A stretch of 64,000 nucleotides of DNA. It comes from an uncultured Candidatus Saccharibacteria bacterium (GTDB lineage Bacteria; Patescibacteriota; Minisyncoccia; Phycocordibacterales; JACOZG01). Position numbers and translations under genes: made by a program. The stretch spans positions 480,632 to 544,631 of the forward strand of contig CAZYLF010000001.1 of assembly GCA_964648765.1 (NCBI GenBank), given 5' to 3'. The notes under the pieces were generated by a model, which was given only the letters and a program-made list of their open reading frames with translations, made no database searches and was not told the origin of the DNA. Numbering within the stretch: the first letter of the stretch is position 1; the number at the start of each line of letters is the position of its first letter. Below, one piece after another: positions 1 through 64,000 of the stretch.

Positions 1-86
1 GTGCACAACGTGCATTATATTGATCGAGGTTATGAGAAACTTGAAGAACGCTTGAGACAGATTGGTTTAAATATTAAAAAAGAATA

Positions 87-1103
87 ATGTCATTTTTAGT
101 TAGCAAATTAGGAATTGATTTAGGTACGGCGAATACGCTGGTTTTTTTGCCGGGCAAAGGGATTGTGCTTAATGAACCATCGGTGGTGGCGATGTCTTTA
201 ACTACTAACCAAGTGGTGGCCGTGGGTTTGGAGGCCAAAGAAATGATCGGCAAAACTCCAGATAACATTGTGGCTTACAGGCCAATGAAGGACGGCGTGA
301 TCGCGGATTACAAAGTTACAGAAGCGATGCTCCGATATTATATCCGTAAGTCGATTGGTAAATGGAATATTTTAAAACCCGACGTGATGGTGAGTGTGCC
401 AGCCGGCGTGACCTCCACCGAGCGCCGGGCAGTAATTGAGGCAGCGGTGAAGGCAGGCGCGCGCAATGCTTATGTAGTGAAGGAGCCAATTTTGGCGGCT
501 ATTGGCGCGGGTATCCCAATTAATGAAGCTCGCGGACATATGGTGGTAGATATTGGTGGTGGCACCACGGACGTGGCGGTAATCTCGCTTGGCGGTATTG
601 TGGCTTCCACTTCGGTAAAGTATGCCGGTAATAAAATTGATCAAGCAATTGCCGATTATATTAAAAAAACTTTTAACCTCGCGATTGGCGATAAAACTGC
701 CGAAGAAGTAAAAATTAAAATCGGCTCGGCGGTGCCAGTGGAGGAAGAACTAACTTACACAATAAAAGGCAGAGATTATTTAACAGGTTTACCTCGACCA
801 GCTGAAATTAAAACAAATGAAATTTGCAAAGCTATTGATAATGAATTGAGAGAAATTATCAAGGCCATTAAAGTGGTGTTTCAAGATACGCCACCAGAAC
901 TTTCAGCAGATATTATTGACCACGGCATCACTATGACGGGCGGATCATCACTACTCCGCAATTTACCTGAACTCGTTTTCCGTCGCACGGGAGTGAAGGC
1001 GCAAGTGGCGGAGAACGCGCTTTATTGTGTGGCTACTGGCACAGGTGTGGCCTTGGAACACTTAGGAGTTTATAAAAAATCGATAATTAGTAAAAAATAC
1101 TAA
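87..1103 (+). CDS. mreB: Rod shape-determining actin-like protein MreB
   Basis: N-terminal GIDLGTANTLVF phosphate-1 motif; actin/HSP70 fold motifs DIGGGTTD, VKEP. Length 338 aa is typical. Confidence 0.9.
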   Translation: MSFLVSKLGIDLGTANTLVFLPGKGIVLNEPSVVAMSLTTNQVVAVGLEAKEMIGKTPDNIVAYRPMKDGVIADYKVTEAMLRYYIRKSIGKWNILKPDVMVSVPAGVTSTERRAVIEAAVKAGARNAYVVKEPILAAIGAGIPINEARGHMVVDIGGGTTDVAVISLGGIVASTSVKYAGNKIDQAIADYIKKTFNLAIGDKTAEEVKIKIGSAVPVEEELTYTIKGRDYLTGLPRPAEIKTNEICKAIDNELREIIKAIKVVFQDTPPELSADIIDHGITMTGGSSLLRNLPELVFRRTGVKAQVAENALYCVATGTGVALEHLGVYKKSIISKKY

Positions 1104-1105
1104 AA

Positions 1106-1711
1106 TTGGATTTATTTACTCATCACGCCTATTTGTGTGTAAGTGAACCAGTTTTTACTTTTGATCTTGGGCAGTTTACGGTTAGACGCTACGATTTACC
1201 GACGCTTAATATTGAAACTTCACGAGCGATAATTACTGAAGCAAGCTTCAGGCCGGAGGGAGATAAAATTGGGAAGATTTTTATAATTATTTTTGATAAA
1301 ACTACGCTGGAGGCAGGGGAGGCTTTGCTTAAAGTTTTAGAAGAACCACCAGCAGATACAAAAATTTTTATTGTTACGCAGGATCATTCATCACTGCCAC
1401 TTACCTTACTTTCGCGTTTAATGATTTGGGATACAGAGCCGGTGGCAAGTTCGGGGGATTTAAAAAGTAAAGTGAAGAAATTTGTGGAATCCAATCCTGA
1501 GGAAAGACTCACGCAAATCACAAACTTTTTTGACTGTGCTGAAGAGGCCATAAACGAGCTTGAGGTTTTAGTAAATAAAAAGTTTAAAGGTGAAGATCGC
1601 GCCCGCGCTCTAAGTCTCCTCATTGAATCCCGCACCTTCCGCCGCGAACCCTCAATGGTCCCCAAACTTTTATGGGAACACCTCGCCCTATCGCTACCGC
1701 TTGACAGGTAG
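1106..1711 (+). CDS. DNA polymerase III delta'-like clamp-loader subunit (HolB-like, degenerate P-loop, short)
   Basis: ALLKVLEEPPADTKIFIVTQDHSSLPLTLLSRL matches the LLKTLEEPP...SRC sensor-1 region of clamp-loader delta'/gamma subunits. No intact Walker A. Track start is TTG; true start uncertain. Confidence 0.45.
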   Translation: MDLFTHHAYLCVSEPVFTFDLGQFTVRRYDLPTLNIETSRAIITEASFRPEGDKIGKIFIIIFDKTTLEAGEALLKVLEEPPADTKIFIVTQDHSSLPLTLLSRLMIWDTEPVASSGDLKSKVKKFVESNPEERLTQITNFFDCAEEAINELEVLVNKKFKGEDRARALSLLIESRTFRREPSMVPKLLWEHLALSLPLDR

Positions 1712-1729
1712 ACTAAATGGGTGTATAAA
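1701..1729 (+). promoter_or_regulatory. Sigma70-like promoter (TTGACA-17nt-TATAAA) upstream of small ORF 1778..2041
   Basis: TTGACA at 1701-1706, 17-nt spacer, TATAAA at 1724-1729. Confidence 0.45.
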
Positions 1730-1777
1730 GTTATTTGGTTTGAGTAGAATTGTACTACTCTGAAGGAAATGGTTTGA

Positions 1778-2041
1778 ATGCAAAAGGAAAGGCAGAAAAT
1801 GAAAAATAGGAGGTATAAACCAGCTAACTTCGAATCTATCAGTGTGGCACTCAGGAACATGAAAACAATCGCCAAGAAGGAAGGTGGAAAAGTGGAGGTT
1901 ATCTTCAATTCCACCAAGATTACCGTTAGTGCCAATAGCAATTTGAAGTTCATCCAAAGGCAGTGGTTCAAAACACAATACCCCACCAGTTGGCGTGATT
2001 ACTATCCCGACGGCAAGAACTTTGGTCCCGTTTGGCACTAA
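1778..2041 (+). CDS. Hypothetical small basic protein
   Basis: 87-aa ORF bracketed by its own promoter and a strong rho-independent terminator. No recognisable domain. Confidence 0.4.
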   Translation: MQKERQKMKNRRYKPANFESISVALRNMKTIAKKEGGKVEVIFNSTKITVSANSNLKFIQRQWFKTQYPTSWRDYYPDGKNFGPVWH

Positions 2042-2078
2042 TCGTTTATTTGGAAGCCCATGAGTGTCGTTGTGATCC

Positions 2079-2109
2079 AGCCCGCGCGCAAAGTGTGCGG
2101 GCTTTTTTT
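2079..2109 (+). terminator. Rho-independent terminator
   Basis: AGCCCGC...GCGGGCT 7-bp stem followed by TTTTTTT. Confidence 0.7.
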
Positions 2110-2137
2110 ATTTGTTAAAAAAGGTTAGACTAGGATT

Positions 2138-2692
2138 ATGTCTAACTACAATTTTGCGCCGTTTAAGAGTAAGACCAGTGAGATGATCGAGTGGTTGTCT
2201 AAAGAACTCGCCACTATCCGCACTGGGCGGGCCACACCCATGATTTTAGAACAAGTCATGGTTAAGGCTTACGATAGCAAAGTGCCAATCAAGCAAATTG
2301 CCTCAATCTCTATTGAGGACGCCCGTAGCCTTAAGGTAACTCCATGGGACAAATCTCAAACTAAGGATATTGAATCAGCAATTAGCCAAGCTAATCTCGG
2401 TGTCTCCGTTTCTGGAGATTCAACCGGACTCCGTGTAATCTTCCCTAGCCTTACTGAGGAGGGGAGAAATAATTTGATGAAGTTAGTTAAAAATAAAGCG
2501 GAGGAGGCTAAAGTAACCTTGCGCGGTGAGCGAGAGAAAACTCAAAATGATATTCAAGCTAAAGAAAAGGATGGTGAGATGAGCGAGGATGAAAAATTTA
2601 GATACAAGAATGAATTACAAAAATTAGTGGAGGAGAAAACAGCTGAGATGGAAGCTTTAGTGGCCAAAAAGGAGAAGGAGATAATGAGTTAA
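2138..2692 (+). CDS. frr: Ribosome recycling factor
   Basis: 184 aa; LATIRTGRATPMILEQVMVKAYDSKVPIKQIASI is typical of RRF. Confidence 0.9.
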   Translation: MSNYNFAPFKSKTSEMIEWLSKELATIRTGRATPMILEQVMVKAYDSKVPIKQIASISIEDARSLKVTPWDKSQTKDIESAISQANLGVSVSGDSTGLRVIFPSLTEEGRNNLMKLVKNKAEEAKVTLRGEREKTQNDIQAKEKDGEMSEDEKFRYKNELQKLVEEKTAEMEALVAKKEKEIMS

Positions 2693-2694
2693 AT

Positions 2695-3780
2695 ATGACG
2701 ATCATTATTTTCATCGCGATTCTCGCTATTCTTATTATCTCGCATGAGCTTGGGCATTTTTTAATTGCTAAATGGTCTGGCTCAAGAGTGGATGAGTTTG
2801 GACTTGGTTTTCCTCCACGTATTTGGGGTATTAAAAAAGGCGAGACAATTTATTCGATAAACTGGATTCCGTTTGGGGGGTTTGTAAAAATTTTTGGTGA
2901 GGATCCCACTAAAGACGCGTCCACTGACGAGCGGAGTTTGGCTAATAAGCCTCGGCTTTGGCAGGCGGCAGTGCTCGTGGCTGGCGTAACGTTTAATATG
3001 ATTTTTGCCTGGCTTTTGTTTGCTATTGGTTTTGCCACAGTTGGTTTGCCAGTTTCAACTAGTGAATTACCTGCACATTATCAGGCCACAGATGTTTTAA
3101 CCACCGTAATTGCCGTTACTCCTGAGTCACCAGCCTTTGCTTCGGGGGTAAAACCAGGCGATAAAATTAAAGCGATTACTGTTGGCTCAAATCGGATTGT
3201 GACTCCAAAAGTGGAAGAGATTCAAGCCTTAATTAAAAATTCAAACAAAAAAGATGTGGTGCTAGAGTATGAGAGAAATCAAAAAAATGAGATCATCTCA
3301 ATTACTCCCAAAGAGCTTGCTACGGGTTTAGGTATAGGTGTGGCACTTGATGAGATTGGCAAACTTAAATTAAATGTCCCTCAAGCTTTAGTGGCGGGCT
3401 GGCAATCCACATGGACAGCCGCTGTTTTCACTGTTCAGAGTTTTGGTGATTTGTTTGCCAGTCTGGGTAAGGGCGATAGCGAAGTTTTAAAACAAGTGAG
3501 CGGCCCGGTAGGGATTGTGGGTTTGGTGGGCGAGGCCTCGAGTGCAGGTTGGGCTTCATTGATCCTTTTAACCTCGCTTATTTCAATCAACCTCGCAGTT
3601 CTAAATTTGATCCCATTCCCAGCACTTGATGGTGGGCGTTTGGCAATCTTATGTATTGAGGCGATCTCACGTCGAAAAATCAAAACCTCAATTGTAAATG
3701 GTATTAACCTCGTCGGCTTCTCTCTCCTTATCATCATGATGCTCGCTGTAACCTTCTCCGATATTGCCAAGCTTTTTTAG
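2695..3780 (+). CDS. rseP: RseP-like site-2 zinc metalloprotease (M50) with PDZ domain
   Basis: HELGHF HExxH motif in TM1, central PDZ-like segment, C-terminal LDGG motif. Confidence 0.85.
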   Translation: MTIIIFIAILAILIISHELGHFLIAKWSGSRVDEFGLGFPPRIWGIKKGETIYSINWIPFGGFVKIFGEDPTKDASTDERSLANKPRLWQAAVLVAGVTFNMIFAWLLFAIGFATVGLPVSTSELPAHYQATDVLTTVIAVTPESPAFASGVKPGDKIKAITVGSNRIVTPKVEEIQALIKNSNKKDVVLEYERNQKNEIISITPKELATGLGIGVALDEIGKLKLNVPQALVAGWQSTWTAAVFTVQSFGDLFASLGKGDSEVLKQVSGPVGIVGLVGEASSAGWASLILLTSLISINLAVLNLIPFPALDGGRLAILCIEAISRRKIKTSIVNGINLVGFSLLIIMMLAVTFSDIAKLF

Positions 3781-3812
3781 CGTTTTGACCTTGTTAAAAT
3801 ATTAGCGTAAGA

Positions 3813-5069
3813 TTGGGGCAAATGCGTCAAAGTACTTTACCCACCAAAACCCGCAAAGAAGCCCCAAATAATGAGGTGGCTAAAAATGCCAGTTTGTTGA
3901 TCCGAGCGGGATTTATCGCTAAGGAGCTATCCGGAGTCTACTCATATTTACCTTTAGGTCTTAAAGTTTTAAATAAAATAAATAATCTCATCCGTAAAGA
4001 GATGGAGGGTTTGGGCGCCACTGAAGTCCAGATGTCATCCCTTCAAAACATGGACACTTGGCGGCTGAGCGACCGTCACGAGCTTGATGTGTGGTTTAAA
4101 ACTAAACTTCGCGAGGGTGGTGAACTTGGTTTGGGTTGGACTCATGAGGAAGCGGTGACAACGATGATGAAGGATCACATTGGATCATATCGTGATTTAC
4201 CTCGGGCGATTTATCAAATTCAAACCAAGTTTAGGAATGAGGAACGCGCCAAGAGTGGACTCTTGCGTGGTCGAGAATTTTTAATGAAAGATATGTATTC
4301 ATTCCACGTAGATGAAAAAAGTTTGGATGAATTTTATGACAAAGTTAAAAGTTCATATTTAAAAATTTTTAAGGAGGTTGGTTTGGGTAAATCTACTTAC
4401 CTCACCGTGGCTTCAGGTGGCGCATTCTCTGAGTGGAGTCATGAGTTCCAAACTGTTTCTGAAACAGGTGAAGATACGGTTTATATCCAAGACGGGAGCG
4501 ACGTGGCGATTAATGATGAAGTTTATAGTGAGGAGGTGGCACAAAAGTTTGGTCTGGATCCAAAACGTTTAACCACTAAAAAAGCGATTGAAGTTGGTAA
4601 TATTTTTAAATTAGGCACACGTTTTAGCGAGCCAATTGGTTTGAAGTATGTAGATGAAAAATCAGAATCAAAACCAGTAATTATGGGTAGTTATGGTCTT
4701 GGGCCTTCGCGATTGATGGGAGTGATTGCTGAAACGCTGTCGGATGATAAGGGTTTGGTGTGGCCCAAGAGCGTGGCGCCATTTAAAGTTCAATTAATTT
4801 TGATAACCAAAAATAAAGACAGTGAGACTGTAAAAAAAGCGAACGAATTTTACGATAATTTGATAAAAAGAAATGTGGAAGTGCTATACGACGACCGTGA
4901 GGCCACCGCTGGCGAGAAGTTAGCCGATGCGGATTTATTTGGTATTCCGCATCGTTTGGTAATTAGCGATAGGAGTTTGGAGGCCGGCGGAGCAGAGTGG
5001 AAGGAGCGCACAGGGAGTGAGGCAAAGGTAATAAGTTTTGCGGAAGCGCTTAAAAAAATTAATGAATAA
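3813..5069 (+). CDS. proS: Prolyl-tRNA synthetase (short form, no editing insertion)
   Basis: N-terminal LLIRAGFI(A)KELSGVYSYLPLG resembles bacterial ProRS; class II motifs; 418 aa. Confidence 0.8.
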   Translation: MGQMRQSTLPTKTRKEAPNNEVAKNASLLIRAGFIAKELSGVYSYLPLGLKVLNKINNLIRKEMEGLGATEVQMSSLQNMDTWRLSDRHELDVWFKTKLREGGELGLGWTHEEAVTTMMKDHIGSYRDLPRAIYQIQTKFRNEERAKSGLLRGREFLMKDMYSFHVDEKSLDEFYDKVKSSYLKIFKEVGLGKSTYLTVASGGAFSEWSHEFQTVSETGEDTVYIQDGSDVAINDEVYSEEVAQKFGLDPKRLTTKKAIEVGNIFKLGTRFSEPIGLKYVDEKSESKPVIMGSYGLGPSRLMGVIAETLSDDKGLVWPKSVAPFKVQLILITKNKDSETVKKANEFYDNLIKRNVEVLYDDREATAGEKLADADLFGIPHRLVISDRSLEAGGAEWKERTGSEAKVISFAEALKKINE

Positions 5070-6126
5070 ATGGTTACAAAAAATTTATCGGGCGTTTTCG
5101 CCTGATATTGGTGTTGATTTAGGCACCGCCAACACGCTGGTGTATTTGGCAGGTCATGGGGTAGTAATTAATGAGCCAACCATTGTGGCGCTTAATGAAA
5201 AGACCGGCCGCCTGGTGGCGATCGGTAATGATGCCAAGCAAATGATCGGCCGCACGCCTGCGCACATTTCAGTGATACGCCCTTTGGTAGACGGCGTAAT
5301 TTCTAACTTTGAGATTACTGAAGAAATGCTTGCATATTTTATTCGTCGAGCGCGTAAAATGGATTCTAAAAAGTTTTTACGACCGAGAGTTTTGGTGGGC
5401 GTGCCATCGGGTATTACTAACGTGGAGATCCGGGCGGTGCGTGACGCGGTAAAAAACGCTGGCGCGAGAGAGGTGCACATTGTGGAGGAGCCAATGGCCG
5501 CAGCAATTGGAATTAAGATGCCGATCCATGATCCCGTGGGTAGTTTTATTGTGGACGTGGGTGGTGGCACTTCAGATATTGCCGTGATCTCTCTTGGCGG
5601 AATTGTGAAGTCAAAAAATTTACGAGTGGCCGGTGATCATTTAAATCGTGACATTATCGCTTATGTGCGAGATGAATTTAAAATTTTGTTAGGAGAGAAA
5701 ACGGCTGAGGAGGTGAAGCTTGCGATTGGCTCAATTTGGAATGAGGGTGAAGCGCTGGAGGCAATTGTGCGCGGTAGAGATTTGGTAACTGGTTTACCAA
5801 AAGAGGTGGTGCTCACCGATGCTGATATTAAAGAAGCAATTGCCAAATCAATCGTTCTCTTAATTGAGGGGGTTAAGGAGGTTTTGGAGGCTACCCCGCC
5901 AGAAGTAATTTCTGATGTGATGCATAAAGGTATTGTGCTAGTGGGTGGCGGTTCGTTGGTACGCGGACTTAGAGAAGTGCTTGAAAAGGAGTTAAAAATC
6001 CCTGTTCATATGTCTGATGACCCGCTTACCGCTGTTGTGCGAGGCACAGGTGTTGTGCTTGAGAGATTTGATAATTATGCAGAAATTTTAATTGAAGACG
6101 ATGACATTAGACAACAAGACGTTTAA
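5062..6126 (+). CDS. mreB: MreB paralog (actin-like, in mreBCD-mrdA operon)
   Basis: IGVDLGTANTLVY and DVGGGTSD motifs. ATG at 5062 overlaps the proS stop; the track ORF starts at an upstream TTG at 5038. Confidence 0.85.
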   Translation: MNKWLQKIYRAFSPDIGVDLGTANTLVYLAGHGVVINEPTIVALNEKTGRLVAIGNDAKQMIGRTPAHISVIRPLVDGVISNFEITEEMLAYFIRRARKMDSKKFLRPRVLVGVPSGITNVEIRAVRDAVKNAGAREVHIVEEPMAAAIGIKMPIHDPVGSFIVDVGGGTSDIAVISLGGIVKSKNLRVAGDHLNRDIIAYVRDEFKILLGEKTAEEVKLAIGSIWNEGEALEAIVRGRDLVTGLPKEVVLTDADIKEAIAKSIVLLIEGVKEVLEATPPEVISDVMHKGIVLVGGGSLVRGLREVLEKELKIPVHMSDDPLTAVVRGTGVVLERFDNYAEILIEDDDIRQQDV

Positions 6127-6931
6127 GGATTCGTATACTTTTCGCCGTAAATCAAATTATGGCTGGCAAAAAGTTATTTGGTTAGTTGCAAGTTTAATTT
6201 TTGTGTATTTTGGTGGGCGCTATTTTTTTAATTTACTCCGACCAACAGCGGTAGATATTTCTCGCCCAATTTTAAAAGCTGAAAATGGTGCATATGAGAC
6301 GGCCGACACTTGGCAGGGTTTATTTAAATCAAAAGTAAGTCTTGAGGCAGAAAACGATCGTCTGAAAACAGAACTCGAGATTCTTCAATTACAAAGTCTT
6401 GGTTATGGAATTTTAATTGAGGAGAATAATCGTCTAAGAGAAATATTGGGACGTAGGAGTGGACAAGATACACCCATAATTGCTTCGATTTTAGCTACAC
6501 CTGATGATTTTCCTTACGGTTTAATTTTGATTGATGTTGGAAGAAGTAATAGTACTCGTTTAATAAAAGTTGGTGATGATGTAAGGGTGGGGAGTAATGT
6601 GATATTAGCGCGAATTGTGGAAGTGAGCGACACATACTCTAAGGCGAGATTGCTCTCGGCCAGTGGTGAGACCACGCCGGTTATAATTGGCGGTGACAAT
6701 CTGGCCGCGGAAGCCAAAGGTTTAGGTGGGGGTAACTTTTCTGTATCGCTTCCTCGTGGTGTGAACGTGGAAATCGGAGATCAAATTAAATTACCGAGTG
6801 AGAAAGTGGAATTAGTGCTTGGTGTAGTGGCTGAGATTAAAGGCGAACCAAGTGACCCATTTCAGGAAGTATTTTTCAAAAGTCCAATTAATGCAAATGA
6901 GGTAAGAAATGTTGAAATTTATGTTAATTAG
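6092..6931 (+). CDS. mreC: Rod shape-determining protein MreC
   Basis: Position after mreB; N-terminal TM plus coiled-coil (ENDRLKTELEILQ...ENNRLREILG) and a beta-rich C-terminus. Confidence 0.7.
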   Translation: MKTMTLDNKTFKDSYTFRRKSNYGWQKVIWLVASLIFVYFGGRYFFNLLRPTAVDISRPILKAENGAYETADTWQGLFKSKVSLEAENDRLKTELEILQLQSLGYGILIEENNRLREILGRRSGQDTPIIASILATPDDFPYGLILIDVGRSNSTRLIKVGDDVRVGSNVILARIVEVSDTYSKARLLSASGETTPVIIGGDNLAAEAKGLGGGNFSVSLPRGVNVEIGDQIKLPSEKVELVLGVVAEIKGEPSDPFQEVFFKSPINANEVRNVEIYVN

Positions 6932-7187
6932 ATTATTTTCATTTCTGACTATGTTTTTTGTGGCAATCCTATTACCGGCTTGGGGTGTACTCACAGTGTC
7001 ATTAATTGGTCTTGTCTTGTTTGATAAATTTTACGAAGCAATTTTTGCTGGGTTTTGGTTTGATCTACTGTATGGTTCAAGTGCGCTTTCAGTTACCACA
7101 ACATTTTATTTAACACTTATTTCCATTTTGATGTTCTTTTTAGTAATTTTTTTGAAACGAATTGTTTACACTCATGCTCAAATCTAA
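6909..7187 (+). CDS. mreD: Rod shape-determining protein MreD (small polytopic membrane protein)
   Basis: 92-aa hydrophobic ORF between mreC and the PBP2 gene. Confidence 0.5.
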   Translation: MLKFMLIRLFSFLTMFFVAILLPAWGVLTVSLIGLVLFDKFYEAIFAGFWFDLLYGSSALSVTTTFYLTLISILMFFLVIFLKRIVYTHAQI

Positions 7188-8868
7188 AAAGAATTACTCA
7201 ATTGATCCTGATGAAATTTTCCTCGACTCCACTAATTTACCATCTCTTGATGATCAACAATTTGAAGGGAGATTGGAAAAGCCAATTGCTCGGTCAAGTT
7301 TTTATCTTTTAGGTTCGATTTTCATACTAATTTCACTTGGATTTACAATTAAAGCAGCAAATCTACAATTAATTAAAGGCGACGAATTTGCCACTCGAAG
7401 CCAAAATAATACCTTACGCCACATTCCACTTTTTGCAGAGCGCGGGGTAATTTATGACCGTAATAAAGTTGAGCTTGCTAGAAATAATCCATCCCGAGAA
7501 TATTCTACAACTACTGGACTATCTAATCTCTTGGGTTACATCAGTTATCCATCTGAAGATGATTTAAAACAGACAAATTTCAATCACAAGGAGTTAATTG
7601 GTAAGGATGGAGCCGAAAAGCTTTTCGATACAGAGCTTAAGGGTGTTGTCGGTACCAAAATTGAGGAAGTAGATGTGCAGGGTGAAGTTCGTACAGATTA
7701 TATTCTTGTTGAGCCCAAAGATGGCCAAGAGGTCATCCTCTCGATAGATTCACGAGTACAAGGTGAATTGGCAAGGCTAATTGAGAATTTGGCCCAAGAT
7801 AAAGGCTTCGGTGGTGGGGCTGGAGTAGTTTTAGATATTAAAAGCGGGGAAATATTGTCCATTGTGACTTATCCCGAGTATGATTCTCAAATCTTGGCCG
7901 ATGGTAAGGATGTAAAAAAAATTCAAGACTTTTTGACTAACCCAAGTAATCCATTTCTTAATCGAGCGTTATTTGGTCTCTATACCCCCGGTTCAATTTT
8001 TAAACCAATTGTAGCTGTAGGTGCTTTAAGCGAGGGGATCATCGATCCAGAAAAAAAGATTTTGAGCACGGGCCAACTTGAATTACCAAATCCATATTTC
8101 CCCGATAAGCCATCAATTTTTAAAGACTGGAAAGCGCACGGTTATGTAAATATGCGAGATGCAATTGCGGTGTCCTCAAACGTTTATTTTTATAACATTG
8201 GTGGCGGATTTGAAAACCAAAAGGGTTTAGGAATTAAACAAATTGAGCACTACGCTAGGCTATTTGGTTTGGGGGAGTCCATGAATGTGGATGGAATTGA
8301 AACAGCAAAAGGTGTTGTAGCCAACCCCATCTGGAAGGCTGAAAATTTTGAAGATAAAGATTGGCGTGTGGGTGACACTTATCATACCTCAATTGGTCAG
8401 TACGGCATGCAGGTTACGCCACTCCAAATGGCGCGAGCGATTGGCGCAATTGCTAATGGCGGCGTGCTGGTGACTCCTACTTTTTTAAAAACCGAAAGGT
8501 TAAATGTTTCTGGCGCAGGGGGTATTAAGCTCCCGCTAAAAGATGAAAATTTAAAAATTGTGCGGGAGGGGATGCGACAAGGTGTGGAGAAAGGCACCGC
8601 CACCAGCCTTTCAGTACCGTTTGTAAAAGTGGCCGCCAAAACTGGGACGGCGGAAATTGGTTTGGTGAAAGCTGATGTGAACTCTTGGGTAGCGGGCTTC
8701 TTCCCATATGATGATCCGCAGTTTGCTTTTGCTGTGGTAATGGAAAAAGGTAGGAGAGAAAATTTAATTGGTAGCCCATCTATAATGCGAGCACTTTTAG
8801 ACTGGATGAATCACAACACTCCTGAGTACTTTAATAAAGAGATTGACCCGAGCCTCGATCCGAGGTAA
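7162..8868 (+). CDS. mrdA: Penicillin-binding protein 2 (elongasome transpeptidase)
   Basis: SxxK (SIFK), SxN and KTGTAE motifs; N-terminal TM; operon context mreBCD. Confidence 0.85.
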   Translation: MFTLMLKSKKNYSIDPDEIFLDSTNLPSLDDQQFEGRLEKPIARSSFYLLGSIFILISLGFTIKAANLQLIKGDEFATRSQNNTLRHIPLFAERGVIYDRNKVELARNNPSREYSTTTGLSNLLGYISYPSEDDLKQTNFNHKELIGKDGAEKLFDTELKGVVGTKIEEVDVQGEVRTDYILVEPKDGQEVILSIDSRVQGELARLIENLAQDKGFGGGAGVVLDIKSGEILSIVTYPEYDSQILADGKDVKKIQDFLTNPSNPFLNRALFGLYTPGSIFKPIVAVGALSEGIIDPEKKILSTGQLELPNPYFPDKPSIFKDWKAHGYVNMRDAIAVSSNVYFYNIGGGFENQKGLGIKQIEHYARLFGLGESMNVDGIETAKGVVANPIWKAENFEDKDWRVGDTYHTSIGQYGMQVTPLQMARAIGAIANGGVLVTPTFLKTERLNVSGAGGIKLPLKDENLKIVREGMRQGVEKGTATSLSVPFVKVAAKTGTAEIGLVKADVNSWVAGFFPYDDPQFAFAVVMEKGRRENLIGSPSIMRALLDWMNHNTPEYFNKEIDPSLDPR

Positions 8869-8878
8869 TATTACGCGG

Positions 8879-9343
8879 ATGCAAAAAGATAAAAATTACT
8901 TTAGCCCCGAGAAGTATGAGGAGCTAAAAGAGGAGTTAGTGGAATTATCAACCATTAAGCGTCGAGAGGTAGCTGAGCGTTTAGACTACGCTAAGTCACT
9001 TGGAGATCTATCAGAAAATGCTGAGTATCATGCGGCTCGTGAGGATCAGTCAGAACTTGAAAGTCGCATTGCGGCGCTAGAGGTAATGCTTAAGGACTCT
9101 GAAATTATTAAAGATAAACATGGCAGCACAGTGGAGGTAGGCACAACACTTACGGTACGAAAAAAAGATGGCAAGGAAGAGAAGTATACGATTGTGGGTG
9201 CTGAGGAAGTAGACATGGCCAATCACCGAATCTCGTTTCAGTCTCCTTTAGGTTCTAGTTTGCTTGGTAAAAAAGGTGGCAGCACTGTGGCCGTAGACAC
9301 TCCTCGTGGTAAAACAGAGTACACAATCGTCTCAATAAATTAA
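8879..9343 (+). CDS. greA: Transcription elongation factor GreA
   Basis: LGDLSENAEYHAAREDQ coiled-coil tip with acidic residues; FKBP-like C-terminal domain. Confidence 0.9.
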   Translation: MQKDKNYFSPEKYEELKEELVELSTIKRREVAERLDYAKSLGDLSENAEYHAAREDQSELESRIAALEVMLKDSEIIKDKHGSTVEVGTTLTVRKKDGKEEKYTIVGAEEVDMANHRISFQSPLGSSLLGKKGGSTVAVDTPRGKTEYTIVSIN

Positions 9344-9354
9344 CATAAAGCCAA

Positions 9355-10824
9355 ATGGCATCATTAGAGGAAATTAGGGAGGAACGTTTAAAAAAAATAA
9401 ACAAGCTTCGTGAAGAAGGTGTGGAGGTGTACCCAGCGGAATCAAATTATACCCACACTTTACTTGAGGCCAGTGAAGATTTTGAAAGTTTGAGTGAGAC
9501 CAAGGAGGTTCTCACGCTTGCGGGCAGAGTTATAGCCAAGCGCGGGCAGGGGGCGGTAAGTTTTTTGGATCTTAAAGATGGTACTGGTAAACTCCAGGCG
9601 CTTTTTCATCGTGAAAAAATTACCGAGAAAAATTGGAATCAATTTCAAGAGTCTTTGGATGTGGGAGACTTTGTGGAAGTGAAGGGATTTTTATTCAAAA
9701 CTAAAAGTGAGGAGAAAACAGTGGAGGTAAGTGAGTGGAGGATGCTAGCTAAAAGTTTGCGACCATTACCAGACAAATGGCATGGACTTAAAGATACAGA
9801 GGAGCGATTCCGCCGTCGCTATCTCGACTCCCTAATGGACGACGAGGTTAAGAATAGATTTATTTTGCGTTCTCGCTTAATTGCGGGTTTTAGAACAATG
9901 CTTGATAAAGCTGGTTACCTGGAAGTAGAAACGCCGGTTCTTCAAAATTTACCTGGCGGCGCTAGTGCTTTGCCATTTATTACGCATCACAATGCGCTTG
10001 ATATTGATTTATACTTGCGGATTTCACCAGAACTTTATTTAAAGAAAATGTTGGTGGGTGGCTTTGACCGAGTGTATGAGTTTGCAAGGGATTTTAGAAA
10101 TGAGGGGATTGATGTGACGCATAATCCGGAGTTTACGGTGCTTGAGTATTATGAGACTTACAGTGATGCCACTAAGCAGATGGCGTTTGTGGAGAAGTTA
10201 TTTAAAGGGATTTTAAAGTCCTTAGATTTAAAGTCTGTGGTCACCTATGGCGAACATCAGATTAATTTTAAACCAAAGTTTAAAGTAGTCACATATTTTG
10301 ACTTACTTAAAAAACACGCATTAATAAATGATCCAGGTAAAATTGAGGTAAAGGATTTGGCTTTAAAAGCTTCGCAGTTGGGTATTAAGCTTGAGGGTAA
10401 TGAGGCCAAGGAAGTGCTTTTTGATCTGATTTATAAAAAAGTTTGCCGACCAAAGTTAGTTGAACCAACATTTGTCACAGATTATCCTAAAGATTATTTG
10501 CCGTTAGCAAAAGCTAAACCAGAGAATCCGGAATTGGTGGACGCCTTCCAACTTATTGTGGGAGGAGTGGAGCTGGTGAAAGCCTTTTCAGAACTTAATG
10601 ATCCGCTTGATCAACGTGAGCGCTTTGCCGCTCAGGAGAAGCAGAAGGCCGAAGGTAATGCCGAAGCTCAACCTAATGATGAAGACTTTTTAGAGGCGCT
10701 TGAATATGGCATGCCACCAGCCGGCGGCGTGGGTATTGGGATTGATCGCTTAGTGATGCTACTTACTAACACGCACAACATCCGCGAAGTTATCTACTTC
10801 CCAACTCTCAGGCCAAAGCAATAG
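9355..10824 (+). CDS. lysS: Lysyl-tRNA synthetase (class II)
   Basis: OB-fold N-terminus; class II motifs FRNEG, LEYYETYSD, GMPPAGGVGIGIDRL. Confidence 0.9.
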   Translation: MASLEEIREERLKKINKLREEGVEVYPAESNYTHTLLEASEDFESLSETKEVLTLAGRVIAKRGQGAVSFLDLKDGTGKLQALFHREKITEKNWNQFQESLDVGDFVEVKGFLFKTKSEEKTVEVSEWRMLAKSLRPLPDKWHGLKDTEERFRRRYLDSLMDDEVKNRFILRSRLIAGFRTMLDKAGYLEVETPVLQNLPGGASALPFITHHNALDIDLYLRISPELYLKKMLVGGFDRVYEFARDFRNEGIDVTHNPEFTVLEYYETYSDATKQMAFVEKLFKGILKSLDLKSVVTYGEHQINFKPKFKVVTYFDLLKKHALINDPGKIEVKDLALKASQLGIKLEGNEAKEVLFDLIYKKVCRPKLVEPTFVTDYPKDYLPLAKAKPENPELVDAFQLIVGGVELVKAFSELNDPLDQRERFAAQEKQKAEGNAEAQPNDEDFLEALEYGMPPAGGVGIGIDRLVMLLTNTHNIREVIYFPTLRPKQ

Positions 10825-10906
10825 TATTTACAAACTCAATTTTTATGATAGTTTAAATTTGGTGTTTTGAGTAAATTTGTTCATTTTATGAAAGGTGAGG
10901 TGCGGT

Positions 10907-11635
10907 ATGTTTCAAAGATTTACTGATCGAGCAAATAAGGTCATGATGTTGGCGAACCAGGAGGCGCTACGCTTAGGTTCTAATCTTATACACACAGAGC
11001 ATGTACTGCTTGGTATTGCCAAAGAGGGAGGAGGTTTTGGCGCTCAAATACTCAGTAGTTTTGAAAGTGATTATAGTACCCTACGCGGTTTTGTGGAAAA
11101 GAGAACGCCACCTAAACCTGAGTCTGGCTATATGGGTAGGCTAGCACTTACTGCTCGAGCAATAAGGGTGATCGAATTTGCAACAAAAGTAGCATCAGTT
11201 GATAACGATGGTTATGTTGCTACTCACCACTTATTACTTGGATTGCTTCAGGAAAAGGATGGCACAGCAAGAGAGGTTATATTCGAAGATCTTAGAATCA
11301 CTCTGGAAGCTGTAACGGAAAAAATAAATTCTCTTGTTACTGAGCCGATTGATGAGGGGTTGAGAAGGGCGATTGAAGGTCTTGAAATTGATTTCCCAGT
11401 CACAATTAAACCTAAGTATGGTCCGGAGCAGGTAAAGACTTTCGGACCAGGTGTGCCTGAAGTTGAACCAAGAATTGAAGACCAGATAAATCTTTGGTTG
11501 GCTGAAAATGCAAACATGAAAGTTCTGGAGTTCACCGCGTTTCATTATGATGGTCGTGGTTTGATGGTAATTTACCGCTATCGTGCGCCCGAAAATCCAA
11601 AGTCAGTTGAGTGGAAGGAAAAAGAACCAACTTAG
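10907..11635 (+). CDS. Stand-alone Clp_N (ClpA/ClpC N-terminal repeat) domain protein with novel C-terminal region
   Basis: Two Clp_N-like repeats (FTDRANKVMMLANQEALRLGSNLIHTEHVLLGI; ARAIRVIEFATKVA...HHLLLGLL). No AAA+ module. RBS AGGTGAGG precedes the ATG at 10907. Confidence 0.55.
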   Translation: MFQRFTDRANKVMMLANQEALRLGSNLIHTEHVLLGIAKEGGGFGAQILSSFESDYSTLRGFVEKRTPPKPESGYMGRLALTARAIRVIEFATKVASVDNDGYVATHHLLLGLLQEKDGTAREVIFEDLRITLEAVTEKINSLVTEPIDEGLRRAIEGLEIDFPVTIKPKYGPEQVKTFGPGVPEVEPRIEDQINLWLAENANMKVLEFTAFHYDGRGLMVIYRYRAPENPKSVEWKEKEPT

Positions 11636-11666
11636 TTTTGAGGGAAAAAACTAGAAATCAGCACTA

Positions 11667-11695
11667 CCCTGTACCGTACGGTACAGGGTTTTTTG
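11667..11695 (+). terminator. Rho-independent terminator
   Basis: CCCTGTACCGTACGGTACAGGG perfect hairpin followed by TTTTTT. Confidence 0.75.
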
Positions 11696-11787
11696 TTGTG
11701 GATAAGTCTGTTGCAGGGTGGGAGAGAGTAGCATAAAATGTAAGAGTAGTGGGGCAAAGTGGCAAATAAGTTTTTTCTCTCCAACCA

Positions 11788-12222
11788 ATGCTAATTGGCG
11801 AATATCGACACACGATTGACGACAAAAAACGACTTTCGGTGCCGTCGGTGTTTCGTACCGAGTTGAAACAAAAAATTGTTATCACTCGTGGCTTGGATAA
11901 TTGTCTCTTTGTTTACCCTCTGCCAGCCTGGAAGCAGGTAGCAGAAAAACTCTCGCAACTATCAATGGGTACAGTAGACTCTCGAAGCTTTAATCGCTTT
12001 ATGCTTTCTGGCGCTGTGGAAGTAGAGCTAGACAGCATGGGCCGCATCTTGATCCCAGACTTCTTAAAAAGTTTTGCAGGCTTAAAAGTAAAGGTGGTTA
12101 TCGCTGGTGTATACGATCGCTTAGAGATTTGGGATGAAAAGCGTTGGCTTGAAAACACAATGCGCGTGGAGAAGATGGCTGATAGCTTAGCTCAAAAATT
12201 AGGTGAAGTTGGAGCAATATAA
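11788..12222 (+). CDS. mraZ: Transcriptional regulator MraZ
   Basis: Duplicated MraZ fold; first gene of the dcw cluster; GEYRHTIDDKKRLSVP. Confidence 0.9.
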   Translation: MLIGEYRHTIDDKKRLSVPSVFRTELKQKIVITRGLDNCLFVYPLPAWKQVAEKLSQLSMGTVDSRSFNRFMLSGAVEVELDSMGRILIPDFLKSFAGLKVKVVIAGVYDRLEIWDEKRWLENTMRVEKMADSLAQKLGEVGAI

Positions 12223-13120
12223 AAAACTTATGAGTCACGATCCAGTTCTTTTAAATGAAGTTTTAGTTGGCTTAAATCTTAGGTCTGGCGAAACATTTCT
12301 AGATGCCACACTCAATCGCGGTGGTCACTCAAAAAAGTTGGGTGAGGCACTTGAGGAAGGTGGACATCTTATCGGTATTGATGCTGATAGTGTGGCGCTA
12401 GGTGAAGCCAAAGAGAATTTGAGTAAGCTTAAATGCAAGAAAGATTTTTTACTTGGTAATTTCCGAAATCTCAAAAGCTTACTTAATATAGTTGGTGTTA
12501 ATAAAATTGACGCCGCACTCTTTGACCTTGGTTTAAGCTCACAGCAGTTAGCTGAAGGCGAGAGGGGATTCTCATTCCAACTTAATGGACCACTTAAGAT
12601 GACGTTGGGGCGAGAGGCGAGTGACGGGCTAACAGCCGAAGAAATTATAAATAATTGGGATGAAGAAAATCTGATCACAATTATTAAAAATTACGGCGAA
12701 GAAACATTCGCCAACTCAATTGCCCGAGCAATTGTGGATCATCGTAAATTAAAAGAGCTTAAAACTACTTTTGATTTAGTTGAAGTGATCCGAAGTGCGG
12801 TACCACATTGGTACCAAAAAAGAAGAATGCATTTTGCAACTAAAACATTTCAAGCTCTCCGGATGACAGTTAATGATGAACTCCGAACGCTTAGAGATGG
12901 GATGGAGGGCGCATGGGAGTTACTTACCTCGGGTGGCAGGTTAGCAGTAATAAGCTTTCACGGACTTGAAGCCAAAACAACCAAAATATTTTTTAAAGAA
13001 AAGGAGGCAAATGGTGAGGGTAGACAAACTCCTCGCAAAGCCATAAAGCCAACTCGAGAAGAAGTTATAAGCAATCCGCGCTCACGCAGTGCAAATTTAA
13101 GAATCCTAATAAAATCATGA
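12203..13120 (+). CDS. rsmH: 16S rRNA (cytosine1402-N4)-methyltransferase RsmH (MraW)
   Basis: HDPVLL...LDATLNRGGHS SAM-binding motifs; follows mraZ. Confidence 0.9.
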   Translation: MKLEQYKKLMSHDPVLLNEVLVGLNLRSGETFLDATLNRGGHSKKLGEALEEGGHLIGIDADSVALGEAKENLSKLKCKKDFLLGNFRNLKSLLNIVGVNKIDAALFDLGLSSQQLAEGERGFSFQLNGPLKMTLGREASDGLTAEEIINNWDEENLITIIKNYGEETFANSIARAIVDHRKLKELKTTFDLVEVIRSAVPHWYQKRRMHFATKTFQALRMTVNDELRTLRDGMEGAWELLTSGGRLAVISFHGLEAKTTKIFFKEKEANGEGRQTPRKAIKPTREEVISNPRSRSANLRILIKS

Positions 13121-13443
13121 AACGTAACAGCACACAAACAATTGAATTAAGACATAACCAGCTATTGGGGTTATTGTTCATCACTATAACTTTGGTAGTT
13201 TTGTATTTAGGATTTCTCGGAAAAGTTGTGACGATTACGGTGGCACGCCAAGAGTCACTCAAAAGCGTATCTAACCTTGAACCTAAAATTGCCGAACTAG
13301 AGTCACAATATTTAGCATTAACCTCGGCCATTGATCTTGATGTGGCAGCAAGTTTAGGCTACTTACCCTCTACAAATGAAGTAATATTTGCCTCTCTCGA
13401 ACGTGAGAATTTGGCTTTAAATCTCAACAATAATGAAATCTAG
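13117..13443 (+). CDS. ftsL: Cell division protein FtsL-like (TM plus coiled-coil)
   Basis: 108-aa single-TM protein between rsmH and the PBP3 gene. Confidence 0.5.
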   Translation: MKRNSTQTIELRHNQLLGLLFITITLVVLYLGFLGKVVTITVARQESLKSVSNLEPKIAELESQYLALTSAIDLDVAASLGYLPSTNEVIFASLERENLALNLNNNEI

Positions 13444-15139
13444 CAGCCAGTGGCGATTGCGGTTTATCGCAATCATTATTCTTATTGGTGGAGTTGCTCT
13501 AATCTCAAAATTATTTTTTATAACTGTTGTGAGGGGTGAGCATTACGCAGATGAGGCTTCTCTCCAGCTTACTGGTGGGAGGAGCTATTTTAATCGTGGT
13601 TCAATTTTTTTTACTGAAAAAAATGGTAATTTGGTATCTGCCGCCACACTTCAGAGTGGTTACACTTTGGCCATCAACCCCACTTTTGTGCAAGACAAAG
13701 AAGAGTTATATGAAGCGCTATCGAAAATTGTAACTTTAGATCAGGAGTCATTTTTTAATAAAGCAAACAAAGCAAATGATCCATATGAGGAGTTGATCGC
13801 TCGCATTGATGAAGACACTGCAACTAAAATTAAGGAGCTAAAAATCTCTGGTGTGATTTTGGTGCCAGTCCGGACGCGCTTTTATCCAGGCGCGGATCAA
13901 GCGTCCCATGCTATTGGATTTATGGGTTATAAAGGTGAGGAGTTTGGTGGATTATATGGTCTTGAGAGGCAATATGATGAGGTGCTTAAGCGCAAACCCT
14001 CACTATCTTTTTCAGACTTTTTTGCACAACTTTTCGCCGGAGTTACTCATGGTGCACTTAGTGCTGGGGTGGCAGGTGAGGGGGACATCGTGACGACGAT
14101 TGAACCCTCGGTGGAAAGTTATGTGGAGAATGAGTTAAAGAGTCTGTTTGAAAAATGGAAGCCTAAACAGATTGGCGCAATTATTATGGATCCGCAAACA
14201 GGGGCAATAAAAGCCATGGCTGCATTGCCTACCTTTGACCCTGGCGCCAAACAAACGGACCTGAATATCTTAAAAAATCCACTGGTGGAAAATATTTATG
14301 AAATGGGTTCTGTTGTAAAACCGCTTACTATAGCTGCGGCAATAGATGGTGGGGCAATTACTTCTAAAACAAAATATGTAGATAATGGATCCCTCACAAT
14401 TGCAGACAGAAAAATTAGTAACTTTGATGGTAAGGCGCGAGGCGAGGTAACGTTTCAAGAAGTATTAAATCAGTCACTAAATACTGGCGCCGTGGAGGCA
14501 ATGCGAAGGTTGGGTCAGGTAGAGTTCCAGAATTATTTTTTTGCTCTTGGTTTAGAAGATAAAACTGGAATTGATTTACCTAATGAGGCAAAGGGTCTGT
14601 TAAAAAATCTAGATAGCGGGAGAGAAGTGGAGTTTGCCACCGCCTCATTTGGCCAAGGGATTGCCATTACTCCACTTGCTATTACCAGAGCCTTTGCTGC
14701 GCTCGCAAACGGTGGGTATTTAGTGACCCCTCACTTAGTGCAAAAAATAAATTATGACTCGCAGCTTAGTGATGACGTTACTCCAGAAAAGGGGAGGCAA
14801 GTTTTAAAAAAAGAAACCAGTGATGAAATTACCAAAATGCTCGTTGAAGTAGTAGACACAAGCTTGCTGAATGGTAAGGCAAAGAATGAGCATTATAGTG
14901 TCGCAGCAAAAACTGGAACAGCTCAGCTGGTTGCTAGCGGAGGCGGAGGCGGTTATTATAAGGATAGGCATCTCCATTCCTTTTTTGGTTACTTTCCGGC
15001 CTCTAAACCTGAGTATCTGATATTTATGTATATGGAGGACCCACAAAATGTGACCTATGCCTCACAAACTTTGGCTGACCCGTTTGTGCGTATTGTGAAC
15101 TTTTTGATCAATTATTATCAAATTCCTCCAGACCGCTAA
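13433..15139 (+). CDS. ftsI: Penicillin-binding protein 3 / FtsI-type transpeptidase
   Basis: SVVK (SxxK), KTGTAQ motifs, N-terminal TM, dcw context. Confidence 0.85.
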   Translation: MKSSSQWRLRFIAIIILIGGVALISKLFFITVVRGEHYADEASLQLTGGRSYFNRGSIFFTEKNGNLVSAATLQSGYTLAINPTFVQDKEELYEALSKIVTLDQESFFNKANKANDPYEELIARIDEDTATKIKELKISGVILVPVRTRFYPGADQASHAIGFMGYKGEEFGGLYGLERQYDEVLKRKPSLSFSDFFAQLFAGVTHGALSAGVAGEGDIVTTIEPSVESYVENELKSLFEKWKPKQIGAIIMDPQTGAIKAMAALPTFDPGAKQTDLNILKNPLVENIYEMGSVVKPLTIAAAIDGGAITSKTKYVDNGSLTIADRKISNFDGKARGEVTFQEVLNQSLNTGAVEAMRRLGQVEFQNYFFALGLEDKTGIDLPNEAKGLLKNLDSGREVEFATASFGQGIAITPLAITRAFAALANGGYLVTPHLVQKINYDSQLSDDVTPEKGRQVLKKETSDEITKMLVEVVDTSLLNGKAKNEHYSVAAKTGTAQLVASGGGGGYYKDRHLHSFFGYFPASKPEYLIFMYMEDPQNVTYASQTLADPFVRIVNFLINYYQIPPDR

Positions 15140-15145
15140 TTGCGA

Positions 15146-16444
15146 ATGTCCAAAAATTTAATTAAAAAAACCCTAGTATCTTTACTTGCGCTTGAGGCGC
15201 GTTTGGTGGTGCGTAAATACAAACCAAAAATCATTGGTGTTACTGGTAGCGTGGGCAAAACAATGGTTAAGGATGCGATTTTTGAAGTACTTAAAGATCT
15301 ACCCGGGGGAGTGGGCAAGAGCCAAAAGAGTTTTAATAGCGAGTTTGGTGTGCCTCTTAGTATTTTGCGAGTTGATAATCCCTGGGGCAGTGCGCTCGGC
15401 TGGTTAAAAAATTTAATTGAGGGTTTGGCTTTAATTATTTTCCGCTATCCATATCCAAAATGTTTGGTGCTTGAAATTGGCGTAGACAGGCCAGGCGATA
15501 TGCTGCGCACTTTGCGGGGGATCAAACTCGACGTGGCGGTAATTACCCGACTGCCCGACCTCCCGGTGCATGTGGAATATTTTAAAAGTAAGGAGGCGGT
15601 AATTGCAGAAAAATTAAAAATTATAAAAACTTTAAAACCATCTGGATATGTGGTGGCTAATGGTGATGATGAAAAGATCTGTGCTGGGTTAAAAGAGACA
15701 AGTAAAAAAGTTTTGTATTATGGTTTTAATGAGGGTGCGGATTATCTGCTTAGTAACGAGCATTTAATTTATGATGAGAATACTTATTGGCCAATGGGCA
15801 TGACGTTTAAGATTAATTATAAAGGCAATAGTTTGCCAGTGAGGGCAAAAGTTTATAGCAAAGAGCATGTTTTAGGACTTGCTCCAGCTTTAGTGCTGGC
15901 GGGCGAAAGTAATATGGAAATGTTGAAGGCGATCGATGCGATAGATAATTACCATCTGCCACCTGGACGCTTGCAGCCGCACAAGGGTAATAAAGATTCA
16001 ATTATTTTTGATGACACTTATAACTCGTCACCAGCGGCTTTAGAATCGGCTTTAACTATGCTTAGTAATTTACGTGTTTTGGGTCGGAGGATTGTGGTGC
16101 TTGGCGACATGATGGAGCTTGGGACTTATACCATGGAGGCACATCAAAATGCAGGAATCATGGCGAGTAACGTTGCCAACATAATTATTGGTGTGGGGAT
16201 GAGGGCTAAATATATTGTGGATGAAGCAGTAAAGAAAAGATTTGGTAAACGTAAAACCGCGCACTTTATTGAGGCCCTGGAAGCGGGGAAATACTTAGAA
16301 CGACTTTTAAAACCAGGTGACGTGGTGCTGGTGAAAGGTTCGCAGTCAATGCGCATGGAGCGGATTGTGGAGGAGGTAATGGCAGAACCTGCGCGCGCGC
16401 CAGAGCTCCTTTGTCGGCAAGAAGCAGAGTGGAAGAAGAGATAA
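15146..16444 (+). CDS. murF: Mur ligase family protein, likely UDP-MurNAc-tripeptide--D-Ala-D-Ala ligase MurF
   Basis: GVTGSVGKT P-loop of Mur ligases; size and position after ftsI. Confidence 0.7.
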   Translation: MSKNLIKKTLVSLLALEARLVVRKYKPKIIGVTGSVGKTMVKDAIFEVLKDLPGGVGKSQKSFNSEFGVPLSILRVDNPWGSALGWLKNLIEGLALIIFRYPYPKCLVLEIGVDRPGDMLRTLRGIKLDVAVITRLPDLPVHVEYFKSKEAVIAEKLKIIKTLKPSGYVVANGDDEKICAGLKETSKKVLYYGFNEGADYLLSNEHLIYDENTYWPMGMTFKINYKGNSLPVRAKVYSKEHVLGLAPALVLAGESNMEMLKAIDAIDNYHLPPGRLQPHKGNKDSIIFDDTYNSSPAALESALTMLSNLRVLGRRIVVLGDMMELGTYTMEAHQNAGIMASNVANIIIGVGMRAKYIVDEAVKKRFGKRKTAHFIEALEAGKYLERLLKPGDVVLVKGSQSMRMERIVEEVMAEPARAPELLCRQEAEWKKR

Positions 16445-16450
16445 TTTGAA

Positions 16451-16479
16451 TAAAAAAGCCACGCGATGTTTTGCGTGGC
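16451..16479 (-). terminator. Repeated A-tract + CCACGCnnnnGCGTGG hairpin terminator, copy 1 (minus strand; possibly bidirectional with murF)
   Basis: AAAAAAGCCACGCGATGTTTTGCGTGGC. On the minus strand this is a hairpin followed by a T-run, directly 3' of ORF 16507..16950. Confidence 0.65.
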
Positions 16480-16506
16480 AGTGTAAACTTACCGAAGTAA
16501 GCCGAG

Positions 16507-16950
16507 CTACTTGATCCAACCTTTCTGACGTCCCTCTGCGAGCACGGCACCATGTACATCTCGTGCCCTGTCCAGTTTCTCTTTTGAGCGCTCCCGCTCT
16601 TTCTTCCAAGCCTCCTTTTCTTTTCTGTCAGAGTGGTCGGTATAAAGTTCCAGTCTTTCAAGCGCCACCCCGGTGATAACTTTCTCAAAACCTTGACCGT
16701 GGCCACAACCGGGCTTCATGCACTCAACTTCTCCAGTGTTCATGTGCATTGAAAGAAATCCTGGCCAACCACATTTGCTGCATCTTTGGGGCAGGATTGG
16801 AATTTCAAACTCCACTAATGCAGCACCACCCTCAATTTTTTTGATTATGCCCACCCCAAGACCAGACCTCCCCGGTTTGATCTCGATTGGCTCCTTGGGT
16901 ATGACCTTTGTGCCCACCTTCATGACATTGGCGTTCAAATTCTTCGGCAT
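16507..16950 (-). CDS. Hypothetical protein with Cys-rich zinc-ribbon-like segment and charged C-terminal tail
   Basis: CSKCGW...ECMKPGCGHG cysteine cluster; GC content visibly above flanks; own terminator. Confidence 0.4.
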   Translation of the reverse strand: MPKNLNANVMKVGTKVIPKEPIEIKPGRSGLGVGIIKKIEGGAALVEFEIPILPQRCSKCGWPGFLSMHMNTGEVECMKPGCGHGQGFEKVITGVALERLELYTDHSDRKEKEAWKKERERSKEKLDRARDVHGAVLAEGRQKGWIK

Positions 16951-17061
16951 CTTTTGCTCCTTTCAGCGAGTTAATGAGCTATAATTTATGTTCTGACTCG
17001 TGCCAGACTCCAGTTAGACGTTAGCATATTTAGCGGAAAAGTCAAGCATAGTGAATATAAT

Positions 17062-17088
17062 AAAAAAACCACGCAATGTTTTGCGTGG
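17062..17088 (-). terminator. Repeated hairpin terminator, copy 2
   Basis: AAAAAAACCACGCAATGTTTTGCGTGG, directly 3' of ORF 17107..17469. Confidence 0.65.
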
Positions 17089-17106
17089 CGGGGTATTTGA
17101 TGTTGC

Positions 17107-17469
17107 TTACGGGGCGCATGAGTTCTCATCGTAAGGAATGGGGACCATTATCACCAAGCGATATCTCCACTCACTTGATGGGCCGGTATCATCATCAGTG
17201 TGAAGTCTGTAGATCTTCATACCTATCGGTGGATCAATTAATCTCTTGTTAATTTGCACAATCAGTTTGTTTGCAACTTCCTTCAATATTCCCTCAAGAA
17301 GCTCCGCTCTTTTTGTTAGCTGATTGTTATTATTTCTCAAACGCTCAAGTACTATGCTTCGTGGTGTGATCCACCCTGTTCCCATGTTCATGACTGCGTC
17401 CCAGTCATCATTAGTTACGATTTCAGCGGACAGCTGAAGTGAACTGCTCCTGTGGTAATGCTTCTTCAT
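17107..17469 (-). CDS. Hypothetical protein
   Basis: 120-aa ORF flanked by copies of the repeated terminator. Confidence 0.35.
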   Translation of the reverse strand: MKKHYHRSSSLQLSAEIVTNDDWDAVMNMGTGWITPRSIVLERLRNNNNQLTKRAELLEGILKEVANKLIVQINKRLIDPPIGMKIYRLHTDDDTGPSSEWRYRLVIMVPIPYDENSCAP

Positions 17470-17547
17470 CTTATGACTCCTTAAGTAAGTATTTTGTCCA
17501 ATCCGAAACCAACCCTAAAACTAATCTATAATAACAGGGGAGTCAAA

Positions 17548-17599
17548 TAAAAAAAGAGCTGGTCAGTTTCTCCCGTGGGAGTTACTAAAACCAGCTCTT
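17548..17599 (-). terminator. Rho-independent terminator with long loop
   Basis: AAGAGCTGGT...ACCAGCTCTT 10-bp stem with inner CTCCCgtgGGGAG hairpin. A T-run follows on the minus strand, 3' of ORF 17611..18291. Confidence 0.55.
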
Positions 17600-17610
17600 G
17601 TGATTAATTC

Positions 17611-18291
17611 TTAAACTTCTGAAGTTTCTTCTTCATCTTCGATCGCGTCTTCCTCGTCGTCATCCCACACATCAATGTAGTGAGCACGACCATCGCGGCA
17701 AACAAGAAGGAGGGAATGAAGAACTTCTCCCTTGCAAATATATTGCTCAATTGCAAAACCAACAGACGGCATCTCTTCTTTAATCTTGAGCGCCAGCGCT
17801 AAAACTCTAGAGGGGACGTAGCCATCGTAGGTTGCCAAGGCAATCATTTGCCACTTGCCTGGGTCCTTTTGTTTACGGCCGCTCAATAGGCCAAAACAAA
17901 TGATGGATAGAGCCAACCCAATTAGAAAGGTTGCACCGACCGTTATCGACACAAACCAACCCAGGATTGCCGGACCAAAGCAGAAAACGGCAACAAACAA
18001 AAGAGTGTAATCAACCACCACAAGAAGACGATCTAAGAAACTTGGTCTAACTTCACCACCAACTTGCGTTTGATACTTCCCAACTGATTCAACGGTGTAG
18101 GGGAGTACGTCGAGATACTGAAGTCCTTGTCGCAAGTAGGCGTCACTATTCTTGCTTTTCAAGGTGTCGTAACCAAGTTTCTCGGCAGCGTCCAAGGCAA
18201 AACTATTGCCTAGTTTACTACCTAAGTTTGCCAAATGGCCGTCCTCAGTTGGGACCATCCGTTCCAAGATACTCATATCGGGATCCATCAT
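17611..18291 (-). CDS. Hypothetical membrane protein (2 central TM helices, acidic C-terminal tail)
   Basis: Hydrophobic core LLVVVDYTLLFVAVFCF...FLIGLALSIICFGLL; DDDEEDAIEDEEETSEV tail. Confidence 0.4.
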   Translation of the reverse strand: MMDPDMSILERMVPTEDGHLANLGSKLGNSFALDAAEKLGYDTLKSKNSDAYLRQGLQYLDVLPYTVESVGKYQTQVGGEVRPSFLDRLLVVVDYTLLFVAVFCFGPAILGWFVSITVGATFLIGLALSIICFGLLSGRKQKDPGKWQMIALATYDGYVPSRVLALALKIKEEMPSVGFAIEQYICKGEVLHSLLLVCRDGRAHYIDVWDDDEEDAIEDEEETSEV

Positions 18292-18382
18292 TTTATCTCC
18301 TTTCCTTATCTCAATTTCGAATCAAAAAAACAATCTAGTCAAAGAGTAACGTATATTGTGCAGATAGTCAAATCCTTAGTAT

Positions 18383-18409
18383 AAAAAAACCACGCGATGT
18401 TTTGCGTGG
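18383..18409 (-). terminator. Repeated hairpin terminator, copy 3
   Basis: AAAAAAACCACGCGATGTTTTGCGTGG, directly 3' of ORF 18442..18789. Confidence 0.65.
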
Positions 18410-18441
18410 TGAGTGAACTATTATTACGATTCGGAAGAATT

Positions 18442-18789
18442 TTATTTTGTTTGGAAGATCATCACATCTCTGCCGTCGGGATCTTTAAGATAGAAGAATC
18501 TCATGGTGTGAGAATCAAGTATGGTCGTTTGAGGCTCGACGCCAAGTTGCTTTACAGTTTGAAGTGTAGCTTCAAGTGAATCTACTTCAATCAAAATTGC
18601 ATCACCCGTAAAAGCTGGTGACAGAAGATAAATCTCTACTACACAATTTGGGGAAAGTGGACCAACTTCATGATGCTTTGGACCACCATGTGCGTGTTCA
18701 TGTGTCGTTAGTCCAAGACTTTCATAAAACTGAGCAGTTTCTCTTCGGTCTGCCGCCCTAAAAACTACACCAGCAATCCGTGTTGCCAT
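18442..18789 (-). CDS. VOC-family (glyoxalase/bleomycin-resistance-like) protein
   Basis: 115 aa. Beta-alpha-beta-beta-beta pattern with His/Glu metal ligands (HEHAHGG...E); weak family-level call. Confidence 0.5.
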   Translation of the reverse strand: MATRIAGVVFRAADRRETAQFYESLGLTTHEHAHGGPKHHEVGPLSPNCVVEIYLLSPAFTGDAILIEVDSLEATLQTVKQLGVEPQTTILDSHTMRFFYLKDPDGRDVMIFQTK

Positions 18790-18873
18790 AGTTGCCTCTT
18801 TCGGTAAAAAATTTAATTAGAACCTAAAGACCAAATTTTTGCACCGAGTTTAACATTACTAAACCCCAAAAAG

Positions 18874-18902
18874 TTGTCAATATTAATACAGTTCTTTATA
18901 CT
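18874..18902 (+). promoter_or_regulatory. Sigma70-like promoter TTGTCA-17nt-TATACT (near-leaderless transcript)
   Basis: TTGTCA 18874-18879, TATACT 18897-18902, ATG at 18911. Confidence 0.45.
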
Positions 18903-18910
18903 TATTAATC

Positions 18911-19189
18911 ATGTCAGAATCTATCGAGCAACCTGAACTAATCTTGGAGCAAGGTTTAATTGATCAAGTTAGAGAGGCTTGGGCCGAGCGTATGGAAGAG
19001 ATTTATACTGATCCAAATACCCAAACTCCGCTCACCGAAGATCGTGTCGCTTTTATCGAAAAAATCAGGGGTGGTGAAAAAATTAACTGGAATACTTGGG
19101 AAGGGGATGCTTTGGTCAATTTGCCAATCATGCGGCGTTTACCAATCGACCAGATAGAGGCCTTAAGAAACTTGCTTTTGCACTTCTGA
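18911..19189 (+). CDS. Hypothetical protein
   Basis: 92-aa ORF with a good upstream promoter. Confidence 0.4.
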   Translation: MSESIEQPELILEQGLIDQVREAWAERMEEIYTDPNTQTPLTEDRVAFIEKIRGGEKINWNTWEGDALVNLPIMRRLPIDQIEALRNLLLHF

Positions 19190-19194
19190 TATTG

Positions 19195-19266
19195 TGACCC
19201 TACGCGGAATCGAACCGCGCTTTGAGCCTTGAGAAGGCTCCGTCCTAGCCGATAGACGATAGGGCC
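19195..19266 (-). tRNA. tRNA-Glu (anticodon CUC), CCA not encoded
   Basis: Hand-folded cloverleaf. Acceptor GGCCCTA/TAGGGTC (one GU pair); D-stem GTCT/GGAC; anticodon stem GAGCC/GGCTC with loop TTCTCAA (U33, CTC, A37); T-arm CGCGG-TTCGATT-CCGCG; discriminator A. Confidence 0.7.
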
Positions 19267-19360
19267 GTTTATTGACAGTTACAATAACATTTTTTAACTT
19301 TTCTGCAATTGGTGGCTTAGCTCTTTATTTTATTGCTTAGAGAACTTACAATTAATAATT

Positions 19361-20020
19361 ATGATCGAACACAAGAATATTAATGGTCTAGACTATTGGC
19401 AAAAAGGGGAGAAGCCGACAGTGCTAATTTTGAGTGGGATGCATGGCGATGAGTTTGGGGTTATTGAAGTGGTAAGGAATTATCTTGTTGCAAATGCGAA
19501 TATCTTACCAAACTTTCTCTATATTCCGGCTGTGAGCCCTAGTGCGGTACGTTTACGGACTAGAGTTAATGAGCGCGGCCTTGATCTCAACCGTTCATTT
19601 AAAGATTCTATTGTTGATCATGAAATTGATGCGATTAAGAAATTGCTTATGCCACATCGTTTTCAACTTTGTTTAGACTTTCATGAAGACCTTGAGCAAG
19701 TTAATGAATTTTATATGTACGATAGTGCTAAATTACCCGCTGATAATTTAGAAAAGTTGAGAGATAATTTACTTATAACTGGCGTAGAGTTATATTCCGG
19801 ACCAGATGACCCTCATGATTCAACTTTGAGTAATCACATTGAGCGAGGATATTTATCTTTACCTTTCTCTGAACATAAAGGTGAAAGTGGATTTTTTGGC
19901 ACATGGGCAAACCGAGCGGGGATTATTGAGAGAGAAGTAACGTTAGAAGTTCCAGGACAAGTGGCAGGGGAGTTAAAGAGCAAATTGGTAGAGGTGCTGT
20001 TTGGTTCCATAATGTTATAA
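19361..20020 (+). CDS. AstE/AspA-family (succinylglutamate desuccinylase/aspartoacylase-like, M14-type) zinc hydrolase, short form
   Basis: SGMHGDE (HxxE zinc site), DLNR and DFHE motifs in the spacing typical of the family. Only 219 aa, so the C-terminal domain is absent. Confidence 0.5.
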   Translation: MIEHKNINGLDYWQKGEKPTVLILSGMHGDEFGVIEVVRNYLVANANILPNFLYIPAVSPSAVRLRTRVNERGLDLNRSFKDSIVDHEIDAIKKLLMPHRFQLCLDFHEDLEQVNEFYMYDSAKLPADNLEKLRDNLLITGVELYSGPDDPHDSTLSNHIERGYLSLPFSEHKGESGFFGTWANRAGIIEREVTLEVPGQVAGELKSKLVEVLFGSIML

Positions 20021-20027
20021 TATTCAC

Positions 20028-22673
20028 ATGTCTTTGAAAGAAGCTGGGGTGCTTTGGTATCAGATGCCACTTAAGGTGGTAGAGGCCAAGCTGTTTTCAA
20101 ACTCGGTTGTTGGTCTTAATCACGCTCAAGTAGAGGCGCATCGCAGGCGTTATGGCGCCAATATTATTGAAGGTGGCAAACAACGGAGTCGGTTACTTCT
20201 ACTGTGGGATCAAATTAAAAGCCCTCTTGTTTTGGTGCTTTTTTTGGCGGGTTTAATAACTTTATTTTTAGGCGAGTACGCTAACTTTTTTGTAATATTT
20301 GCCGTGGTGGTGGCCAACACCGTGGTGGGCTTTACGCAAGAGGAGAAGTCCGCGCGAATTTTTAAAGATCTATCAGGCAATCTAAAATATTTTGTTCCAG
20401 TAATCAGGAATTCTGAAAAAAAGAATATTAATGTGGAGGAGCTAGTGCCAGGTGATCTAATCTCACTTTCTGCTGGTGAGCTGGTGCCGGCTGATGCGCG
20501 GCTGGTGGAATCTCGAAATTTGTCTGTAGATGAAGCGATTTTAACAGGGGAGTCGATGCCGGTTTCTAAAAACGCTCGGGAGATTGCTGAAGCTAATCGC
20601 ATTACTGATCAAATTAATATGGTCTGGAAGAGTACTTTAATTACTTCAGGCTCAGGTCTTGCCTTAGTAACCTCAATCGGCAGAGAAACAGAGATTGGTA
20701 AGATTGCTGAACTCACAGAAAGTTTAAATGAAACGGAAACGCCTTTTCAAAAAAGTATTAAAAAACTTTCATACTTCCTCACTTTAATTGTGACCGGCGC
20801 CACGCTCGTTATTTTTATTTTGGGTTTTGCTCGGGGAGTTCCATTTTGGGATTCATTACTCACTGCGATGGCTGTGGCAGTAGCAGCAATTCCTTCTGGC
20901 TTACCCATCGCCGTCACTGTGGTGCTCGCGTTTGGTGTGCAGTCTATTTTCCGTAAGGGTGGGCTAGTTAAAAATTTGACCGCTGTGGAGACTTTGGGAG
21001 GTGTAAGTACAATTATGACCGACAAAACAGGCACACTCACCAAGGCTGAAATGACAGTGGAGATTATTGCGCCGAGGAGTGATGTGATCTCTGACAGGCG
21101 TGATATTTTAGCTATGGCAATAGTGGCTACTGAAGGTTTTGTGGAAGCTGGTGAGAAGGTAAAAATAATTGGCCGACCAATCGAGCGGGCCATTATCAAA
21201 GCGGGTTTAGACATAGGGCTAAAGCAAACTGATTTATTGTCTGTAGAAAATCAAATTGATTTTCTCCCGTTTGATTCTCGTAGACGCTTTTCAGCTTCAC
21301 TTAATCAGAGTCTGGAAGGCAAACGTAAGCGTATATATGTCACCGGAGCCCCAGAGTTATTTTTAAATAAAGCTAAATATTATTATGTTGATGGCAAACC
21401 GAAACTGTTCAGTAAAATTCATCGTCAATTCTTTCATAACATTTTAAACACTCACGCTAAAAATATGGTGCGATTTGTGGCCACTGGTTACATTAGTGCC
21501 AATACTAAAAAAACTCTAGCGCACGATATGGAACTTGATGGTTTGGTATTTGGCGGTTTAATTGGTGTTAAAGACGAGATCCGTGCTGATGTGCGTGAGT
21601 CGATGCTTTTGGCGGAAAGTGCTGGCGCGCGCGTGGTGATGGTGACGGGTGACAATGAACTTACAGCCCTAGCCGTGGCTAAGGAGGTTGGGATTGGTGA
21701 GAATGACCTAAATGTGATATCGGGTGATGCTTTTGAAATTCCAGATAATGAACCGGTTAAACCTACAATAAACGAAACAAATGTTTTTGCCCGAATGCTC
21801 CCAGAGCAAAAGTTAAACTTACTCAAGTATTATCAGGCCGATGGTGAGATCGTGGCCATGACGGGGGACGGCGTAAATGATGCGCCGGCACTTAAGCATG
21901 CAGACATTGGCATAGCGCTTGGCTCTGGCACCGCGGTGGCTAAGGCTGCTTCAGATATGGTTCTTGTAAACAACAGTTTTAGCACGATTACTGCGGCTAT
22001 AAGAGAAGGACGAAGGATTTTAGATAATTTAAAAAAGATCGTTGCCTACTTACTCTCGACTGGTTTTAGTGAAATTGTGCTGGTGGGTGGAGCGTTACTT
22101 TTTGGCGCACCGATCCCGCTCTTTCCGATTCAAATAATTTGGAACAATATTATTGGTGAAGGTCTTATGACCTTTGCTTTTGCTTTTGAAGATGCTGAGG
22201 ATGACGTGATGAAGCGTAAACCTAAGCAAGCAGATCTTCGCCGCGTACTTACCCCTAATTTAATCTTTTTAATTATCGTTATTGCTACGATTACTGGATT
22301 AATAAGTTTGCTCACCTTCCTCTTTTTATTAAAAAATGGCATGCCGATTGAAAAATTACGGAGTATCATGTTTGTGATTCTCTCACTTGATTCACTTTAC
22401 TTCTCATTCTCACTTAAAAATCTTAAGCGTCCAATTTGGAAGATTAAACCATTCTCCAATCATTACTTAGTGGCGAGTTTTTTTGCTAGTCTGGGGATTT
22501 TATCCCTAACCTTTATTGTTCCTGGATTAAGTAAAATTCTTAGTCTTGTGCCACTTTCCTTCGCAGAAGTATTGATGATTATTGTGCTTGGCCTAATCAA
22601 TTTACTCTTAATTGAGGTAACTAAATTCATTAGTTTTTCATCTGGTTGGTTTGATGATAAGATGAGCCGATAA
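20028..22673 (+). CDS. P-type cation-transporting ATPase (type II, Ca2+/Mg2+-like)
   Basis: DKTGTLT phosphorylation site; TGES, MVTGDN and GDGVNDAPALK motifs; about 10 TM helices; 881 aa. Confidence 0.9.
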   Translation: MSLKEAGVLWYQMPLKVVEAKLFSNSVVGLNHAQVEAHRRRYGANIIEGGKQRSRLLLLWDQIKSPLVLVLFLAGLITLFLGEYANFFVIFAVVVANTVVGFTQEEKSARIFKDLSGNLKYFVPVIRNSEKKNINVEELVPGDLISLSAGELVPADARLVESRNLSVDEAILTGESMPVSKNAREIAEANRITDQINMVWKSTLITSGSGLALVTSIGRETEIGKIAELTESLNETETPFQKSIKKLSYFLTLIVTGATLVIFILGFARGVPFWDSLLTAMAVAVAAIPSGLPIAVTVVLAFGVQSIFRKGGLVKNLTAVETLGGVSTIMTDKTGTLTKAEMTVEIIAPRSDVISDRRDILAMAIVATEGFVEAGEKVKIIGRPIERAIIKAGLDIGLKQTDLLSVENQIDFLPFDSRRRFSASLNQSLEGKRKRIYVTGAPELFLNKAKYYYVDGKPKLFSKIHRQFFHNILNTHAKNMVRFVATGYISANTKKTLAHDMELDGLVFGGLIGVKDEIRADVRESMLLAESAGARVVMVTGDNELTALAVAKEVGIGENDLNVISGDAFEIPDNEPVKPTINETNVFARMLPEQKLNLLKYYQADGEIVAMTGDGVNDAPALKHADIGIALGSGTAVAKAASDMVLVNNSFSTITAAIREGRRILDNLKKIVAYLLSTGFSEIVLVGGALLFGAPIPLFPIQIIWNNIIGEGLMTFAFAFEDAEDDVMKRKPKQADLRRVLTPNLIFLIIVIATITGLISLLTFLFLLKNGMPIEKLRSIMFVILSLDSLYFSFSLKNLKRPIWKIKPFSNHYLVASFFASLGILSLTFIVPGLSKILSLVPLSFAEVLMIIVLGLINLLLIEVTKFISFSSGWFDDKMSR

Positions 22674-23728
22674 TGAGCGAAACCACGTATTATCTCCTAA
22701 TTATTTTGGCTTTGGCGGCCCTTAGTGTGTGGTTATACTTTCGGGCTAAAAAAGTCCCCGTTGCTAGTCGAGATGACGGCGCCTTAGTGCTAATGCAAAA
22801 TCAGCTCCACGAGCTTACGCGTTTGCTAGATAGCAAACTCACCGAGTCGAGCACCAATCTCCACCGCTCAATGCAAACGCAAAGTAGTGAGACCAATCGC
22901 ATTATCCGTGACGTGACGGAACGTTTAACTCGTTTAGATGAGACCAACAAGCAAGTGGTGGGCTTTACCGAGCAATTGCAATCACTTCAAGATATTTTAA
23001 AAAATCCTAAGCAGCGCGGGATTTTGGGTGAGTACTATTTGGAGACATTACTGAAAAATGTCTTGCCACCGGGAAATTACCAAATGCAATACGCGTTTAA
23101 AAATGGTGAGATTGTGGACGCTGCCGTGTTTGTAAAGGATAAAGTAATTCCGATTGACTCTAAATTTTCACTCGAAAATTACAATCGTTTAGTTGAAGAA
23201 AAAAATCAAGCTGAAAAGGATAAATTAGAAAAGATTTTTATTGGCGATCTTAAAAACCGAATTTTGGAGACTTCAAAATATATTCGCCCGTCAGAAAACA
23301 CAATGGACTTTGCCTTTATGTTTATTCCGCATGAGGCAATTTATTATGATCTTTTAATTAACAAAATTGGCGCAGTAACTGAGGATACTGAGAATTTGAT
23401 CCAGCGCGCCGCGAGTAAATATAAAGTAATTATTGTTTCGCCAACTTCATTTTTAGCCTATTTGCAAACGGTGCTTCAGGGACTTAAGGCGATGCAAATC
23501 GAGGAGCAAGCTAAAGATATTGTGAAGAGAGTAGAGGATTTGGGTAAGCATATTGGCGCCTATGAGCAATATATGCGCTCACTTGGTAGCTCACTCGGCA
23601 CCACAGTTAATCATTACAACAAGGCGTATAAAGAGTTGAAGAAGGTGGATAAGGATGTGATGCGAACAATTGGTGGCACCTCAGCCATGGACCCTTTGGC
23701 TATTCCACCGCCCGAGCTTGATGATTGA
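22673..23728 (+). CDS. rmuC: DNA recombination protein RmuC
   Basis: N-terminal TM, long coiled-coil, C-terminal nuclease-like domain (FAFMFIPHEAIYY). Confidence 0.7.
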   Translation: MSETTYYLLIILALAALSVWLYFRAKKVPVASRDDGALVLMQNQLHELTRLLDSKLTESSTNLHRSMQTQSSETNRIIRDVTERLTRLDETNKQVVGFTEQLQSLQDILKNPKQRGILGEYYLETLLKNVLPPGNYQMQYAFKNGEIVDAAVFVKDKVIPIDSKFSLENYNRLVEEKNQAEKDKLEKIFIGDLKNRILETSKYIRPSENTMDFAFMFIPHEAIYYDLLINKIGAVTEDTENLIQRAASKYKVIIVSPTSFLAYLQTVLQGLKAMQIEEQAKDIVKRVEDLGKHIGAYEQYMRSLGSSLGTTVNHYNKAYKELKKVDKDVMRTIGGTSAMDPLAIPPPELDD

Positions 23729-23778
23729 GGCCAATGTTGTGTATAATCAAAGATATTATTAATCTTAATTTTTAAATA

Positions 23779-24321
23779 ATGAACGGAGAACAAAATAGTG
23801 GTAAGGAAACAGGAATCGCCATTGCCATCGTGCTTTTACTGGCTCTTTTTTTAAGTGGGTATCTATCATTCCCTGGACCAGGCACTACCGCAAGCCAAAC
23901 AGCCTCTCTTGGTGAGGTGGCAAATAGAGTGGCAGGTACTGAAGAGAATACAGCCGTCTCGGGTGAGAATAATCAACTAGTTGTCACAATTACCAATCCT
24001 GGCACTGGCGCGGAGGTAAAGGCGGGGGATTCAGTTTCAATTAATTACCGAGCTAAGTTTGTGGATGGAAGAGAGTTTGATAACAGCTTCCAGCTTAATG
24101 CTCCATTTGTTTTTACTATTGGTGCTGGCGCTGTGATTCAAGGCGTTGAGTTAGGTATTTTAGGTGTAGGTGGTGAGAATGTGGGACCTATGAGGGTGGG
24201 AGAATCACGAACCATTTTTATCAGCCCAAGTTTAGCCTATGGCGAAGCTGGCTCACCCGAGGGCGTGGTACCTCCAAATACTCCGCTCGTCTTTGAAGTT
24301 GAACTTTTGGGAATTAATTAG
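23779..24321 (+). CDS. Membrane-anchored FKBP-type peptidyl-prolyl cis-trans isomerase
   Basis: N-terminal TM; FKBP domain VSINYRAKFVDGREFDNSF...FTIGAGAVIQGVELG...PLVFEVELLGI. Confidence 0.85.
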   Translation: MNGEQNSGKETGIAIAIVLLLALFLSGYLSFPGPGTTASQTASLGEVANRVAGTEENTAVSGENNQLVVTITNPGTGAEVKAGDSVSINYRAKFVDGREFDNSFQLNAPFVFTIGAGAVIQGVELGILGVGGENVGPMRVGESRTIFISPSLAYGEAGSPEGVVPPNTPLVFEVELLGIN

Positions 24322-24387
24322 TAATCACATACAAATACCACTCTGTCAACTAGAAAAGAGTGGTATTTTGTGTAGAATTTAGCAACT

Positions 24388-24702
24388 ATGAAATCAGCAG
24401 TAATTAAGACAGGGGGCAAGCAATATCTCGTTAAAGAGGGGGACACTTTGCGCGTGGAAAAGCTTGCTGACTTAAAGGTGGGAGATAAGGTGACTTTTGA
24501 CCAAGTTCTCATGACTTTAGATGGTGATAAGGCCACTTTAGGTAAGCCTCTAGTTGAGAAGGCTAATGTGGAAGCAGTAGTGCACGAGCAAGATCGCGCC
24601 GCTAAAGTTACAGTAATTAAATTTAAACAAAAAGTTCGTCAGCGCAATAAGCGCGGCCACCGCCAACCCTACACTGCGGTAACTATTAAGAAGATTAGTT
24701 AA
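24388..24702 (+). CDS. rplU: 50S ribosomal protein L21
   Basis: MKSAVIKTGGKQYLVKEGD is a typical L21 N-terminus; 104 aa. Confidence 0.9.
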   Translation: MKSAVIKTGGKQYLVKEGDTLRVEKLADLKVGDKVTFDQVLMTLDGDKATLGKPLVEKANVEAVVHEQDRAAKVTVIKFKQKVRQRNKRGHRQPYTAVTIKKIS

Positions 24703-24722
24703 GCAGAATTAATTTAAAATCT

Positions 24723-25355
24723 CTAAAGCGCTCGGCGATTGGCCAGAGCGTTTTTTAGTGTTGAGGAATCAGAATATTCGAGCTCTGTGCCGGTGGAGAG
24801 GCCGCGGCCGAGGACAGAGATTTTTAAGTCTTTAAAGTTCGCGATTTTGTGCAATTCAGTTTCTAAATATTCTGCGGTGTGATCACCTTCCACGCTGGCG
24901 GTGAGGGCAATAATAATTTCTTTAAGTTTGCCACTCTTTTGTAAACGATTTAAAAGGGCGACAAGTTCACGCCAGTTTAACTTCTCAAGTGGTGCCTTTT
25001 CTAAAATTGGCACAAGTCCACCAAGGATAAAAAATCTGCCCGAGTAAGTGCCAGAGCGTTCCACATTCTCCAAATCTACATCCTTCTCTACAATTAAAAT
25101 CGTTTCTTGATCGCGACCAGTTTCCGCGCATAGTTGGCAAAGGTTTTTTTGGCCACTCCCATTTAATGGGAAGTAGCGTTGGCAATCCGCGCAACGCGCC
25201 ACACTTCGCTTCAGCATTTCTAAATTTCTGATCAAACCATCAATCTCACCCGCGCCCTGATGGAGTAAATAATATACAAATCTTTTAGCCTGCCTCGGAC
25301 CAATGCCAGGGAAGTGGCGGAAGTGTTCAGCAATTTTACCTAATAAATCATTCAT
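24723..25355 (-). CDS. recR: Recombination protein RecR
   Basis: HhH N-terminus, C4 zinc finger (CxxC...CxxC), Toprim domain. Confidence 0.9.
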   Translation of the reverse strand: MNDLLGKIAEHFRHFPGIGPRQAKRFVYYLLHQGAGEIDGLIRNLEMLKRSVARCADCQRYFPLNGSGQKNLCQLCAETGRDQETILIVEKDVDLENVERSGTYSGRFFILGGLVPILEKAPLEKLNWRELVALLNRLQKSGKLKEIIIALTASVEGDHTAEYLETELHKIANFKDLKISVLGRGLSTGTELEYSDSSTLKNALANRRAL

Positions 25356-25358
25356 GAT

Positions 25359-26717
25359 TTAAAAGTCACCGAACGACTGTTTCTCCAGATCACAAAATGA
25401 CACGCGCTTCTCGTCGAAGTAGAGATCAGCTTTACCAGTAGGACCGTTACGATGCTTCTCGATCATAATCTCGGCAATATTTTTGCGATCAGAATTTTCA
25501 TCATACTTATCTTCACGATGGATAAACATCACCACGTCGGCATCTTGCTCAATGGATCCAGAGTCGCGGAGGTCGGAGAGGCGAGGTTTGCCACCGCGCT
25601 GTTCCACGTTACGACTGAGCTGTGAGAGAGCGAGCACGGGCACTTCAAGTTCACGGGCAAGAGCTTTAAGTGAACGGGAAATTTCGGTGACTTGTTGCAC
25701 AAGGTTGTCGCTTTCTTTCTTCGGCACCATGAGTTGGAGGTAGTCGACGATAATTAAAGATAAACCATTTTCGGCTTTTAAACGGCGCGCCACGGAGCGC
25801 ATGCGCGTGATGTTGTTTGAAGAATCGTCATCAATATAAATTGGTGCTTTTGAGAGCACATCTAAACTATCGCGGATGCGCGAGAATTCATCATCGGCTG
25901 AGAGTTTGCCGGTGCGGAGCTTCCACGAGTCCACGCGGCTTTCGGCGGCGATCAAGCGGTCCACAAGTTGCTGCGTGCTCATTTCAAGTGAGAAGATGGC
26001 CACAGGCAAATTCTCTTTAATCGCCACGTTCCGCGCAATGTCGAGCGCAAGCGAAGTTTTACCCATTGAGGGTCGCGCAGCGAGAATAATTAAATCGGAC
26101 TTTTGTAAGCCAGCCAGTTTGCTGTCTAGATCTTTAAAACCGATCGGCACACCGCGGATTCCTTCCTTAGACTTGTGCATATTCTCGAAGCGATCCCAAG
26201 CTTCGGTAAGCGTGTCTTTAATATGAATGAATGACTTTTTCGTAAAATTGGCTAAGCCTAAAATTGCCTTCTCTGCTTTGTCAATAATTGAGTCAACATC
26301 TTCAACCTCGTTGTAACCCAAACCTAAAATATAATCGGCGGACTCGATGAGCCCTCGCAATGAAGATTTCTTTTTTATTATCTCCGCGTAATAAAGCGCG
26401 TTGGAAGTGGAGGGGACGTTGTTAACTAGTTCCGCTAAATAACTTGAGCCACCAATTGAGTCGAGAACTTTAGCAGTTTTAAGATGTGAGGTTACGGAGA
26501 CGAGATCGATAGGATTATTGCCGCTTGCGAGCTCAAGCATGACTTTAAAAATCTTACGATGCTTCTCCGCGTAAAAGTCACGGACTTCGAGAACTTCTAA
26601 AATGTCATTTATAATTTGCGGTTTAAGCATTACTGCACCAAGAATTGCCACCTCCGCCGAGAGATCTTGTGGTGGTAATTTAAGGGGTCGATTTATTTGA
26701 TTTTCACGCTCTGCCAT
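25359..26717 (-). CDS. dnaB: Replicative DNA helicase DnaB
   Basis: DnaB N-domain followed by RecA-like domain with Walker A ARPSMGKTSLAL. Likely ATG at 26717 (MAERENQ); the track ORF extends to a TTG at 26762. Confidence 0.9.
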   Translation of the reverse strand: MAERENQINRPLKLPPQDLSAEVAILGAVMLKPQIINDILEVLEVRDFYAEKHRKIFKVMLELASGNNPIDLVSVTSHLKTAKVLDSIGGSSYLAELVNNVPSTSNALYYAEIIKKKSSLRGLIESADYILGLGYNEVEDVDSIIDKAEKAILGLANFTKKSFIHIKDTLTEAWDRFENMHKSKEGIRGVPIGFKDLDSKLAGLQKSDLIILAARPSMGKTSLALDIARNVAIKENLPVAIFSLEMSTQQLVDRLIAAESRVDSWKLRTGKLSADDEFSRIRDSLDVLSKAPIYIDDDSSNNITRMRSVARRLKAENGLSLIIVDYLQLMVPKKESDNLVQQVTEISRSLKALARELEVPVLALSQLSRNVEQRGGKPRLSDLRDSGSIEQDADVVMFIHREDKYDENSDRKNIAEIMIEKHRNGPTGKADLYFDEKRVSFCDLEKQSFGDF

Positions 26718-26762
26718 TGGCCTGATTGTATCACAATCGCCATCTTGCCCCGCAACCTCCAA

Positions 26763-27326
26763 ACAGGGGATTAAAGGGGGATAATTTTAAAGATCATAAC
26801 CCCCTTAATCCCCCTTACCTTAAGTGGGAAATAATATGGTACTTACGGTGTCGCATTTATCCTCCCCTTAGAGTAAGGGGAGTTAGAGGGGTTAGAAATT
26901 GTTACACTAATCTTGAGTTTGATCGTAAAAAAATAAATTTAAACAAAAAGAAAACCCGCTTGCCGATGACGACAAACGGATCTTCGTTTGTGCGCCTCGG
27001 AGGCGGGGTGTGTGGTCAGGCCTAGCTGAACAAGCTTAACCAGACTAGTGTTGCTAGGCGCTCCATCACCCTTTCAATTTGTTCTGTATCTCCAGATAGT
27101 ATGATCGCAAGCATGCATAGACAGGGTATGAATGCCAGCAAAAGAACAATCTCGAACAATAAAACAACAACGCATCGTGAAAATCTAACGAAAGTCATAA
27201 ATCCCCTGTGTAAGGATTTGAAAAATCTCGTAACCATGATCCTCTTCTCCTTCCTGTTACTATTCTCAAATGCGAACCACTTAGTCCGCTAACTATTTCG
27301 TAGGTTATCAGTTAATTTCTATTTTG
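26763..27326. other. Long (~560 bp) noncoding region with clustered G/C-run hairpins between dnaB (start) and cysS (end)
   Basis: GGGGATTAAAGGGGG...CCCCCTTAATCCCCC imperfect palindrome (26766-26814); CCCCTTAgagTAAGGGG perfect hairpin (26864-26880); GCGCCTCggaGGCG hairpin; GCCTAGC...GCTAGGC 7-bp stem (27029-27060). No long conserved ORF. Confidence 0.5.
27022..27237 (-). CDS. Hypothetical small membrane protein (71 aa) with strong SD
   Basis: AGGAAGGAGAAGAGG immediately upstream of ATG at 27237; one hydrophobic helix VVVLLFEIVLLLAFIPCLCMLAIIL. Confidence 0.35.
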   Translation of the reverse strand: MVTRFFKSLHRGFMTFVRFSRCVVVLLFEIVLLLAFIPCLCMLAIILSGDTEQIERVMERLATLVWLSLFS

Positions 27327-28613
27327 TCAACCTCGCGTAACCTTGGTCTCGGAGTCGGTGTCTTTGATGAGGTAGCCGAGGGATTCGATTTGGGCGCGCA
27401 GGGTGTCGGAAAGGGGCCAATTTTGGGCTTTACGGGCTTCTTCACGCTCTCTTACTAGCTTAGATACTTCAGCCGGAATTTCCTCAATTTCTGGCGTTTT
27501 TGAGAGGTTTAAACCAAAGACTTTATCGAATTCTAACCAAGTGGCTTTTTCATCGGCTGGATCAAGGTCGGTGGCTGAATCTATGATCGCTAAGGCTTTC
27601 GGCGTATTTAAATTATCTTCTAAACTTTCAATAAATTGCTGGCGCAAACTTTCATCAACTTTACCGCCGTCGGGCAAAGATGCCACGCGATTACGAATTT
27701 TATTTAAACGATTCTGCGCCGCTTGCACACTCTCATCTGTGTAATTTAAATCAGTTTGATAGTGCGCTTGAAGAACCAAATAACGGTAGGCGAGGGGATC
27801 AATATTTTTTTTCTTTAAATCGTTTAGTGTATAAAAATTATTGAGAGATTTACTCATCTTCTCATTATTAATATTTACGAAGTGTGAGTGAAGCCAATAT
27901 TTGGCGAGAGGTTTGCTGGTCGCGGCTAGAGCTTGCGCCAACTCATTTTCATGATGAGGGAAAATTAAATCAATCCCGCCGGTATGGATATCGATACTCT
28001 CACCAAGTAAATCTAAAATCATGGCCGCGCACTCGGTGTGCCAACCTGGTCGGCCTTTACTGAACGGTGCATCCCAAACTGTGTCACCATCCGTTTCTTT
28101 CCAAAATTTCCATAAAGCAAAATTTCCCTCGTCAGTTTTTTCTACTTTCCTAAATCTGCCATATTCGGAATCTTTAGCGAGTGAAAAATAAATTCCGTCT
28201 TCATCTTTTACTGCTTTACCGCTTTCAAGTAATCGTGAGATTAGGCTAATCATCTGCGCGATATAATCTGTGGCGCGCGGAGTAACGTCAGGCCTTAGCA
28301 TATTAATTTCCGACATTTCACTTAAAAATGCTTCTTCGTATTCTTTAGTAAAATCAAGTAATTTTTTGCCAGCTTTTTGACTGCCTAAAATGGTTTTATC
28401 ATCCACATCGGTAATGTTCATTACAGATTTAGTTTGGTAACCGAGATAATTTAAGGAGCGACGCAAAGTGTCGGAGAAGATAAATGATCGCCAATTGCCG
28501 ATATGTGGATAATCATAAACCGTTGGTCCGCATGTGTAGATCTTCACCACGTCAGATAGGGGAGTGAAGTCTTCAAGCTCGCGTGTCAGAGTGTTGTAAA
28601 GTTTTAACGACAT
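27327..28613 (-). CDS. cysS: Cysteinyl-tRNA synthetase
   Basis: CGPTVYDYPHIGN (HIGH), KMSKS, zinc-binding Cys; 428 aa. Confidence 0.9.
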   Translation of the reverse strand: MSLKLYNTLTRELEDFTPLSDVVKIYTCGPTVYDYPHIGNWRSFIFSDTLRRSLNYLGYQTKSVMNITDVDDKTILGSQKAGKKLLDFTKEYEEAFLSEMSEINMLRPDVTPRATDYIAQMISLISRLLESGKAVKDEDGIYFSLAKDSEYGRFRKVEKTDEGNFALWKFWKETDGDTVWDAPFSKGRPGWHTECAAMILDLLGESIDIHTGGIDLIFPHHENELAQALAATSKPLAKYWLHSHFVNINNEKMSKSLNNFYTLNDLKKKNIDPLAYRYLVLQAHYQTDLNYTDESVQAAQNRLNKIRNRVASLPDGGKVDESLRQQFIESLEDNLNTPKALAIIDSATDLDPADEKATWLEFDKVFGLNLSKTPEIEEIPAEVSKLVREREEARKAQNWPLSDTLRAQIESLGYLIKDTDSETKVTRG

Positions 28614-28689
28614 AATATTAATTATTATAACGTAATTTGCATAGACTTTCTATTTGACCAGTGAGTTGGAATTTGCGATAATTTAGATA

Positions 28690-29922
28690 ATGTTAAATAA
28701 AAATTTTGGAAAAAGTTTTTTTATAAATCTCGCGCTTAGTCTTGGGGCAGTCGCTCTGTTTTTCTCTGGTGTTTACTTTGCCGACACAATTAAAGTTTCT
28801 ACACTTGACGCTGCCACCGAGCGCGCCTCGCTTGATGAGTTCTGGCGAGTTTGGGATATCCTCGATGAACGATATGTAGATACCCATGTAGGCACCACCA
28901 CTAAGGAAATTACTTCACAAATTAAAATGGAAGGAGCGATTGCTGGGTTAGTAGACTCACTTGGCGATCCGTACACAGTTTTCTTACCTCCAGAAGAAAA
29001 AAAGTCATTTGAGGAGGATATTAGCGGTAATTTTGGTGGAGTAGGGATGGAGGTTGGGTTTAGAGATAAACGGCTCACCGTTATTGCCCCATTACCCGAC
29101 ACACCAGCTAAGCGTGGTGGGATTGAGTCTGGCGATTTAATTTTAGAAATTGACGGCCTGTCTGCTGATGGCATGTCAGTTTACGATGCTGTGCAAAAAA
29201 TCCGTGGTGAGATCGGCACAAATGTTAAAATTACTGTACTAAAAAAAGATGCCACCGAACCAGTAGAGATCACCTTAAAACGTGCTGCAATAAAAGTTCC
29301 AACTCTTAAAACTCAAGTAATAAATAGTGACGGCAAAAAAGTGTTTCTAATTCGTCTTTATAATTTTAATGCTGAAGCCTCAGGTGATTTCCGAACGTCT
29401 CTTAAAGAGTTTGTGGATTCTGGATCAAGTCGTTTGGTGCTTGATTTGCGTGGTAATCCTGGTGGTTATCTTGAATCATCGGTTGATATTGCGAGTTGGT
29501 TTTTGCCAGTTGGTTTGCCTGTGGTAGTAGAGGATCGTGGCGTAGGCGAGGAGAAAAAAGTTTACAAAAGTCGCGGTTATAATATCTTTAATAAAAACTT
29601 AAAGATGGCAGTGCTTATTGATGGAGGGAGCGCGTCGGCTTCAGAGATTTTAGCTGGAGCACTTTCAGAACATGGCAAAGCTACTTTGGTTGGTGAAAAA
29701 ACTTTTGGTAAAGGATCGGTGCAAGAGGTGGTAAACGTGGGTGAGGGGAGCGCTCTTAAGGTTACGATTGCTAGGTGGCTCACGCCGTTTGGTCACTCTA
29801 TCTCTGGTAATGGACTTACCCCGAAGGTTGAAGTCAAGTATGAAAAACCTGAAAAAGATGATAATTTAGACCCCGATCGAATTGATAACCAGATTAAAAA
29901 AGCACTTGAGCTTGTAAAATAA
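28690..29922 (+). CDS. ctpA: Carboxy-terminal processing (tail-specific) protease, S41 family
   Basis: N-terminal TM, PDZ domain ([13 protein letters not shown]), S41 core [13 protein letters not shown]. Confidence 0.85.
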
Positions 29923-29923
29923 A

Positions 29924-30367
29924 ATGAAAGTAATTTTTCTAAATGATGTACGTGGCGTGGGACGTCGCGGGGATGTGAAGGAGGTTAAGGATGGTTACGC
30001 TAGGAATTTTTTATTCCCTCAAAAATTAGCACTTGAAGCTAGTGCTGGTAATTTAAAAACGGCTGAAAAAAATAGACAAAACAAACTTGAAGGGCAAAAA
30101 ATTCAAGACGAACTTGGCCGTGAGTTAGTGGTTAAACTTAAAGAGATCACCGTCATTATTAAGGCCAAGGCTAGCGAGAAGGGCCACTTGTTTGTAGGTT
30201 TACACGCTAAAGAAGTTGCCGAAGCCTTAAATAAGCAATTTAATATCTCATTGAGTCCAGATTGGATTGAACTTGATAAACCACTAAAGGCCACTGGCGC
30301 ACATGTGCTACCAGTGACCTTGGGTAATAGTAAAGGAGAAATTAAACTTGAAGTAGAAGCAATTTAG
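29924..30367 (+). CDS. rplI: 50S ribosomal protein L9
   Basis: [30 protein letters not shown] is a typical L9 N-domain. Confidence 0.85.
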
Positions 30368-30636
30368 AGAACCTCAACTACGTGCACGCGAGTGACGCGG
30401 TTATTGAAACCGGTCTTCCTTTTTTCTTTGATTACGACGTTACCAGTTTTGATAGCGAAAAGAGTGTGGTCCTTACCCATATCTACGCCGCGTCCGGCCA
30501 CAAAGCGTGTGCCACGCTGACGCACAATAATCATGCCTGGTTTTGCCACTTCACCCACGTATAATTTAACACCCAAATATTGGGCATTAGAATCTCTTAA
30601 GTTACGAGCTGTACCGCCAGCTTTACGATGTGCCAT
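30364..30636 (-). CDS. rpmA: 50S ribosomal protein L27
   Basis: [24 protein letters not shown] is the typical L27 N-terminus; 90 aa. Confidence 0.9.
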
Positions 30637-30668
30637 AAACTAAAATTTGTTAAAATATTTAATGAACC

Positions 30669-31061
30669 ATGATTCTAACAGAATGGCTAGAAAAAATCAA
30701 ACAACAGGAGAGGCCGTTGGTTTGGCTAGGTTTTTTACTGCTTACCAACCTCTTAGCCTTCGGTTTAGGCAGACTGACGATCTTAGTAGGGGAATCGGAG
30801 CCTATTACTGTGGATTATCAGCCACAGGTTATGGCAAGCCAGGTGGCTCAAGTTGCACCAGCAACGACCCAAGAAAAACCAAAGGTAAGCCTCGGTAAAG
30901 TTACCCAACTTGTGGCTTCAAAAAGTGGAACAAAATATCATTTGCCAAACTGCCCGGGCGCTAAGCAAATTAAAGAGTCAAATAAAATCTTCTTCGCCTC
31001 GGTGGAGGAGGCAATTCGTGCCGGCTACACCCCCGCCGCCAATTGTCCGGGTTTAAAATAA
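30669..31061 (+). CDS. Membrane-anchored protein with C-terminal Ada-like (YHxPxCP...C) zinc-binding motif
   Basis: N-terminal TM; C-terminal KYHLPNCPGAKQIKESNKIFFASVEEAIRAGYTPAANCPG fits the metal-binding pattern of Ada N-terminal-like domains. Confidence 0.45.
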   Translation: MILTEWLEKIKQQERPLVWLGFLLLTNLLAFGLGRLTILVGESEPITVDYQPQVMASQVAQVAPATTQEKPKVSLGKVTQLVASKSGTKYHLPNCPGAKQIKESNKIFFASVEEAIRAGYTPAANCPGLK

Positions 31062-31090
31062 AAAAGCCGCGGACAAGTGTGTCCGCGGTG
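31060..31090. terminator. Bidirectional hairpin terminator
   Basis: CCGCGGACAagtgTGTCCGCGG perfect 9-bp stem; A-run upstream on + gives a T-run on the minus strand for ORF 31122..31451. Confidence 0.65.
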
Positions 31091-31121
31091 GAATAAGTTA
31101 TGGTAAAAACGTCATTACCCC

Positions 31122-31451
31122 CTACTCTAATAGGGCAGAGGGGACCCCAAATCTTTGAACTGTAGATGGGTGCGCAACCGGATCTCCGTAATGCTTCTCA
31201 TGCCATTTGCATGGGCGCAGATTAGAAACCAGAAATGTCCCAGAGTATCGTCCGATGACCTTACCGTGATCGTCTTCCAGTTCAACTTTCACAAAAGCCC
31301 AATCACCATTGATGTGGCCCACAATACCGGAGAGCCCGCAATACTTGCCTTGAGCAGTAATGATTACCTCCATGTTCGGCATAATTTGCGACATTACAAG
31401 TTCCTCCCTAAAGAACAAGTCACTCCCTTCCTTCCAAAGAGGGGAGATCAA
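31122..31451 (-). CDS. Hypothetical protein (probable start at internal Met, MSQIMPN...)
   Basis: ORF with terminator; no recognisable domain. Confidence 0.35.
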   Translation of the reverse strand: MISPLWKEGSDLFFREELVMSQIMPNMEVIITAQGKYCGLSGIVGHINGDWAFVKVELEDDHGKVIGRYSGTFLVSNLRPCKWHEKHYGDPVAHPSTVQRFGVPSALLE

Positions 31452-31593
31452 CCGTAGATTTTAGCATTCAGACAAAGTGGTTGTCTAGGAAGCAGTTTCT
31501 GTGTAAAATAGTAGTATCTAAAATATCTATCATGTTGTAACTAAGAAACGAGGATAGCTGTCAGATTATTAGGTTTGATAACCTCGTTTCAAC

Positions 31594-32556
31594 ATGAATA
31601 AACTCTTTGTTAAAAACCTCGTTATTCGCGGTCGTCACGGTCAAACTGGTCGCGAGCGGGTGGAAGATCAAGTTTTTGAAGTCGATATTAAAATTAGCTT
31701 AGACACCAGTATTCCAGCTAAAACCGATTCTTTAGCTGATGCCTATGATTATAAACAGGCCGTAGCGATTGCTAGCGCTGTGATTACTGGTACTAGTTCG
31801 AGCCTACTTGAGCAATTAGCTGATCGAATTGCCACGCATATTGTAAATGATGATAAGGTCGATGGTGTGGAAGTAATAATCCGCAAACCCGGTAGTGGGG
31901 GAGATGGTGTGCCGGGGATTAAAGTAAAAAAGAAACGAACACTTCATCAGCTGCCAGTTGGTTTTTTGCCATTTGATTTTTCTCACGCAGTTGGAGAGAT
32001 TAGAGAGCACGGTGCTACCTCTTTTCCCCTACTTGAGGAGTATTATCGCTTGATGCTTTTACGTGAAGCTGAAAAATTGAACTATAAAAATCAGCCCGAG
32101 TTTGTGGGGCCAGCTAAAGTTCATGAACAGCTATCTTCAGTAGAAAAAATTCCTGAGCCCAGTATATTTACCGCGCTTAAAAAAGAATTTGAAACTCTGC
32201 TGGCCTGCTCGGTAATGAACCTTGGAGCAGAGGAGAGGCCCTTTGAAGTCCCCTTTATATTTAATGAAATATCACTTCAAAAATATAATGCCGGATCAAT
32301 TGGTATTACAGCTCACCTCGACAGTGCTCGTTGTCAGAATTTAATCGTTATTTTCGTACTTAAGGGAGAAGCAAAATTTGCTACATGTAAGGACCGAAGT
32401 GGCACAGATGCTCATGACGTTAATCCTAAGCCAGGCAATGTAATCTTAATGCGCGCTAGTGGTTTTGATGAATCAGATTTCCGACCTTTTCACTTTTTAA
32501 GTGATGTGACGGAAGAGAGGATTGCCTTTGGCTTACGAGGTCTTAGAAAAACATAA
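31594..32556 (+). CDS. Fusion protein: N-terminal dihydroneopterin aldolase (FolB)-like domain + C-terminal uncharacterised domain with HxD...H motif (2OG-Fe(II)-oxygenase/cupin-like?)
   Basis: N-terminus FVKNLVIRGRHGQTGRERVEDQVFEVDIKISLD...DYKQAVAIA matches the FolB/tunnel-fold pattern. C-terminal 200 aa contain GITAHLDSAR ... DAHDVNPKPGNVILMRA. Confidence 0.5.
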   Translation: MNKLFVKNLVIRGRHGQTGRERVEDQVFEVDIKISLDTSIPAKTDSLADAYDYKQAVAIASAVITGTSSSLLEQLADRIATHIVNDDKVDGVEVIIRKPGSGGDGVPGIKVKKKRTLHQLPVGFLPFDFSHAVGEIREHGATSFPLLEEYYRLMLLREAEKLNYKNQPEFVGPAKVHEQLSSVEKIPEPSIFTALKKEFETLLACSVMNLGAEERPFEVPFIFNEISLQKYNAGSIGITAHLDSARCQNLIVIFVLKGEAKFATCKDRSGTDAHDVNPKPGNVILMRASGFDESDFRPFHFLSDVTEERIAFGLRGLRKT

Positions 32557-32598
32557 CGTCGCACAATATATCTTTTGCGACGTTAGGCTTGAGTTGAT

Positions 32599-33045
32599 TT
32601 AGGACTTGGCTTGGTACTTACCCCAGCACGGTTTGCTCCACTTCCAGTGTTTAATACCGTTGGGTTCACTCATAAGTTGGATGGCGTACTCAATGTTACC
32701 GTTAATGGTGTTGATATTTAAGCCACGTTTTACGCTGGCTTCTTTATGAAATTGTTCATTGATTTGGAAAACACCCACGTCGTCTGGGTTCTTAATACCG
32801 CGTAAAGGCTTACCATTGGTATCATACTGCCTTAAATTACTCTCACATGAGGCGATTCTGAGCGCTAATGAAGCGTCCACACCATCGTAAGCGTTGGCAG
32901 TCTTAATGATTTGCTCCTCAATACCGGCTGGCTCCTCAAACACGCGAGCTAAATTAGCGTCGTTTAAATTGGCCGAGATATTGGCTTGGTTAAGCTGAGT
33001 GATAGCGATAAGGCTTGCTAAGCCGGTTTGAATTAATGTATGCAT
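32599..33045 (-). CDS. Lysozyme-like / GH23 lytic transglycosylase-like protein
   Basis: ASCESNLRQYD (catalytic E-S) and GVFQINEQFH (GLMQ-like) motifs; N-terminal signal or TM. Confidence 0.5.
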   Translation of the reverse strand: MHTLIQTGLASLIAITQLNQANISANLNDANLARVFEEPAGIEEQIIKTANAYDGVDASLALRIASCESNLRQYDTNGKPLRGIKNPDDVGVFQINEQFHKEASVKRGLNINTINGNIEYAIQLMSEPNGIKHWKWSKPCWGKYQAKS

Positions 33046-33147
33046 ATTGGTATAAAATGGCTTATTAAAGCCAAAAAATTGAGGGCTTAACCCTCAATCT
33101 CTATAAGACTAGCATACTTTCTTCCTCCTGTCAATACGGTGAAACGT

Positions 33148-33342
33148 TTAACTCAAACTGTCAAACCAGGGTTTTAAGACGTCATTCCAGAGATATTTTA
33201 GCCTTTCCCAGAGGAAGGCCGACCATTTTTGGACCACTTCTGACTCAAATAGATTCTGTAAATCAACTTTAAAGTAGGCGAGTAAGACAATAATAAAGAT
33301 TATGATCAAAATTCCCCTGATAAATCCCCTGTTTGATTTCAT
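33148..33342 (-). CDS. Hypothetical small membrane protein
   Basis: 64 aa, one TM (ILIIIFIIVLLAYF). Confidence 0.3.
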   Translation of the reverse strand: MKSNRGFIRGILIIIFIIVLLAYFKVDLQNLFESEVVQKWSAFLWERLKYLWNDVLKPWFDSLS

Positions 33343-33349
33343 AAATATA

Positions 33350-34615
33350 TTATAGATAAATTAAGGGATCTAAGTAAGCGTCTGTGGGGGCAACTGGCAA
33401 AGTGTAAGTACCTCCACATACCTGGCTTTTCTTTTGAATAATTTGCACCGCGTCAGCCACATAGACTGTAAAGTGTAGATGTGGGCCGGTGGTATAGCCT
33501 GTGTTCCCACTATAACCAATTACCTCGCCACTACCAACTGCCTGATTAGCCACAACTTTAATAAGTGATAAATGAGCGTATAGAGTTGTTAGGCCATTAG
33601 GGTGCTTAACCAAGACCCATTTGCCGTATGAGGCACCTGGGCAAACTCGGTCGGTATCGCCCACTCCCATTATTGTTCCTGCGCCAGCCGACATTACTCT
33701 GGTGCCTTCACTTGCACGAAAATCAACACCATTATGACTGCCTGAAGTATAAAGACGTTTAGAGTCGGAGGTAACCCCAAATTGTTGAGTAAGAGTAACT
33801 TGATCTAGTGGCCAAGCAAGTACGCCTTTACCAGCTGGCGGGATTTTAGTTGGGTCAAGCACAAACTTGAGTTGAGATTCAAAGTCGAATAGTTCACGCT
33901 CAAAGGCATCTTTCTTAGCCTTACGATCAGCTAGTAGTTTAATATACTCTGATTCCTTGTTTTTTGTTTGTGATAAAAGTTTATTAGTGCTTTGTTTGTT
34001 TGCTTCAGCAATTGATTTTTGGTCAGCAACTTCAGTTTTATAATTTTCCAGGACTTTTTTTGCCTTGCTTGCCTCCGTTTCTTTATTTGAAAGGTCAATC
34101 TTAATATCTTCAAGTTCTATTATTTTATCCTTAGTAGCATTCTCAAATTGCTCAAAAGAACTTGCCTCCAAGACAACTTCTGCCCAGGTTTGGTGGGAAA
34201 GTAGCGCCTCAACTAAAGACACAGAGTTATTTTGATGAATTTTTCTCAGTGATTCTTTAATTGCATCCTTGTGTTTTGCAATACTTGTACTTTTTTCACC
34301 TATCTCACCTTTCAGTCCCTCAATTTTAAGTTGAGTTGCGGTAATTTTATTTTCAGTTAATGAAATATCAGCATTAAGTTTTTTCTTCAAGGTTTCAAGT
34401 CGAGCCACTTCACTGCTTAGAGTTTTGGACTGTGCTGAGGTTTTACTAAGTTCAGCATTATATTTTGCAATTTCCACTTCAATTTCTTTAATGGCTTTTT
34501 GTCGGTCTTCAATTTTTTGCTTTAGTGCGTCAATTTCATCTGCACGTGCAGGTACGCCAAATATAATTTGAAAAGTAAAAATCAGTAATGTTAATTTAAC
34601 TAATTTATTAACCAA
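33350..34615 (-). CDS. M23-family peptidoglycan endopeptidase with N-terminal coiled-coil (EnvC/LytM-like)
   Basis: Signal/TM, about 230 aa of coiled-coil, C-terminal M23 domain (HNGVDFRA...GNTGYTTGPHLHFTV). Confidence 0.8.
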   Translation of the reverse strand: MVNKLVKLTLLIFTFQIIFGVPARADEIDALKQKIEDRQKAIKEIEVEIAKYNAELSKTSAQSKTLSSEVARLETLKKKLNADISLTENKITATQLKIEGLKGEIGEKSTSIAKHKDAIKESLRKIHQNNSVSLVEALLSHQTWAEVVLEASSFEQFENATKDKIIELEDIKIDLSNKETEASKAKKVLENYKTEVADQKSIAEANKQSTNKLLSQTKNKESEYIKLLADRKAKKDAFERELFDFESQLKFVLDPTKIPPAGKGVLAWPLDQVTLTQQFGVTSDSKRLYTSGSHNGVDFRASEGTRVMSAGAGTIMGVGDTDRVCPGASYGKWVLVKHPNGLTTLYAHLSLIKVVANQAVGSGEVIGYSGNTGYTTGPHLHFTVYVADAVQIIQKKSQVCGGTYTLPVAPTDAYLDPLIYL

Positions 34616-35894
34616 GATTTAAAGCGTTATTTAAACGAGTAATTGTATCATTCTTGCCTAGAACTTCTGCCACAGTAAATGGGTCAGGTGACTTCTCTTT
34701 GCCAGTTAGGGCCACGCGCATTGGCCAAAGAACCTCCCCTCTCCCCTTCTCATCTGCGTAGGGCATTATCGCCTCTTTAATTTTTTCTTTTGTAAATTGA
34801 GCTTCTGGAATTGGTTCTAATAATTTAATTATTTCTGTAAAGTGTTCGGAATTCTTGAGCATATCTTTTTCAATCTTTGGTGAGCTAAAAAAGTATTCTA
34901 ATTCGCCGGCTTCCTTCATCAACTTAATATCACCAAAATTATTAATTCTTTCTCTAACTATCGGTAAAACTTTTTCTGGTAGTTTAGTGCCATACCAAGA
35001 TTCGCAAATTTTTGAAAAGTTATCGTCGCTTAACTTTTTAATATATTCGCGGTTAAACCAGTTTAGTTTTTCAGGATTAAAAATTGCTGGAGATTTTTGC
35101 ACTTTTGTTAAATCAAAAACTTGCACAAGTTCATCCCGGGTAAAAAGTTCTTGCTCAGTGCCAGGATTCCAGCCAGTCATAGCCACCATGTTAAGTAGGG
35201 CCTCGGGTAAGTAGCCAGTATCCCGGTAACTTGTAACAGGTAAAGCTCCGCGGCGTTTAGAGAGCTTTAATTTATCTGGGCCCAGTACTAGTGGTAAATG
35301 TGCGTACACCACTGGCGTTGCCCCAATTGCTCTGGCAATTAAAATTTGTCTTGGGGTGTTTGAAACGTGATCGTCCCCCCTGATTACATGGGTCACACCC
35401 TCGTCAAAGTCGTCCACCACAACTGCGAGGTGAAAGAGTGGTTCATTAATATTTTTAGCGAGTACAAAATCACCCAAATCAGTTGTGTTAATTGTGATCC
35501 CACCTTTTATTTCATCTTGAAAAGTGATGTCGATGTTTGGATTTCTAAATCTCACAATCTCCTTAATTTCTCCGCTGCCATCTTTAGAAGCTTCTTTAGA
35601 AATGTAGGCTTTATCTTCAGCGATTAATTTTTGTAGAACTTCCTTGTGCCGCTCTACATGCTCACTCTGGCGATAAAATTCGTCATAATCTAGCCCAAGC
35701 CACTTAAGAGATTCCAGAATATTTTCTTCATTTTCTTTTGTGGATCTGGCTCGGTCTGTGTCTTCAATCCGCAAAATAAATTTACCAACATGTTTACGCG
35801 CATAAAGATACGAAAATATTGCCGTGCGGTAAGAACCGGAGTGGAGTAACCCCGTTGGACTAGGAGCAAAACGGGTAATAACTTTAGGATTCAT
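34608..35894 (-). CDS. gltX: Glutamyl-tRNA synthetase (short form)
   Basis: RFAPSPTGLLHSGS (HIGH-like), KLSKR; 428 aa. Confidence 0.85.
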   Translation of the reverse strand: MNPKVITRFAPSPTGLLHSGSYRTAIFSYLYARKHVGKFILRIEDTDRARSTKENEENILESLKWLGLDYDEFYRQSEHVERHKEVLQKLIAEDKAYISKEASKDGSGEIKEIVRFRNPNIDITFQDEIKGGITINTTDLGDFVLAKNINEPLFHLAVVVDDFDEGVTHVIRGDDHVSNTPRQILIARAIGATPVVYAHLPLVLGPDKLKLSKRRGALPVTSYRDTGYLPEALLNMVAMTGWNPGTEQELFTRDELVQVFDLTKVQKSPAIFNPEKLNWFNREYIKKLSDDNFSKICESWYGTKLPEKVLPIVRERINNFGDIKLMKEAGELEYFFSSPKIEKDMLKNSEHFTEIIKLLEPIPEAQFTKEKIKEAIMPYADEKGRGEVLWPMRVALTGKEKSPDPFTVAEVLGKNDTITRLNNALNLG

Positions 35895-37011
35895 GTTCTA
35901 GGGCTAACGTTAAGATTTCTTTGGCAATTACTTGTCCAGCATCCTTGCGAGCAAAGTTTGCCAAGGCTTGAGACATTTGATCACGAAGAGTTTGGTTCGT
36001 CATGAGTCGGTTAATTTCTGAAGCGAGAACGGAAGCCGTAAGATTGTCCTGCTCAATTACTACTGCGCCTCCTGAAGCGGCAAAGGTGAAAGCGTTGGTG
36101 CGCTGATCGTGACTAATTGGCTCTGGGATCGGGATAATAATTGAAGGTAAACCCCAAAGAGCAATTTCAAAAATTACTGATCCAGCGCGCGAGACCACCA
36201 GCGATGAGGCCCCGGCCGCCATTTTGATAGCGCTTGAGTCTAAGTAATCAAAAAGTTTATAACGATCTTTGTTTGGGTTCTTCTCTAAGATTACTGAAAC
36301 TCGCTTTTTTATATCCTCATAATTATCTTTACCAACTTGGTGAATAACCTGATACTTCTCAATAATTTGTGGCAAAGCATCAATAAGAGTTTCGTTAATT
36401 GCGCCCGCCCCTTGCGAGCCGCCAGTTACAAAAACGATCGGTAAGTTTTTATCTAAGCCTAAGAATTCATGAGCGCCATTTTTAATTGGCGTCATGATTT
36501 CAGTGCGGATCGGATTACCGGTGATTGCTGTTTTGTCGGCGGGGAAATATTTTGATGCTTCAGGATAAGAGATGGCTACTCGTCGGGCAAATTTTGCAGA
36601 CCACAAATTTACTTTGCCAGGATGAGAGTCTGACTCATGAATAATGACTGGGATGCCAAGAAATCTCGCTGCAAATAATGTGGGGAAGCTCGCATAAGCA
36701 CCCTTACTAAAGATTACATCTGGGTAAATACGGTAAAGCTTCCAAAAGGCACCTAATATACCAAAAAAAGTTTTGACTCCATCGGTAAAGTTTTTTAAAG
36801 AAAAGTAGCGACGCATTTTGCCGGCTGAAACTTTTACGAAGGTGATGTTGTTTTCATAAAGTAATTTTTCGTTGTAAGGATCTGGCGCAAAATAATAAAG
36901 CTTAGGTTGAACTAATTTTTGTTCGCGGATCTGATTATTGATTTCTTCAGCAACGGCAATGATTGGGTAAAAGTGCCCACCTGTGCCACCGCCAGTAAAT
37001 ACTATTTTCAT
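35884..37011 (-). CDS. murG: UDP-GlcNAc:lipid I GlcNAc transferase MurG
   Basis: MKIVFTGGGTGGHFYP G-loop; GT28 fold. Confidence 0.9.
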   Translation of the reverse strand: MKIVFTGGGTGGHFYPIIAVAEEINNQIREQKLVQPKLYYFAPDPYNEKLLYENNITFVKVSAGKMRRYFSLKNFTDGVKTFFGILGAFWKLYRIYPDVIFSKGAYASFPTLFAARFLGIPVIIHESDSHPGKVNLWSAKFARRVAISYPEASKYFPADKTAITGNPIRTEIMTPIKNGAHEFLGLDKNLPIVFVTGGSQGAGAINETLIDALPQIIEKYQVIHQVGKDNYEDIKKRVSVILEKNPNKDRYKLFDYLDSSAIKMAAGASSLVVSRAGSVIFEIALWGLPSIIIPIPEPISHDQRTNAFTFAASGGAVVIEQDNLTASVLASEINRLMTNQTLRDQMSQALANFARKDAGQVIAKEILTLALEHES

Positions 37012-38114
37012 GTTTTTGAAATTTGTTGCTTAGCCACGTTTAAAATTAACCCCACTCCCACGAGCACAAAGAATAATGAACTCCCACCCTGACTGATAAA
37101 CGGTAAAGTGGTGCCAGCCAGCGGGATTAAGCCAAGCATTGAGGCCATATTAGTGAAGGCGCCCAAAAGCACGCTTGTTACCACTCCCACTACTAATAGT
37201 CTACCAAATTGATCGGGTGCGCGCGAAGCAATGCGAACTCCCCAAAGTCCAAATATCGTGAAGGCCAGAATAATTAAGGAAGCACCTAGAAAGCCAAATT
37301 CTTCCCCCGCTACAGCAAATACTGAATCCCCAATTGGTTCTGGTAATAATCTAAATTTATGAATGCTCTGACCGAAGCCTCGCCCAAACCACTGTCCTGA
37401 ACCAATAGCGATTAACGACTGCGTAACTTGATAGGCACTACCCTGCTTATCTGGATTGTCGTCAAAAAAAGTTTGAATGCGATCTCTAACGTGTGGTTGA
37501 GTAGATAGCACCGCTCCGCCTACAACAATAAATACCAAAAGAATAACAGCGAGTTTTTTAAGTTTAGTGCCTGCAGCAAAAAAAATGGCAAAGCTGCTCG
37601 CAATCATTATTCCCAAAGCATCAATGTCTGGTTGTAAAACAAGCACCAAACCAACTAGACCGATAAGAATAAAAAAAGTAATATACTGAGCAACACTCTC
37701 TTCGTTTAAATTTCGAATTTTGGCAATTAAAGCCGCTAAGTAGATTACAAATGCAAGCTTAAGAAATTCTGAGGGTTGAAATGAGACTGGACCAATTGGG
37801 ATCCAACGCTTGGCACCACCTGATTCAATGCCAAAATTTGGGATAAAGACAAGAGCCGAAAGGATAAGAGAAACTACAAAAAAAGGTAAAGCATATTTAC
37901 GCCACAAGCGGTAATCAAATCTTGAAACTAAAACCATAGCTGCGATTCCGAATCCAAGAATAAGAAGTTGCTTGATGGCAATTGCACTAAAACTTGGCCC
38001 ATCGCGACCAAGCAGACCAAGTGAAGCTGAGGCAAAAATAAAGAAGCCAAAGAAAACAAAAAAAAGAATATATATAAAAAATAATCGAGATGTTGCGCGC
38101 GTGCGTAAAGCCAT
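37008..38114 (-). CDS. ftsW: SEDS-family peptidoglycan glycosyltransferase FtsW
   Basis: About 10-TM SEDS protein between mraY and murG. Confidence 0.8.
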   Translation of the reverse strand: MALRTRATSRLFFIYILFFVFFGFFIFASASLGLLGRDGPSFSAIAIKQLLILGFGIAAMVLVSRFDYRLWRKYALPFFVVSLILSALVFIPNFGIESGGAKRWIPIGPVSFQPSEFLKLAFVIYLAALIAKIRNLNEESVAQYITFFILIGLVGLVLVLQPDIDALGIMIASSFAIFFAAGTKLKKLAVILLVFIVVGGAVLSTQPHVRDRIQTFFDDNPDKQGSAYQVTQSLIAIGSGQWFGRGFGQSIHKFRLLPEPIGDSVFAVAGEEFGFLGASLIILAFTIFGLWGVRIASRAPDQFGRLLVVGVVTSVLLGAFTNMASMLGLIPLAGTTLPFISQGGSSLFFVLVGVGLILNVAKQQISKT

Positions 38115-39172
38115 TACTTACCTATTAAGCTAATAATCATGCCGATGACGGCGAAGACGATACTAAACACCCAGTAGCGCATTACAACTTTACTTGCGGG
38201 CCAACCTTTGGCCTCAAAGTGGTGATGGAGAGGCGCTACAAGAAATACCTTTTTGCCATTTCTTAACTTTTTGGAACTTAATTGGATAATTACTGAGAGC
38301 GTGGTGAGCAAAAGCGGCATGGCGATAATTGGTAAAAGGAAAACTGTTTCAGTGAGGAAAGCGATAACAGTGAGCGTGGTGGTGAGACCTAAAATGCCAG
38401 TTTCTGACATATAAAAGCGTGCCGGCGGGATGTTGAACCACAAAAAGGCCAGTGTGCCACCAGTGATCGCAGCGCAAAGTGCGGCGAGGTCAATCTGGTT
38501 TTGGAAGTATGCGATGCCAGTGTAAGCAGCAAAAATAATCGCCATGACTCCCCCAGCTAATCCATCCAAGCCATCAATAACGCCACTAGAGAAAAGTCCA
38601 ACCATGGTGATAACGAAAAGTGGCATGATCCACCAACCAATTGCGAACTCGCCAAAAAACGGAATTAAAACACTCGACTGTTCAAGCTTAAAGTAAAACC
38701 ACCACGCGCCCACTGCTCCTAAAATTGCCACAAGAAGTAAGCGCTTTTTAAACGGCATTCCGCCTGCTAAGTACGTGCCTGTGCCGCGGACTTCAAGCCA
38801 ATCATCAATTAACCCGATGATTGAGGCGACGAGCAAAGTAAATATTGGAAGCCAAGTTTGGTTACGACTTAAAAAGCTCAACTTAGAACTAATGTCGGAA
38901 GGGAAAATTATAGAATAAAGCCAAAGTAAAAGTACGGTGAGGATAACGCTGGCCCAAATTATAATTCCGCCCATGCGTGGCGTGCCCACCTCTTTGTCTT
39001 TATGAAGACCATTAAAAATAGTGGCTTCGCGACCATCGGGAGCTATCTTACCCGCGCGCTTCTTCCACATTTGGTATTTGTATAAATAGAAGGTTAAAAG
39101 CGGAGTAAGAAGAATGCCCAAGGCAAAGGTGATGGTTATAGGGGTGAAGACTTTGAAAAGGCTAATAAACAT
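38114..39172 (-). CDS. mraY: Phospho-N-acetylmuramoyl-pentapeptide transferase MraY
   Basis: PLHHHFE motif and D-D-x-x-D regions (GLIDD); polytopic. Confidence 0.9.
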   Translation of the reverse strand: MFISLFKVFTPITITFALGILLTPLLTFYLYKYQMWKKRAGKIAPDGREATIFNGLHKDKEVGTPRMGGIIIWASVILTVLLLWLYSIIFPSDISSKLSFLSRNQTWLPIFTLLVASIIGLIDDWLEVRGTGTYLAGGMPFKKRLLLVAILGAVGAWWFYFKLEQSSVLIPFFGEFAIGWWIMPLFVITMVGLFSSGVIDGLDGLAGGVMAIIFAAYTGIAYFQNQIDLAALCAAITGGTLAFLWFNIPPARFYMSETGILGLTTTLTVIAFLTETVFLLPIIAMPLLLTTLSVIIQLSSKKLRNGKKVFLVAPLHHHFEAKGWPASKVVMRYWVFSIVFAVIGMIISLIGK

Positions 39173-39184
39173 AGATTTAATAGA

Positions 39185-40069
39185 TTATAGGCTATAATAT
39201 TGCATCGTTCTATGGATAAGTTGCTCCATATCACTAAAGCGTCCATCCACACTAGAGCCTAACACAATGGCCACAATTGGTTGAGCCAAACCTCGATCGA
39301 AGGCAATTACAAGATTACCTGATGCTACGTCAGTAAAACCAGTTTTAGAACCAATTAAACCTGGGATTTTACCTACTAACTTATTAGTATTTTGTCCTGA
39401 GTACGCGTTATGACTCAGTGATGTAACGTTTACGGCTTCATGAGTTGTGGCTTCAAAAATTTCCGGCTTATTTTTTAGAATATATGCAAAAAGACGACTT
39501 AGATCGTAAGCCGAACTCTGGGCGCTTGGTAGCTTGTCTAAATAATCAAGGCCGGTAGCGTTGGTGAAATATGTTTGATTTAAATTTAATTCTTTTGCGC
39601 GAGAGTTCATGACTTCACTTGGCGTGGCGTCGCTCGGAGAAAAGGCTTGGGCTAAAGCAAAAGCACCATCATTAGCTGAAGTTACTAAAGTAAAGTTTAG
39701 TAAATCATTAAGTTCCATTTTTTCTCCAACCGAAAAACCGTAATCACCAAATTGCCGAATGGCTTCAGCGGTGATCTCCACTTGGCTGTCAGTTTTAAGT
39801 CTCTCGCTGGCCACAAGAGCGGTCATGACTTTGGTAAGAGAGGCAATCGGCAACTGAGTATTAGAATTTTTACTATAAACAATTTCACCAGTTTCAGGAT
39901 CATACACAATTGCCGCTTTAGCTTCTAAATTTAGATCACGAAAGGCAATTTCACTAGCGCTTGGTTCATTGATAACTGTCTCAGCAGCTTTTGGTTTAAT
40001 AAAAAAAGAACCTACACCGATTAGTAGTAAAAGTAGGGCGACAGATTTAAATATTATTTGCGTTTTCAT
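39185..40069 (-). CDS. dacA: D-alanyl-D-alanine carboxypeptidase (S11, PBP5-like)
   Basis: Signal peptide; SLTK (SxxK), SAN (SxN), KTGFT (KTG) motifs. Confidence 0.8.
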   Translation of the reverse strand: MKTQIIFKSVALLLLLIGVGSFFIKPKAAETVINEPSASEIAFRDLNLEAKAAIVYDPETGEIVYSKNSNTQLPIASLTKVMTALVASERLKTDSQVEITAEAIRQFGDYGFSVGEKMELNDLLNFTLVTSANDGAFALAQAFSPSDATPSEVMNSRAKELNLNQTYFTNATGLDYLDKLPSAQSSAYDLSRLFAYILKNKPEIFEATTHEAVNVTSLSHNAYSGQNTNKLVGKIPGLIGSKTGFTDVASGNLVIAFDRGLAQPIVAIVLGSSVDGRFSDMEQLIHRTMQYYSL

Positions 40070-40646
40070 TTTCAGGATTTTCCTTTTTAGCTAAAAAGTC
40101 TTCTAGTTTACCTTGGAGTGTGTCGAATTCAGGAAGTTCGCTAATTTGTTTGATGCCCAAGTGCGAGAGTAGTTCAAAAGTTGGTTGGTAGAGAAAGCTG
40201 CGTGAGTCATTCGGGTTAGTAATGCGTTCCACTAACCCACGGATTTGCAGATGTCGGAGGGTGAAGGATGAATTAACGCCCCTGATATAATCAATCTCCG
40301 CGCGCCCTACGGGCGCGCGGTAAAGCACAATCGTCAGTGTCTCCAAACTTGCTTTCGATAGTTCACTAGATAATTCTTCCTTAGTTAAACTTTCAAAAAT
40401 GTTTGCTAAAACGGGCGCAGTGCCGAGTGTGACCTCGGCATCTTTACGGACCAAACAAAGCCCGCGATTGATAAGCGCCGCCTCAAGCTCCTTCAGTCCA
40501 TTCTCAATTTCATCTTTAGTTGCACTTAAACTTTTGGCTAAAAAGTCCACCGTCACCGGTTCGGCTTTCCAAAATAAAACGGCTTCAATTTTCCCCGTCA
40601 AGCTCATTTCCATGGCTTGAATTATAACCCTTTTCTCATTACTCAC
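40047..40646 (-). CDS. scpB: Segregation and condensation protein B
   Basis: Tandem winged-helix ScpB pattern IEAVLFW...LVR...DYIRGVNSSFTLRHLQIRGLV. Confidence 0.8.
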   Translation of the reverse strand: MSNEKRVIIQAMEMSLTGKIEAVLFWKAEPVTVDFLAKSLSATKDEIENGLKELEAALINRGLCLVRKDAEVTLGTAPVLANIFESLTKEELSSELSKASLETLTIVLYRAPVGRAEIDYIRGVNSSFTLRHLQIRGLVERITNPNDSRSFLYQPTFELLSHLGIKQISELPEFDTLQGKLEDFLAKKENPENENANNI

Positions 40647-40650
40647 AGTC

Positions 40651-40679
40651 TTGACAAATAATAACTAATTTACTACGAT
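40651..40679 (+). promoter_or_regulatory. Promoter of the TTGACAAAT family (TTGACA-17nt-TACGAT)
   Basis: TCTTGACAAATAA at 40649-40661; drives small ORF 40764..40964. Confidence 0.4.
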
Positions 40680-40763
40680 TCTGAATAGAGATGATAGGAC
40701 AATCTGCGTTGATTGCTTCACAAAAACTATTGTTTGAAATCTGTTTGATATGGGGAGATCAAA

Positions 40764-40964
40764 ATGAAATGGACCCTGAGAAATGTAATCATTTTCTTTC
40801 CAATAATTAGTTTAAGTTTTGCTATCGGTGCTTTTTTAGGTCTTTTTGTCTGGGAGCATATTCCTAATGCGGTATCTCCTGTTGCGTATGTGACCGTTTT
40901 CGGTCTCGTGGGAGCAATCATTGGAACATCAGTTTCCCTATGGTGGATTCTCTCACGTAGGTGA
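40764..40964 (+). CDS. Small 2-TM membrane protein (66 aa) inserted between scpA and scpB on the opposite strand
   Basis: GGGGAGA RBS before ATG; two hydrophobic helices. Confidence 0.45.
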   Translation: MKWTLRNVIIFFPIISLSFAIGAFLGLFVWEHIPNAVSPVAYVTVFGLVGAIIGTSVSLWWILSRR

Positions 40965-41086
40965 GCTGGTGAAAATCCCGACCACCAACAAACATCCCTC
41001 GTTGTTAGCTAGCGATAGCAAAACAGTGAGGGTGTTTTTTATTCTTAAACTTTTCTCTATAAGATCCAAAGTCGATTTAAAATACT

Positions 41087-41818
41087 TTAGTATCTCGGCA
41101 CAGAGCTTGAGTTCAAATTCTCGATACTTATGTCGGAGAAGTGGGCATCTTGGCGCACATCCACAATCCCCTGCTTAACCAACTCAAGCATGCCTAGAAA
41201 TGAGACGATGATATTTACCCTATCCTTTTTATCTGCTACAAATTGCCCAAAATTCATTTTAAAAGCTGACTGCACGCGCGTGGCCAGATCCTGCATCACC
41301 TCCTCTAAACTTAAAATTTTCTTCACAATCACCTGCGGAATAATTTCTGCGATGGGCAAACTGGCAATTAAACCTTTTAACAAATTAGTTAAATTCTCCA
41401 AACTAATTAATTTAGTGGGAGTGAACACTGGCGTGCGGTCACTGGCGCCTTGGCGGAAATTAATTTTGGCGGGACCATATAGACCTTTCACATTTACACT
41501 TAAATTTTTAATTTTTTGGTAAATTCTTAAACGATTCTCTAGATCCTCAATACTCGCCTTCTCCTCCTCCGTTACCTGGATGTTAGGTAAAAGGGAAATT
41601 GATTTGATCAGCATCAAGGTTGCTGCGACCATAATAAAGTTGGCCATCTCACCCATCGGCTTTTGTTCACCAAGACCATTTAAATAGCTCACATAACTAT
41701 CCGCCACGAGCGCCAGTGACACCTCGCTAATATGTAATTTCCGCTTTTCAATCAAATCCAAAAGCAAAGGCAACGGCCCCTCAAACTCCCCTACTTTAGT
41801 CTTAAATTCCACGTCCAT
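41087..41818 (-). CDS. scpA: Segregation and condensation protein A
   Basis: FEGPLPLLLDLIEKRKLHISEVSLALVADSYVSYL is a typical ScpA N-terminus. Confidence 0.85.
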   Translation of the reverse strand: MDVEFKTKVGEFEGPLPLLLDLIEKRKLHISEVSLALVADSYVSYLNGLGEQKPMGEMANFIMVAATLMLIKSISLLPNIQVTEEEKASIEDLENRLRIYQKIKNLSVNVKGLYGPAKINFRQGASDRTPVFTPTKLISLENLTNLLKGLIASLPIAEIIPQVIVKKILSLEEVMQDLATRVQSAFKMNFGQFVADKKDRVNIIVSFLGMLELVKQGIVDVRQDAHFSDISIENLNSSSVPRY

Positions 41819-41874
41819 AATTATTACCCTAAATTATAACTTTATTTAATCTTTTCGCCGATACTTGACAAATG

Positions 41875-41903
41875 TTAACCAACATGCTAAGCTCCAAGCG
41901 GAT
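41875..41903 (+). promoter_or_regulatory. Promoter of the TTGACAAAT family (TTGACA-17nt-TAAGCT)
   Basis: ACTTGACAAATGTTAA at 41873-41888. Confidence 0.45.
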
Positions 41904-41979
41904 TGTCAAACGTGCCTATAGATAGGATCGAAGTCTTATTTTAAAAGCACATATAGTTAAAATTAACAGGAGATTCGTC

Positions 41980-42261
41980 GTGAAATGGCTTGTTGCTTGT
42001 TCGATAGCGCTGATTGCAGTGACGTTTTTTTATCTGGGATCGTGGGTGAGCAGCTCAAATTCAACTTCTCAAACTATTGTCAAAGTTGCCAACAACATGG
42101 ATGCTGAGATCCCCTACCTGAAACAGAGAACGGTCGTTAAGATTGAGGGGATTGGACTGAGAGAGCTAGTCTGCGAGGGAAAGGAGCTCGGTAATGAGTG
42201 CCGGGTTTTGTTTTCACCAGTCCCGTTGGGGCCTCGAGCTCAGACTTTTCCCTGGGGTTAA
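41980..42261 (+). CDS. Small secreted/membrane-anchored Cys-containing protein (93 aa)
   Basis: AGGAGA RBS, GTG start, N-terminal signal-like helix, two Cys (CEGKELGNEC). Confidence 0.45.
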   Translation: MKWLVACSIALIAVTFFYLGSWVSSSNSTSQTIVKVANNMDAEIPYLKQRTVVKIEGIGLRELVCEGKELGNECRVLFSPVPLGPRAQTFPWG

Positions 42262-42354
42262 ATCGTTCACCGCCTGCTCTCGTGCCAAAGTGAATCAGCT
42301 GGAGTGTTCAGAAGATGATTGAACATTGGCAGCGTTACAGAAAGGAAACTGATC

Positions 42355-42540
42355 ATGAAAAACTCACCAGCTGTGTTTTTCAATTCTGCTTTAGTTCTTT
42401 CTGGGCTCTGTGCTGGAATGAACTGTCGGGCAGACATTGTAGCAAAGTTCTTAACAGTATTTCTTGGAATCTGGGCAGTAGGGTCGTTTACAATGGCAGC
42501 TGCCCATCTGATCGCAAATGCGATTAAAGAAAAGAAGTAA
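42355..42540 (+). CDS. Small 2-TM membrane protein (61 aa); paralog of 43423..43620
   Basis: AGGAAA RBS; pattern A(V/I)FF...AKF..VF...WA.GS...I..AI..KK is shared with the downstream paralog. Confidence 0.45.
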   Translation: MKNSPAVFFNSALVLSGLCAGMNCRADIVAKFLTVFLGIWAVGSFTMAAAHLIANAIKEKK

Positions 42541-42566
42541 AGAGGCCACTGACGAAGCTTTATGCA

Positions 42567-42636
42567 AAGGCGCTCGGATGAATAATCCAAGCGCCTTTTT
42601 TATTTCCCGATTTTTATGCCTAACTCTTTAAGTTGC
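42567..42636. repeat. Duplicated segment: terminator hairpin + relic of the aspS 3' end (copy of 43648..43712)
   Basis: About 85% identity to 43648-43712. The minus strand would still encode ...QLKELGIKIGK* (the aspS C-terminus) but has no upstream ORF. Confidence 0.7.
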
Positions 42637-42728
42637 CCACATAACTACTCGTTACCGAAGCCAGTAACACATCAAAAATATGCAATTATTAGCTTAAATT
42701 ATACCCTTTTCAGCCATTTCCACAGCTA

Positions 42729-42757
42729 TTGACAAATAACAAACTATTTGCTATCAT
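42729..42757 (+). promoter_or_regulatory. Promoter of the TTGACAAAT family (TTGACA-17nt-TATCAT)
   Basis: TATTGACAAATAACAA at 42727-42742. Confidence 0.5.
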
Positions 42758-42825
42758 TGTGTTTGGAAATTTACTGGTTGATACCAGTTTGGACATACCA
42801 TCTGAAAGCCGAAAGGAAACCTTGC

Positions 42826-43014
42826 ATGTATTTTATTTTTGGAATAGTCTGCGCTATCTGGTCCGGAAATTCTTACCTTAATCACAACTACCCGCTTTGC
42901 ATTATAATGGCGTTGATTTCCATCGGGCTGTTCATCTCTAGTGGCGCAATGAAAATTTCAGACGCTATTGAGTACGCAGCATCAGAAAAGTCGGAAGAGG
43001 AATCTGAAGAATAG
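42826..43014 (+). CDS. Small 2-TM membrane protein (62 aa) with acidic C-terminus
   Basis: AGGAAA RBS; ATG at 42826; terminator follows. Confidence 0.45.
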   Translation: MYFIFGIVCAIWSGNSYLNHNYPLCIIMALISIGLFISSGAMKISDAIEYAASEKSEEESEE

Positions 43015-43030
43015 GTTACTCAAAAAAACA

Positions 43031-43066
43031 GGCGCCGGTCGTTATACACGATTCGGCGCCTTTCAT
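43031..43066 (+). terminator. Rho-independent terminator
   Basis: GGCGCCG...CGGCGCC stem followed by TTTCAT. Confidence 0.55.
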
Positions 43067-43074
43067 ATTGAACG

Positions 43075-43102
43075 TTGACAAACTACGTGTAAATGATATT
43101 AA
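43075..43102 (+). promoter_or_regulatory. Promoter of the TTGACAAA family (TTGACA-16nt-TATTAA)
   Basis: CGTTGACAAACTACG at 43073-43087. Confidence 0.4.
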
Positions 43103-43138
43103 GTAATGAGTCAGTTATTTTGAAAGGACAGGTGAGCC

Positions 43139-43390
43139 ATGACTTCAGATGCATTTGGTTTGGGTCTGCAAATTACGGGAGGAATATTGCTCTCAGTTGG
43201 GGCAGCGGGTATCCCTCTTTGTATCCTTTTCGCAATCTACCGTAAGCCGAAGTTTGGTGTATCGTTTGAGCCATTAGCCATGGTCATACTGTGTGTGGTT
43301 CTTTCATTCATCGGTGCCGTTGTGCTTCAAACTAGGGCATCAATGATGAAAAAAATTGCAGCTCAAGCTGAAAACAAACAAGTTGAATAG
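43139..43390 (+). CDS. Small 2-TM membrane protein (83 aa)
   Basis: AGGACAGGTGAG RBS; two hydrophobic helices. Confidence 0.45.
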   Translation: MTSDAFGLGLQITGGILLSVGAAGIPLCILFAIYRKPKFGVSFEPLAMVILCVVLSFIGAVVLQTRASMMKKIAAQAENKQVE

Positions 43391-43422
43391 TTGAGCGGAA
43401 ATTTCTTGAGAAGGGAGAAAAA

Positions 43423-43620
43423 ATGAGAGGCAAAGACCATGCAATTTTTTTCTGGATTTTGGGTTTCTTGCTTTCTATCGGTAGTGCTACTGTACATTGC
43501 GCCTGGGATGATAGTAGTGCCGCAAAATTTTTTTCAGTATTCTGGGCACTATGGGCACTTGGATCCTATTGCAAAGCTGTCTCAATTGAGATTGTTGGTG
43601 CGATTCAATCAAAAAAATGA
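43423..43620 (+). CDS. Small 2-TM membrane protein (65 aa); paralog of 42355..42540
   Basis: GGGAGAAAAAATG RBS; shared sequence pattern with 42355..42540. Confidence 0.45.
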   Translation: MRGKDHAIFFWILGFLLSIGSATVHCAWDDSSAAKFFSVFWALWALGSYCKAVSIEIVGAIQSKK

Positions 43621-43644
43621 GTTTTAGCACAAAACAAGCATGCA

Positions 43645-43677
43645 GACGCGCTCGGATGAATAATCCGGGCGCTTTTT
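43645..43677. terminator. Bidirectional terminator shared by the small gene (+) and aspS (-)
   Basis: GCGCTCGG...CCGGGCGC stem, T-run on + and A-run upstream. Confidence 0.6.
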
Positions 43678-45075
43678 TTATTTCCCAATTTTAATCCCTA
43701 ATTCTTTAAGTTGTTTAGCTTCAATTTCTGACGGGGCGTTCATCATTAAGTCGCGACCTTCGCCGGTTTTGGGGAAGGCGATCACTTCACGGATGTTAGG
43801 CTCACCTGCTAGTAAGGTCACGAGACGGTCGAGTCCCCAAGCAATACCACCGTGAGGTGGCGCGCCGGAACCAAGCGCCTTCAACATATGGCCGAAGTTC
43901 GCCTCAATCCGCTCATCGCTGTAACCTAAAATTTTGAAAACTTGTTTAAGCATTTCTGGTTTATGATTGCGGATACTCCCGCCACCAATTTCAAAACCAT
44001 TTAATGCCACGTCGTATTGAGTGGTTAAGATATCACCAATTCCCTCGCCTTTGCTTAACGCTTCTTCATGTTCTGGCGTAGCGCGTGAGAATGGATTGTG
44101 AGTAAAAGTCCACGAACCATCATCCGCTTTTTCAAAAAATGGGAAATCGATAACCCAACAAAAGGCAAGTAAATTCGGATCCTCTTTATTTTCCCTCATA
44201 TCTGGACGGTCAGTGCCATATTTACTCATCGCTTCTTTGTAAGTAATCCGAGGGAAGGGTACGGTTTGGATTTTCTTCTCCGGCATTAATTCCGCCACAA
44301 TTTTAATTAAAAGTTCTTCATTAAGTGCCATCACATCTTCACGATTCACAAAGCTCATCTCGAGGTCGAGTTGAGTAAACTCCGGTTGACGGTCACCACG
44401 CGTATCTTCATCGCGGAAGCAGCGCGCGATTTGGAAGTAACGTTCAAGCCCCGCCACCATTAGGAGTTGCTTGTATTGCTGTGGAGATTGAGGTAAAGCA
44501 TAAAATTTGCCGGTGTAGAGACGCGAAGGCACCACGTAATCCCGCGCGCCTTCTGGCGTACTCTTAGTAAGCACTGGTGTTTCCACTTCAGTAAAGTTTT
44601 TAGAAGAAAGGTGATCTCGAATGAGCTTTGTGATTTTGTGTCTCAAGCGTAAATTTTTCTGCATTCGCTCTCGGCGTAAATCTAGATAACGACTCTCAAG
44701 TCGTAGCTCCTCGCCCACTTCACGACCATCAGTGCCAATGTCGAACACAGGCGTTGTCGCCTCGTTTAGCACTTCAATTGCTAAAATTTCAAGCTCAATA
44801 TCGCCGTTAACTTTATCTTTTTGAATATTTTTCTCGGGGCGTTTGTTGACCTTACCCTGCACGCTCACCACCCATTCGGTGCGCAACTTCTCACCCACTG
44901 CGTGAGCGTCTTTGGCATTAGGAAGAATAACCCCCTGCACAGTGCCGGAAGTATCGCGGAAGTCGAAGAAGATCATCTTGCCCTGATCGCGCCTCACGGC
45001 CACCCAGCCGGAGATCTTAACCTCCTCACCCACGTGTTTATTTAACTCACCAATCATTGTTCGTTCCATGTTCAA
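43678..45075 (-). CDS. aspS: Aspartyl-tRNA synthetase (short bacterial form, no GAD insertion)
   Basis: OB-fold N-terminus; class II motifs FRDED, GGGSIR, GLDRL; 465 aa. Confidence 0.9.
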   Translation of the reverse strand: MNMERTMIGELNKHVGEEVKISGWVAVRRDQGKMIFFDFRDTSGTVQGVILPNAKDAHAVGEKLRTEWVVSVQGKVNKRPEKNIQKDKVNGDIELEILAIEVLNEATTPVFDIGTDGREVGEELRLESRYLDLRRERMQKNLRLRHKITKLIRDHLSSKNFTEVETPVLTKSTPEGARDYVVPSRLYTGKFYALPQSPQQYKQLLMVAGLERYFQIARCFRDEDTRGDRQPEFTQLDLEMSFVNREDVMALNEELLIKIVAELMPEKKIQTVPFPRITYKEAMSKYGTDRPDMRENKEDPNLLAFCWVIDFPFFEKADDGSWTFTHNPFSRATPEHEEALSKGEGIGDILTTQYDVALNGFEIGGGSIRNHKPEMLKQVFKILGYSDERIEANFGHMLKALGSGAPPHGGIAWGLDRLVTLLAGEPNIREVIAFPKTGEGRDLMMNAPSEIEAKQLKELGIKIGK

Positions 45076-45088
45076 TATATTATAGAAT

Positions 45089-46087
45089 TTAATTCACCCC
45101 CACAAGTTCGCGCACTTTTTTCATCTTTGTATCAGCTACTTGCTTTGCCTTCTCTCCTCCCAACTCTAAAATCTTCCTAATCTTATCTGTGTCCTTTGCA
45201 ATCTCCTCCCGTCGTGCGCGAAGTGGCGCAAGAAATGCATTTAAATTTTTAAACAAAATCTCCTTAGATTCTTTATAACCAATCCCGCCTTCCACGTACC
45301 TTTTCTTCAATTCCGGCAAATCATTTTGGCTAACTAATTTATGTAAAGCATACACATTGCACTCTTCAGGATTCTTCGGCTCCTCGGGCGTTTTAGAATC
45401 AGTTTTAATACTCATTACTAATTGTTTTAGCTCCGTCTCGTTTACGAAAAGTGGAATGGTATTTTTATAACTCTTACTCATCTTCTGACCGTCGAGTCCG
45501 GGCACCACGGCTACGTCTGGCATGATGAGCGGTTCAGGTAATTTAAAGCCTTCGCCATACACGCGATTAAACTTCTCCGCTGTGTCGCGAGCGATCTCAA
45601 TGTGTTGCTTCTGATCCGCGCCCACTGGCACCACGTCAGCATCGTAGAGTAAAATGTCAGCCGACATGAGCAATGGGTAATCAAAGAGCCCCACGCTCAC
45701 TTCATGATTTTTAGCTTCCGCATCCTTAAACGCATGCGCGCGCATTAAGTAAGGCATGGTGGTGAGACAATTGAAGATCCATGTGAGTTCCGTATGTGCC
45801 GGCACGGATGATTGTTTAAAAAGTGTGACTTTTTCTGGATCCAAACCAATTGCGAGATAATCAATCGCGAGATCAAGAGTGTCTTGGCGTAATTCTGCCG
45901 CATTTTGCTCTTTTGTAATTGAGTGGTAGTCAGCCAGCATAAAAAAGCAATTATAATTATCTTGCAGGTCCACAAATTGCTTCATCGCGCCGAAATAATT
46001 GCCCACATGTGGCCGACCAGTGGGCTTTACGCCGGAAAGGAGAATCTTTTTATCAGAATTCATGATTTTAATCATAACAAACTTCAA
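45089..46087 (-). CDS. trpS: Tryptophanyl-tRNA synthetase
   Basis: SGVKPTGRPHVGNY (HIGH-type) and KMSKS motifs. Confidence 0.9.
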   Translation of the reverse strand: MKFVMIKIMNSDKKILLSGVKPTGRPHVGNYFGAMKQFVDLQDNYNCFFMLADYHSITKEQNAAELRQDTLDLAIDYLAIGLDPEKVTLFKQSSVPAHTELTWIFNCLTTMPYLMRAHAFKDAEAKNHEVSVGLFDYPLLMSADILLYDADVVPVGADQKQHIEIARDTAEKFNRVYGEGFKLPEPLIMPDVAVVPGLDGQKMSKSYKNTIPLFVNETELKQLVMSIKTDSKTPEEPKNPEECNVYALHKLVSQNDLPELKKRYVEGGIGYKESKEILFKNLNAFLAPLRARREEIAKDTDKIRKILELGGEKAKQVADTKMKKVRELVGVN

Positions 46088-46099
46088 GCCTCGCCAATA

Positions 46100-46128
46100 T
46101 TGACAAATAAACAGTAGTATGCTAACCT
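46100..46128 (+). promoter_or_regulatory. Promoter of the TTGACAAAT family (TTGACA-17nt-TAACCT)
   Basis: TATTGACAAATAAACA at 46098-46113. Confidence 0.5.
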
Positions 46129-46223
46129 ATATGCAGTTGGTTAGAGAAGAGTGGAATATGGCTCTGATGAGCCGTTCTCTAGCCTAGTCGCCTCAATGAT
46201 TGAGGCTTTGACAGGAGAATATC

Positions 46224-46988
46224 ATGCAGTTCATCAAGAGGTTTGGTGTTTGTATCGCGGTACTTTCCGCGGTCGTGCTTTCCGGGGGGTTGCAGAAGGC
46301 GACTGCAAATCCGGTGTACATGAGCTCGGGGTACGGAACTGACGGTTCCGGCAGTGGCCACATGGACGGTCAGACGATTGTTCCGTACCGAGTTCACAAC
46401 TCGGTGCAGGTTACCCCGTTTTATAACGGTGACAATCAGCTCATCGGCGCCAACTGGTATGCGAGTTTGACTATGGAAGGTTCACTGAACAGCGATGGCA
46501 CGATTACGCAGGAAATGCGTGATCTCGCGGCCAATCAGATGAACATCCATTCTCACTATCGCATCAACCAAATCAATTTCGTCGAGGGTGATGAATATGG
46601 ATACTATCTCATTGATGGTATTGCAGAAGTCATTCTTGACGGGAGCGTCGGCGCCAACATCTACACATACACAGACGGTGGTGGCAAGGGTGTAATGGGC
46701 CTCGGAGAAACTTTCGAGTCTTACGTTGGGTACATGAATGCTAACGTTAACGTCAACGGTCCTGGTATGTCCATCGATAACATTTCGATGCACTTCCGCG
46801 AGTACCAAGACGGGAACGTGCCGAAGCCCGACTGGTGGGGTGGTGATTATGCCGCTGATATTGACATCAGCGGGTATGTGGATTTCGCCGGTGGTGGTCT
46901 TGGGATCAGCCGTGTCGTTGTTCCCGAGCCGGCTTCATTAGCGCTCCTTTTGATCGGCGCTGTGGCTGGACTACGCCGCAAGAAGTAA
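46224..46988 (+). CDS. Secreted PEP-CTERM-anchored protein (high-GC gene)
   Basis: N-terminal signal peptide; Gly/Asn-rich beta-type body; C-terminal VPEPASLALLLIGAVAGLRRKK equals the PEP motif plus TM plus basic tail. GC is clearly above the genome background. Confidence 0.7.
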   Translation: MQFIKRFGVCIAVLSAVVLSGGLQKATANPVYMSSGYGTDGSGSGHMDGQTIVPYRVHNSVQVTPFYNGDNQLIGANWYASLTMEGSLNSDGTITQEMRDLAANQMNIHSHYRINQINFVEGDEYGYYLIDGIAEVILDGSVGANIYTYTDGGGKGVMGLGETFESYVGYMNANVNVNGPGMSIDNISMHFREYQDGNVPKPDWWGGDYAADIDISGYVDFAGGGLGISRVVVPEPASLALLLIGAVAGLRRKK

Positions 46989-47032
46989 TGGAGGGGGGAA
47001 GCACCTAGCTTAATGGGGGTTAGCTAGGCAAG

Positions 47033-47076
47033 GCGGCCGGTGTGAGGATTTATCCTTGCACTGGCCGTTTTTTTAT
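47033..47076 (+). terminator. Rho-independent terminator
   Basis: CGGCCGGTG...CACTGGCCG stem followed by TTTTTTT. Confidence 0.65.
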
Positions 47077-47127
47077 GGTAGAGTACTTCCAGTTGGTTTT
47101 TCCCAGTTCTTTTGAAAGGAGTCTACA

Positions 47128-47397
47128 GTGAAGAAACCATCGGCCTTTGGGATGTCTCCCACAATGATTTTGTTTTTTATAATTTTTGTTATCATAGCTG
47201 GTGTGATCACAGGCTGTGATCGGGAGTTGGTAACCTACTACTATCCTATCCCCTCGTATTATGATGATACGGCGTATGAGGTTGTGGACATTGTAGATAT
47301 TCATTATGTGCCGTATGATCCATTTTTCTACTCTGAGATCCATTACTACGATGATTGCCCTTACGACCTATTCTATTGCAAGCAAATAAAAAAATGA
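47128..47397 (+). CDS. Small Tyr/Asp-rich putative lipoprotein (89 aa)
   Basis: AAGGAG RBS, GTG start, signal peptide ending ...VITGC (lipobox-like), Y/D-rich mature part with Cys. Confidence 0.4.
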   Translation: MKKPSAFGMSPTMILFFIIFVIIAGVITGCDRELVTYYYPIPSYYDDTAYEVVDIVDIHYVPYDPFFYSEIHYYDDCPYDLFYCKQIKK

Positions 47398-47449
47398 GTC
47401 GTGATGTGGTTGACCAAGCTCCCCAAACTTTAAGTGCGGGGAGCTTTTC

Positions 47450-50053
47450 TTATGCTGATTTTTTGCGCAAAATTTTCTTTAAATACTTAGCAGTGTGTGA
47501 ACCTGGTGTATACGCCACTTCTTCTGGTGTGCCAATCGCCACAATTTGCCCACCACCAAGGCCACCTTCCGGTCCCATATCTATAACATAATCTGAGCAT
47601 TTTATAATTTCTAAATTATGCTCGATCACCACCACACTATTCCCCTTCTCCACTAATTTATTCATAATCTCAATCAACTTTCGCACATCTTCATAATGTA
47701 AACCTACTGTCGGTTCATCAAGTAAATAAATTGTGCGTTCGGTGAACGGCCTATAAAGTTCTGATGAAATCTTCACTCTCTGCGCCTCACCGCCCGATAG
47801 CGTGGTAGCCGATTGCCCAAGCTGGAGATATCCTAAACCCACGGCCAATAAAGTTTCTAACCTATCGGCGATCGCTGGAATATCATGGAAGAATTCCAAA
47901 GCTTCCTCTACGGTTAAGTGAAGCACATCATCAATATTCTTTTTCTGATATCTCACTTCAAGTGTTTCTTTATCAAATCTTTTTCCTCGACACACGTCAC
48001 ATTCCACATACACAGTGGGGAGAAAGTTCATTTCTACTGCAATTGTGCCGTTACCTTGGCAAGCTTCACATCTGCCGCCTTTAACGTTAAACGAGAAGCG
48101 ATTGGCCTTCCAACCCTTTAGTCTCGCGCCTTCCGTGGCAGCGAAAAGGTCTCGGATGTGCGTAAAGGCGCCAGTGTATGTGGCTGGGTTGGAGCGTGGT
48201 GTACGACCAATTGGTGATTGATCAATTAATACGGCGCGATGCACATATTCTGTTCCTGAGAATTCTTTACAGTTATAAACGGCGCTTGAGCGATAACGGC
48301 GATCAAATCTGGCTTGCAAATTCTTGTGTAAAATTTCGTAAACTAAAGATGATTTGCCGGAACCAGACACGCCGGTGATGGACACTAAACGCCCGAGTGG
48401 AATATCAACCTTCAAGTTTTTAATATTAAAGATATTGCCACCGCGGATTTTAATTAAGCCCTTTTCCGACGCGCGGCGTTTGTCTGGAATGGGGATAGAA
48501 ACATCACCGCGCAGGTAATCCACTGTTACGGAATTAAAAGTATTCTTCTTGGCCGTTAGCAACTTCTCTATGTCGTCGGCCACCACGATTTTGCCACCAT
48601 GCACGCCAGCGCCCGGACCGATGTCTACCAGATAATCTGATGCGTAAATTGTGTCTTCATCATGCTCCACCACAATGATTGTGTTGCCGATGTCGCGGAG
48701 ATCTTGAAGCGTTTTAATTAAACGATCGTTATCGCGGGAGTGAAGACCGATGGTAGGTTCATCAAGTACGTAAAGTGCGCCTACTAAGCGCGAGCCGAGC
48801 TGCGAGGCTAAACGAATACGCTGGGCTTCACCGCCCGAGAGCGTGTGAGCGCGACGGTCGAGCGTGATGTAATCCAAGCCGACGTCGAGTAAGAACTTTA
48901 AACGCGATTCAATCTCCTTAAGAATTACTTTAGAAATTTCTTTCTCCTTTTCCGTTAGTTTTAAATTATTAAAAAAATTATTAGCCTTCTCAATTGAGAG
49001 CGCGGCTACTTCCACAATGTTTAATCCCCCGCTCTCTTTACTCCCGTTCAAGCGCACCTCAAGCGCTTCTGGTCGTAAACGATTGCCATGGCAAGTGTCA
49101 CAAGAATCAGAACCGAAAAAGTGTTTGGTCCCCAAACCATGACAAGCCGGACAAGCACCGTAAGGTGAATTAAAGGAGAAAAGACGTGGTTCAATTTCAG
49201 GATATGAGAAGCCGTCAAATGGGCAAGCAAATTTAGCAGAGAAAATGTTACTTTCCTCGCCTACTATAATCTTCACCAAGCCATCACTCTCGTTTAAGGC
49301 GCGTTCCACCCCCTCACTTAAACGTTCATTGGAGGAGTCCACGGTGGCTTGCCCAACCTCCTTACCGATTTTACTCCCTGTGCTTTTGCCACCAGTGAAA
49401 TCAATAAGCGGAATCTCATCCACAATCACATCAATCTCGTGCTTTTTATTTTTATCGAGCAAGATGCGCTCGCGCAGAAGTTTACGCGCGCCATCAATAA
49501 TTACCTCGCGATAACCTTTATCTAAGAGATCATAAAGTAGTTGATAATATTCGCCTTTTCTTCCCCGAATTAATGGAGAAGTAATTAAAAGTGAATCGCC
49601 CTTAGCGCCTTTTAAATTCTCCTTCACCAAACCCACAATCTCAGCATTTGAGAGTTTAACGATCGGGCGGCTACAGGTTAAACAATATGGTCGGCCCACG
49701 CGCGCGTAGAGCACACGGAGGTAATCATAAATTTCAGTAATCGTGGCTACTGTGGAACGTGGATTATTAGAGCGCGACTTCTGGTCTATTGAAATGGCTG
49801 GCGAGAGTCCGCGGATCTCATCCACGTCGGGCTTTTGCATCTGCTTTAAAAATTGTCGGGCGTAAGAAGAGAGGGATTCCACATAACGTCGCTGACCTTC
49901 AGCGAAAATAGTGTCGAAGGCCAGGGATGATTTACCTGAACCAGAGAGACCAGTGAACACCACCATTTTACCACGTGGAATTTCGAGATTTACGTTTTTG
50001 AGATTATGAGTTCTCGCACCCTTAATCACAATTTTATCTTCCTCGCTTTTCAT
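47450..50053 (-). CDS. uvrA: Excinuclease ABC subunit A
   Basis: Two ABC ATPase modules ([14 protein letters not shown]; [11 protein letters not shown]) and C4 zinc fingers. Confidence 0.9.
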
Positions 50054-50086
50054 AAATTAGCGTTGATTATAGCAGGAATATGGTAT

Positions 50087-50110
50087 CTTGACAAATGTAA
50101 AGGTATATAA
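50087..50110 (+). promoter_or_regulatory. TTGACAAAT motif copy upstream of TATAAT (spacing atypical, 12 nt)
   Basis: TCTTGACAAATGTAAAGGTATATAAT. The motif is conserved, but the -35/-10 spacing does not fit canonical sigma70. Confidence 0.35.
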
Positions 50111-50173
50111 TAGGGTAATTATCAGCTGGGTTGAGTCCCCCGGGTATTGGTGTCACTTACTGAAAGGCGAGAA

Positions 50174-50395
50174 ATGAGGAGTGTTAAGGTAATTCACACG
50201 CAGGAATCTGAAAATTATGCGAAACTTCATCAGTCCAAAATTGACGAAGAAGTCGCGAAGATGGCGAAATGTGGAGCAATTGTGATAGGTGCTAGCACGG
50301 CCTTTGGCACATACAGTCGTGAATATTTAACAATAGCCACGACCATCGTATTTGAGGAGTCAAAAAAGCTGGACAGTGTATTTGAGGAGTGCTAG
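50174..50395 (+). CDS. Hypothetical small protein (73 aa)
   Basis: GAAAGGCGAGAA RBS, own terminator; the track ORF extends to 50147. Confidence 0.35.
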   Translation: MRSVKVIHTQESENYAKLHQSKIDEEVAKMAKCGAIVIGASTAFGTYSREYLTIATTIVFEESKKLDSVFEEC

Positions 50396-50426
50396 CAAGA
50401 ACTGACTTTGGTAAATTTTCTCAAGT

Positions 50427-50462
50427 GTCCTGTTGGGCTCATAGCTCACAGGACATTTTTTA
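50427..50462 (+). terminator. Rho-independent terminator
   Basis: GTCCTGT...ACAGGAC stem followed by TTTTTT. Confidence 0.65.
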
Positions 50463-50463
50463 T

Positions 50464-52476
50464 TTAAACCTCCTCCCCTCTCAACATTTTAATTTCGTCG
50501 CGGAGTAAGGCGGCGGTTTCGAAGTCGAGTTCTTTAATCGCAGCGGACATTTGCTTCTGTCGGTCACGGATAAGTTTGCGTTTATCTGTGCCTGAAGCTT
50601 TATCAATCTTCACAATCTCAAACAACGCTTTACCACGCTCACTCTCAAGCGTGTTGGTAATATCACTAATCGTCTTTATGATCGTCATCGGTGTGATGCC
50701 GTGCTTTTTATTATATGCTAGCTGAATGTCACGTCGGCGATTAGTCTCATCAATCGCAGCCTTCATTGAGCGGGTGATATTGTCACCATACAAGATCACC
50801 CAACCTTCAGAATTCCGCGCTGCGCGACCAATAGTTTGAATGAGCGAAACTTCCGAACGTAAAAATCCTTCTTTATCTGCATCAAGAATTCCGATTAACG
50901 AAACTTCCGGTAAATCCAAACCTTCACGCAACAAGTTCACACCCACCAAACAATCAAATTTACCTTTCCGAAAATCCGTCAAAATTTTAATTCGCTCAAT
51001 CGTTTTAATTTCACTATGCAGATACTCGGCTTTAACCCCTTTCTCTTTTAAATACGTACTTAAATCCTCTGCCATTTTTTTGGTCAGCGTGGTGGCAATC
51101 ACGCGCATGCCGCCCTTAATCACCTTCTCCGCTTCAGCAATAAAGTCCTTAATTTGTCCGGGGTAATTGGCCTTTTGAATAATCGGCCGCACATCAATTT
51201 TAGGATCCACCAAACCAGTAGGACGGATAATCTGCTCCACAATTTGCGTAGAACGTTCGCGCTCAAAGTCGCTTGGTGTGGCTGAAGTATAAATAATCTG
51301 CCCCACACGCTCCATAAATTCATTAAATTTAAGCGGTCGGTTATCGGCCGCTGAAGGCAAACGGAAACCGTGTTCGATCAATGTCTTCTTGCGGCTCTGA
51401 TCGCCAGCATACATGCCACCAACCTGCGGAATTGTGACGTGAGATTCATCGATGATGGTTAAAAAATCTGGCTTACCATCGGGAGTCTGGGGGAAGTAGG
51501 CAAGCAAAGTATCTGGTGGTTCACCGACGGGCCGGCCAGACATGTGACGCGAGTAATTCTCAATACCCGAGCAATATCCCGTCTCGCGGATCATGGCAAT
51601 ATCGTAATTGGTGCGACGCTTTAAACGTTCAGCTTCTAGGATTTTACCTTCTTTATTTAGCCACTTTAAATGTTCATCAAGCTCATCTTTAATTAATTTT
51701 ATCGCGCGAGTCACTTCCTCTTTAGTGGTCACAAAATGTTTGGCGGGGAAGAGAAAGGCTTCCGCCAGATTCTCTAAAATTTCCCTACTCACTGGATCAA
51801 CTTTTTCAATTTGAGTTACACCAGATGGCGCAAGAGTGATCGAAAAAATCACTTCTTCTCCCGTCGGCATCACCTCCACTCTATCACCCGTGGCGCGGAA
51901 GGTGCCTGGTGTGAGATCGGCGGAAGTGCGCGTGTAATGATTTTTAATTAAATTAGTAAATAATTCTTGGCGAGATAAATGTTCGCCAACGCGGATTAAA
52001 AGATTCGCCTTCTCATATTCCTTCGGACTGCCGAGACCATAAATGCAAGAGACCGAAGCCACAATAATTACGTCCGGCCGAGTAAGTAAAGCCTGAGTGG
52101 AAGCGTGACGGAGCCGATCGATTTCTTTATTAATCTGTGCGTCCTTCTCAATATATGTATCCGTAATCGGCATATAAGCCTCGGGTTGATAGTAGTCGTA
52201 GTAGGAGACGAAATAATGCACGGCGTTGTCGGGGAAGAAGTCACGATACTCTTGCGCCAGCTGGGCGGCGAGAGTTTTATTGTGAGCGATAACGAGTGTG
52301 GGTTTATTAACTTGGGCAATAAGATTGGCGGCGGTGAAGGTTTTACCCGAGCCGGTTACGCCGAGTAGAGTTTGCTCTCTGTCGCCACGCTTAAGACCGA
52401 GCATCAATTGCTCGATCGCCTTGGGCTGATCCCCCGCCGGCTCAAACTTGGACTTTAAAATGAATTTATTAGGCAC
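50464..52476 (-). CDS. uvrB: Excinuclease ABC subunit B
   Basis: GVTGSGKT Walker A, helicase motifs, C-terminal UVR domain (ALLRDEIKMLR). Confidence 0.9.
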   Translation of the reverse strand: MPNKFILKSKFEPAGDQPKAIEQLMLGLKRGDREQTLLGVTGSGKTFTAANLIAQVNKPTLVIAHNKTLAAQLAQEYRDFFPDNAVHYFVSYYDYYQPEAYMPITDTYIEKDAQINKEIDRLRHASTQALLTRPDVIIVASVSCIYGLGSPKEYEKANLLIRVGEHLSRQELFTNLIKNHYTRTSADLTPGTFRATGDRVEVMPTGEEVIFSITLAPSGVTQIEKVDPVSREILENLAEAFLFPAKHFVTTKEEVTRAIKLIKDELDEHLKWLNKEGKILEAERLKRRTNYDIAMIRETGYCSGIENYSRHMSGRPVGEPPDTLLAYFPQTPDGKPDFLTIIDESHVTIPQVGGMYAGDQSRKKTLIEHGFRLPSAADNRPLKFNEFMERVGQIIYTSATPSDFERERSTQIVEQIIRPTGLVDPKIDVRPIIQKANYPGQIKDFIAEAEKVIKGGMRVIATTLTKKMAEDLSTYLKEKGVKAEYLHSEIKTIERIKILTDFRKGKFDCLVGVNLLREGLDLPEVSLIGILDADKEGFLRSEVSLIQTIGRAARNSEGWVILYGDNITRSMKAAIDETNRRRDIQLAYNKKHGITPMTIIKTISDITNTLESERGKALFEIVKIDKASGTDKRKLIRDRQKQMSAAIKELDFETAALLRDEIKMLRGEEV

Positions 52477-52479
52477 AAG

Positions 52480-53742
52480 CTAATTTAACCACGATTTCTT
52501 AAACTCTGTAAATCTATTATCTAAGATTGATTGGCGGATATTTTTTACTAAATTAACGATAAAATAGAGATTATGCACTGAGGCTAAGGTGTTGGCGAGA
52601 ATTTCTTTAGCTCTAAATAGGTGGGCAATGTAGGATCGAGTAAAATTTTGGCAAGTGTAACATTGGCAACCCTTTTCAATTGGCGAAAAATCTTCACGGA
52701 ATTCTTGATTTAAAATATTTATTCTTCCTGCTTTAGTCCACAATGCGCCATTCCTCGCCTCGCGCGTGGGCGCCACGCAGTCAAAGGTGTCCACACCCAT
52801 TTCCACCGCGGCAAAAATGTCTTCCACCGCGCCAATACCTAAAAGATGTCGCGGTTTGTCTTCTGGTAAAATTTGATTGACCCAACCCACCGCCATATCA
52901 ATATCCTTTTTAATAAACGAGCCACCAATGCCGAAGCCATCAAAGTCCATTGCTCCAATTGTTCTGGCACTTTCTTCTCGTAGATCTTGATGTCTTCCAC
53001 CTTGTACTATGCCGAACAAAGCTTGTGTGCCGCCAAGCTTTTTATGTTCATCAAGTGATCTTTTGGCCCAAGCGTGGGTACGAGCAAGTGCTTCTTTTTG
53101 GTATTCATACGTGGCCGTTGAAGCGGTGCACTCGTCGAAGGCGAAGATGATGTCAGCGCCCAAATCGTGCTGGATCTGCATTGATTTTTCTGGAGTGAAG
53201 CGATGCTCGCTGCCATCGCGAGGTGAACGAAAGGTTACGCCATCATCATCAATTTTGGCAGGGGCACCCAAGGCAACTGATTCAAAATTTTGTTCGTGTA
53301 GCCCGCCAGCATCGATCGCATTTTGATGCGTTCGGGCGGGGGTTCCCGTACCAACGGGATGAAGCAACGAGAATTCGGATTTGTCTGCGGAATCTTCCTT
53401 TGCGATTTTGCTAACACTTTTTCCAAAGGCTTCACCGAGCGAGAAAACTTGAAAGCCACCAGAGTCTGTGAGAGTCGGCCCGGACCAATTCATAAACTTT
53501 CCTAATCCCCCGCCCGCCTTTACAATTTTTTCTCCTGGTTCGAGATATAAGTGATAAGTGTTTGCGAGCACAGCTTCCGCTCCCAAACTTGAGATCATCT
53601 CCGGAGTTAGAGCTTTAACGGTTGCTTTCGTTCCAACCACAGTAAAAGCTGGCGTGTGTATTTCGCCATGCGGAGTTTTAATTACCCCGGCGCGCCCAAG
53701 GCTTCCAGGGATTCTGGCTTCAATTTTAAACGAGGACGACAT
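52480..53742 (-). CDS. tgt: Queuine tRNA-ribosyltransferase
   Basis: TIM-barrel TGT pattern (TPAFTVVGTKATVK, LANTYHLYL, catalytic Asp region) and CxCxxC...H zinc site (CQCYTC). Confidence 0.85.
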   Translation of the reverse strand: MSSSFKIEARIPGSLGRAGVIKTPHGEIHTPAFTVVGTKATVKALTPEMISSLGAEAVLANTYHLYLEPGEKIVKAGGGLGKFMNWSGPTLTDSGGFQVFSLGEAFGKSVSKIAKEDSADKSEFSLLHPVGTGTPARTHQNAIDAGGLHEQNFESVALGAPAKIDDDGVTFRSPRDGSEHRFTPEKSMQIQHDLGADIIFAFDECTASTATYEYQKEALARTHAWAKRSLDEHKKLGGTQALFGIVQGGRHQDLREESARTIGAMDFDGFGIGGSFIKKDIDMAVGWVNQILPEDKPRHLLGIGAVEDIFAAVEMGVDTFDCVAPTREARNGALWTKAGRINILNQEFREDFSPIEKGCQCYTCQNFTRSYIAHLFRAKEILANTLASVHNLYFIVNLVKNIRQSILDNRFTEFKKSWLN

Positions 53743-53759
53743 TCACCTATTCTTACCCT

Positions 53760-55742
53760 TTAAGACACAGGATTGCAAGCCGCACACACACCAAATTCTT
53801 CTAACTTATCTAAATATTTAATTACAGCTCTCACATATTCCGCATGGCTCCAAACCAAAGGCGCCACAGAGAGAGATTCGCCAGTATGAGGATTCAGTTG
53901 CTCAGACAAGATACCAGAGGGCGAAGCGTACTTAAGTACCCAACGAAAAATTTCTCTAACTGGTTCAAGATCCTTCTCATTTTTAGCTTGATCAATTATG
54001 TAGTGAGCTGACCACAAACTTGGCACAAACCAAGGGTTACCAGGGGTATTCTTATCAATTTGATAATAGTTATCACCGGTATATCTTGCCACTCCACCCA
54101 CCAAAGTTTTAACTCTTAAAGCTTGATCTGTAACCTTAAGTGCCTTTATCAACCTTTCATCGTCATGAGTTAAAACTTTAAATTGATAAACTCCAAACGC
54201 GCTTGAGGCGTCAATTGCTTCGTCATAAACTAGCTCGTCTTGATTAAATGAAAGCATTTTATAAAAACAGCCACGTTTTTCATCATACAGGTGCCGTAAA
54301 ATTGCCTCTTTAACCTCACGCGCAGCCCGGCGATAAGTGTCCTCATTTTTTATTTTACCTAAAAGTTTAGCAAACTCACTGGCTACGGTTAGCGCACCAT
54401 ATACAGCCGATGAAGAAAATGTCGTCACCCCTAGCTTCTCCTCCCAAAGATCGTAACTCTCTTTAGGCAAACCAGTGCGCGGATCGCGATAAAGTACCAT
54501 AAAGTCCGCAGCTTTTTTAATTAGTGAGTTATAAATTTCCTCAATAAATTCTAAATCTTTAGTGACGGTGTAATACTCCCAAAGTGAGTAAATTACCAAA
54601 GCGGTTTCATCTTCTTGAATTGGCAATTGAGCTTGACCATTTCTAAACCACGGATGCCATGAACTACCGAGTGAGCCGTCAGGACTGTATTTATGCATAA
54701 AGTAGCCTTCGTCAGAAATAATTTTATTACAAAATGCAAAAAAGCTTCTTGCCACTGAACCGTCTCCTGCAAGAGTGAGTGCAAGTGCGGTAAACGAAGC
54801 ATCGCGTGGCCATACATAAGCATAAGTATCCTTGCCTTTTTGCAAAGTATTGGAATCTCCGGAAGCAATAATCGCCCCATTAGTGCTGGCATGGGCCCTC
54901 ATTATTAATAGCGATTGATTAAAAAGTTTTACCAGATCAGGCTCAAGACCATAAAAGCTAAAATTTTGGCGGGTTACCCAGGCTTGCCAATAATTTTTTG
55001 TAGTCTCGACTAAATGCCCCGCACCCTTGGCAAGCACATAATTGTTAAGTTCCGTGGCCTCTTTAATTGATGTGGCAACCGTGAGCCAGTAATATAAAAT
55101 TTTTGTCTCATCTGGCTTATAAACTCCAGTGAGTGCTATAAATGAATCGGCGGGGCCATGCTCAATTGGGTTTTTTTCTAACTTTCCGTCGATTGCGTCG
55201 TACTCTGTACCCTCTTTACCATCCACACCAAATACTCCAGTACTAAAGTCATCAAAATTGCGACCTTCAAGTTGAGCATTAATTAAAATGGCGCGCTGGT
55301 TACGGTAATGGATTACTGTGTTGTTTGAAGGGTTAAAGTAGGCCGTGTGTGCCGAGCGGGATTCTGTGAGCTCAAATTTATGACCAAAGAAAATCTTAAT
55401 CTTGCGCTCGCGATAGGCCAAGTTTTTTATTAAAATTTTACGAACAAAAATATCCTTTTCATTATAAACAAGATCGTTGAAGAAAATTGAAAGTTCAAGA
55501 TCCTTATTTATAGCCATAGTCTCGCCCGCTAGCACATTTGTTTCAGTTTTAATTTCAATCTTCCAGGCGCCGTCATCAATAAATGAAAAAACTCCATCCA
55601 CCCACACGCCCACGCGGTGAGCAAAACGCCCACCGACTTGGTTCTCTAACCCAATATAGGGGAAGTACAAATCTCTCACCTCGGCACGCTCGTCGAGATT
55701 AATTAGGATACGTCCATTACCGAGGGTGAGCGCCTTCGACAT
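53760..55742 (-). CDS. GH15-family glycoside hydrolase (glucoamylase/glucodextranase/trehalase-like)
   Basis: 660 aa, an N-terminal beta-sandwich region followed by an (alpha/alpha)6-barrel-like region rich in W/Y/E; weak family-level similarity only. Confidence 0.55.
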   Translation of the reverse strand: MSKALTLGNGRILINLDERAEVRDLYFPYIGLENQVGGRFAHRVGVWVDGVFSFIDDGAWKIEIKTETNVLAGETMAINKDLELSIFFNDLVYNEKDIFVRKILIKNLAYRERKIKIFFGHKFELTESRSAHTAYFNPSNNTVIHYRNQRAILINAQLEGRNFDDFSTGVFGVDGKEGTEYDAIDGKLEKNPIEHGPADSFIALTGVYKPDETKILYYWLTVATSIKEATELNNYVLAKGAGHLVETTKNYWQAWVTRQNFSFYGLEPDLVKLFNQSLLIMRAHASTNGAIIASGDSNTLQKGKDTYAYVWPRDASFTALALTLAGDGSVARSFFAFCNKIISDEGYFMHKYSPDGSLGSSWHPWFRNGQAQLPIQEDETALVIYSLWEYYTVTKDLEFIEEIYNSLIKKAADFMVLYRDPRTGLPKESYDLWEEKLGVTTFSSSAVYGALTVASEFAKLLGKIKNEDTYRRAAREVKEAILRHLYDEKRGCFYKMLSFNQDELVYDEAIDASSAFGVYQFKVLTHDDERLIKALKVTDQALRVKTLVGGVARYTGDNYYQIDKNTPGNPWFVPSLWSAHYIIDQAKNEKDLEPVREIFRWVLKYASPSGILSEQLNPHTGESLSVAPLVWSHAEYVRAVIKYLDKLEEFGVCAACNPVS

Positions 55743-55744
55743 TC

Positions 55745-56104
55745 TTAAATTTTATAGCCTTTCAAACTTTTATTAACCGCAGTTAGTGTGGCGCTTATTG
55801 TTTTGGCTTTAGAAATTGCTTGGGCAGTTTTGTCATCTTTAAGTACATGCTTTACCCAATTGGCGAAATCATTACCGCCGTTTTTAGTGTGGAAGTTGTA
55901 ACGTGCCACATCAATTACTTCAAAGTAATTTGCTAACTCTTTTAGACTGCGAAGTACTGGCCCACTACTAACCCAAAACTCTTGACCACTTGGGGCGTAT
56001 ACCAAACTTGGTAAATCGGATTTTGTTTTTGTTACTTTTTTTGGAGTAACCACCTTTGTTGTTTGCACTTTTGGTTTCATAAAATTTAAAATAAAATCTT
56101 TCAT
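55745..56104 (-). CDS. Hypothetical protein within the glucan-metabolism cluster
   Basis: 119-aa ORF tightly packed between the GH15 and GH57 genes. Confidence 0.35.
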   Translation of the reverse strand: MKDFILNFMKPKVQTTKVVTPKKVTKTKSDLPSLVYAPSGQEFWVSSGPVLRSLKELANYFEVIDVARYNFHTKNGGNDFANWVKHVLKDDKTAQAISKAKTISATLTAVNKSLKGYKI

Positions 56105-56137
56105 ATTAATTAATTATTGTTACTATATTTTAACAAA

Positions 56138-57349
56138 CTAGGATTTTTGTGCATTAGCGCTATCCACTCTTAGCTCTAAATCGTGCGCAGCGTTCATGTA
56201 TGCAATATAAGCGTCGTATGGAGATTGATAAGGATTAAAGTAAGCATGCACGTCGCCATCAGCAAACCACTTTGTGCACATGTAGTAAAAGTGGTCAGAA
56301 GTTTGAAGACGACGCCAAGATTCTTGAAGACTTTTACTTTTAACATTTGCCATCCGAGGCTCAAGGGCATAGATACGATCAAGAGCCGAGCGTTGCATCT
56401 CATTTCCTGTCCAAGCGGAGAGATCGCGCTCGGTGTCGGCCCAAGTGAGGATGTGCGGCACATCGAGATCGTCAGACACCGGGAACTTCCTTACTGCTTC
56501 ATCCACAGTGACAAAGTTATTGTCGGGGTGTTTAAGAATCTCGCCCGGCAAATGACGTAAGAATTCAAAGATGCCCGTGTCAGCCCATTGATGCTCACCA
56601 AAAGTCTCGTAATCCATAAAAAGATTAACGAGGTGTCCATTGCCGTTGATGGCGTTTACCCACTGGGCAAATTTAGGAGCATTGAGTGGGTACTCCTTCC
56701 ACGACTTCTCGCCGAAGCGGAAGGCCATGTCGTCAGATAAGCGGTAATTTTTTAAAAGTAATTTAATCTTCTTGGCACCCTTCGGTCGGTATAAAAAGTT
56801 GGGGCTCCGCCAGCCAAGATAATGATCCCAACCTTCGGTTACAACACCCTCATAACCCTTTTTATCGGCCCAGACGCCTACGTCGTTACGATATGAGAGC
56901 TCAGTATTGCGGAAAACTTTAGGTTTAATTCCAAATAATTTTTTAATTTTAGCTTCGTGGAGTTTAACTTGCCGCTCAAACTCTTGTGGTGAATAGAAAA
57001 AGGCTAAGGAATGATAGTAAGTCTCGCCAAGCACACTCACCCGCCCCGTCTCCACTAACTTTTGGAAGACTTCAATAACTTCTGGCGCATTTTCCTCAAG
57101 TTGCTCGAGAGCCAGGCCAGAGAAAGAAAAACTTATTTTAAATTCTGGATGTTTTTTTAATAATTCTAAAAAGGTTAGGCTGGCCGGTAAATATGACTTC
57201 TCCGCGACTTTCCGCAAAATCCGCGCGTTGTTTAAATTAGTTTCCGAATCGTCATTAAAATATTCACTATCACGTCCAACGTCAAAAATTCGATACTTCT
57301 TAACCCGAAGTGGTTGATGAACCTGAAAATATAAACAGACCGCTGGCAT
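56138..57349 (-). CDS. GH57-family alpha-glucan-active enzyme (alpha-amylase/4-alpha-glucanotransferase/branching-type)
   Basis: N-terminal CLYFQVHQP and central MDYETFGEH (catalytic Glu region) are hallmark GH57 segments. Confidence 0.75.
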   Translation of the reverse strand: MPAVCLYFQVHQPLRVKKYRIFDVGRDSEYFNDDSETNLNNARILRKVAEKSYLPASLTFLELLKKHPEFKISFSFSGLALEQLEENAPEVIEVFQKLVETGRVSVLGETYYHSLAFFYSPQEFERQVKLHEAKIKKLFGIKPKVFRNTELSYRNDVGVWADKKGYEGVVTEGWDHYLGWRSPNFLYRPKGAKKIKLLLKNYRLSDDMAFRFGEKSWKEYPLNAPKFAQWVNAINGNGHLVNLFMDYETFGEHQWADTGIFEFLRHLPGEILKHPDNNFVTVDEAVRKFPVSDDLDVPHILTWADTERDLSAWTGNEMQRSALDRIYALEPRMANVKSKSLQESWRRLQTSDHFYYMCTKWFADGDVHAYFNPYQSPYDAYIAYMNAAHDLELRVDSANAQKS

Positions 57350-57364
57350 GCCAATAGTTTAACA

Positions 57365-57405
57365 TAAAAAAACCGGCAACGACTCACATAGTGAATCGCT
57401 GCCGG
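57365..57405. repeat. Direct repeat copy 1 (A-tract + CCGGCAACGA...TCGCTGCCGG hairpin)
   Basis: AAAAAACCGGCAACGACTCACATAGTGAATCGCTGCCGG; near-identical copy at 59430..59468. Confidence 0.7.
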
Positions 57406-57467
57406 CCGAGGCTGGTGGGCAAATTCGCGCTCCAGCTTGCAAGGTAAACTTAAAAGATCAAATGGTT

Positions 57468-57512
57468 GGCCAGCGCAGGAAACGTCTCCTTGGAAACACT
57501 CCTGCGCTGGCC
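57468..57512. repeat. Perfect 13-bp inverted repeat with 19-nt spacer
   Basis: GGCCAGCGCAGGA-N19-TCCTGCGCTGGCC; no flanking T-run, so it is not a canonical terminator. Confidence 0.6.
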
Positions 57513-57681
57513 CCGCTGCCGAGTAGCTGATATGGATTTTTGCACATCTGAGTTTCGATGTCAATTTTTCTTACCCACACTTTTTAGGTTTTTAATTTCA
57601 CCCTTTTTGCTTATAAACCTAAAATCTGGTAGTTTAACGATAGTTTGGTCCTAGAAATTGCTCATGTTTGAGAGGGTGAAA

Positions 57682-57834
57682 ATGACTCAACAAATGTGGA
57701 CTCTAATCACGATATGTGCCGTATTGCTTTTGTTTTGTCTCAAACGATGGCTTGGTAACAATCCCAAATTCATGAAATGGCTTGAAGATGAGTATGATGA
57801 AAATGGTCCAGAAAATCGAAAGGAGAAAAAATGA
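57682..57834 (+). CDS. Small membrane protein (50 aa), translationally coupled (ATGA overlap) to the next gene
   Basis: GAGAGGGTGAAA RBS; hydrophobic LITICAVLLLFCL; below the 60-aa track cutoff. Confidence 0.3.
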   Translation: MTQQMWTLITICAVLLLFCLKRWLGNNPKFMKWLEDEYDENGPENRKEKK

Positions 57835-58094
57835 AGACGACAGAGATGCCTAGCGGTTCGAGTTGTCCGCATTGTAGTGGCCCAGTCTTAGCCGATATTG
57901 TGGCTGAGGAAGTGACACCGGCAGGGACAGCGGAAAAAGAAAAGATCACAAAGGTTTCTGCAACGTATCGATGCGCCAATGAGAACTGTGCGACGAGTTT
58001 CGCACACCCTCCCGGTCAACCAGATTGGTTACCGAATTTGAAGGATTCAATTATAAAAGAATTTGCCGGTAAGGTGACCGACAAAATGAAATAA
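57831..58094 (+). CDS. Small zinc-ribbon protein (87 aa)
   Basis: CPHCSG ... CANENC (CxxC-N41-CxxxC). Confidence 0.45.
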   Translation: MKTTEMPSGSSCPHCSGPVLADIVAEEVTPAGTAEKEKITKVSATYRCANENCATSFAHPPGQPDWLPNLKDSIIKEFAGKVTDKMK

Positions 58095-58106
58095 GTACGA
58101 CCCCTA

Positions 58107-58134
58107 CCCGCGCTACACCAGCGCGGGTTTTTTG
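58107..58134 (+). terminator. Rho-independent terminator
   Basis: CCCGCGCT...AGCGCGGG stem followed by TTTTTT. Confidence 0.7.
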
Positions 58135-58232
58135 TATCTTAAAATTGACTGGCACTTATATAAATGGTAGTTATTTAAGTGGAATTAGTAAGAAACCAAT
58201 GTGGTTTCTTTGACATAGTTTTTGGGTAGAAA

Positions 58233-58934
58233 GTGAGGAATAGTATGTTACCAAGTAGCGCAAAAACCTCTTTGGAACTCCGCACAGAGGCGGCAACACT
58301 TCGTTTTTTGGGTAACCAAATAAGAGAGGGTACCCCCATTTGCGAAGCAATCACAGAAACAGTAAAAAACTTCCCTGATTTTTCGGAAGCTCTCCAGACC
58401 GCCCTTCATCAAATCCGGGAGGGAGACTCATTCCATACTGGCTTGATTGGTTATGAATGGTGCTTCCAAGATTTTGTCCCCGGTATGATCGGAATTGGGG
58501 AAGAAACAGGTCTACTGGACGTGACGTTACTCCAAGCGGCTAATTTAGTCGATCAAATGGCCACCGTGGTTGAGGGCGGAAAGAAGTCCAGTCGAGATCA
58601 GATTGCAGCCATGATTGACTTTTGGATGCTCGCGGAACTCATGAGCGCCGGTTTACCCCTTGTGCGCTGTTTCGAAATTTTGGAACAGACGTCAAGAAGT
58701 CGCTCAAAGAGTTATTGGGGTGTTTTGAGTGGTATGATTGCGCACCAGAGCCTGAGTATAGTAATGGGTTGGCATGCTGAGCACTATCTCCTATTCAACA
58801 CAAACGATGTGAGTAAAATGTTTCAAGTTGAAACCAAGTATATGGCTGATCATGAGGCCCGACGCAAAGATGAGCTACGACCGCAAGTGATCCGAGATAT
58901 TTACGAACGACATTATAAGGAGATCTTCGGTTAG
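58233..58934 (+). CDS. Truncated PilC/GspF-like protein (single T2SSF domain, no TM platform)
   Basis: FPDFSEALQ...FVPGMIGIGEETGLLDVTLLQAANLVDQ matches the F-P-x-(L/M)-x3-(M/I)-x3-GE-x-(S/T)G-x-LD core of T2SSF domains. Second-repeat start AELMSAGLPLVRCFEILEQ. Only 233 aa. Confidence 0.45.
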   Translation: MRNSMLPSSAKTSLELRTEAATLRFLGNQIREGTPICEAITETVKNFPDFSEALQTALHQIREGDSFHTGLIGYEWCFQDFVPGMIGIGEETGLLDVTLLQAANLVDQMATVVEGGKKSSRDQIAAMIDFWMLAELMSAGLPLVRCFEILEQTSRSRSKSYWGVLSGMIAHQSLSIVMGWHAEHYLLFNTNDVSKMFQVETKYMADHEARRKDELRPQVIRDIYERHYKEIFG

Positions 58935-59063
58935 TAATAACCGACCAGCTCAGAATTTAGAACCGCTTTGGCAAACACCAAAGCGGTCTTTTTTTGTTCA
59001 TGTAAATATGCTAAAGTGCATTTGGAAATTGGTCTCGAAACGCTCTCTTGAAAGGAGGGGTAT

Positions 59064-59333
59064 ATGTGCCAACATCAGGCCAATGGAGAAAGAAGCTTCT
59101 GGATCTTGTTGTGGGTAGTTACTATGTTTACGTCCGCAATTCCCTTTGCTAGGGGCGAGCGTGGAATACTCGACAAGGTTGGACTAGGAATCGGTATTCT
59201 CATGGCAGTCATTCTAATTCTGGGTTTTGCTTTTGAATTTTATTGTCACAGGCATCCAGAATTTGTAGAACAAATGGAAAATGAATTTCAAAATGAGGAA
59301 GAAGAGCGGCGAAAAAAACTAGAGACCAAATGA
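59064..59333 (+). CDS. Small 2-TM membrane protein (89 aa) with charged C-terminus
   Basis: GAAAGGAGGGG RBS; two hydrophobic helices; terminator follows. Confidence 0.4.
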   Translation: MCQHQANGERSFWILLWVVTMFTSAIPFARGERGILDKVGLGIGILMAVILILGFAFEFYCHRHPEFVEQMENEFQNEEEERRKKLETK

Positions 59334-59354
59334 AGAAGTAGTGTCCCTACACAC

Positions 59355-59385
59355 AACCCGTCATTAATTTGGCGGGTTTTTTTAT
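59355..59385 (+). terminator. Rho-independent terminator
   Basis: ACCCG...CGGGT stem followed by TTTTTTT. Confidence 0.5.
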
Positions 59386-59429
59386 TTAACATTCTTTTCA
59401 CGACCGTTAAAACATTACACACTTTACAT

Positions 59430-59468
59430 AAAAAAACGGCAACGAGTCACATAGTGAATCATTGCCGG
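59430..59468. repeat. Direct repeat copy 2; also acts as minus-strand terminator of the glycogen-synthase-like gene
   Basis: AAAAAAACGGCAACGAGTCACATAGTGAATCATTGCCGG. On the minus strand this is a hairpin followed by a T-run, 3' of ORF 59610..60812. Confidence 0.7.
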
Positions 59469-59609
59469 TTATAAATAAAGTTGAGGGGGAAGCAGTGGCA
59501 ATAAGCCTCACTAGGCACCAGATAAAGGCCCTAATCTCCCGCAATCCCCCCCTATCACATCTGAATCTAATATATTATAAAAAAATATTTTTGCAATATT
59601 TTAATAGCT

Positions 59610-60812
59610 TTATCTCGTCACCTGCTGATAAATCCCTAAACACTTCTTGGCCGATTCAAGCCAGGTGGTGCGGCGAGCTTCGGCTTCGCCGTGGAGAGCC
59701 AAAGTGCGCTGAAGTGGCGCGTGATTAATAACGCTTAAAATTTTATCGGTCATATCATCAATATCCCAAAAGTCTGCCTTAAGCGCATGTTTGAGCACCT
59801 CGGCCACGCCAGATTGGTTAGAAACTAAAACCGGCGTGCCATTCACCAACGACTCAAGCGGCGTAAGTCCAAACGGTTCGGAGATGGAAGGGAGCACATA
59901 AAGATCAGCCGAAGCATAAAGATCATTTAACTCTTGCCCGCGCAAGAAGCCACAGAAGATCACGCGGTCAGAAATGCCAAGCCGCGCGGCGTCATCAATG
60001 GTTTGCCTTTCCATATCGCCTGAACCGGCGACAATAAAATATACTTTCGGATTAAATTCTAAAACTCTTTTCGCCACTTTTATAAAATAATCGGGACCTT
60101 TTTGGAGGGTAAGACGACCAACAAACAGTACGATTTTATAACCCGCCTCTTTTAATTCTTTCAATCTCACATTTTGTCCGCGATATTCATCAGAGTCGAT
60201 CCCGTTGTGGACTACTTCAATTTTATGTTCCGGAATGCCGTAATGCTTCATCACGATATTTTTGGTCCAACGACTTATAGCAATCACCTTATCAGCCAGA
60301 GTCATCCCAGCCTTCTCAATTTCATAAACTTGCTGGTTTACTCCACTGCCACCCGTGCGATCAAACTCCGTGGCGTGAACATGCACCACTAACGGTTTAC
60401 CACTCAATTTCTTCGCCATCATACCGGCCGGGTACGCCAACCAATCGTGCGCGTGGATCACATCAAACTTTTGATTTTTAATTACTGCGCGCGCCCGCTC
60501 ACCATAAAGCCGCACCTCATCGATTAAATTGCGACCATAAATACTTGGTCCACTACCTCTGATCTCCCCGTACTTTTCTGAAGTAATGTAGGGGTAAACT
60601 AAAGTGTCGACTGTTTGGAGCGAGAACTTCTGAATATCAGCGAAGATCATTTTCATAAAGTCGGCACTCACATCCACTCTTTTTGGGAGCACGAAGATCA
60701 CCTCGGTGGGTAAGGTGCACATGGCTTTAGTTAAGCCAAAGCAAGCTGTGCCTAATCCCCCACTATTATGAGGGGGGAACTCCCAGCCAAACATTAGAAC
60801 CTTTAAATTCAT
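59610..60812 (-). CDS. Archaeal-type glycogen/starch synthase-like glycosyltransferase (GT-B, GT4/GT5-like)
   Basis: N-terminus KVLMFGWEFPPHNSGGLGTA resembles archaeal GlgA; C-terminal E-x7-E GT-B motif (EPFGLTPLESL); sits beside GH57/GH15 genes. Confidence 0.6.
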   Translation of the reverse strand: MNLKVLMFGWEFPPHNSGGLGTACFGLTKAMCTLPTEVIFVLPKRVDVSADFMKMIFADIQKFSLQTVDTLVYPYITSEKYGEIRGSGPSIYGRNLIDEVRLYGERARAVIKNQKFDVIHAHDWLAYPAGMMAKKLSGKPLVVHVHATEFDRTGGSGVNQQVYEIEKAGMTLADKVIAISRWTKNIVMKHYGIPEHKIEVVHNGIDSDEYRGQNVRLKELKEAGYKIVLFVGRLTLQKGPDYFIKVAKRVLEFNPKVYFIVAGSGDMERQTIDDAARLGISDRVIFCGFLRGQELNDLYASADLYVLPSISEPFGLTPLESLVNGTPVLVSNQSGVAEVLKHALKADFWDIDDMTDKILSVINHAPLQRTLALHGEAEARRTTWLESAKKCLGIYQQVTR

Positions 60813-60821
60813 GATGTGTCA

Positions 60822-62564
60822 TCAAGGTGCAATGTCCTTGATCTCTTTTCGGACAAGCTTCTCTGCTTCATTTAGATCACTCTTCAACCTATGCATTATT
60901 TTGGTCTCTTCGTCTGTTAAAGCGCGAGCAATTTTAGTTTTTTCAAGTATCTTCAAATGTTCCTGCAGATCTTCTCGTAAAATATCAAACGCTTTCTCAA
61001 GTGTTGTTTGCGCCTCACCTACCTCTTTACGCACATGATACTTATAACGCCTTGCCTGTCGCCAACTTGAAAGAATTAATAAAATCAAGATTAAGAGTAA
61101 GGCGAGCATTGGGATGAACAAGGTCAAAAAGTTTACCGTCCAATTACTTACCCTATTTAACCAGCTACGCTCCACCACAATTATTACTGGATCGCTACGT
61201 AAACTCTTTACACCATTTTGTTTGGTGACAATACCTGAAAAAAGGTAAACGCCATTTTTAAGTGACTTGGCATCAAAACTAAAAGCAAACTCACCGTTAT
61301 CATCACTTGTGACTTTTTGCTCAATTTCCCTTTCAGCATTTCGGCCGTAGTAGATTGTGACTTCTGAATTCAGATAAGTACGTCCCTTAATAGTAGCCAC
61401 TTCATCGGCGGCAATTCGGGATGGATATTCAGTAAATAATGGTGGGTTGATTGATTCAACTTCGATATCTAAATAGTCTGTAAGGTAATTACCGGCAAAG
61501 TCGATAGCGCGGGCAATTATAGTATGCTTGCCACTTGGCAGATTGTCGGCTTGGTAAATTGTTTTGCTGCCATTCTCAACATCTATCTGTGCAGGAATAA
61601 TTATGGCTTCACCATCACCAACTTTAATTTCATATTCTTTAATACCAGAGCCGCTATCGCTTGCACTTAGACTAAATCGCACAAAGGCCTCTGAATTATC
61701 CGATCTTGGGATTTCTTCAAACTCAAAAGTTTCTGGTTTAAGTGTGTCAATTTGGAAGCGAAAGTGAGAAACTGGGCCCCAACCAGCGGCATTACGTGCT
61801 TGAGCATGGAAGTAGTACGCGCCATCTTTAACATCAGGTAGAGCTTTTTCAGTTAGACGATAGTCATAAAACACACTTGGCTGGGAAGCTGCGTTTCTGT
61901 CGTATAGCAGTCTTACGGCCAACACGTCACGTGGCAGACTCCAATTAAATTCTGGGTCACTGTTTGCATACCAATTATCTGGTTCGGCGTGAGTGTCGGA
62001 TTTAATTACAATAGCTGATGGCAAAGTCCCCGCAATTGGCGCAGTTGGAGTAACTGGCACGGGAGTCGTAAGTAAACCCGGAGTCGGTCCAATTACAAAA
62101 TTTGCTGTACCAAGATTGGTGAGCACATTTGTGCCAAGTCCGTCATTAGCAAGCACCGCGCCTTGAGAGAACTTTAAGCCGGCATTACCCTCAGCTTTGG
62201 CTCTAAAGGTTAAAGTAATTAAATTTGTGCCAACACCTTGATAGCCTGGATTTAAAATAATGCCCTCAAAACTTGCAGTGCCATTAGTGTTAGAGAATGT
62301 TGGTTCTTGTACCCATAAACCTATACCTTGTGACACTTTAACTAAGCTAACGAGAGTTAGTTTATCGGTAGGGAAAGAAATATTTGATTGGATGGCGTTA
62401 ACCGCCTTGTCGGTGCTGGCAACTAAAACAGAAACGGAAAATACGTCACCAATTTTGTAACTACCTGTGGCCGGAGTAAATCTAAGATCCGCTGCGTTAG
62501 TTACTGTTGTAAGACAAAACAGCAATATAATGAGCGCTGCTATTTTTATGATAAATTTTTCCAT
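60822..62564 (-). CDS. Large cell-surface protein: signal peptide, beta-rich ectodomain (cohesin-like?), C-terminal TM anchor + cytoplasmic coiled-coil tail
   Basis: Signal peptide MEKFIIKIAALIILLFCLTTVTNA; TM LTLFIPMLALLLILILLIL near the C-terminus followed by a charged tail. Confidence 0.45.
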   Translation of the reverse strand: MEKFIIKIAALIILLFCLTTVTNAADLRFTPATGSYKIGDVFSVSVLVASTDKAVNAIQSNISFPTDKLTLVSLVKVSQGIGLWVQEPTFSNTNGTASFEGIILNPGYQGVGTNLITLTFRAKAEGNAGLKFSQGAVLANDGLGTNVLTNLGTANFVIGPTPGLLTTPVPVTPTAPIAGTLPSAIVIKSDTHAEPDNWYANSDPEFNWSLPRDVLAVRLLYDRNAASQPSVFYDYRLTEKALPDVKDGAYYFHAQARNAAGWGPVSHFRFQIDTLKPETFEFEEIPRSDNSEAFVRFSLSASDSGSGIKEYEIKVGDGEAIIIPAQIDVENGSKTIYQADNLPSGKHTIIARAIDFAGNYLTDYLDIEVESINPPLFTEYPSRIAADEVATIKGRTYLNSEVTIYYGRNAEREIEQKVTSDDNGEFAFSFDAKSLKNGVYLFSGIVTKQNGVKSLRSDPVIIVVERSWLNRVSNWTVNFLTLFIPMLALLLILILLILSSWRQARRYKYHVRKEVGEAQTTLEKAFDILREDLQEHLKILEKTKIARALTDEETKIMHRLKSDLNEAEKLVRKEIKDIAP

Positions 62565-63388
62565 CAGCGACGTCTAAAAAATATTTTCAATGCCAAAAAG
62601 CCGAGACCAACGGCCATGATAATAATTATACTCCATAAAAAATATGGATGAAACGGAAAACTTGGATTACTGGGGTGGATAACTTCAATTTTTGAGTTTT
62701 CAAACTTATCTACGGCCTTGATATATACAAAACTACTCAAGTTTTGATCCTTTAACTCAGCTGGGCTAGTCACTTTTTGCCAATCTAAGCGCGATTCTCT
62801 GACCGGAAACCAACTTTGACCCTCTGCTATTTCGTAATGGTCAATACTGCTTTGTTTATCAACGGTTGAGAATACAATGAAATTTTTACCATCATATAAA
62901 TCCTCTGATTTAGAAATTAGTGGTGTAAACGACTCTGGAGGTAATAAATCAGTTACCTCTGTTTTATTATTAAGCTCTAAATTTACTAAGTTTTTAGCTT
63001 CTAAATTTTTAAAAACAACAACTGATTTTGTCCCTGCACCATCGTTAAGCAAAACTTCAGTATTTGTTTTGTCCCAACTTAGCGAATTCAATTTTGGCTC
63101 ACTCAGCATTGTAAGTGAAAAGATTTCGCCATTTTTGCCAACAAAGCCCCCCGGACGGATACCGGAAAAAACAAGTTTATTATCTATAATTTTAGGTTCT
63201 TCAAGCCAAAAATTAATAATTGAACTATTGATTTTCAAACTTTCTACTTTGGTTTGAGGCGAAAGGTAAATAGATCCAGAAATTGCATTTATAGATACTT
63301 CAGAATCTATATTAACTAACACTTCATATGTGCCACTCAAGTTCTTTAAAACTTTAAAATATAGTTCAGCCATAATTACCCAGTCCAA
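62564..63388 (-). CDS. Cell-surface protein with C-terminal TM anchor (beta-rich, cohesin-like?)
   Basis: C-terminal LWSIIIIMAVGLGFLALKIFFRRR anchor; start/stop overlap with both neighbours. Confidence 0.4.
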   Translation of the reverse strand: MDWVIMAELYFKVLKNLSGTYEVLVNIDSEVSINAISGSIYLSPQTKVESLKINSSIINFWLEEPKIIDNKLVFSGIRPGGFVGKNGEIFSLTMLSEPKLNSLSWDKTNTEVLLNDGAGTKSVVVFKNLEAKNLVNLELNNKTEVTDLLPPESFTPLISKSEDLYDGKNFIVFSTVDKQSSIDHYEIAEGQSWFPVRESRLDWQKVTSPAELKDQNLSSFVYIKAVDKFENSKIEVIHPSNPSFPFHPYFLWSIIIIMAVGLGFLALKIFFRRR

Positions 63389-64000
63389 TAATAAGCCATA
63401 ATACTAAAGTCGATCAGGTCAACTTTAGTATCGCCGTTTAATTGACCTGTCTCCTTAACTGCAAACTCTGTACTTAGTACTCGTTTATACCAGTACGCCG
63501 CAATAGAGAAATCAACTAGATTTACCTTACTATCGCAATTTAAATCTGCTTTTACTGCACACCCCGTAGGTTGCGCGCCAATTGGTATATTTTGAGTACC
63601 CACCTTAAATGCAGCCGCCACACCGAAGGCACTGATTTCACTCGAAGTTGCGGCTTTGGATTTTGCACTATGATCACCAAACTCAAGGGGCGCCGTATCT
63701 AAATTGTAGAGATAGATACCCGATGTGTCAGAATTAGTGTTAAAGAAAAATGGCACAGGAGAGTTTACGTTGATTGTTACATTGGCACTTGGAGTCGTTT
63801 GGCCAAAAATTGCTAAATTATCTCCTTGTTTTACTTCTTGTTTGTCTACCGCAAGCGTAGGGGTGATGAAAATCCCACTAATTTTCGTTACGGCACCACT
63901 TGTGATCTCAAGAGGAAAGGAGAAAAGGCTGGAACGTCTGCCAGCATTATCTTCTCCGTAAAGCGAAAAATTATAATCACCTGAAGAAAGACTAGTGAGC
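63376..64000 (-). CDS. Dockerin-repeat-containing protein, 5'-truncated by window edge
   Basis: The minus-strand frame stays open to position 64000 (manual translation ...NVTINVNSPVPFFFNTN...). The C-terminus carries two tandem 22-aa dockerin-like Ca-binding repeats: DLNCDSKVNLVDFSIAAYWY and QLNGDTKVDLIDFSIMAYYW. Confidence 0.5.
   Translation of the reverse strand, partial: LTSLSSGDYNFSLYGEDNAGRRSSLFSFPLEITSGAVTKISGIFITPTLAVDKQEVKQGDNLAIFGQTTPSANVTINVNSPVPFFFNTNSDTSGIYLYNLDTAPLEFGDHSAKSKAATSSEISAFGVAAAFKVGTQNIPIGAQPTGCAVKADLNCDSKVNLVDFSIAAYWYKRVLSTEFAVKETGQLNGDTKVDLIDFSIMAYYWTG

Follow-up and report, generated by a model that had tools for sequence, protein, structure and literature searches.

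The 64-kb window analysed here, a 64,000-nt stretch of a contig from an uncultured Candidatus Saccharibacteria bacterium, contains on its minus strand a GT4/GT5 glycogen-synthase-like gene (glgA-like; 59610..60812) and a GH57 glycoside hydrolase gene (56138..57349), separated by 2,260 nt. GH57 is the first gene of the downstream part of a split operon that continues with a gene for a 119-aa protein, GH15, TGT and further genes. Between the two flanking genes lies an inserted islet of approximately 2.26 kb (57350..59612, to which no strand is assigned), standing where relatives have a glgA-GH57 spacer of 1–10 nt; the last few glgA codons have also been replaced. The gaps at these empty sites are 7 nt (loci L090–L093), 10 nt (L094–L098) and 1 nt (L102), with gene order otherwise identical, and the empty-site relatives are fully syntenic with the window at GH57 identities of 97% and 86%. 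Aligned with L090, the window loses DNA homology exactly at the GH57 ATG (57349) on one side and approximately 10 nt before the glgA stop (near 59620) on the other. More widely, GH57 follows glgA directly in 75 of 80 related loci, and among 75 more distant relatives from several phyla the gap has a median of 27 nt and is shorter than 150 nt in 67. The islet sequence was identical in independent assemblies from two sequencing runs, which excludes an assembly artefact. An earlier sequence-only reading had proposed an insertion between two once-adjacent glucan genes, and this is borne out by the 1–10-nt gaps and the homology breakpoints; the search for an empty site found relatives in which glgA abuts GH57 and in which the repeat described below is absent. 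The GC shift reported for the cargo was not found (GC 0.40–0.49 inside and 0.41–0.50 in the flanks), and GC skew alone flips in the islet, as expected from the strand of its genes. The islet is thus a small lineage-specific accessory block inserted exactly at the tightly linked glgA-GH57 junction.

Three plus-strand units make up the cargo, with open reading frames as first described and with each unit having its own Shine-Dalgarno sequence (SD) and terminator. The first unit encodes a 50-aa single-TM peptide (57682..57834), coupled translationally by an ATGA overlap to an 87-aa zinc-ribbon-like protein (57831..58094; CxxC...CxxxxC, present as CPHC ... CANENC) with a terminator at 58106–58128. 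No family match was obtained for the peptide, and searches of the small proteins against PHROGs and NCBIfam gave sub-threshold matches only; those of the 87-aa protein were to Ogr_Delta (E = 0.034) and to a PHROG DNA-binding family (E = 0.0014, the best PHROGs value). The last unit encodes an 89-aa 2-TM protein (59064..59333) preceded by a strong SD and followed by its own terminator (59355–59378). The similar tails of the 50-aa and 89-aa membrane proteins raised the possibility that they are paralogues, which was rejected, as the similarity was not significant (E = 0.12).

The middle unit encodes a 229-aa soluble T2SSF-like protein (58245..58934, plus strand) and has its own terminator at 58962–58987. 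The ATG at 58245, which the gene callers chose, is the more likely start, and the GTG at 58233 is less likely because it lies inside the SD. A putative promoter, TTGACT-17-(TGG)TAGTTA, and a 5′-UTR palindrome predicted to form a hairpin (58191–58209) were read from the upstream sequence (58145..58209, plus strand); the divergent T2SSF-like gene of L085 is likewise preceded by AAATGGTAGTTAT, the hairpin (with stem bases changed) and TTTGACAT. The protein had been taken for a truncated PilC with one domain. A Pfam search recovered the anticipated T2SSF match (PF00482; E = 3e-12; 47 bits against a cutoff of 25.2), but not the single domain: a profile search against PDB (E = 7e-37 to PilC) found two T2SSF-type domains, and an AF2 model built from a 21-sequence alignment consisted of two soluble bundles with a pLDDT of 93.7, against 51 from the single sequence. 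In Foldseek searches the model matched the cytoplasmic domains of PilC, EpsF and OutF (probability 1.00, TM 0.7–0.83 over the solved domains). Scored against the two domains of PilC, the first internal repeat of the protein was closer to the C-terminal one (80 vs 49 bits) and the second to the N-terminal one (84 vs 39 bits), and this reversed order, cyto2-like then cyto1-like, was recovered in 111 of 111 comparisons with PilC sequences. The sequence-only reading had rightly given the protein no membrane platform, since no 19-residue window rose above a KD of 1.6 (maximum KD19 1.43, vs 2.86 for full PilC).

TM-less homologues form a sparse family of 205–266 aa whose members carry two or three cytoplasmic bundles and are encoded by solitary genes amid housekeeping genes (five homologue contexts) on groundwater Patescibacteria-like contigs. 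Neither the sampled window ORFs nor the five homologue contexts contained pilB, pilT, pilM-Q or gsp neighbours, no type IV pilus (T4P) genes were found near the islet, no pilC paralogue that could have been the gene source was found in the window, and a literature search for T2SSF with Patescibacteria returned no match. By its profiles and predicted fold, the protein is a complete, folded, membrane-less and domain-reversed copy of the PilC cytoplasmic face, and a full member of a two-domain soluble family. We infer that it most likely binds the PilB/PilT-type ATPase that PilC engages, as a soluble regulator or decoy.

The cargo is bracketed by a direct repeat, and both same-orientation copies that had been noted are real. 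They are 39 nt long and 90% identical (57367–57405 and 59430–59468), and the similarity extends to a unit of approximately 47 nt (57359–57405 and 59423–59468) with four differing positions and one 1-nt indel. Copy-to-copy spacing is 2063–2064 nt and all cargo lies between the copies. At up to 3 mismatches these were the only two copies in the 64-kb window, where 100 shuffles gave an expectation of 0, so that within this scope the check for further copies found none. The hairpin pattern of the repeat had no match in IMG/VR or the JGI metagenomes, and the junction pattern matched L100's own contig alone.

Both repeat copies contain a minus-strand hairpin of 15–17 bp with the loop TAT, counted at 17 pairs on the left and 13 on the right and followed by T7, have the form of a strong intrinsic (Rho-independent) terminator, were scored as terminators and form in folds, so that termination is predicted at each. 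The left copy (57359..57405, minus strand) has a 15–17-bp stem, a TAT loop and T7, followed by ATGTTAAAC; 17 nt separate the end of its T-run from the GH57 ATG (57349). The right copy (59423..59468, minus strand) has 13 pairs and one mismatch, T7 and then ATGTAAAG, and sits approximately 140 nt past the glgA-like stop (59610). Six nucleotides upstream of the GH57 ATG we read an extended -10-like element, TGTTAAACT (57356..57364, minus strand), and the arrangement TGnTAAACT-N6-ATG before GH57 is conserved in L085, L099 and L100. The position of the left copy is kept in L085 and L099; L100 has at this position a terminator whose stem differs in sequence, with the same ATGTTAAACT after it. The empty sites have no SD, and there TATAAT precedes the GH57 ATG by 6 nt in L090 and by 9 nt in L094; -10-like hexamers without an SD occur in many relatives. 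These motifs suggest that TGTTAAACT is the promoter of a leaderless GH57 mRNA that restarts the split operon. Alternatively, a strong terminator 17 nt from the ATG could simply silence GH57, or could serve as a regulated attenuator of transcription from the promoter at 57564.

That promoter-like site, TTGACA-17-tgcAAAAAT (57564..57536, minus strand), scored highest among the promoter matches in the 5 kb scanned. Together with a predicted structured RNA of approximately 160 nt, whose end is the left terminator, it occupies 57406..57564 (minus strand). This left module comprises a hairpin at 57468–57512 and a second hairpin with the loop GCGAAUUUG (fold z = -6.25), and has homologues in L099 (85%) and L100. 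The interval from the glgA stop to the right terminator is likewise a structured stretch, of 140 nt (59469..59609, minus strand; z = -4.16), which contains a G-run/C-run helix as well as a promoter-like site (59596..59569) and showed no homology to L085 or L090. Searches of Rfam 15 gave no gathering-score match across the whole window, nothing relevant at E <= 10 in the islet region and nothing relevant at E <= 1 in L085, L099 and L100. A covariation test of the left-module type had three distinct sequences as its input. The putative small minus-strand RNA and the proposed leaderless promoter are predictions from consensus matches and thermodynamic folds (z -4 to -7).

The content of the site differs among sister lineages. 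Beside the three units of the window (50-aa peptide plus Zn-ribbon, T2SSF-like and 2-TM), L085 has a single T2SSF-like gene, 38% identical to that of the window and set beside flanks with 91–97% identical proteins, and one repeat copy, the GH57-proximal one. L099 has the 2-TM gene beside the RNA module, to which the ortholog start (MCQHQ...) of the 89-aa protein adjoins, and a single repeat copy adjoining GH57; L100 has an RNA-only insert of 305 nt. Cargo units are therefore present or absent independently in sister species. Three C-terminal glgA residues are common to the occupied lineages, in conflict with the order of GH57 similarity, and a search for a recombination breakpoint by sliding identity gave no clear signal. 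Recombination in the conserved flanks, rather than transposition, is the probable route by which the islet was acquired, reshaped and lost.

These comparisons also change the reading of the repeat. It had been interpreted as a duplication of the insertion target, the native terminator of glgA, with the right copy as the original; the empty sites, however, have neither a copy nor room for 47 nt, the right copy is absent from both L085 and the empty sites, and it is the GH57-proximal copy that is constant across L085, L099 and L100-type variants. Because the empty sites have no copy at all, the repeat came with the insert. The two window copies have diverged about as much as orthologous copies between species, and the repeat is thus not a fresh scar. 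We regard the 47-nt unit as a duplicated terminator with a promoter-like tail, belonging to the inserted DNA; its terminator anatomy is evident in both copies, and the tail would act as a promoter.

Searches for mobility functions were negative. No cargo ORF contained a transposase, integrase or other recombinase domain, there were no terminal inverted repeats (the sole long inverted repeats being the hairpins of the repeat itself), and an attB core was absent from the empty sites. No tRNA or tmRNA was found near the site, which therefore has no att site of the tRNA type. Phage and plasmid searches with DNA and protein gave no match, nor did a BFVD fold search, and no cargo protein matched the PADLOC defence profiles.

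The explanation that we favour overall, with somewhat more confidence than doubt, is a recombinase-free accessory islet in which the repeat is a duplicated punctuation unit inside the inserted DNA. Under this explanation the right copy would halt transcription arriving from glgA and keep it from entering the convergent cargo genes in antisense, and the left copy would end the small structured RNA made from the minus-strand promoter of the islet, together with any read-through. The left-copy tail TGTTAAACT, 6 nt before the ATG, would then re-initiate the GH57 operon as a leaderless mRNA, so that the host operon could keep working despite being split. The islet itself would be exchanged by homologous recombination in the conserved flanks.

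The strongest competing explanation, which we consider unlikely, is that the site was occupied in two steps: an RNA module with its terminator arrived first, as in L100, and a segment of approximately 2.06 kb then integrated just downstream of that terminator, by a Campbell-type or replicative insertion that doubled the 47-nt unit and left it as the scar of the second event. The spacing of 2063–2064 nt with the cargo strictly between the copies would fit this order of events, as would the RNA-only state of L100, whose G-run/C-run closing helix is shared by the right module; recombining the two copies would leave glgA, the 140-nt RNA, a terminator and GH57, a layout resembling that of L100. However, L085 has the T2SSF-like gene yet a single repeat copy, and the hairpins homologous to L100 (hp1 and hp2) belong to the left module, which this model would place within the insert, and not to the right one. 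The copies also differ at four positions and an indel, like interspecies orthologues, there is no integrase or transposase, and 47 bp far exceeds the target duplications of transposases.

Less probable again is that the repeat is the remnant of a tandem-duplicated sRNA module, the paralogous terminators having been kept alike by selection or gene conversion and the protein units inserted later. On the minus strand, a promoter-like site and a significantly structured stretch of 130–160 nt do indeed come before each copy, and the differences between the copies mostly keep pairing (G·U to A-U, C-G to U·G), but the modules have no similarity outside the 47 nt, match no Rfam family and, with three distinct sequences, have no covariation support. 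A classical mobile element with the repeat as its target-site duplication would account for direct repeats that bracket opposite-strand cargo between two conserved genes, but is highly improbable given three groups of close relatives with 1–10-nt empty spacers and no repeat, and a cargo with no transposase, integrase, terminal inverted repeats or GC shift. We give equally little weight to an ancestral block deleted in relatives or to an assembly chimera: empty-site L090 is as near to the window by GH57 as occupied L099, but L090 and the 86% outgroup L094 have homologous junctions (glgA C-terminus NQVIRV*, TATAAT), so that the L090 junction is ancestral rather than a deletion scar, 67 of the 75 distant relatives have the short gap noted above, and a chimera conflicts with the identical independent assemblies.

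On the favoured explanation of a recombinase-free islet, the locus offers a natural series from empty site through RNA-only insert and one gene to three units, which shows a streamlined genome of very small size gaining lineage-specific genes inside an operon without mobile-element machinery. A terminator followed by a leaderless promoter could be how inserted DNA keeps an interrupted operon running. The islet also draws attention to a family of soluble PilC-like proteins, permuted in domain order, that is conserved and uncharacterised. Episymbiosis and DNA uptake in Patescibacteria depend centrally on type IV pili, and a soluble platform mimic would thus be a simple, testable regulator. At its furthest, and as a speculation to which we attach a low probability, the permuted membrane-less PilC proteins would be an undescribed class of soluble platform mimics that dock on PilB/PilT-type ATPase hexamers and tune or block T4P extension, the islet being an exchangeable pilus-control cassette that brings operon-repair punctuation of its own together with a new structured RNA. 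If the mimic reading were true, effects would be expected on host attachment, DNA uptake or pilus-dependent phage entry in these ultrasmall episymbionts.

Same-orientation repeats around foreign genes are a likeness to transposon/IS insertions and attL/attR islands, but here the empty site lacks the repeat, which measures 47 nt and doubles as a terminator, and no transposase, integrase or terminal inverted repeat is present. Variable orphan-gene islets are common. Integrase-free islets that vary by strain or species at recombination hotspots flanked by conserved core genes are similar in their fixed site between two conserved genes, alternating content including an empty allele, and freedom from mobility genes. 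The present islets differ in being very small (0.3–2.3 kb), in lying within an operon junction rather than between operons, and in having their own terminator-plus-promoter punctuation and structured RNA; integrase-free islets exchange by flank homology, whereas the evidence for flank recombination here is weak. With the PilC/GspF/TadBC platforms (2WHN, 3C1Q, 2VMA, 5NBG and the model 3JC8) the 229-aa protein shares six-helix cytoplasmic bundles in both of its halves. PilC, in contrast, has three TM helices anchoring it in the inner membrane and runs cyto1, TMs, cyto2 over approximately 400 aa, whereas the islet protein has no TM helices, half the length and the reversed order, and its gene is monocistronic and not beside pilB, pilT or pilM-Q. 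Tip and Aqs1 of Pseudomonas phages bind PilB and inhibit the pilus motor; they have no sequence or fold relation to the islet protein, and the islet has no phage context. The likeness is an analogy only, that of a small soluble accessory protein acting on a T4P ATPase, and the mechanism here would be to mimic the cytoplasmic face of PilC.

The glgA-like gene (59610–60812, minus strand) and the GH57 gene (56138–57349, minus strand) are separated in the window by approximately 2,260 nt (57350–59612). Among 80 GH57-relative loci taken from species-representative genomes of Patescibacteria, DPANN archaea and Planctomycetota, a glgA-like gene lay directly upstream of GH57 on the same strand in 75, with a median gap of 27 nt (<150 nt in 67/75), and none of the 80 carried homologues of the cargo found here. 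Much closer relatives were located via a protein database. The gap was 7 nt in ten contigs with a 97%-identical GH57 (L090–L093), and either 10 nt (L094–L098; 13 contigs) or 1 nt (L102) in contigs with an 86%-identical GH57, the surrounding gene order being otherwise as in the window. DNA homology between the window and L090 ended exactly at the GH57 ATG (57349) and approximately 10 nt short of the glgA stop; these endpoints and the 1–10 nt empty gaps indicate that the additional DNA replaced a few bases. This confirms the insertion between two originally adjacent glucan genes proposed by the sequence-only reading, and the block is a real, well-delimited accessory islet, identical in assemblies of two other sequencing runs. 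The GC shift attributed to it was absent (GC 0.40–0.49 both inside and outside); GC skew alone flips across the islet, following gene strand.

The order of the glgA-like gene, GH57, a small DUF5752-like protein and GH15 was conserved in the more distant loci (L003–L082) from Patescibacteria, DPANN archaea and some Planctomycetota MAGs, suggesting a glucan cassette that is widely shared or transferred. Elsewhere in the window, the uvrB-uvrA spacer (50054–50463) measures 410 nt versus 161 nt in L090, holds an opposite-strand 82-aa orphan ORF (50147–50395) with no Pfam match, and looks like another small lineage-specific insertion in the same style.

The two same-orientation repeat copies reported earlier are real: they lie at 57367–57405 and 59430–59468 (39 nt, 90% identical), extend to 57359–57405 and 59423–59468 if a 1-nt indel is allowed, and are the only two in the 64-kb window (degenerate pattern, ≤3 mismatches; none in 100 shuffles). 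Each copy reads, on the minus strand, as a 15–17-bp hairpin with a UAU loop followed by U7; the hairpins of both form in folds, and the left copy was scored as a terminator by the scanner. The T-run of the left copy ends 17 nt before the GH57 ATG, and the right copy lies approximately 140 nt beyond the glgA-like stop (59610). The left terminator may be an attenuator. All occupied variants carry TGnTAAACT exactly 6 nt before the GH57 ATG, a putative extended −10 at a distance fitting a transcript start at that ATG. In the empty sites the glgA stop is overlapped by a perfect TATAAT, placed 6 nt (L090) or 9 nt (L094) before the ATG, and there is no SD; from these sequence features we infer that the repeat unit is a terminator plus leaderless promoter. 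The left unit would shield GH57 from the inserted DNA and restart the operon, and the right copy would stop glgA transcription ahead of the convergent cargo genes. In the 45 nt upstream of the GH57 start, many Paceibacteria-like relatives (L003–L082) also have a TATAAT-like hexamer 5–10 nt before the start codon and no SD, and Saccharimonadia relatives have GGAG-type SDs, a pattern suggesting leaderless GH57 expression in part of the phylum.

Three further occupied variants were found in related species (GH57 DNA identity to the window ~80–87%). The insert of L085 (flanks 91% aa for the GH57 N-terminus and 97% aa for the glgA C-terminus) has just one gene, T2SSF-like but very divergent (38% aa), and just one repeat copy, proximal to GH57. 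L099 (GH57 97% aa) shares the left copy with the window, along with the promoter-like site and structured leader in front of it; a homologue of the islet's 2-TM gene starts immediately past these. The insert of L100/L101 (GH57 92% aa) is 305 nt of non-coding DNA and nothing else, ending at the left-copy position in a terminator whose stem differs in sequence and after which the same ATGTTAAACT follows. Given these single GH57-proximal copies or terminators, the left copy marks the invariant edge of the insert; among the occupied variants compared, only the window has a right copy. Duplicated transcription punctuation accounts for the flanking repeat better than a target duplication does. The left and right copies differ at four positions and one indel, most differences leaving the stem paired, and the left copy differs from its L085 and L099 orthologues at two to four positions; the similar divergence argues that the repeat is not a fresh scar. 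A two-step scar, in which cargo integrated into an RNA-only site such as that of L100 and duplicated that site's terminator, seems unlikely. Direct target duplication is contradicted by the empty sites, where glgA is directly followed by GH57 as that proposal expected, but the expected single repeat copy is absent, as is space for one.

The islet showed no recombinase, no inverted terminal repeats and no phage, plasmid or defence signal, and its content differs unit by unit among sister species. By GH57 similarity the empty L090 and the occupied L099 are equally near to the window, which is at odds with three derived residues in the glgA C-terminus that are common to the occupied lineages and absent in L090 and the outgroup. 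This hints that recombination within the conserved flanks may have exchanged islet alleles; sliding identity gave no clear breakpoint.

The cargo between the repeat copies comprises four plus-strand ORFs. These form three units, each provided with its own SD and terminator: a 50-aa single-TM peptide whose gene shares an ATGA overlap with that of a zinc-ribbon-like protein (87 aa); a protein with a T2SSF domain (58245–58934); and an 89-aa 2-TM protein. A 44-aa GTG ORF (59288–59422, minus strand), which begins directly past the right repeat and overlaps the 3′ end of the 2-TM gene in antisense, is probably spurious. The best sigma-70-like match of the region (TTGACA-17-tgcAAAAAT; 57564..57536, minus strand) lies upstream of the left copy, and the ~160 nt that follow fold far better than shuffles (z = −6.25), as do the homologous stretches in L099 (z = −5.4) and the RNA-only L100 (z = −7.1). 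The single-stranded motif CCUUGCARG and the loop GCGAAUUUG are conserved, and the stems carrying them vary in sequence; Rfam gave no match, and the three distinct sequences (window, L099, L100) are too few for covariation. We regard this stretch as a candidate new structured RNA of ~160–260 nt that has a promoter-like site and a terminator of its own (window 57367–57564, minus strand; L099 205–395; L100 336–630). A second structured stretch, located after the glgA stop and before the right repeat (59423–59609, minus strand; G-run/C-run helix, z = −4.2), has a promoter-like site at 59596..59569 (minus strand) and may represent either another small RNA or a structured 3′ UTR of glgA. Upstream of the T2SSF-like genes of the window (58145–58219) and L085 (640–710), otherwise very divergent, the promoter motif AAATGGTAGTTAT, a palindrome or hairpin with a 7-bp stem (58191–58209) and TTTGACAT are all kept; its stem bases have changed on both sides between the two, making it a possible operator or 5′-UTR element.

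Word-indexed search returned no close relatives of the T2SSF-like protein. When 1.8 billion representatives were scanned exhaustively with HMMER, a sparse family of 205–266 aa emerged, plus some members of ~320–340 aa with three repeats (P0009, P0013 and P0015 in alignment A2); the best match, from Hainich groundwater, was 42% identical. The homologues are solitary genes amid housekeeping genes (e.g. ClpP, SmpB, CysS), and no T4P genes were found among the window ORFs sampled; the obvious hypothesis is that the protein may bind PilB/PilT-type ATPases. No member has a convincing TM segment (maximum KD19 1.43 for the window protein versus 2.86 for full PilC). An AlphaFold model from a 21-sequence alignment (pLDDT 93.7, pTM 0.89) has twelve helices in two bundles, and its best PDB matches were the PilC model 3JC8 and the solved cytoplasmic domains of OutF, EpsF and PilC (TM 0.7–0.83 over the target). 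Rather than a truncated PilC with one T2SSF domain, as first read, the protein is thus a complete, soluble, permuted copy of the PilC cytoplasmic face, and belongs to an undescribed soluble, permuted PilC-like family. In profile searches repeat 1 matched PilC residues 285–376 and repeat 2 residues 82–173; with each of 111 full-length PilC proteins, the higher score of repeat 1 was to the C-terminal domain (80 versus 49 bits) and that of repeat 2 to the N-terminal domain (84 versus 39 bits). In all 111 comparisons, therefore, the domain order of this TM-less family is the reverse of that in PilC, with the C-terminal-type domain first and the N-terminal-type domain second.

Follow-up and report, generated by a model that had tools for sequence, protein, structure and literature searches.

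A cohesin–dockerin reading of the gene cluster

One end of the window (the whole 64,000 nt stretch of DNA analysed here) carries three open reading frames in a row on the minus strand: gene A (63376 to >64000), gene B (62564–63373, or to 63388 from an alternative start) and gene C (60822–62564). The first-pass annotation read them as a cohesin–dockerin system, in which a dockerin-ending protein is accompanied by two membrane-anchored surface proteins. The question is whether this reading holds, and what such a system would do in a non-cellulolytic CPR bacterium. The overall reading is supported, since a dockerin match was obtained for A and the predicted ectodomain folds of B and C are related to known cohesins. 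For the A-B-C cluster as a whole, domain identities, membrane-anchor architecture and phylum-wide gene linkage are all supported in silico.

The three genes had been described as translationally overlapping. This is true of B and C, which share one base (TGATG), while A and B overlap only if B begins at a TTG codon; the ATG start chosen by the gene-caller lies 2 nt past the stop codon of A. Spacing between the genes is tight, and a terminator scan found no terminator-like sites between A, B and C. Matches in a promoter scan were not above shuffled expectation. The case for an operon is therefore one of spacing.

The dockerin-bearing protein A

As noted previously, the frame of gene A is open to the window edge, and the window holds its 3′ part (residues 228–434 and the stop codon; 63376–64000, minus strand). 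The full-length protein of 434 aa, read in L001:5778-7082, consists of a signal peptide, a conserved head of ~55 aa (residues 24–80), an FN3 domain, a poly-Gly linker, a Big_6 Ig domain, a second beta domain and the dockerin, in that order. Among 60 family members, Pfam detected Big_6 in 57, Dockerin_1 in 52 and fn3 in 28, and found only FN3/Ig-type modules besides the dockerin, with no catalytic or CBM module. A is a secreted, non-enzymatic stalk protein, and the earlier idea that the system might assemble surface enzymes is unsupported, no catalytic module having been found. Beyond the two closest relatives, the 120 listed ones are 50–63% identical to A and come from several named candidate phyla. 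This unusual conservation counts against host-specific adhesion.

The duplicated 22-residue segment reported at the C-terminus of A is indeed present, as DLNCDSKVNLVDFSIAAYWYKR (repeat 1, residues 379–400; 63481–63546, minus strand) and QLNGDTKVDLIDFSIMAYYWTG (repeat 2, residues 413–434; 63379–63444, minus strand). The repeats start 34 residues apart and are identical at 12 of 22 positions. Two tandem C-terminal segments of ~22 residues with a short linker are the arrangement of type I dockerins (PF00404), whose calcium ligands occupy positions 1, 3, 5, 9 and 12. The D-x-N-x-D-x3-(N/D)-x2-D spacing claimed for both segments is complete in repeat 1, which forms an F-hand calcium loop followed by a helix; in repeat 2 the loop is degenerate and starts with Q rather than Asp, so that the ligand set is not complete. 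Among the 60 family members, D1, N3, D5 and D12 of repeat 1 are found in all and N9 in 58, while position 1 of repeat 2 is variable (K in 15, D in 12, R in 11, Q and H in 5 each). The other ligands of repeat 2 are better kept (N3 in 47, D5 in 58, D9 in 44 and D12 in all 60), and its helix, FSIMAYYWTG, is nearly invariant. The presumed dockerin interface (L10, D12, F13, S14, I15, A17 and the W/Y helix) is almost invariant as well, which fits one plug serving two or three sockets.

By itself, the window fragment of A scores 19.8 bits against the Dockerin_1 HMM (E 9e-4) and full-length A 17.7 bits, both below the gathering cut-off of 22.9, but the 52 matching family members do so at E ≤ 0.01 (best 3.9e-9). 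A profile of the A family also finds solved dockerins (2y3n_B, 6.9e-5). Dockerin likeness beyond chance is indicated by the match of the window's dockerin to the family profile (E 2e-35), and by a PDB sequence search with A, in which the best seven matches are dockerins or dockerin-bearing proteins, aligned at the C-terminal repeats.

The cohesin-bearing anchors B and C

Gene C (60822–62564, minus strand; exact match to P0001, on a 553-kb contig) encodes a protein of 580 aa with a signal peptide, a cohesin, a Big_13 domain, a Big_7-like domain, a fourth Ig-like domain, a TM helix and a cytoplasmic amphipathic tail, in that order. Pfam matches Big_13 at 6.7e-12 and Big_7 at 2.6e-4, and the C-family profile matches the Bap Ig repeats (7dm0_A) at 1.2e-7. 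The signal peptide and the TM helix at about residues 477–501 (61062–61136; hydropathy maximum 3.17 over 19 residues) agree with the description of C as secreted and anchored at its C-terminus. The tail beyond the helix (residues 502–580; 60825–61061) had been called a coiled coil, and its 79 residues do show a 3.5-residue hydrophobic periodicity that was matched by 1 of 2000 shuffles. The tail is 43% charged and is conserved across the family, for example at L549 and E553.

Gene B is shorter (62564–63373, minus strand; exact match to P0099), encoding 269 aa from the ATG. It comprises a cohesin domain (residues 1–125; 62999–63373), one Ig-like domain and the expected C-terminal TM helix, FLWSIIIIMAVGLGFLALKIFF (62576–62641), which is part of a helix spanning residues 242–268 in the AF2 model. 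The helix is followed by RRR, predicting an N-terminus-outside topology. B and C are paralogous (hhalign 1.7e-44).

Searches with single window proteins gave too little to identify the N-terminal domains, and their identification took family profiles and structure prediction. Neither B nor C of the window matches Pfam Cohesin at E ≤ 1, Pfam and NCBIfam searches with the window proteins alone returned no cohesin and only a sub-threshold dockerin match, and single-sequence PDB searches with B and C were uninformative. Among relatives, Pfam Cohesin matches 26 of 57 for C (best 6.1e-9) and 2 of 23 for B. The two N-terminal domains, predicted earlier to be rich in beta strands, are all-beta in the AF2 models. 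Residues 22–175 of C were modelled with a pLDDT of 94.3. Of the 44 best Foldseek matches in the PDB, nearly all are cohesins, headed by 6kgf_C (E 4.3e-10, TM 0.69–0.72). The cohesin domain of C (residues 25–165; 62070–62492) is a beta-sandwich jelly-roll of the ~140–150 residues typical of Cohesin (PF00963). For B (pLDDT 86.8) the top fold matches are a cohesin–FN3 double module (2w1n, 3.6e-6) and a cohesin of Archaeoglobus fulgidus (2xdh, TMt 0.64), with 6kgc_A also at TMt 0.64, and the B-family profile finds a Ruminococcus flavefaciens cohesin (5aoz_A) at 1.7e-4.

A common signature (N56, W84, P88, G101, G107 and L-x-N-D-G-x-G) is found in 79 B-type and 112 C-type cohesins. In the model, N56, W84/P88 and L138–G144 appear to lie in or beside strands 3, 5 and 8 (assigned by order only), a placement suggestive of the dockerin-binding 8-3-6-5 sheet of known cohesins.

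The description of B as a secreted protein is unsupported for this genome. An N-terminal signal peptide is absent, and a TAG closes the frame six codons ahead of the TTG start. A hidden signal peptide and an A–B fusion by −1 frameshift were both considered and rejected: there is no open frame upstream, no classical slippery heptamer was seen, and the match lists contain no fused homologues. Most B orthologues have a signal peptide; B and its closest relatives do not, and some relatives (L006, L009) are also without the first strands. The cohesin of B may therefore not reach the cell exterior in this lineage. B could then be a copy that is decaying or has been re-purposed, located in the cytoplasm or tail-anchored and facing inward, leaving C alone to anchor A at the surface. 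This is a serious possibility, though we lean against it: in the relatives without signal peptides the alignment identity to B is still 77%, 54% and 49% and no family-invariant residue has been lost, the AF2 model of B is confident, and the RRR behind the TM helix predicts an outside N-terminus.

Conservation, comparison with known systems and proposed function

Relatives of A are encoded in at least 516 species genomes. Each of the 80 loci examined has a B-type cohesin gene after A, and in 77 of them one C-type gene or two are present as well. Starting from distant homologues of C or B, four clusters were found, and a dockerin-ending gene is present in every one (1610, 308, 297 and 431 aa), so that the linkage of dockerin and cohesin holds in reverse and with a changed carrier. 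Two further genes recur upstream of A, one for a 127-aa TM protein (49 of 77 loci) and one for a giant protein (48 of 77). A giant LVIVD protein is encoded upstream of A. Of the best 150 proteins carrying the dockerin type of A, 130 share its Ig stalk, of which 22 have the full-length body of A and 108 differ in the N-terminal region; no enzyme module was seen among the 150. No dockerin or cohesin ORF besides A, B and C was found in the 64-kb window.

The GT4 gene downstream of the cluster was considered as a further member and rejected. It is adjacent in none of 80 related loci, is glgA-like, and lies near GH57 and GH15 genes. The GH57/GH15/GT4 set in the window looks like intracellular alpha-glucan metabolism.

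NCBI records already carry the names of the cohesin and dockerin domains. In the literature found on cohesins and dockerins in CPR, Patescibacteria or Parcubacteria, the coverage of which is incomplete, no description of the operon was seen.

The A-B-C set is probably a variant of the non-cellulosomal cohesin–dockerin systems. It shares the cohesin fold with cellulosomal type I pairs (Clostridium thermocellum, C. cellulolyticum and CaCohA2-CaDoc0917 of C. acetobutylicum), whose cohesins supply the best Foldseek matches (6kgf, 6kgc, 4dh2, 2vn6 and 1g1k, TM ~0.7) and whose dockerins likewise close the ligand protein with a pair of F-hand repeats. OlpA and OlpC carry a single cohesin per anchoring protein, as do B and C. 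However, sequence identity to the cellulosomal type I proteins is only 10–20%, the second calcium loop of A has no Asp at position 1, and the cohesins of B and C form a subfamily with their own L-x-N-D-G-x-G motif. The host also differs, being a non-cellulolytic CPR bacterium. In cellulosomes the dockerins sit on catalytic subunits (GH, CE, PL), a multi-cohesin scaffoldin carries a CBM, and anchoring is by SLH domains or sortase. Here there are no enzymes, B and C have one cohesin each with no CBM match, and a C-terminal TM helix serves as the anchor; no SLH domain turned up, nor was an LPXTG motif noticed.

Parallels are also found outside cellulose degradation, in the cohesin–FN3 module of C. 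perfringens GH84C (2w1n, 2jh2, 2vo8) and the A. fulgidus cohesin (2xdh). The best fold matches of B, 2w1n and 2xdh, come from these two, and an Ig/FN3-type module behind the cohesin is a further shared feature. In C. perfringens, cohesin and dockerin modules join secreted glycoside hydrolases, whereas the partners here are a non-enzymatic stalk and membrane anchors, co-encoded in a conserved operon. In the type III system of R. flavefaciens, the ScaB cohesin (5aoz/5m2o) is found by the B- and C-family profiles (E 1.7e-4 and 0.036), and ScaE is a single-cohesin cell-surface anchor like B and C. Unlike them, ScaE is the sortase-anchored base of an enzyme-carrying cellulosome, and the X-module is absent from A-B-C. 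The stalk of C resembles the Ig-repeat stalks of Bap/Big_13-type adhesins (the matches to Big_13 and 7dm0_A above), but has three repeats only and differs in its cohesin tip, its TM anchor and its cytoplasmic tail. Among cultured Patescibacteria, the saccharibacterium Southlakia epibionticum has a dockerin-domain envelope protein, SEML1_0315, that is reported to be essential by Tn-seq (PMC10633639). It shares the dockerin domain with A; it was rejected as an orthologue, being encoded by a 2784-nt gene (~927 aa) flanked by tRNA and hydrolase genes, with no adjacent cohesin genes.

Enzyme-free and recurrent in the phylum, the gene set has the look of a docking device at the cell surface, not of a cellulosome. 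A-B-C is probably a non-cellulosomal cohesin–dockerin docking system conserved across Patescibacteria (CPR); its binding, topology and biological role are predictions. A would be exported by the Sec pathway as a rod of FN3/Ig-like domains, with the conserved head at its N-terminus and a type I-like dockerin at its C-terminus. B and C would be held in the cytoplasmic membrane by their single C-terminal helices, each presenting one cohesin at the distal end of a stalk that is short in B, with one Ig domain, and long in C, with three. The calcium-loaded dockerin of A would plug into the cohesins of B and C, displaying A at two heights on the cell surface; that it binds them is suggested by the gene linkage. 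The heptad-periodic cytoplasmic tail of C would probably serve anchor dimerisation or a link to something inside the cell. The role could be structural or adhesive, for example in envelope architecture or host-cell contact.

Alternatively, the three proteins may cooperate at the cell surface without any mutual binding of the dockerin-like and cohesin-like modules. In that case the dockerin would be a calcium-stabilised terminal module or have another partner, for example the giant LVIVD protein encoded upstream or the cell wall, and the cohesins would be spacer or adhesin domains. The degenerate second calcium loop of A, the loss of the B signal peptide in this lineage and the genes recurring upstream of A are all compatible with this, and some non-cellulosomal dockerins and cohesins have, to our knowledge, no demonstrated partner. 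We nevertheless regard it as unlikely, given the adjacency of dockerin and cohesin genes at every one of the 80 loci, its persistence while the dockerin carrier varies from 297 to 1610 aa, and the nearly invariant dockerin helices. A miniature cellulosome-like scaffold gathering dockerin-tagged carbohydrate-active enzymes on the cell, which the two folds and the nearby GH57, GH15 and GT4 genes might bring to mind, is very improbable: A is enzyme-free, no enzyme module was seen in the best 150 proteins with its dockerin type, no further dockerin or cohesin ORF was found in the window, and the GT4 gene is adjacent at none of 80 related loci and belongs to a set of intracellular appearance.

Little is known of how CPR/Patescibacteria build their envelopes and hold on to hosts, and a testable mechanism is at hand for very few proteins of their surface. 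The docking system proposed here offers one, as it predicts a binary, calcium-dependent plug-and-socket interaction that is testable with short recombinant domains. It would extend cohesin–dockerin biology to a highly conserved form that is anchored in the membrane and has no enzymes, and the distinct cohesin subfamily (L-x-N-D-G-x-G) and near-invariant dockerin could serve as an orthogonal affinity pair. More speculatively, and with odds that we put as low, the operon would be the core of a phylum-wide docking platform of Patescibacteria, in which membrane anchors tipped by a cohesin subfamily of their own receive interchangeable dockerin proteins and are coupled to the cell interior through the conserved cytoplasmic coiled coil of C. 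Besides the conserved rod A, the proteins exchanged on such a platform may include variants whose heads are short and Cys-rich, and giants of >1600 aa. On this reading, the missing signal peptide of B in some lineages might hint at an unconventional way of export or assembly. If the reading is true, the envelope layer or the host-attachment structure of these episymbionts could have its molecular basis in the platform.

Gene layout and the dockerin module of gene A

Three consecutive minus-strand ORFs occupy the final 3.2 kb of the window, as described in the first-pass annotation. Gene A runs from 63376 to the window edge with its frame open, gene B ends at 62564 and starts at either an ATG (63373, preferred by the gene caller) or a TTG (63388), and gene C spans 62564 to 60822. 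The translational overlap proposed for these genes is present between B and C, which share one base (TGATG), but not between A and B if the gene caller's ATG is used, as this lies 2 nt past the TAA stop of A. Scans of the gene region found promoter-like sites to be no commoner than in shuffled DNA and no site resembling a terminator between A, B and C, so spacing is the basis for calling them an operon. Database records contain the exact B and C proteins, on contigs up to 553 kb, and an 8.9 kb Logan contig (L001) that reaches beyond the window carries the full A protein of 434 aa.

A begins with a signal peptide and a conserved head (about 55 residues), followed by an FN3 domain, a linker of 16 glycines, a Big_6 Ig domain and a second beta domain; it ends in a C-terminal module (about 60 residues). 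The glycine run (L001:6288–6335, residues 171–186, just beyond the window) lies between the FN3 domain and the Ig stalk and is kept across the family. The C-terminal module contains two 22-residue repeats, DLNCDSKVNLVDFSIAAYWYKR and QLNGDTKVDLIDFSIMAYYWTG, which are identical at 12 of 22 residues and lie 34 residues apart from start to start. Against Pfam Dockerin_1, the window fragment of A scored 19.8 bits (E 9e-4), just missing the threshold of 22.9 bits, and its seven best PDB sequence matches were all dockerins or dockerin-bearing proteins, each of them weak (E 0.037 to 1.3). The question is settled at the family level: of 60 aligned relatives, 52 match Dockerin_1 (best 3.9e-9), 57 match Big_6 and 28 match fn3, and the family profile finds solved dockerins in the PDB (2y3n_B at 6.9e-5, then 5nrm_B, 4fl4_A and 1daq) along with FN3 domains. 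The dockerin assignment of the first-pass annotation was thus borne out.

The calcium-loop motif reported for both copies of the duplicated segment is complete only in the first repeat, where the ligands D1, N3, D5 and D12 never vary and 58 of 60 members have N9. The second repeat has Q in place of Asp at position 1, a position that is mostly non-Asp in the 60 members (K15, D12, R11, Q5, H5), and the A dockerin is therefore asymmetric. Helix residues L10, D12, F13, S14, I15, A17 and the Y/W positions are near-invariant in both repeats.

Cohesin domains and anchors of B and C

Neither the B nor the C protein of the window has a direct match to Pfam Cohesin. Among relatives, 26 of 57 C proteins (best 6.1e-9) and 2 of 23 B proteins do match, some B/C relatives are labelled 'cohesin domain-containing protein' by NCBI, and the family profiles find the R. 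flavefaciens ScaB cohesin 5aoz_A (B, 1.7e-4; C, 0.036). The AF2 model of C residues 22–175 (pLDDT 94.3) was searched against the PDB with Foldseek, and nearly all of the top 44 matches were cohesins (best 6kgf_C, E 4.3e-10, TM 0.69–0.72; then 4dh2, 2vn6, 1g1k, 2xdh and 4ums). For the gene B model (pLDDT 86.8) the best matches were a C. perfringens cohesin-FN3 double module (2w1n, 3.6e-6) and an A. fulgidus cohesin (2xdh, TMt 0.64), so that cohesin-type N-terminal domains, as first suggested, are found in both proteins. On alignment evidence the two families are clearly paralogous (hhalign E 1.7e-44 between alignments); besides this domain, both contain an Ig domain bearing the motif D..SGI..YE...A.D.AGN. 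A comparison of 79 B-type and 112 C-type domains shows shared near-invariant positions at N56, W84, P88, G101, G107 and L138-x-N-D-G-x-G144. The last of these is a loop after strand 8 (residues 138–144 of the window's C, and its equivalent in B), near-invariant in 191 cohesin domains of this clade; it is not known from cellulosomal cohesins.

C continues with Big_13 (6.7e-12), a Big_7-like domain, a fourth, Bap-like Ig domain (7dm0_A, 1.2e-7) and a TM helix, while the B cohesin is followed by a single Ig domain, then a TM helix with RRR after it. A C-terminal TM helix is therefore present in both, and C has the predicted cytoplasmic coiled-coil tail: 79 residues, 43% charged, with a 3.5-residue hydrophobic periodicity equalled by 1 of 2000 shuffles.

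Both proteins had been described as secreted. C does have a signal peptide, but B has none; a TAG interrupts its frame six codons before the TTG start. Most B orthologues carry a classical signal peptide (67 of 82 above our hydropathy threshold, and several more borderline), and the aligned start of B coincides exactly with their cleavage site. It is missing from the B of the window and of some six further loci (L006, L009, L010, L021, L041, L077). Neither a slippery site that could shift translation by −1 from A into B nor a fused A-B homologue was seen. That B is no surface anchor in the window's lineage is doubtful, though to be taken seriously: its export would need an N-terminal domain of 240 residues to cross the membrane with no signal peptide, yet the gene shows no obvious decay, as conservation persists in the relatives that lack one (alignment identity 77%, 54% and 49%). 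B retains the C-terminal TM helix, RRR and a confident cohesin fold; in some relatives the first strands are also missing.

Distribution, linkage and neighbourhood

The A family is large and unusually conserved. The two closest relatives are 91% and 83% identical, and the others among the 120 listed are 51–63% identical (Parcubacteria/Paceibacteria, Taylorbacteria, Peribacteraceae), a range that includes loci from Magasanikbacteria and Uhrbacteria. The identity ceiling is lower for relatives of B (28–40%) and C (26–43%). A relative of A was found in at least 516 genomes in a scan of one genome per species. Several TPA_asm MAG records with this operon, which is typical of Patescibacteria, bear the title 'uncultured Gammaproteobacteria' or 'Saccharibacteria' (L033, L048, L050, L051 and others); the bins were probably given the wrong label.

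In profile searches of all ORFs, a B-type cohesin gene comes after A in every one of the 80 best loci; 77 of them also have one or more C-type genes, the exceptions being two contig ends and L058. Many genomes have C split into C1 (about 390 aa: cohesin, last Ig domain, TM helix and a tail of roughly 80 aa) and C2 (about 445 aa: cohesin, Big_13, Big_7-like domain, TM helix and a shorter tail), features that the single 580-aa C of the window unites. In the reverse direction, searches from distant C or B homologues led to a dockerin-ending gene in four of four clusters. Its product is a giant of 1610 aa in L082, a stalk-only protein of 308 aa in L084, 297 aa long in L086 (where C is inverted) and 431 aa long in L087. 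In L084 (749–4145) and L086 (9898–13716), three or four paralogous genes for secreted proteins of about 350 aa stand in an array ahead of the dockerin gene; the proteins read in L084 start ...SGMSDT.S.AK.ST.SNH and end ...YVGTANF.

A phmmer search with the 69-residue dockerin of A against 1.84 billion representatives gave 1178 matches at E<=1e-3. Among the best 150 of these the dockerin is always C-terminal, and 130 carry the Big_6-Ig stalk of A; in 108 of the 130 the N-terminal region of that profile is missing, and inspected members have other heads, often Cys-rich. Among these proteins (P0243–P0391), many of about 330–380 aa combine the Big_6-Ig-dockerin cassette of A with other heads, for example with CGNG..GE.CD or C.DG.DND.DG..DYPDDP motifs.

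Upstream of A, beyond the window end (L001:17–5774, also read across 80 genome loci), the genes that recur encode a 127-aa single-TM protein, immediately ahead of A (49/77 loci, with a median gap of 60 nt), a giant secreted protein that combines LVIVD beta-propeller repeats with a Gly_rich_2 domain (48/77) and a Beta-lactamase2-like protein (17/77). A 144-aa single-TM protein is limited to the window's clade (10/77). Downstream, the start of a GT4 glycosyltransferase gene lies 9 nt from the stop of C, but it is never adjacent in related loci and was rejected as a cluster member. It is assigned to alpha-glucan metabolism, being glgA-like and near GH57 and GH15 genes; together the three (53760–57349 and 59610–60812) suggest a glycogen-type set. 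The GH15/GH57 pair also adjoins the cohesin cluster in L084. No further cohesin or dockerin ORF was found in the 64-kb window. Elsewhere it carries housekeeping genes (among them UvrA, UvrB, TGT and two tRNA synthetases), and there are two plus-strand ORFs, an apparently truncated one of 233 aa with a single T2SSF/PilC domain (58233–58934; 3e-12) and an 89-aa membrane ORF with a weak VirB3-like match (59064–59333; 0.004).

A putative surface assembly

Given the domain identities, anchor architecture and gene linkage established in silico, we infer that A is secreted and that its dockerin, with at least the first calcium site loaded, would bind the cohesin tips of the membrane-anchored B and C stalks. 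The near-invariant dockerin helices would fit one plug serving two or three sockets. The conserved amphipathic tail of C may serve anchor dimerisation or coupling to the cell interior. That the three are surface proteins acting together with no direct cohesin-dockerin binding is a less probable reading, and an enzyme scaffold is highly improbable, as no enzyme module was seen in the best 150 proteins carrying an A-type dockerin.

The folds and plug-and-socket logic of the proposed A-B-C assembly are those of type-I cohesin-dockerin pairs, and in function it comes closest to anchoring proteins with a single cohesin and to the non-cellulosomal pairs known from C. perfringens and A. fulgidus. A cellulosome it is not, since it has no enzymes, CBM, multi-cohesin scaffoldin, or SLH or sortase anchor. 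What sets it apart from known systems is its TM-helix anchors, the conserved cytoplasmic coiled-coil tail of C, the degenerate second calcium loop, the distinct cohesin signature and its retention across the phylum in CPR genomes. Domain names are already attached to some A/B/C-type proteins in NCBI; no description of the operon was found in the literature searched. The essential dockerin-domain protein of Southlakia (PMC10633639) was rejected as an equivalent of A, as it is a different, monocistronic gene.

By binding both stalks, A would be displayed at two distances from the membrane. That A is so highly conserved favours a conserved ligand or a structural role over recognition of a specific host, and the varied heads on a common Big_6-Ig-dockerin cassette suggest interchangeable dockerin-tipped ligands.
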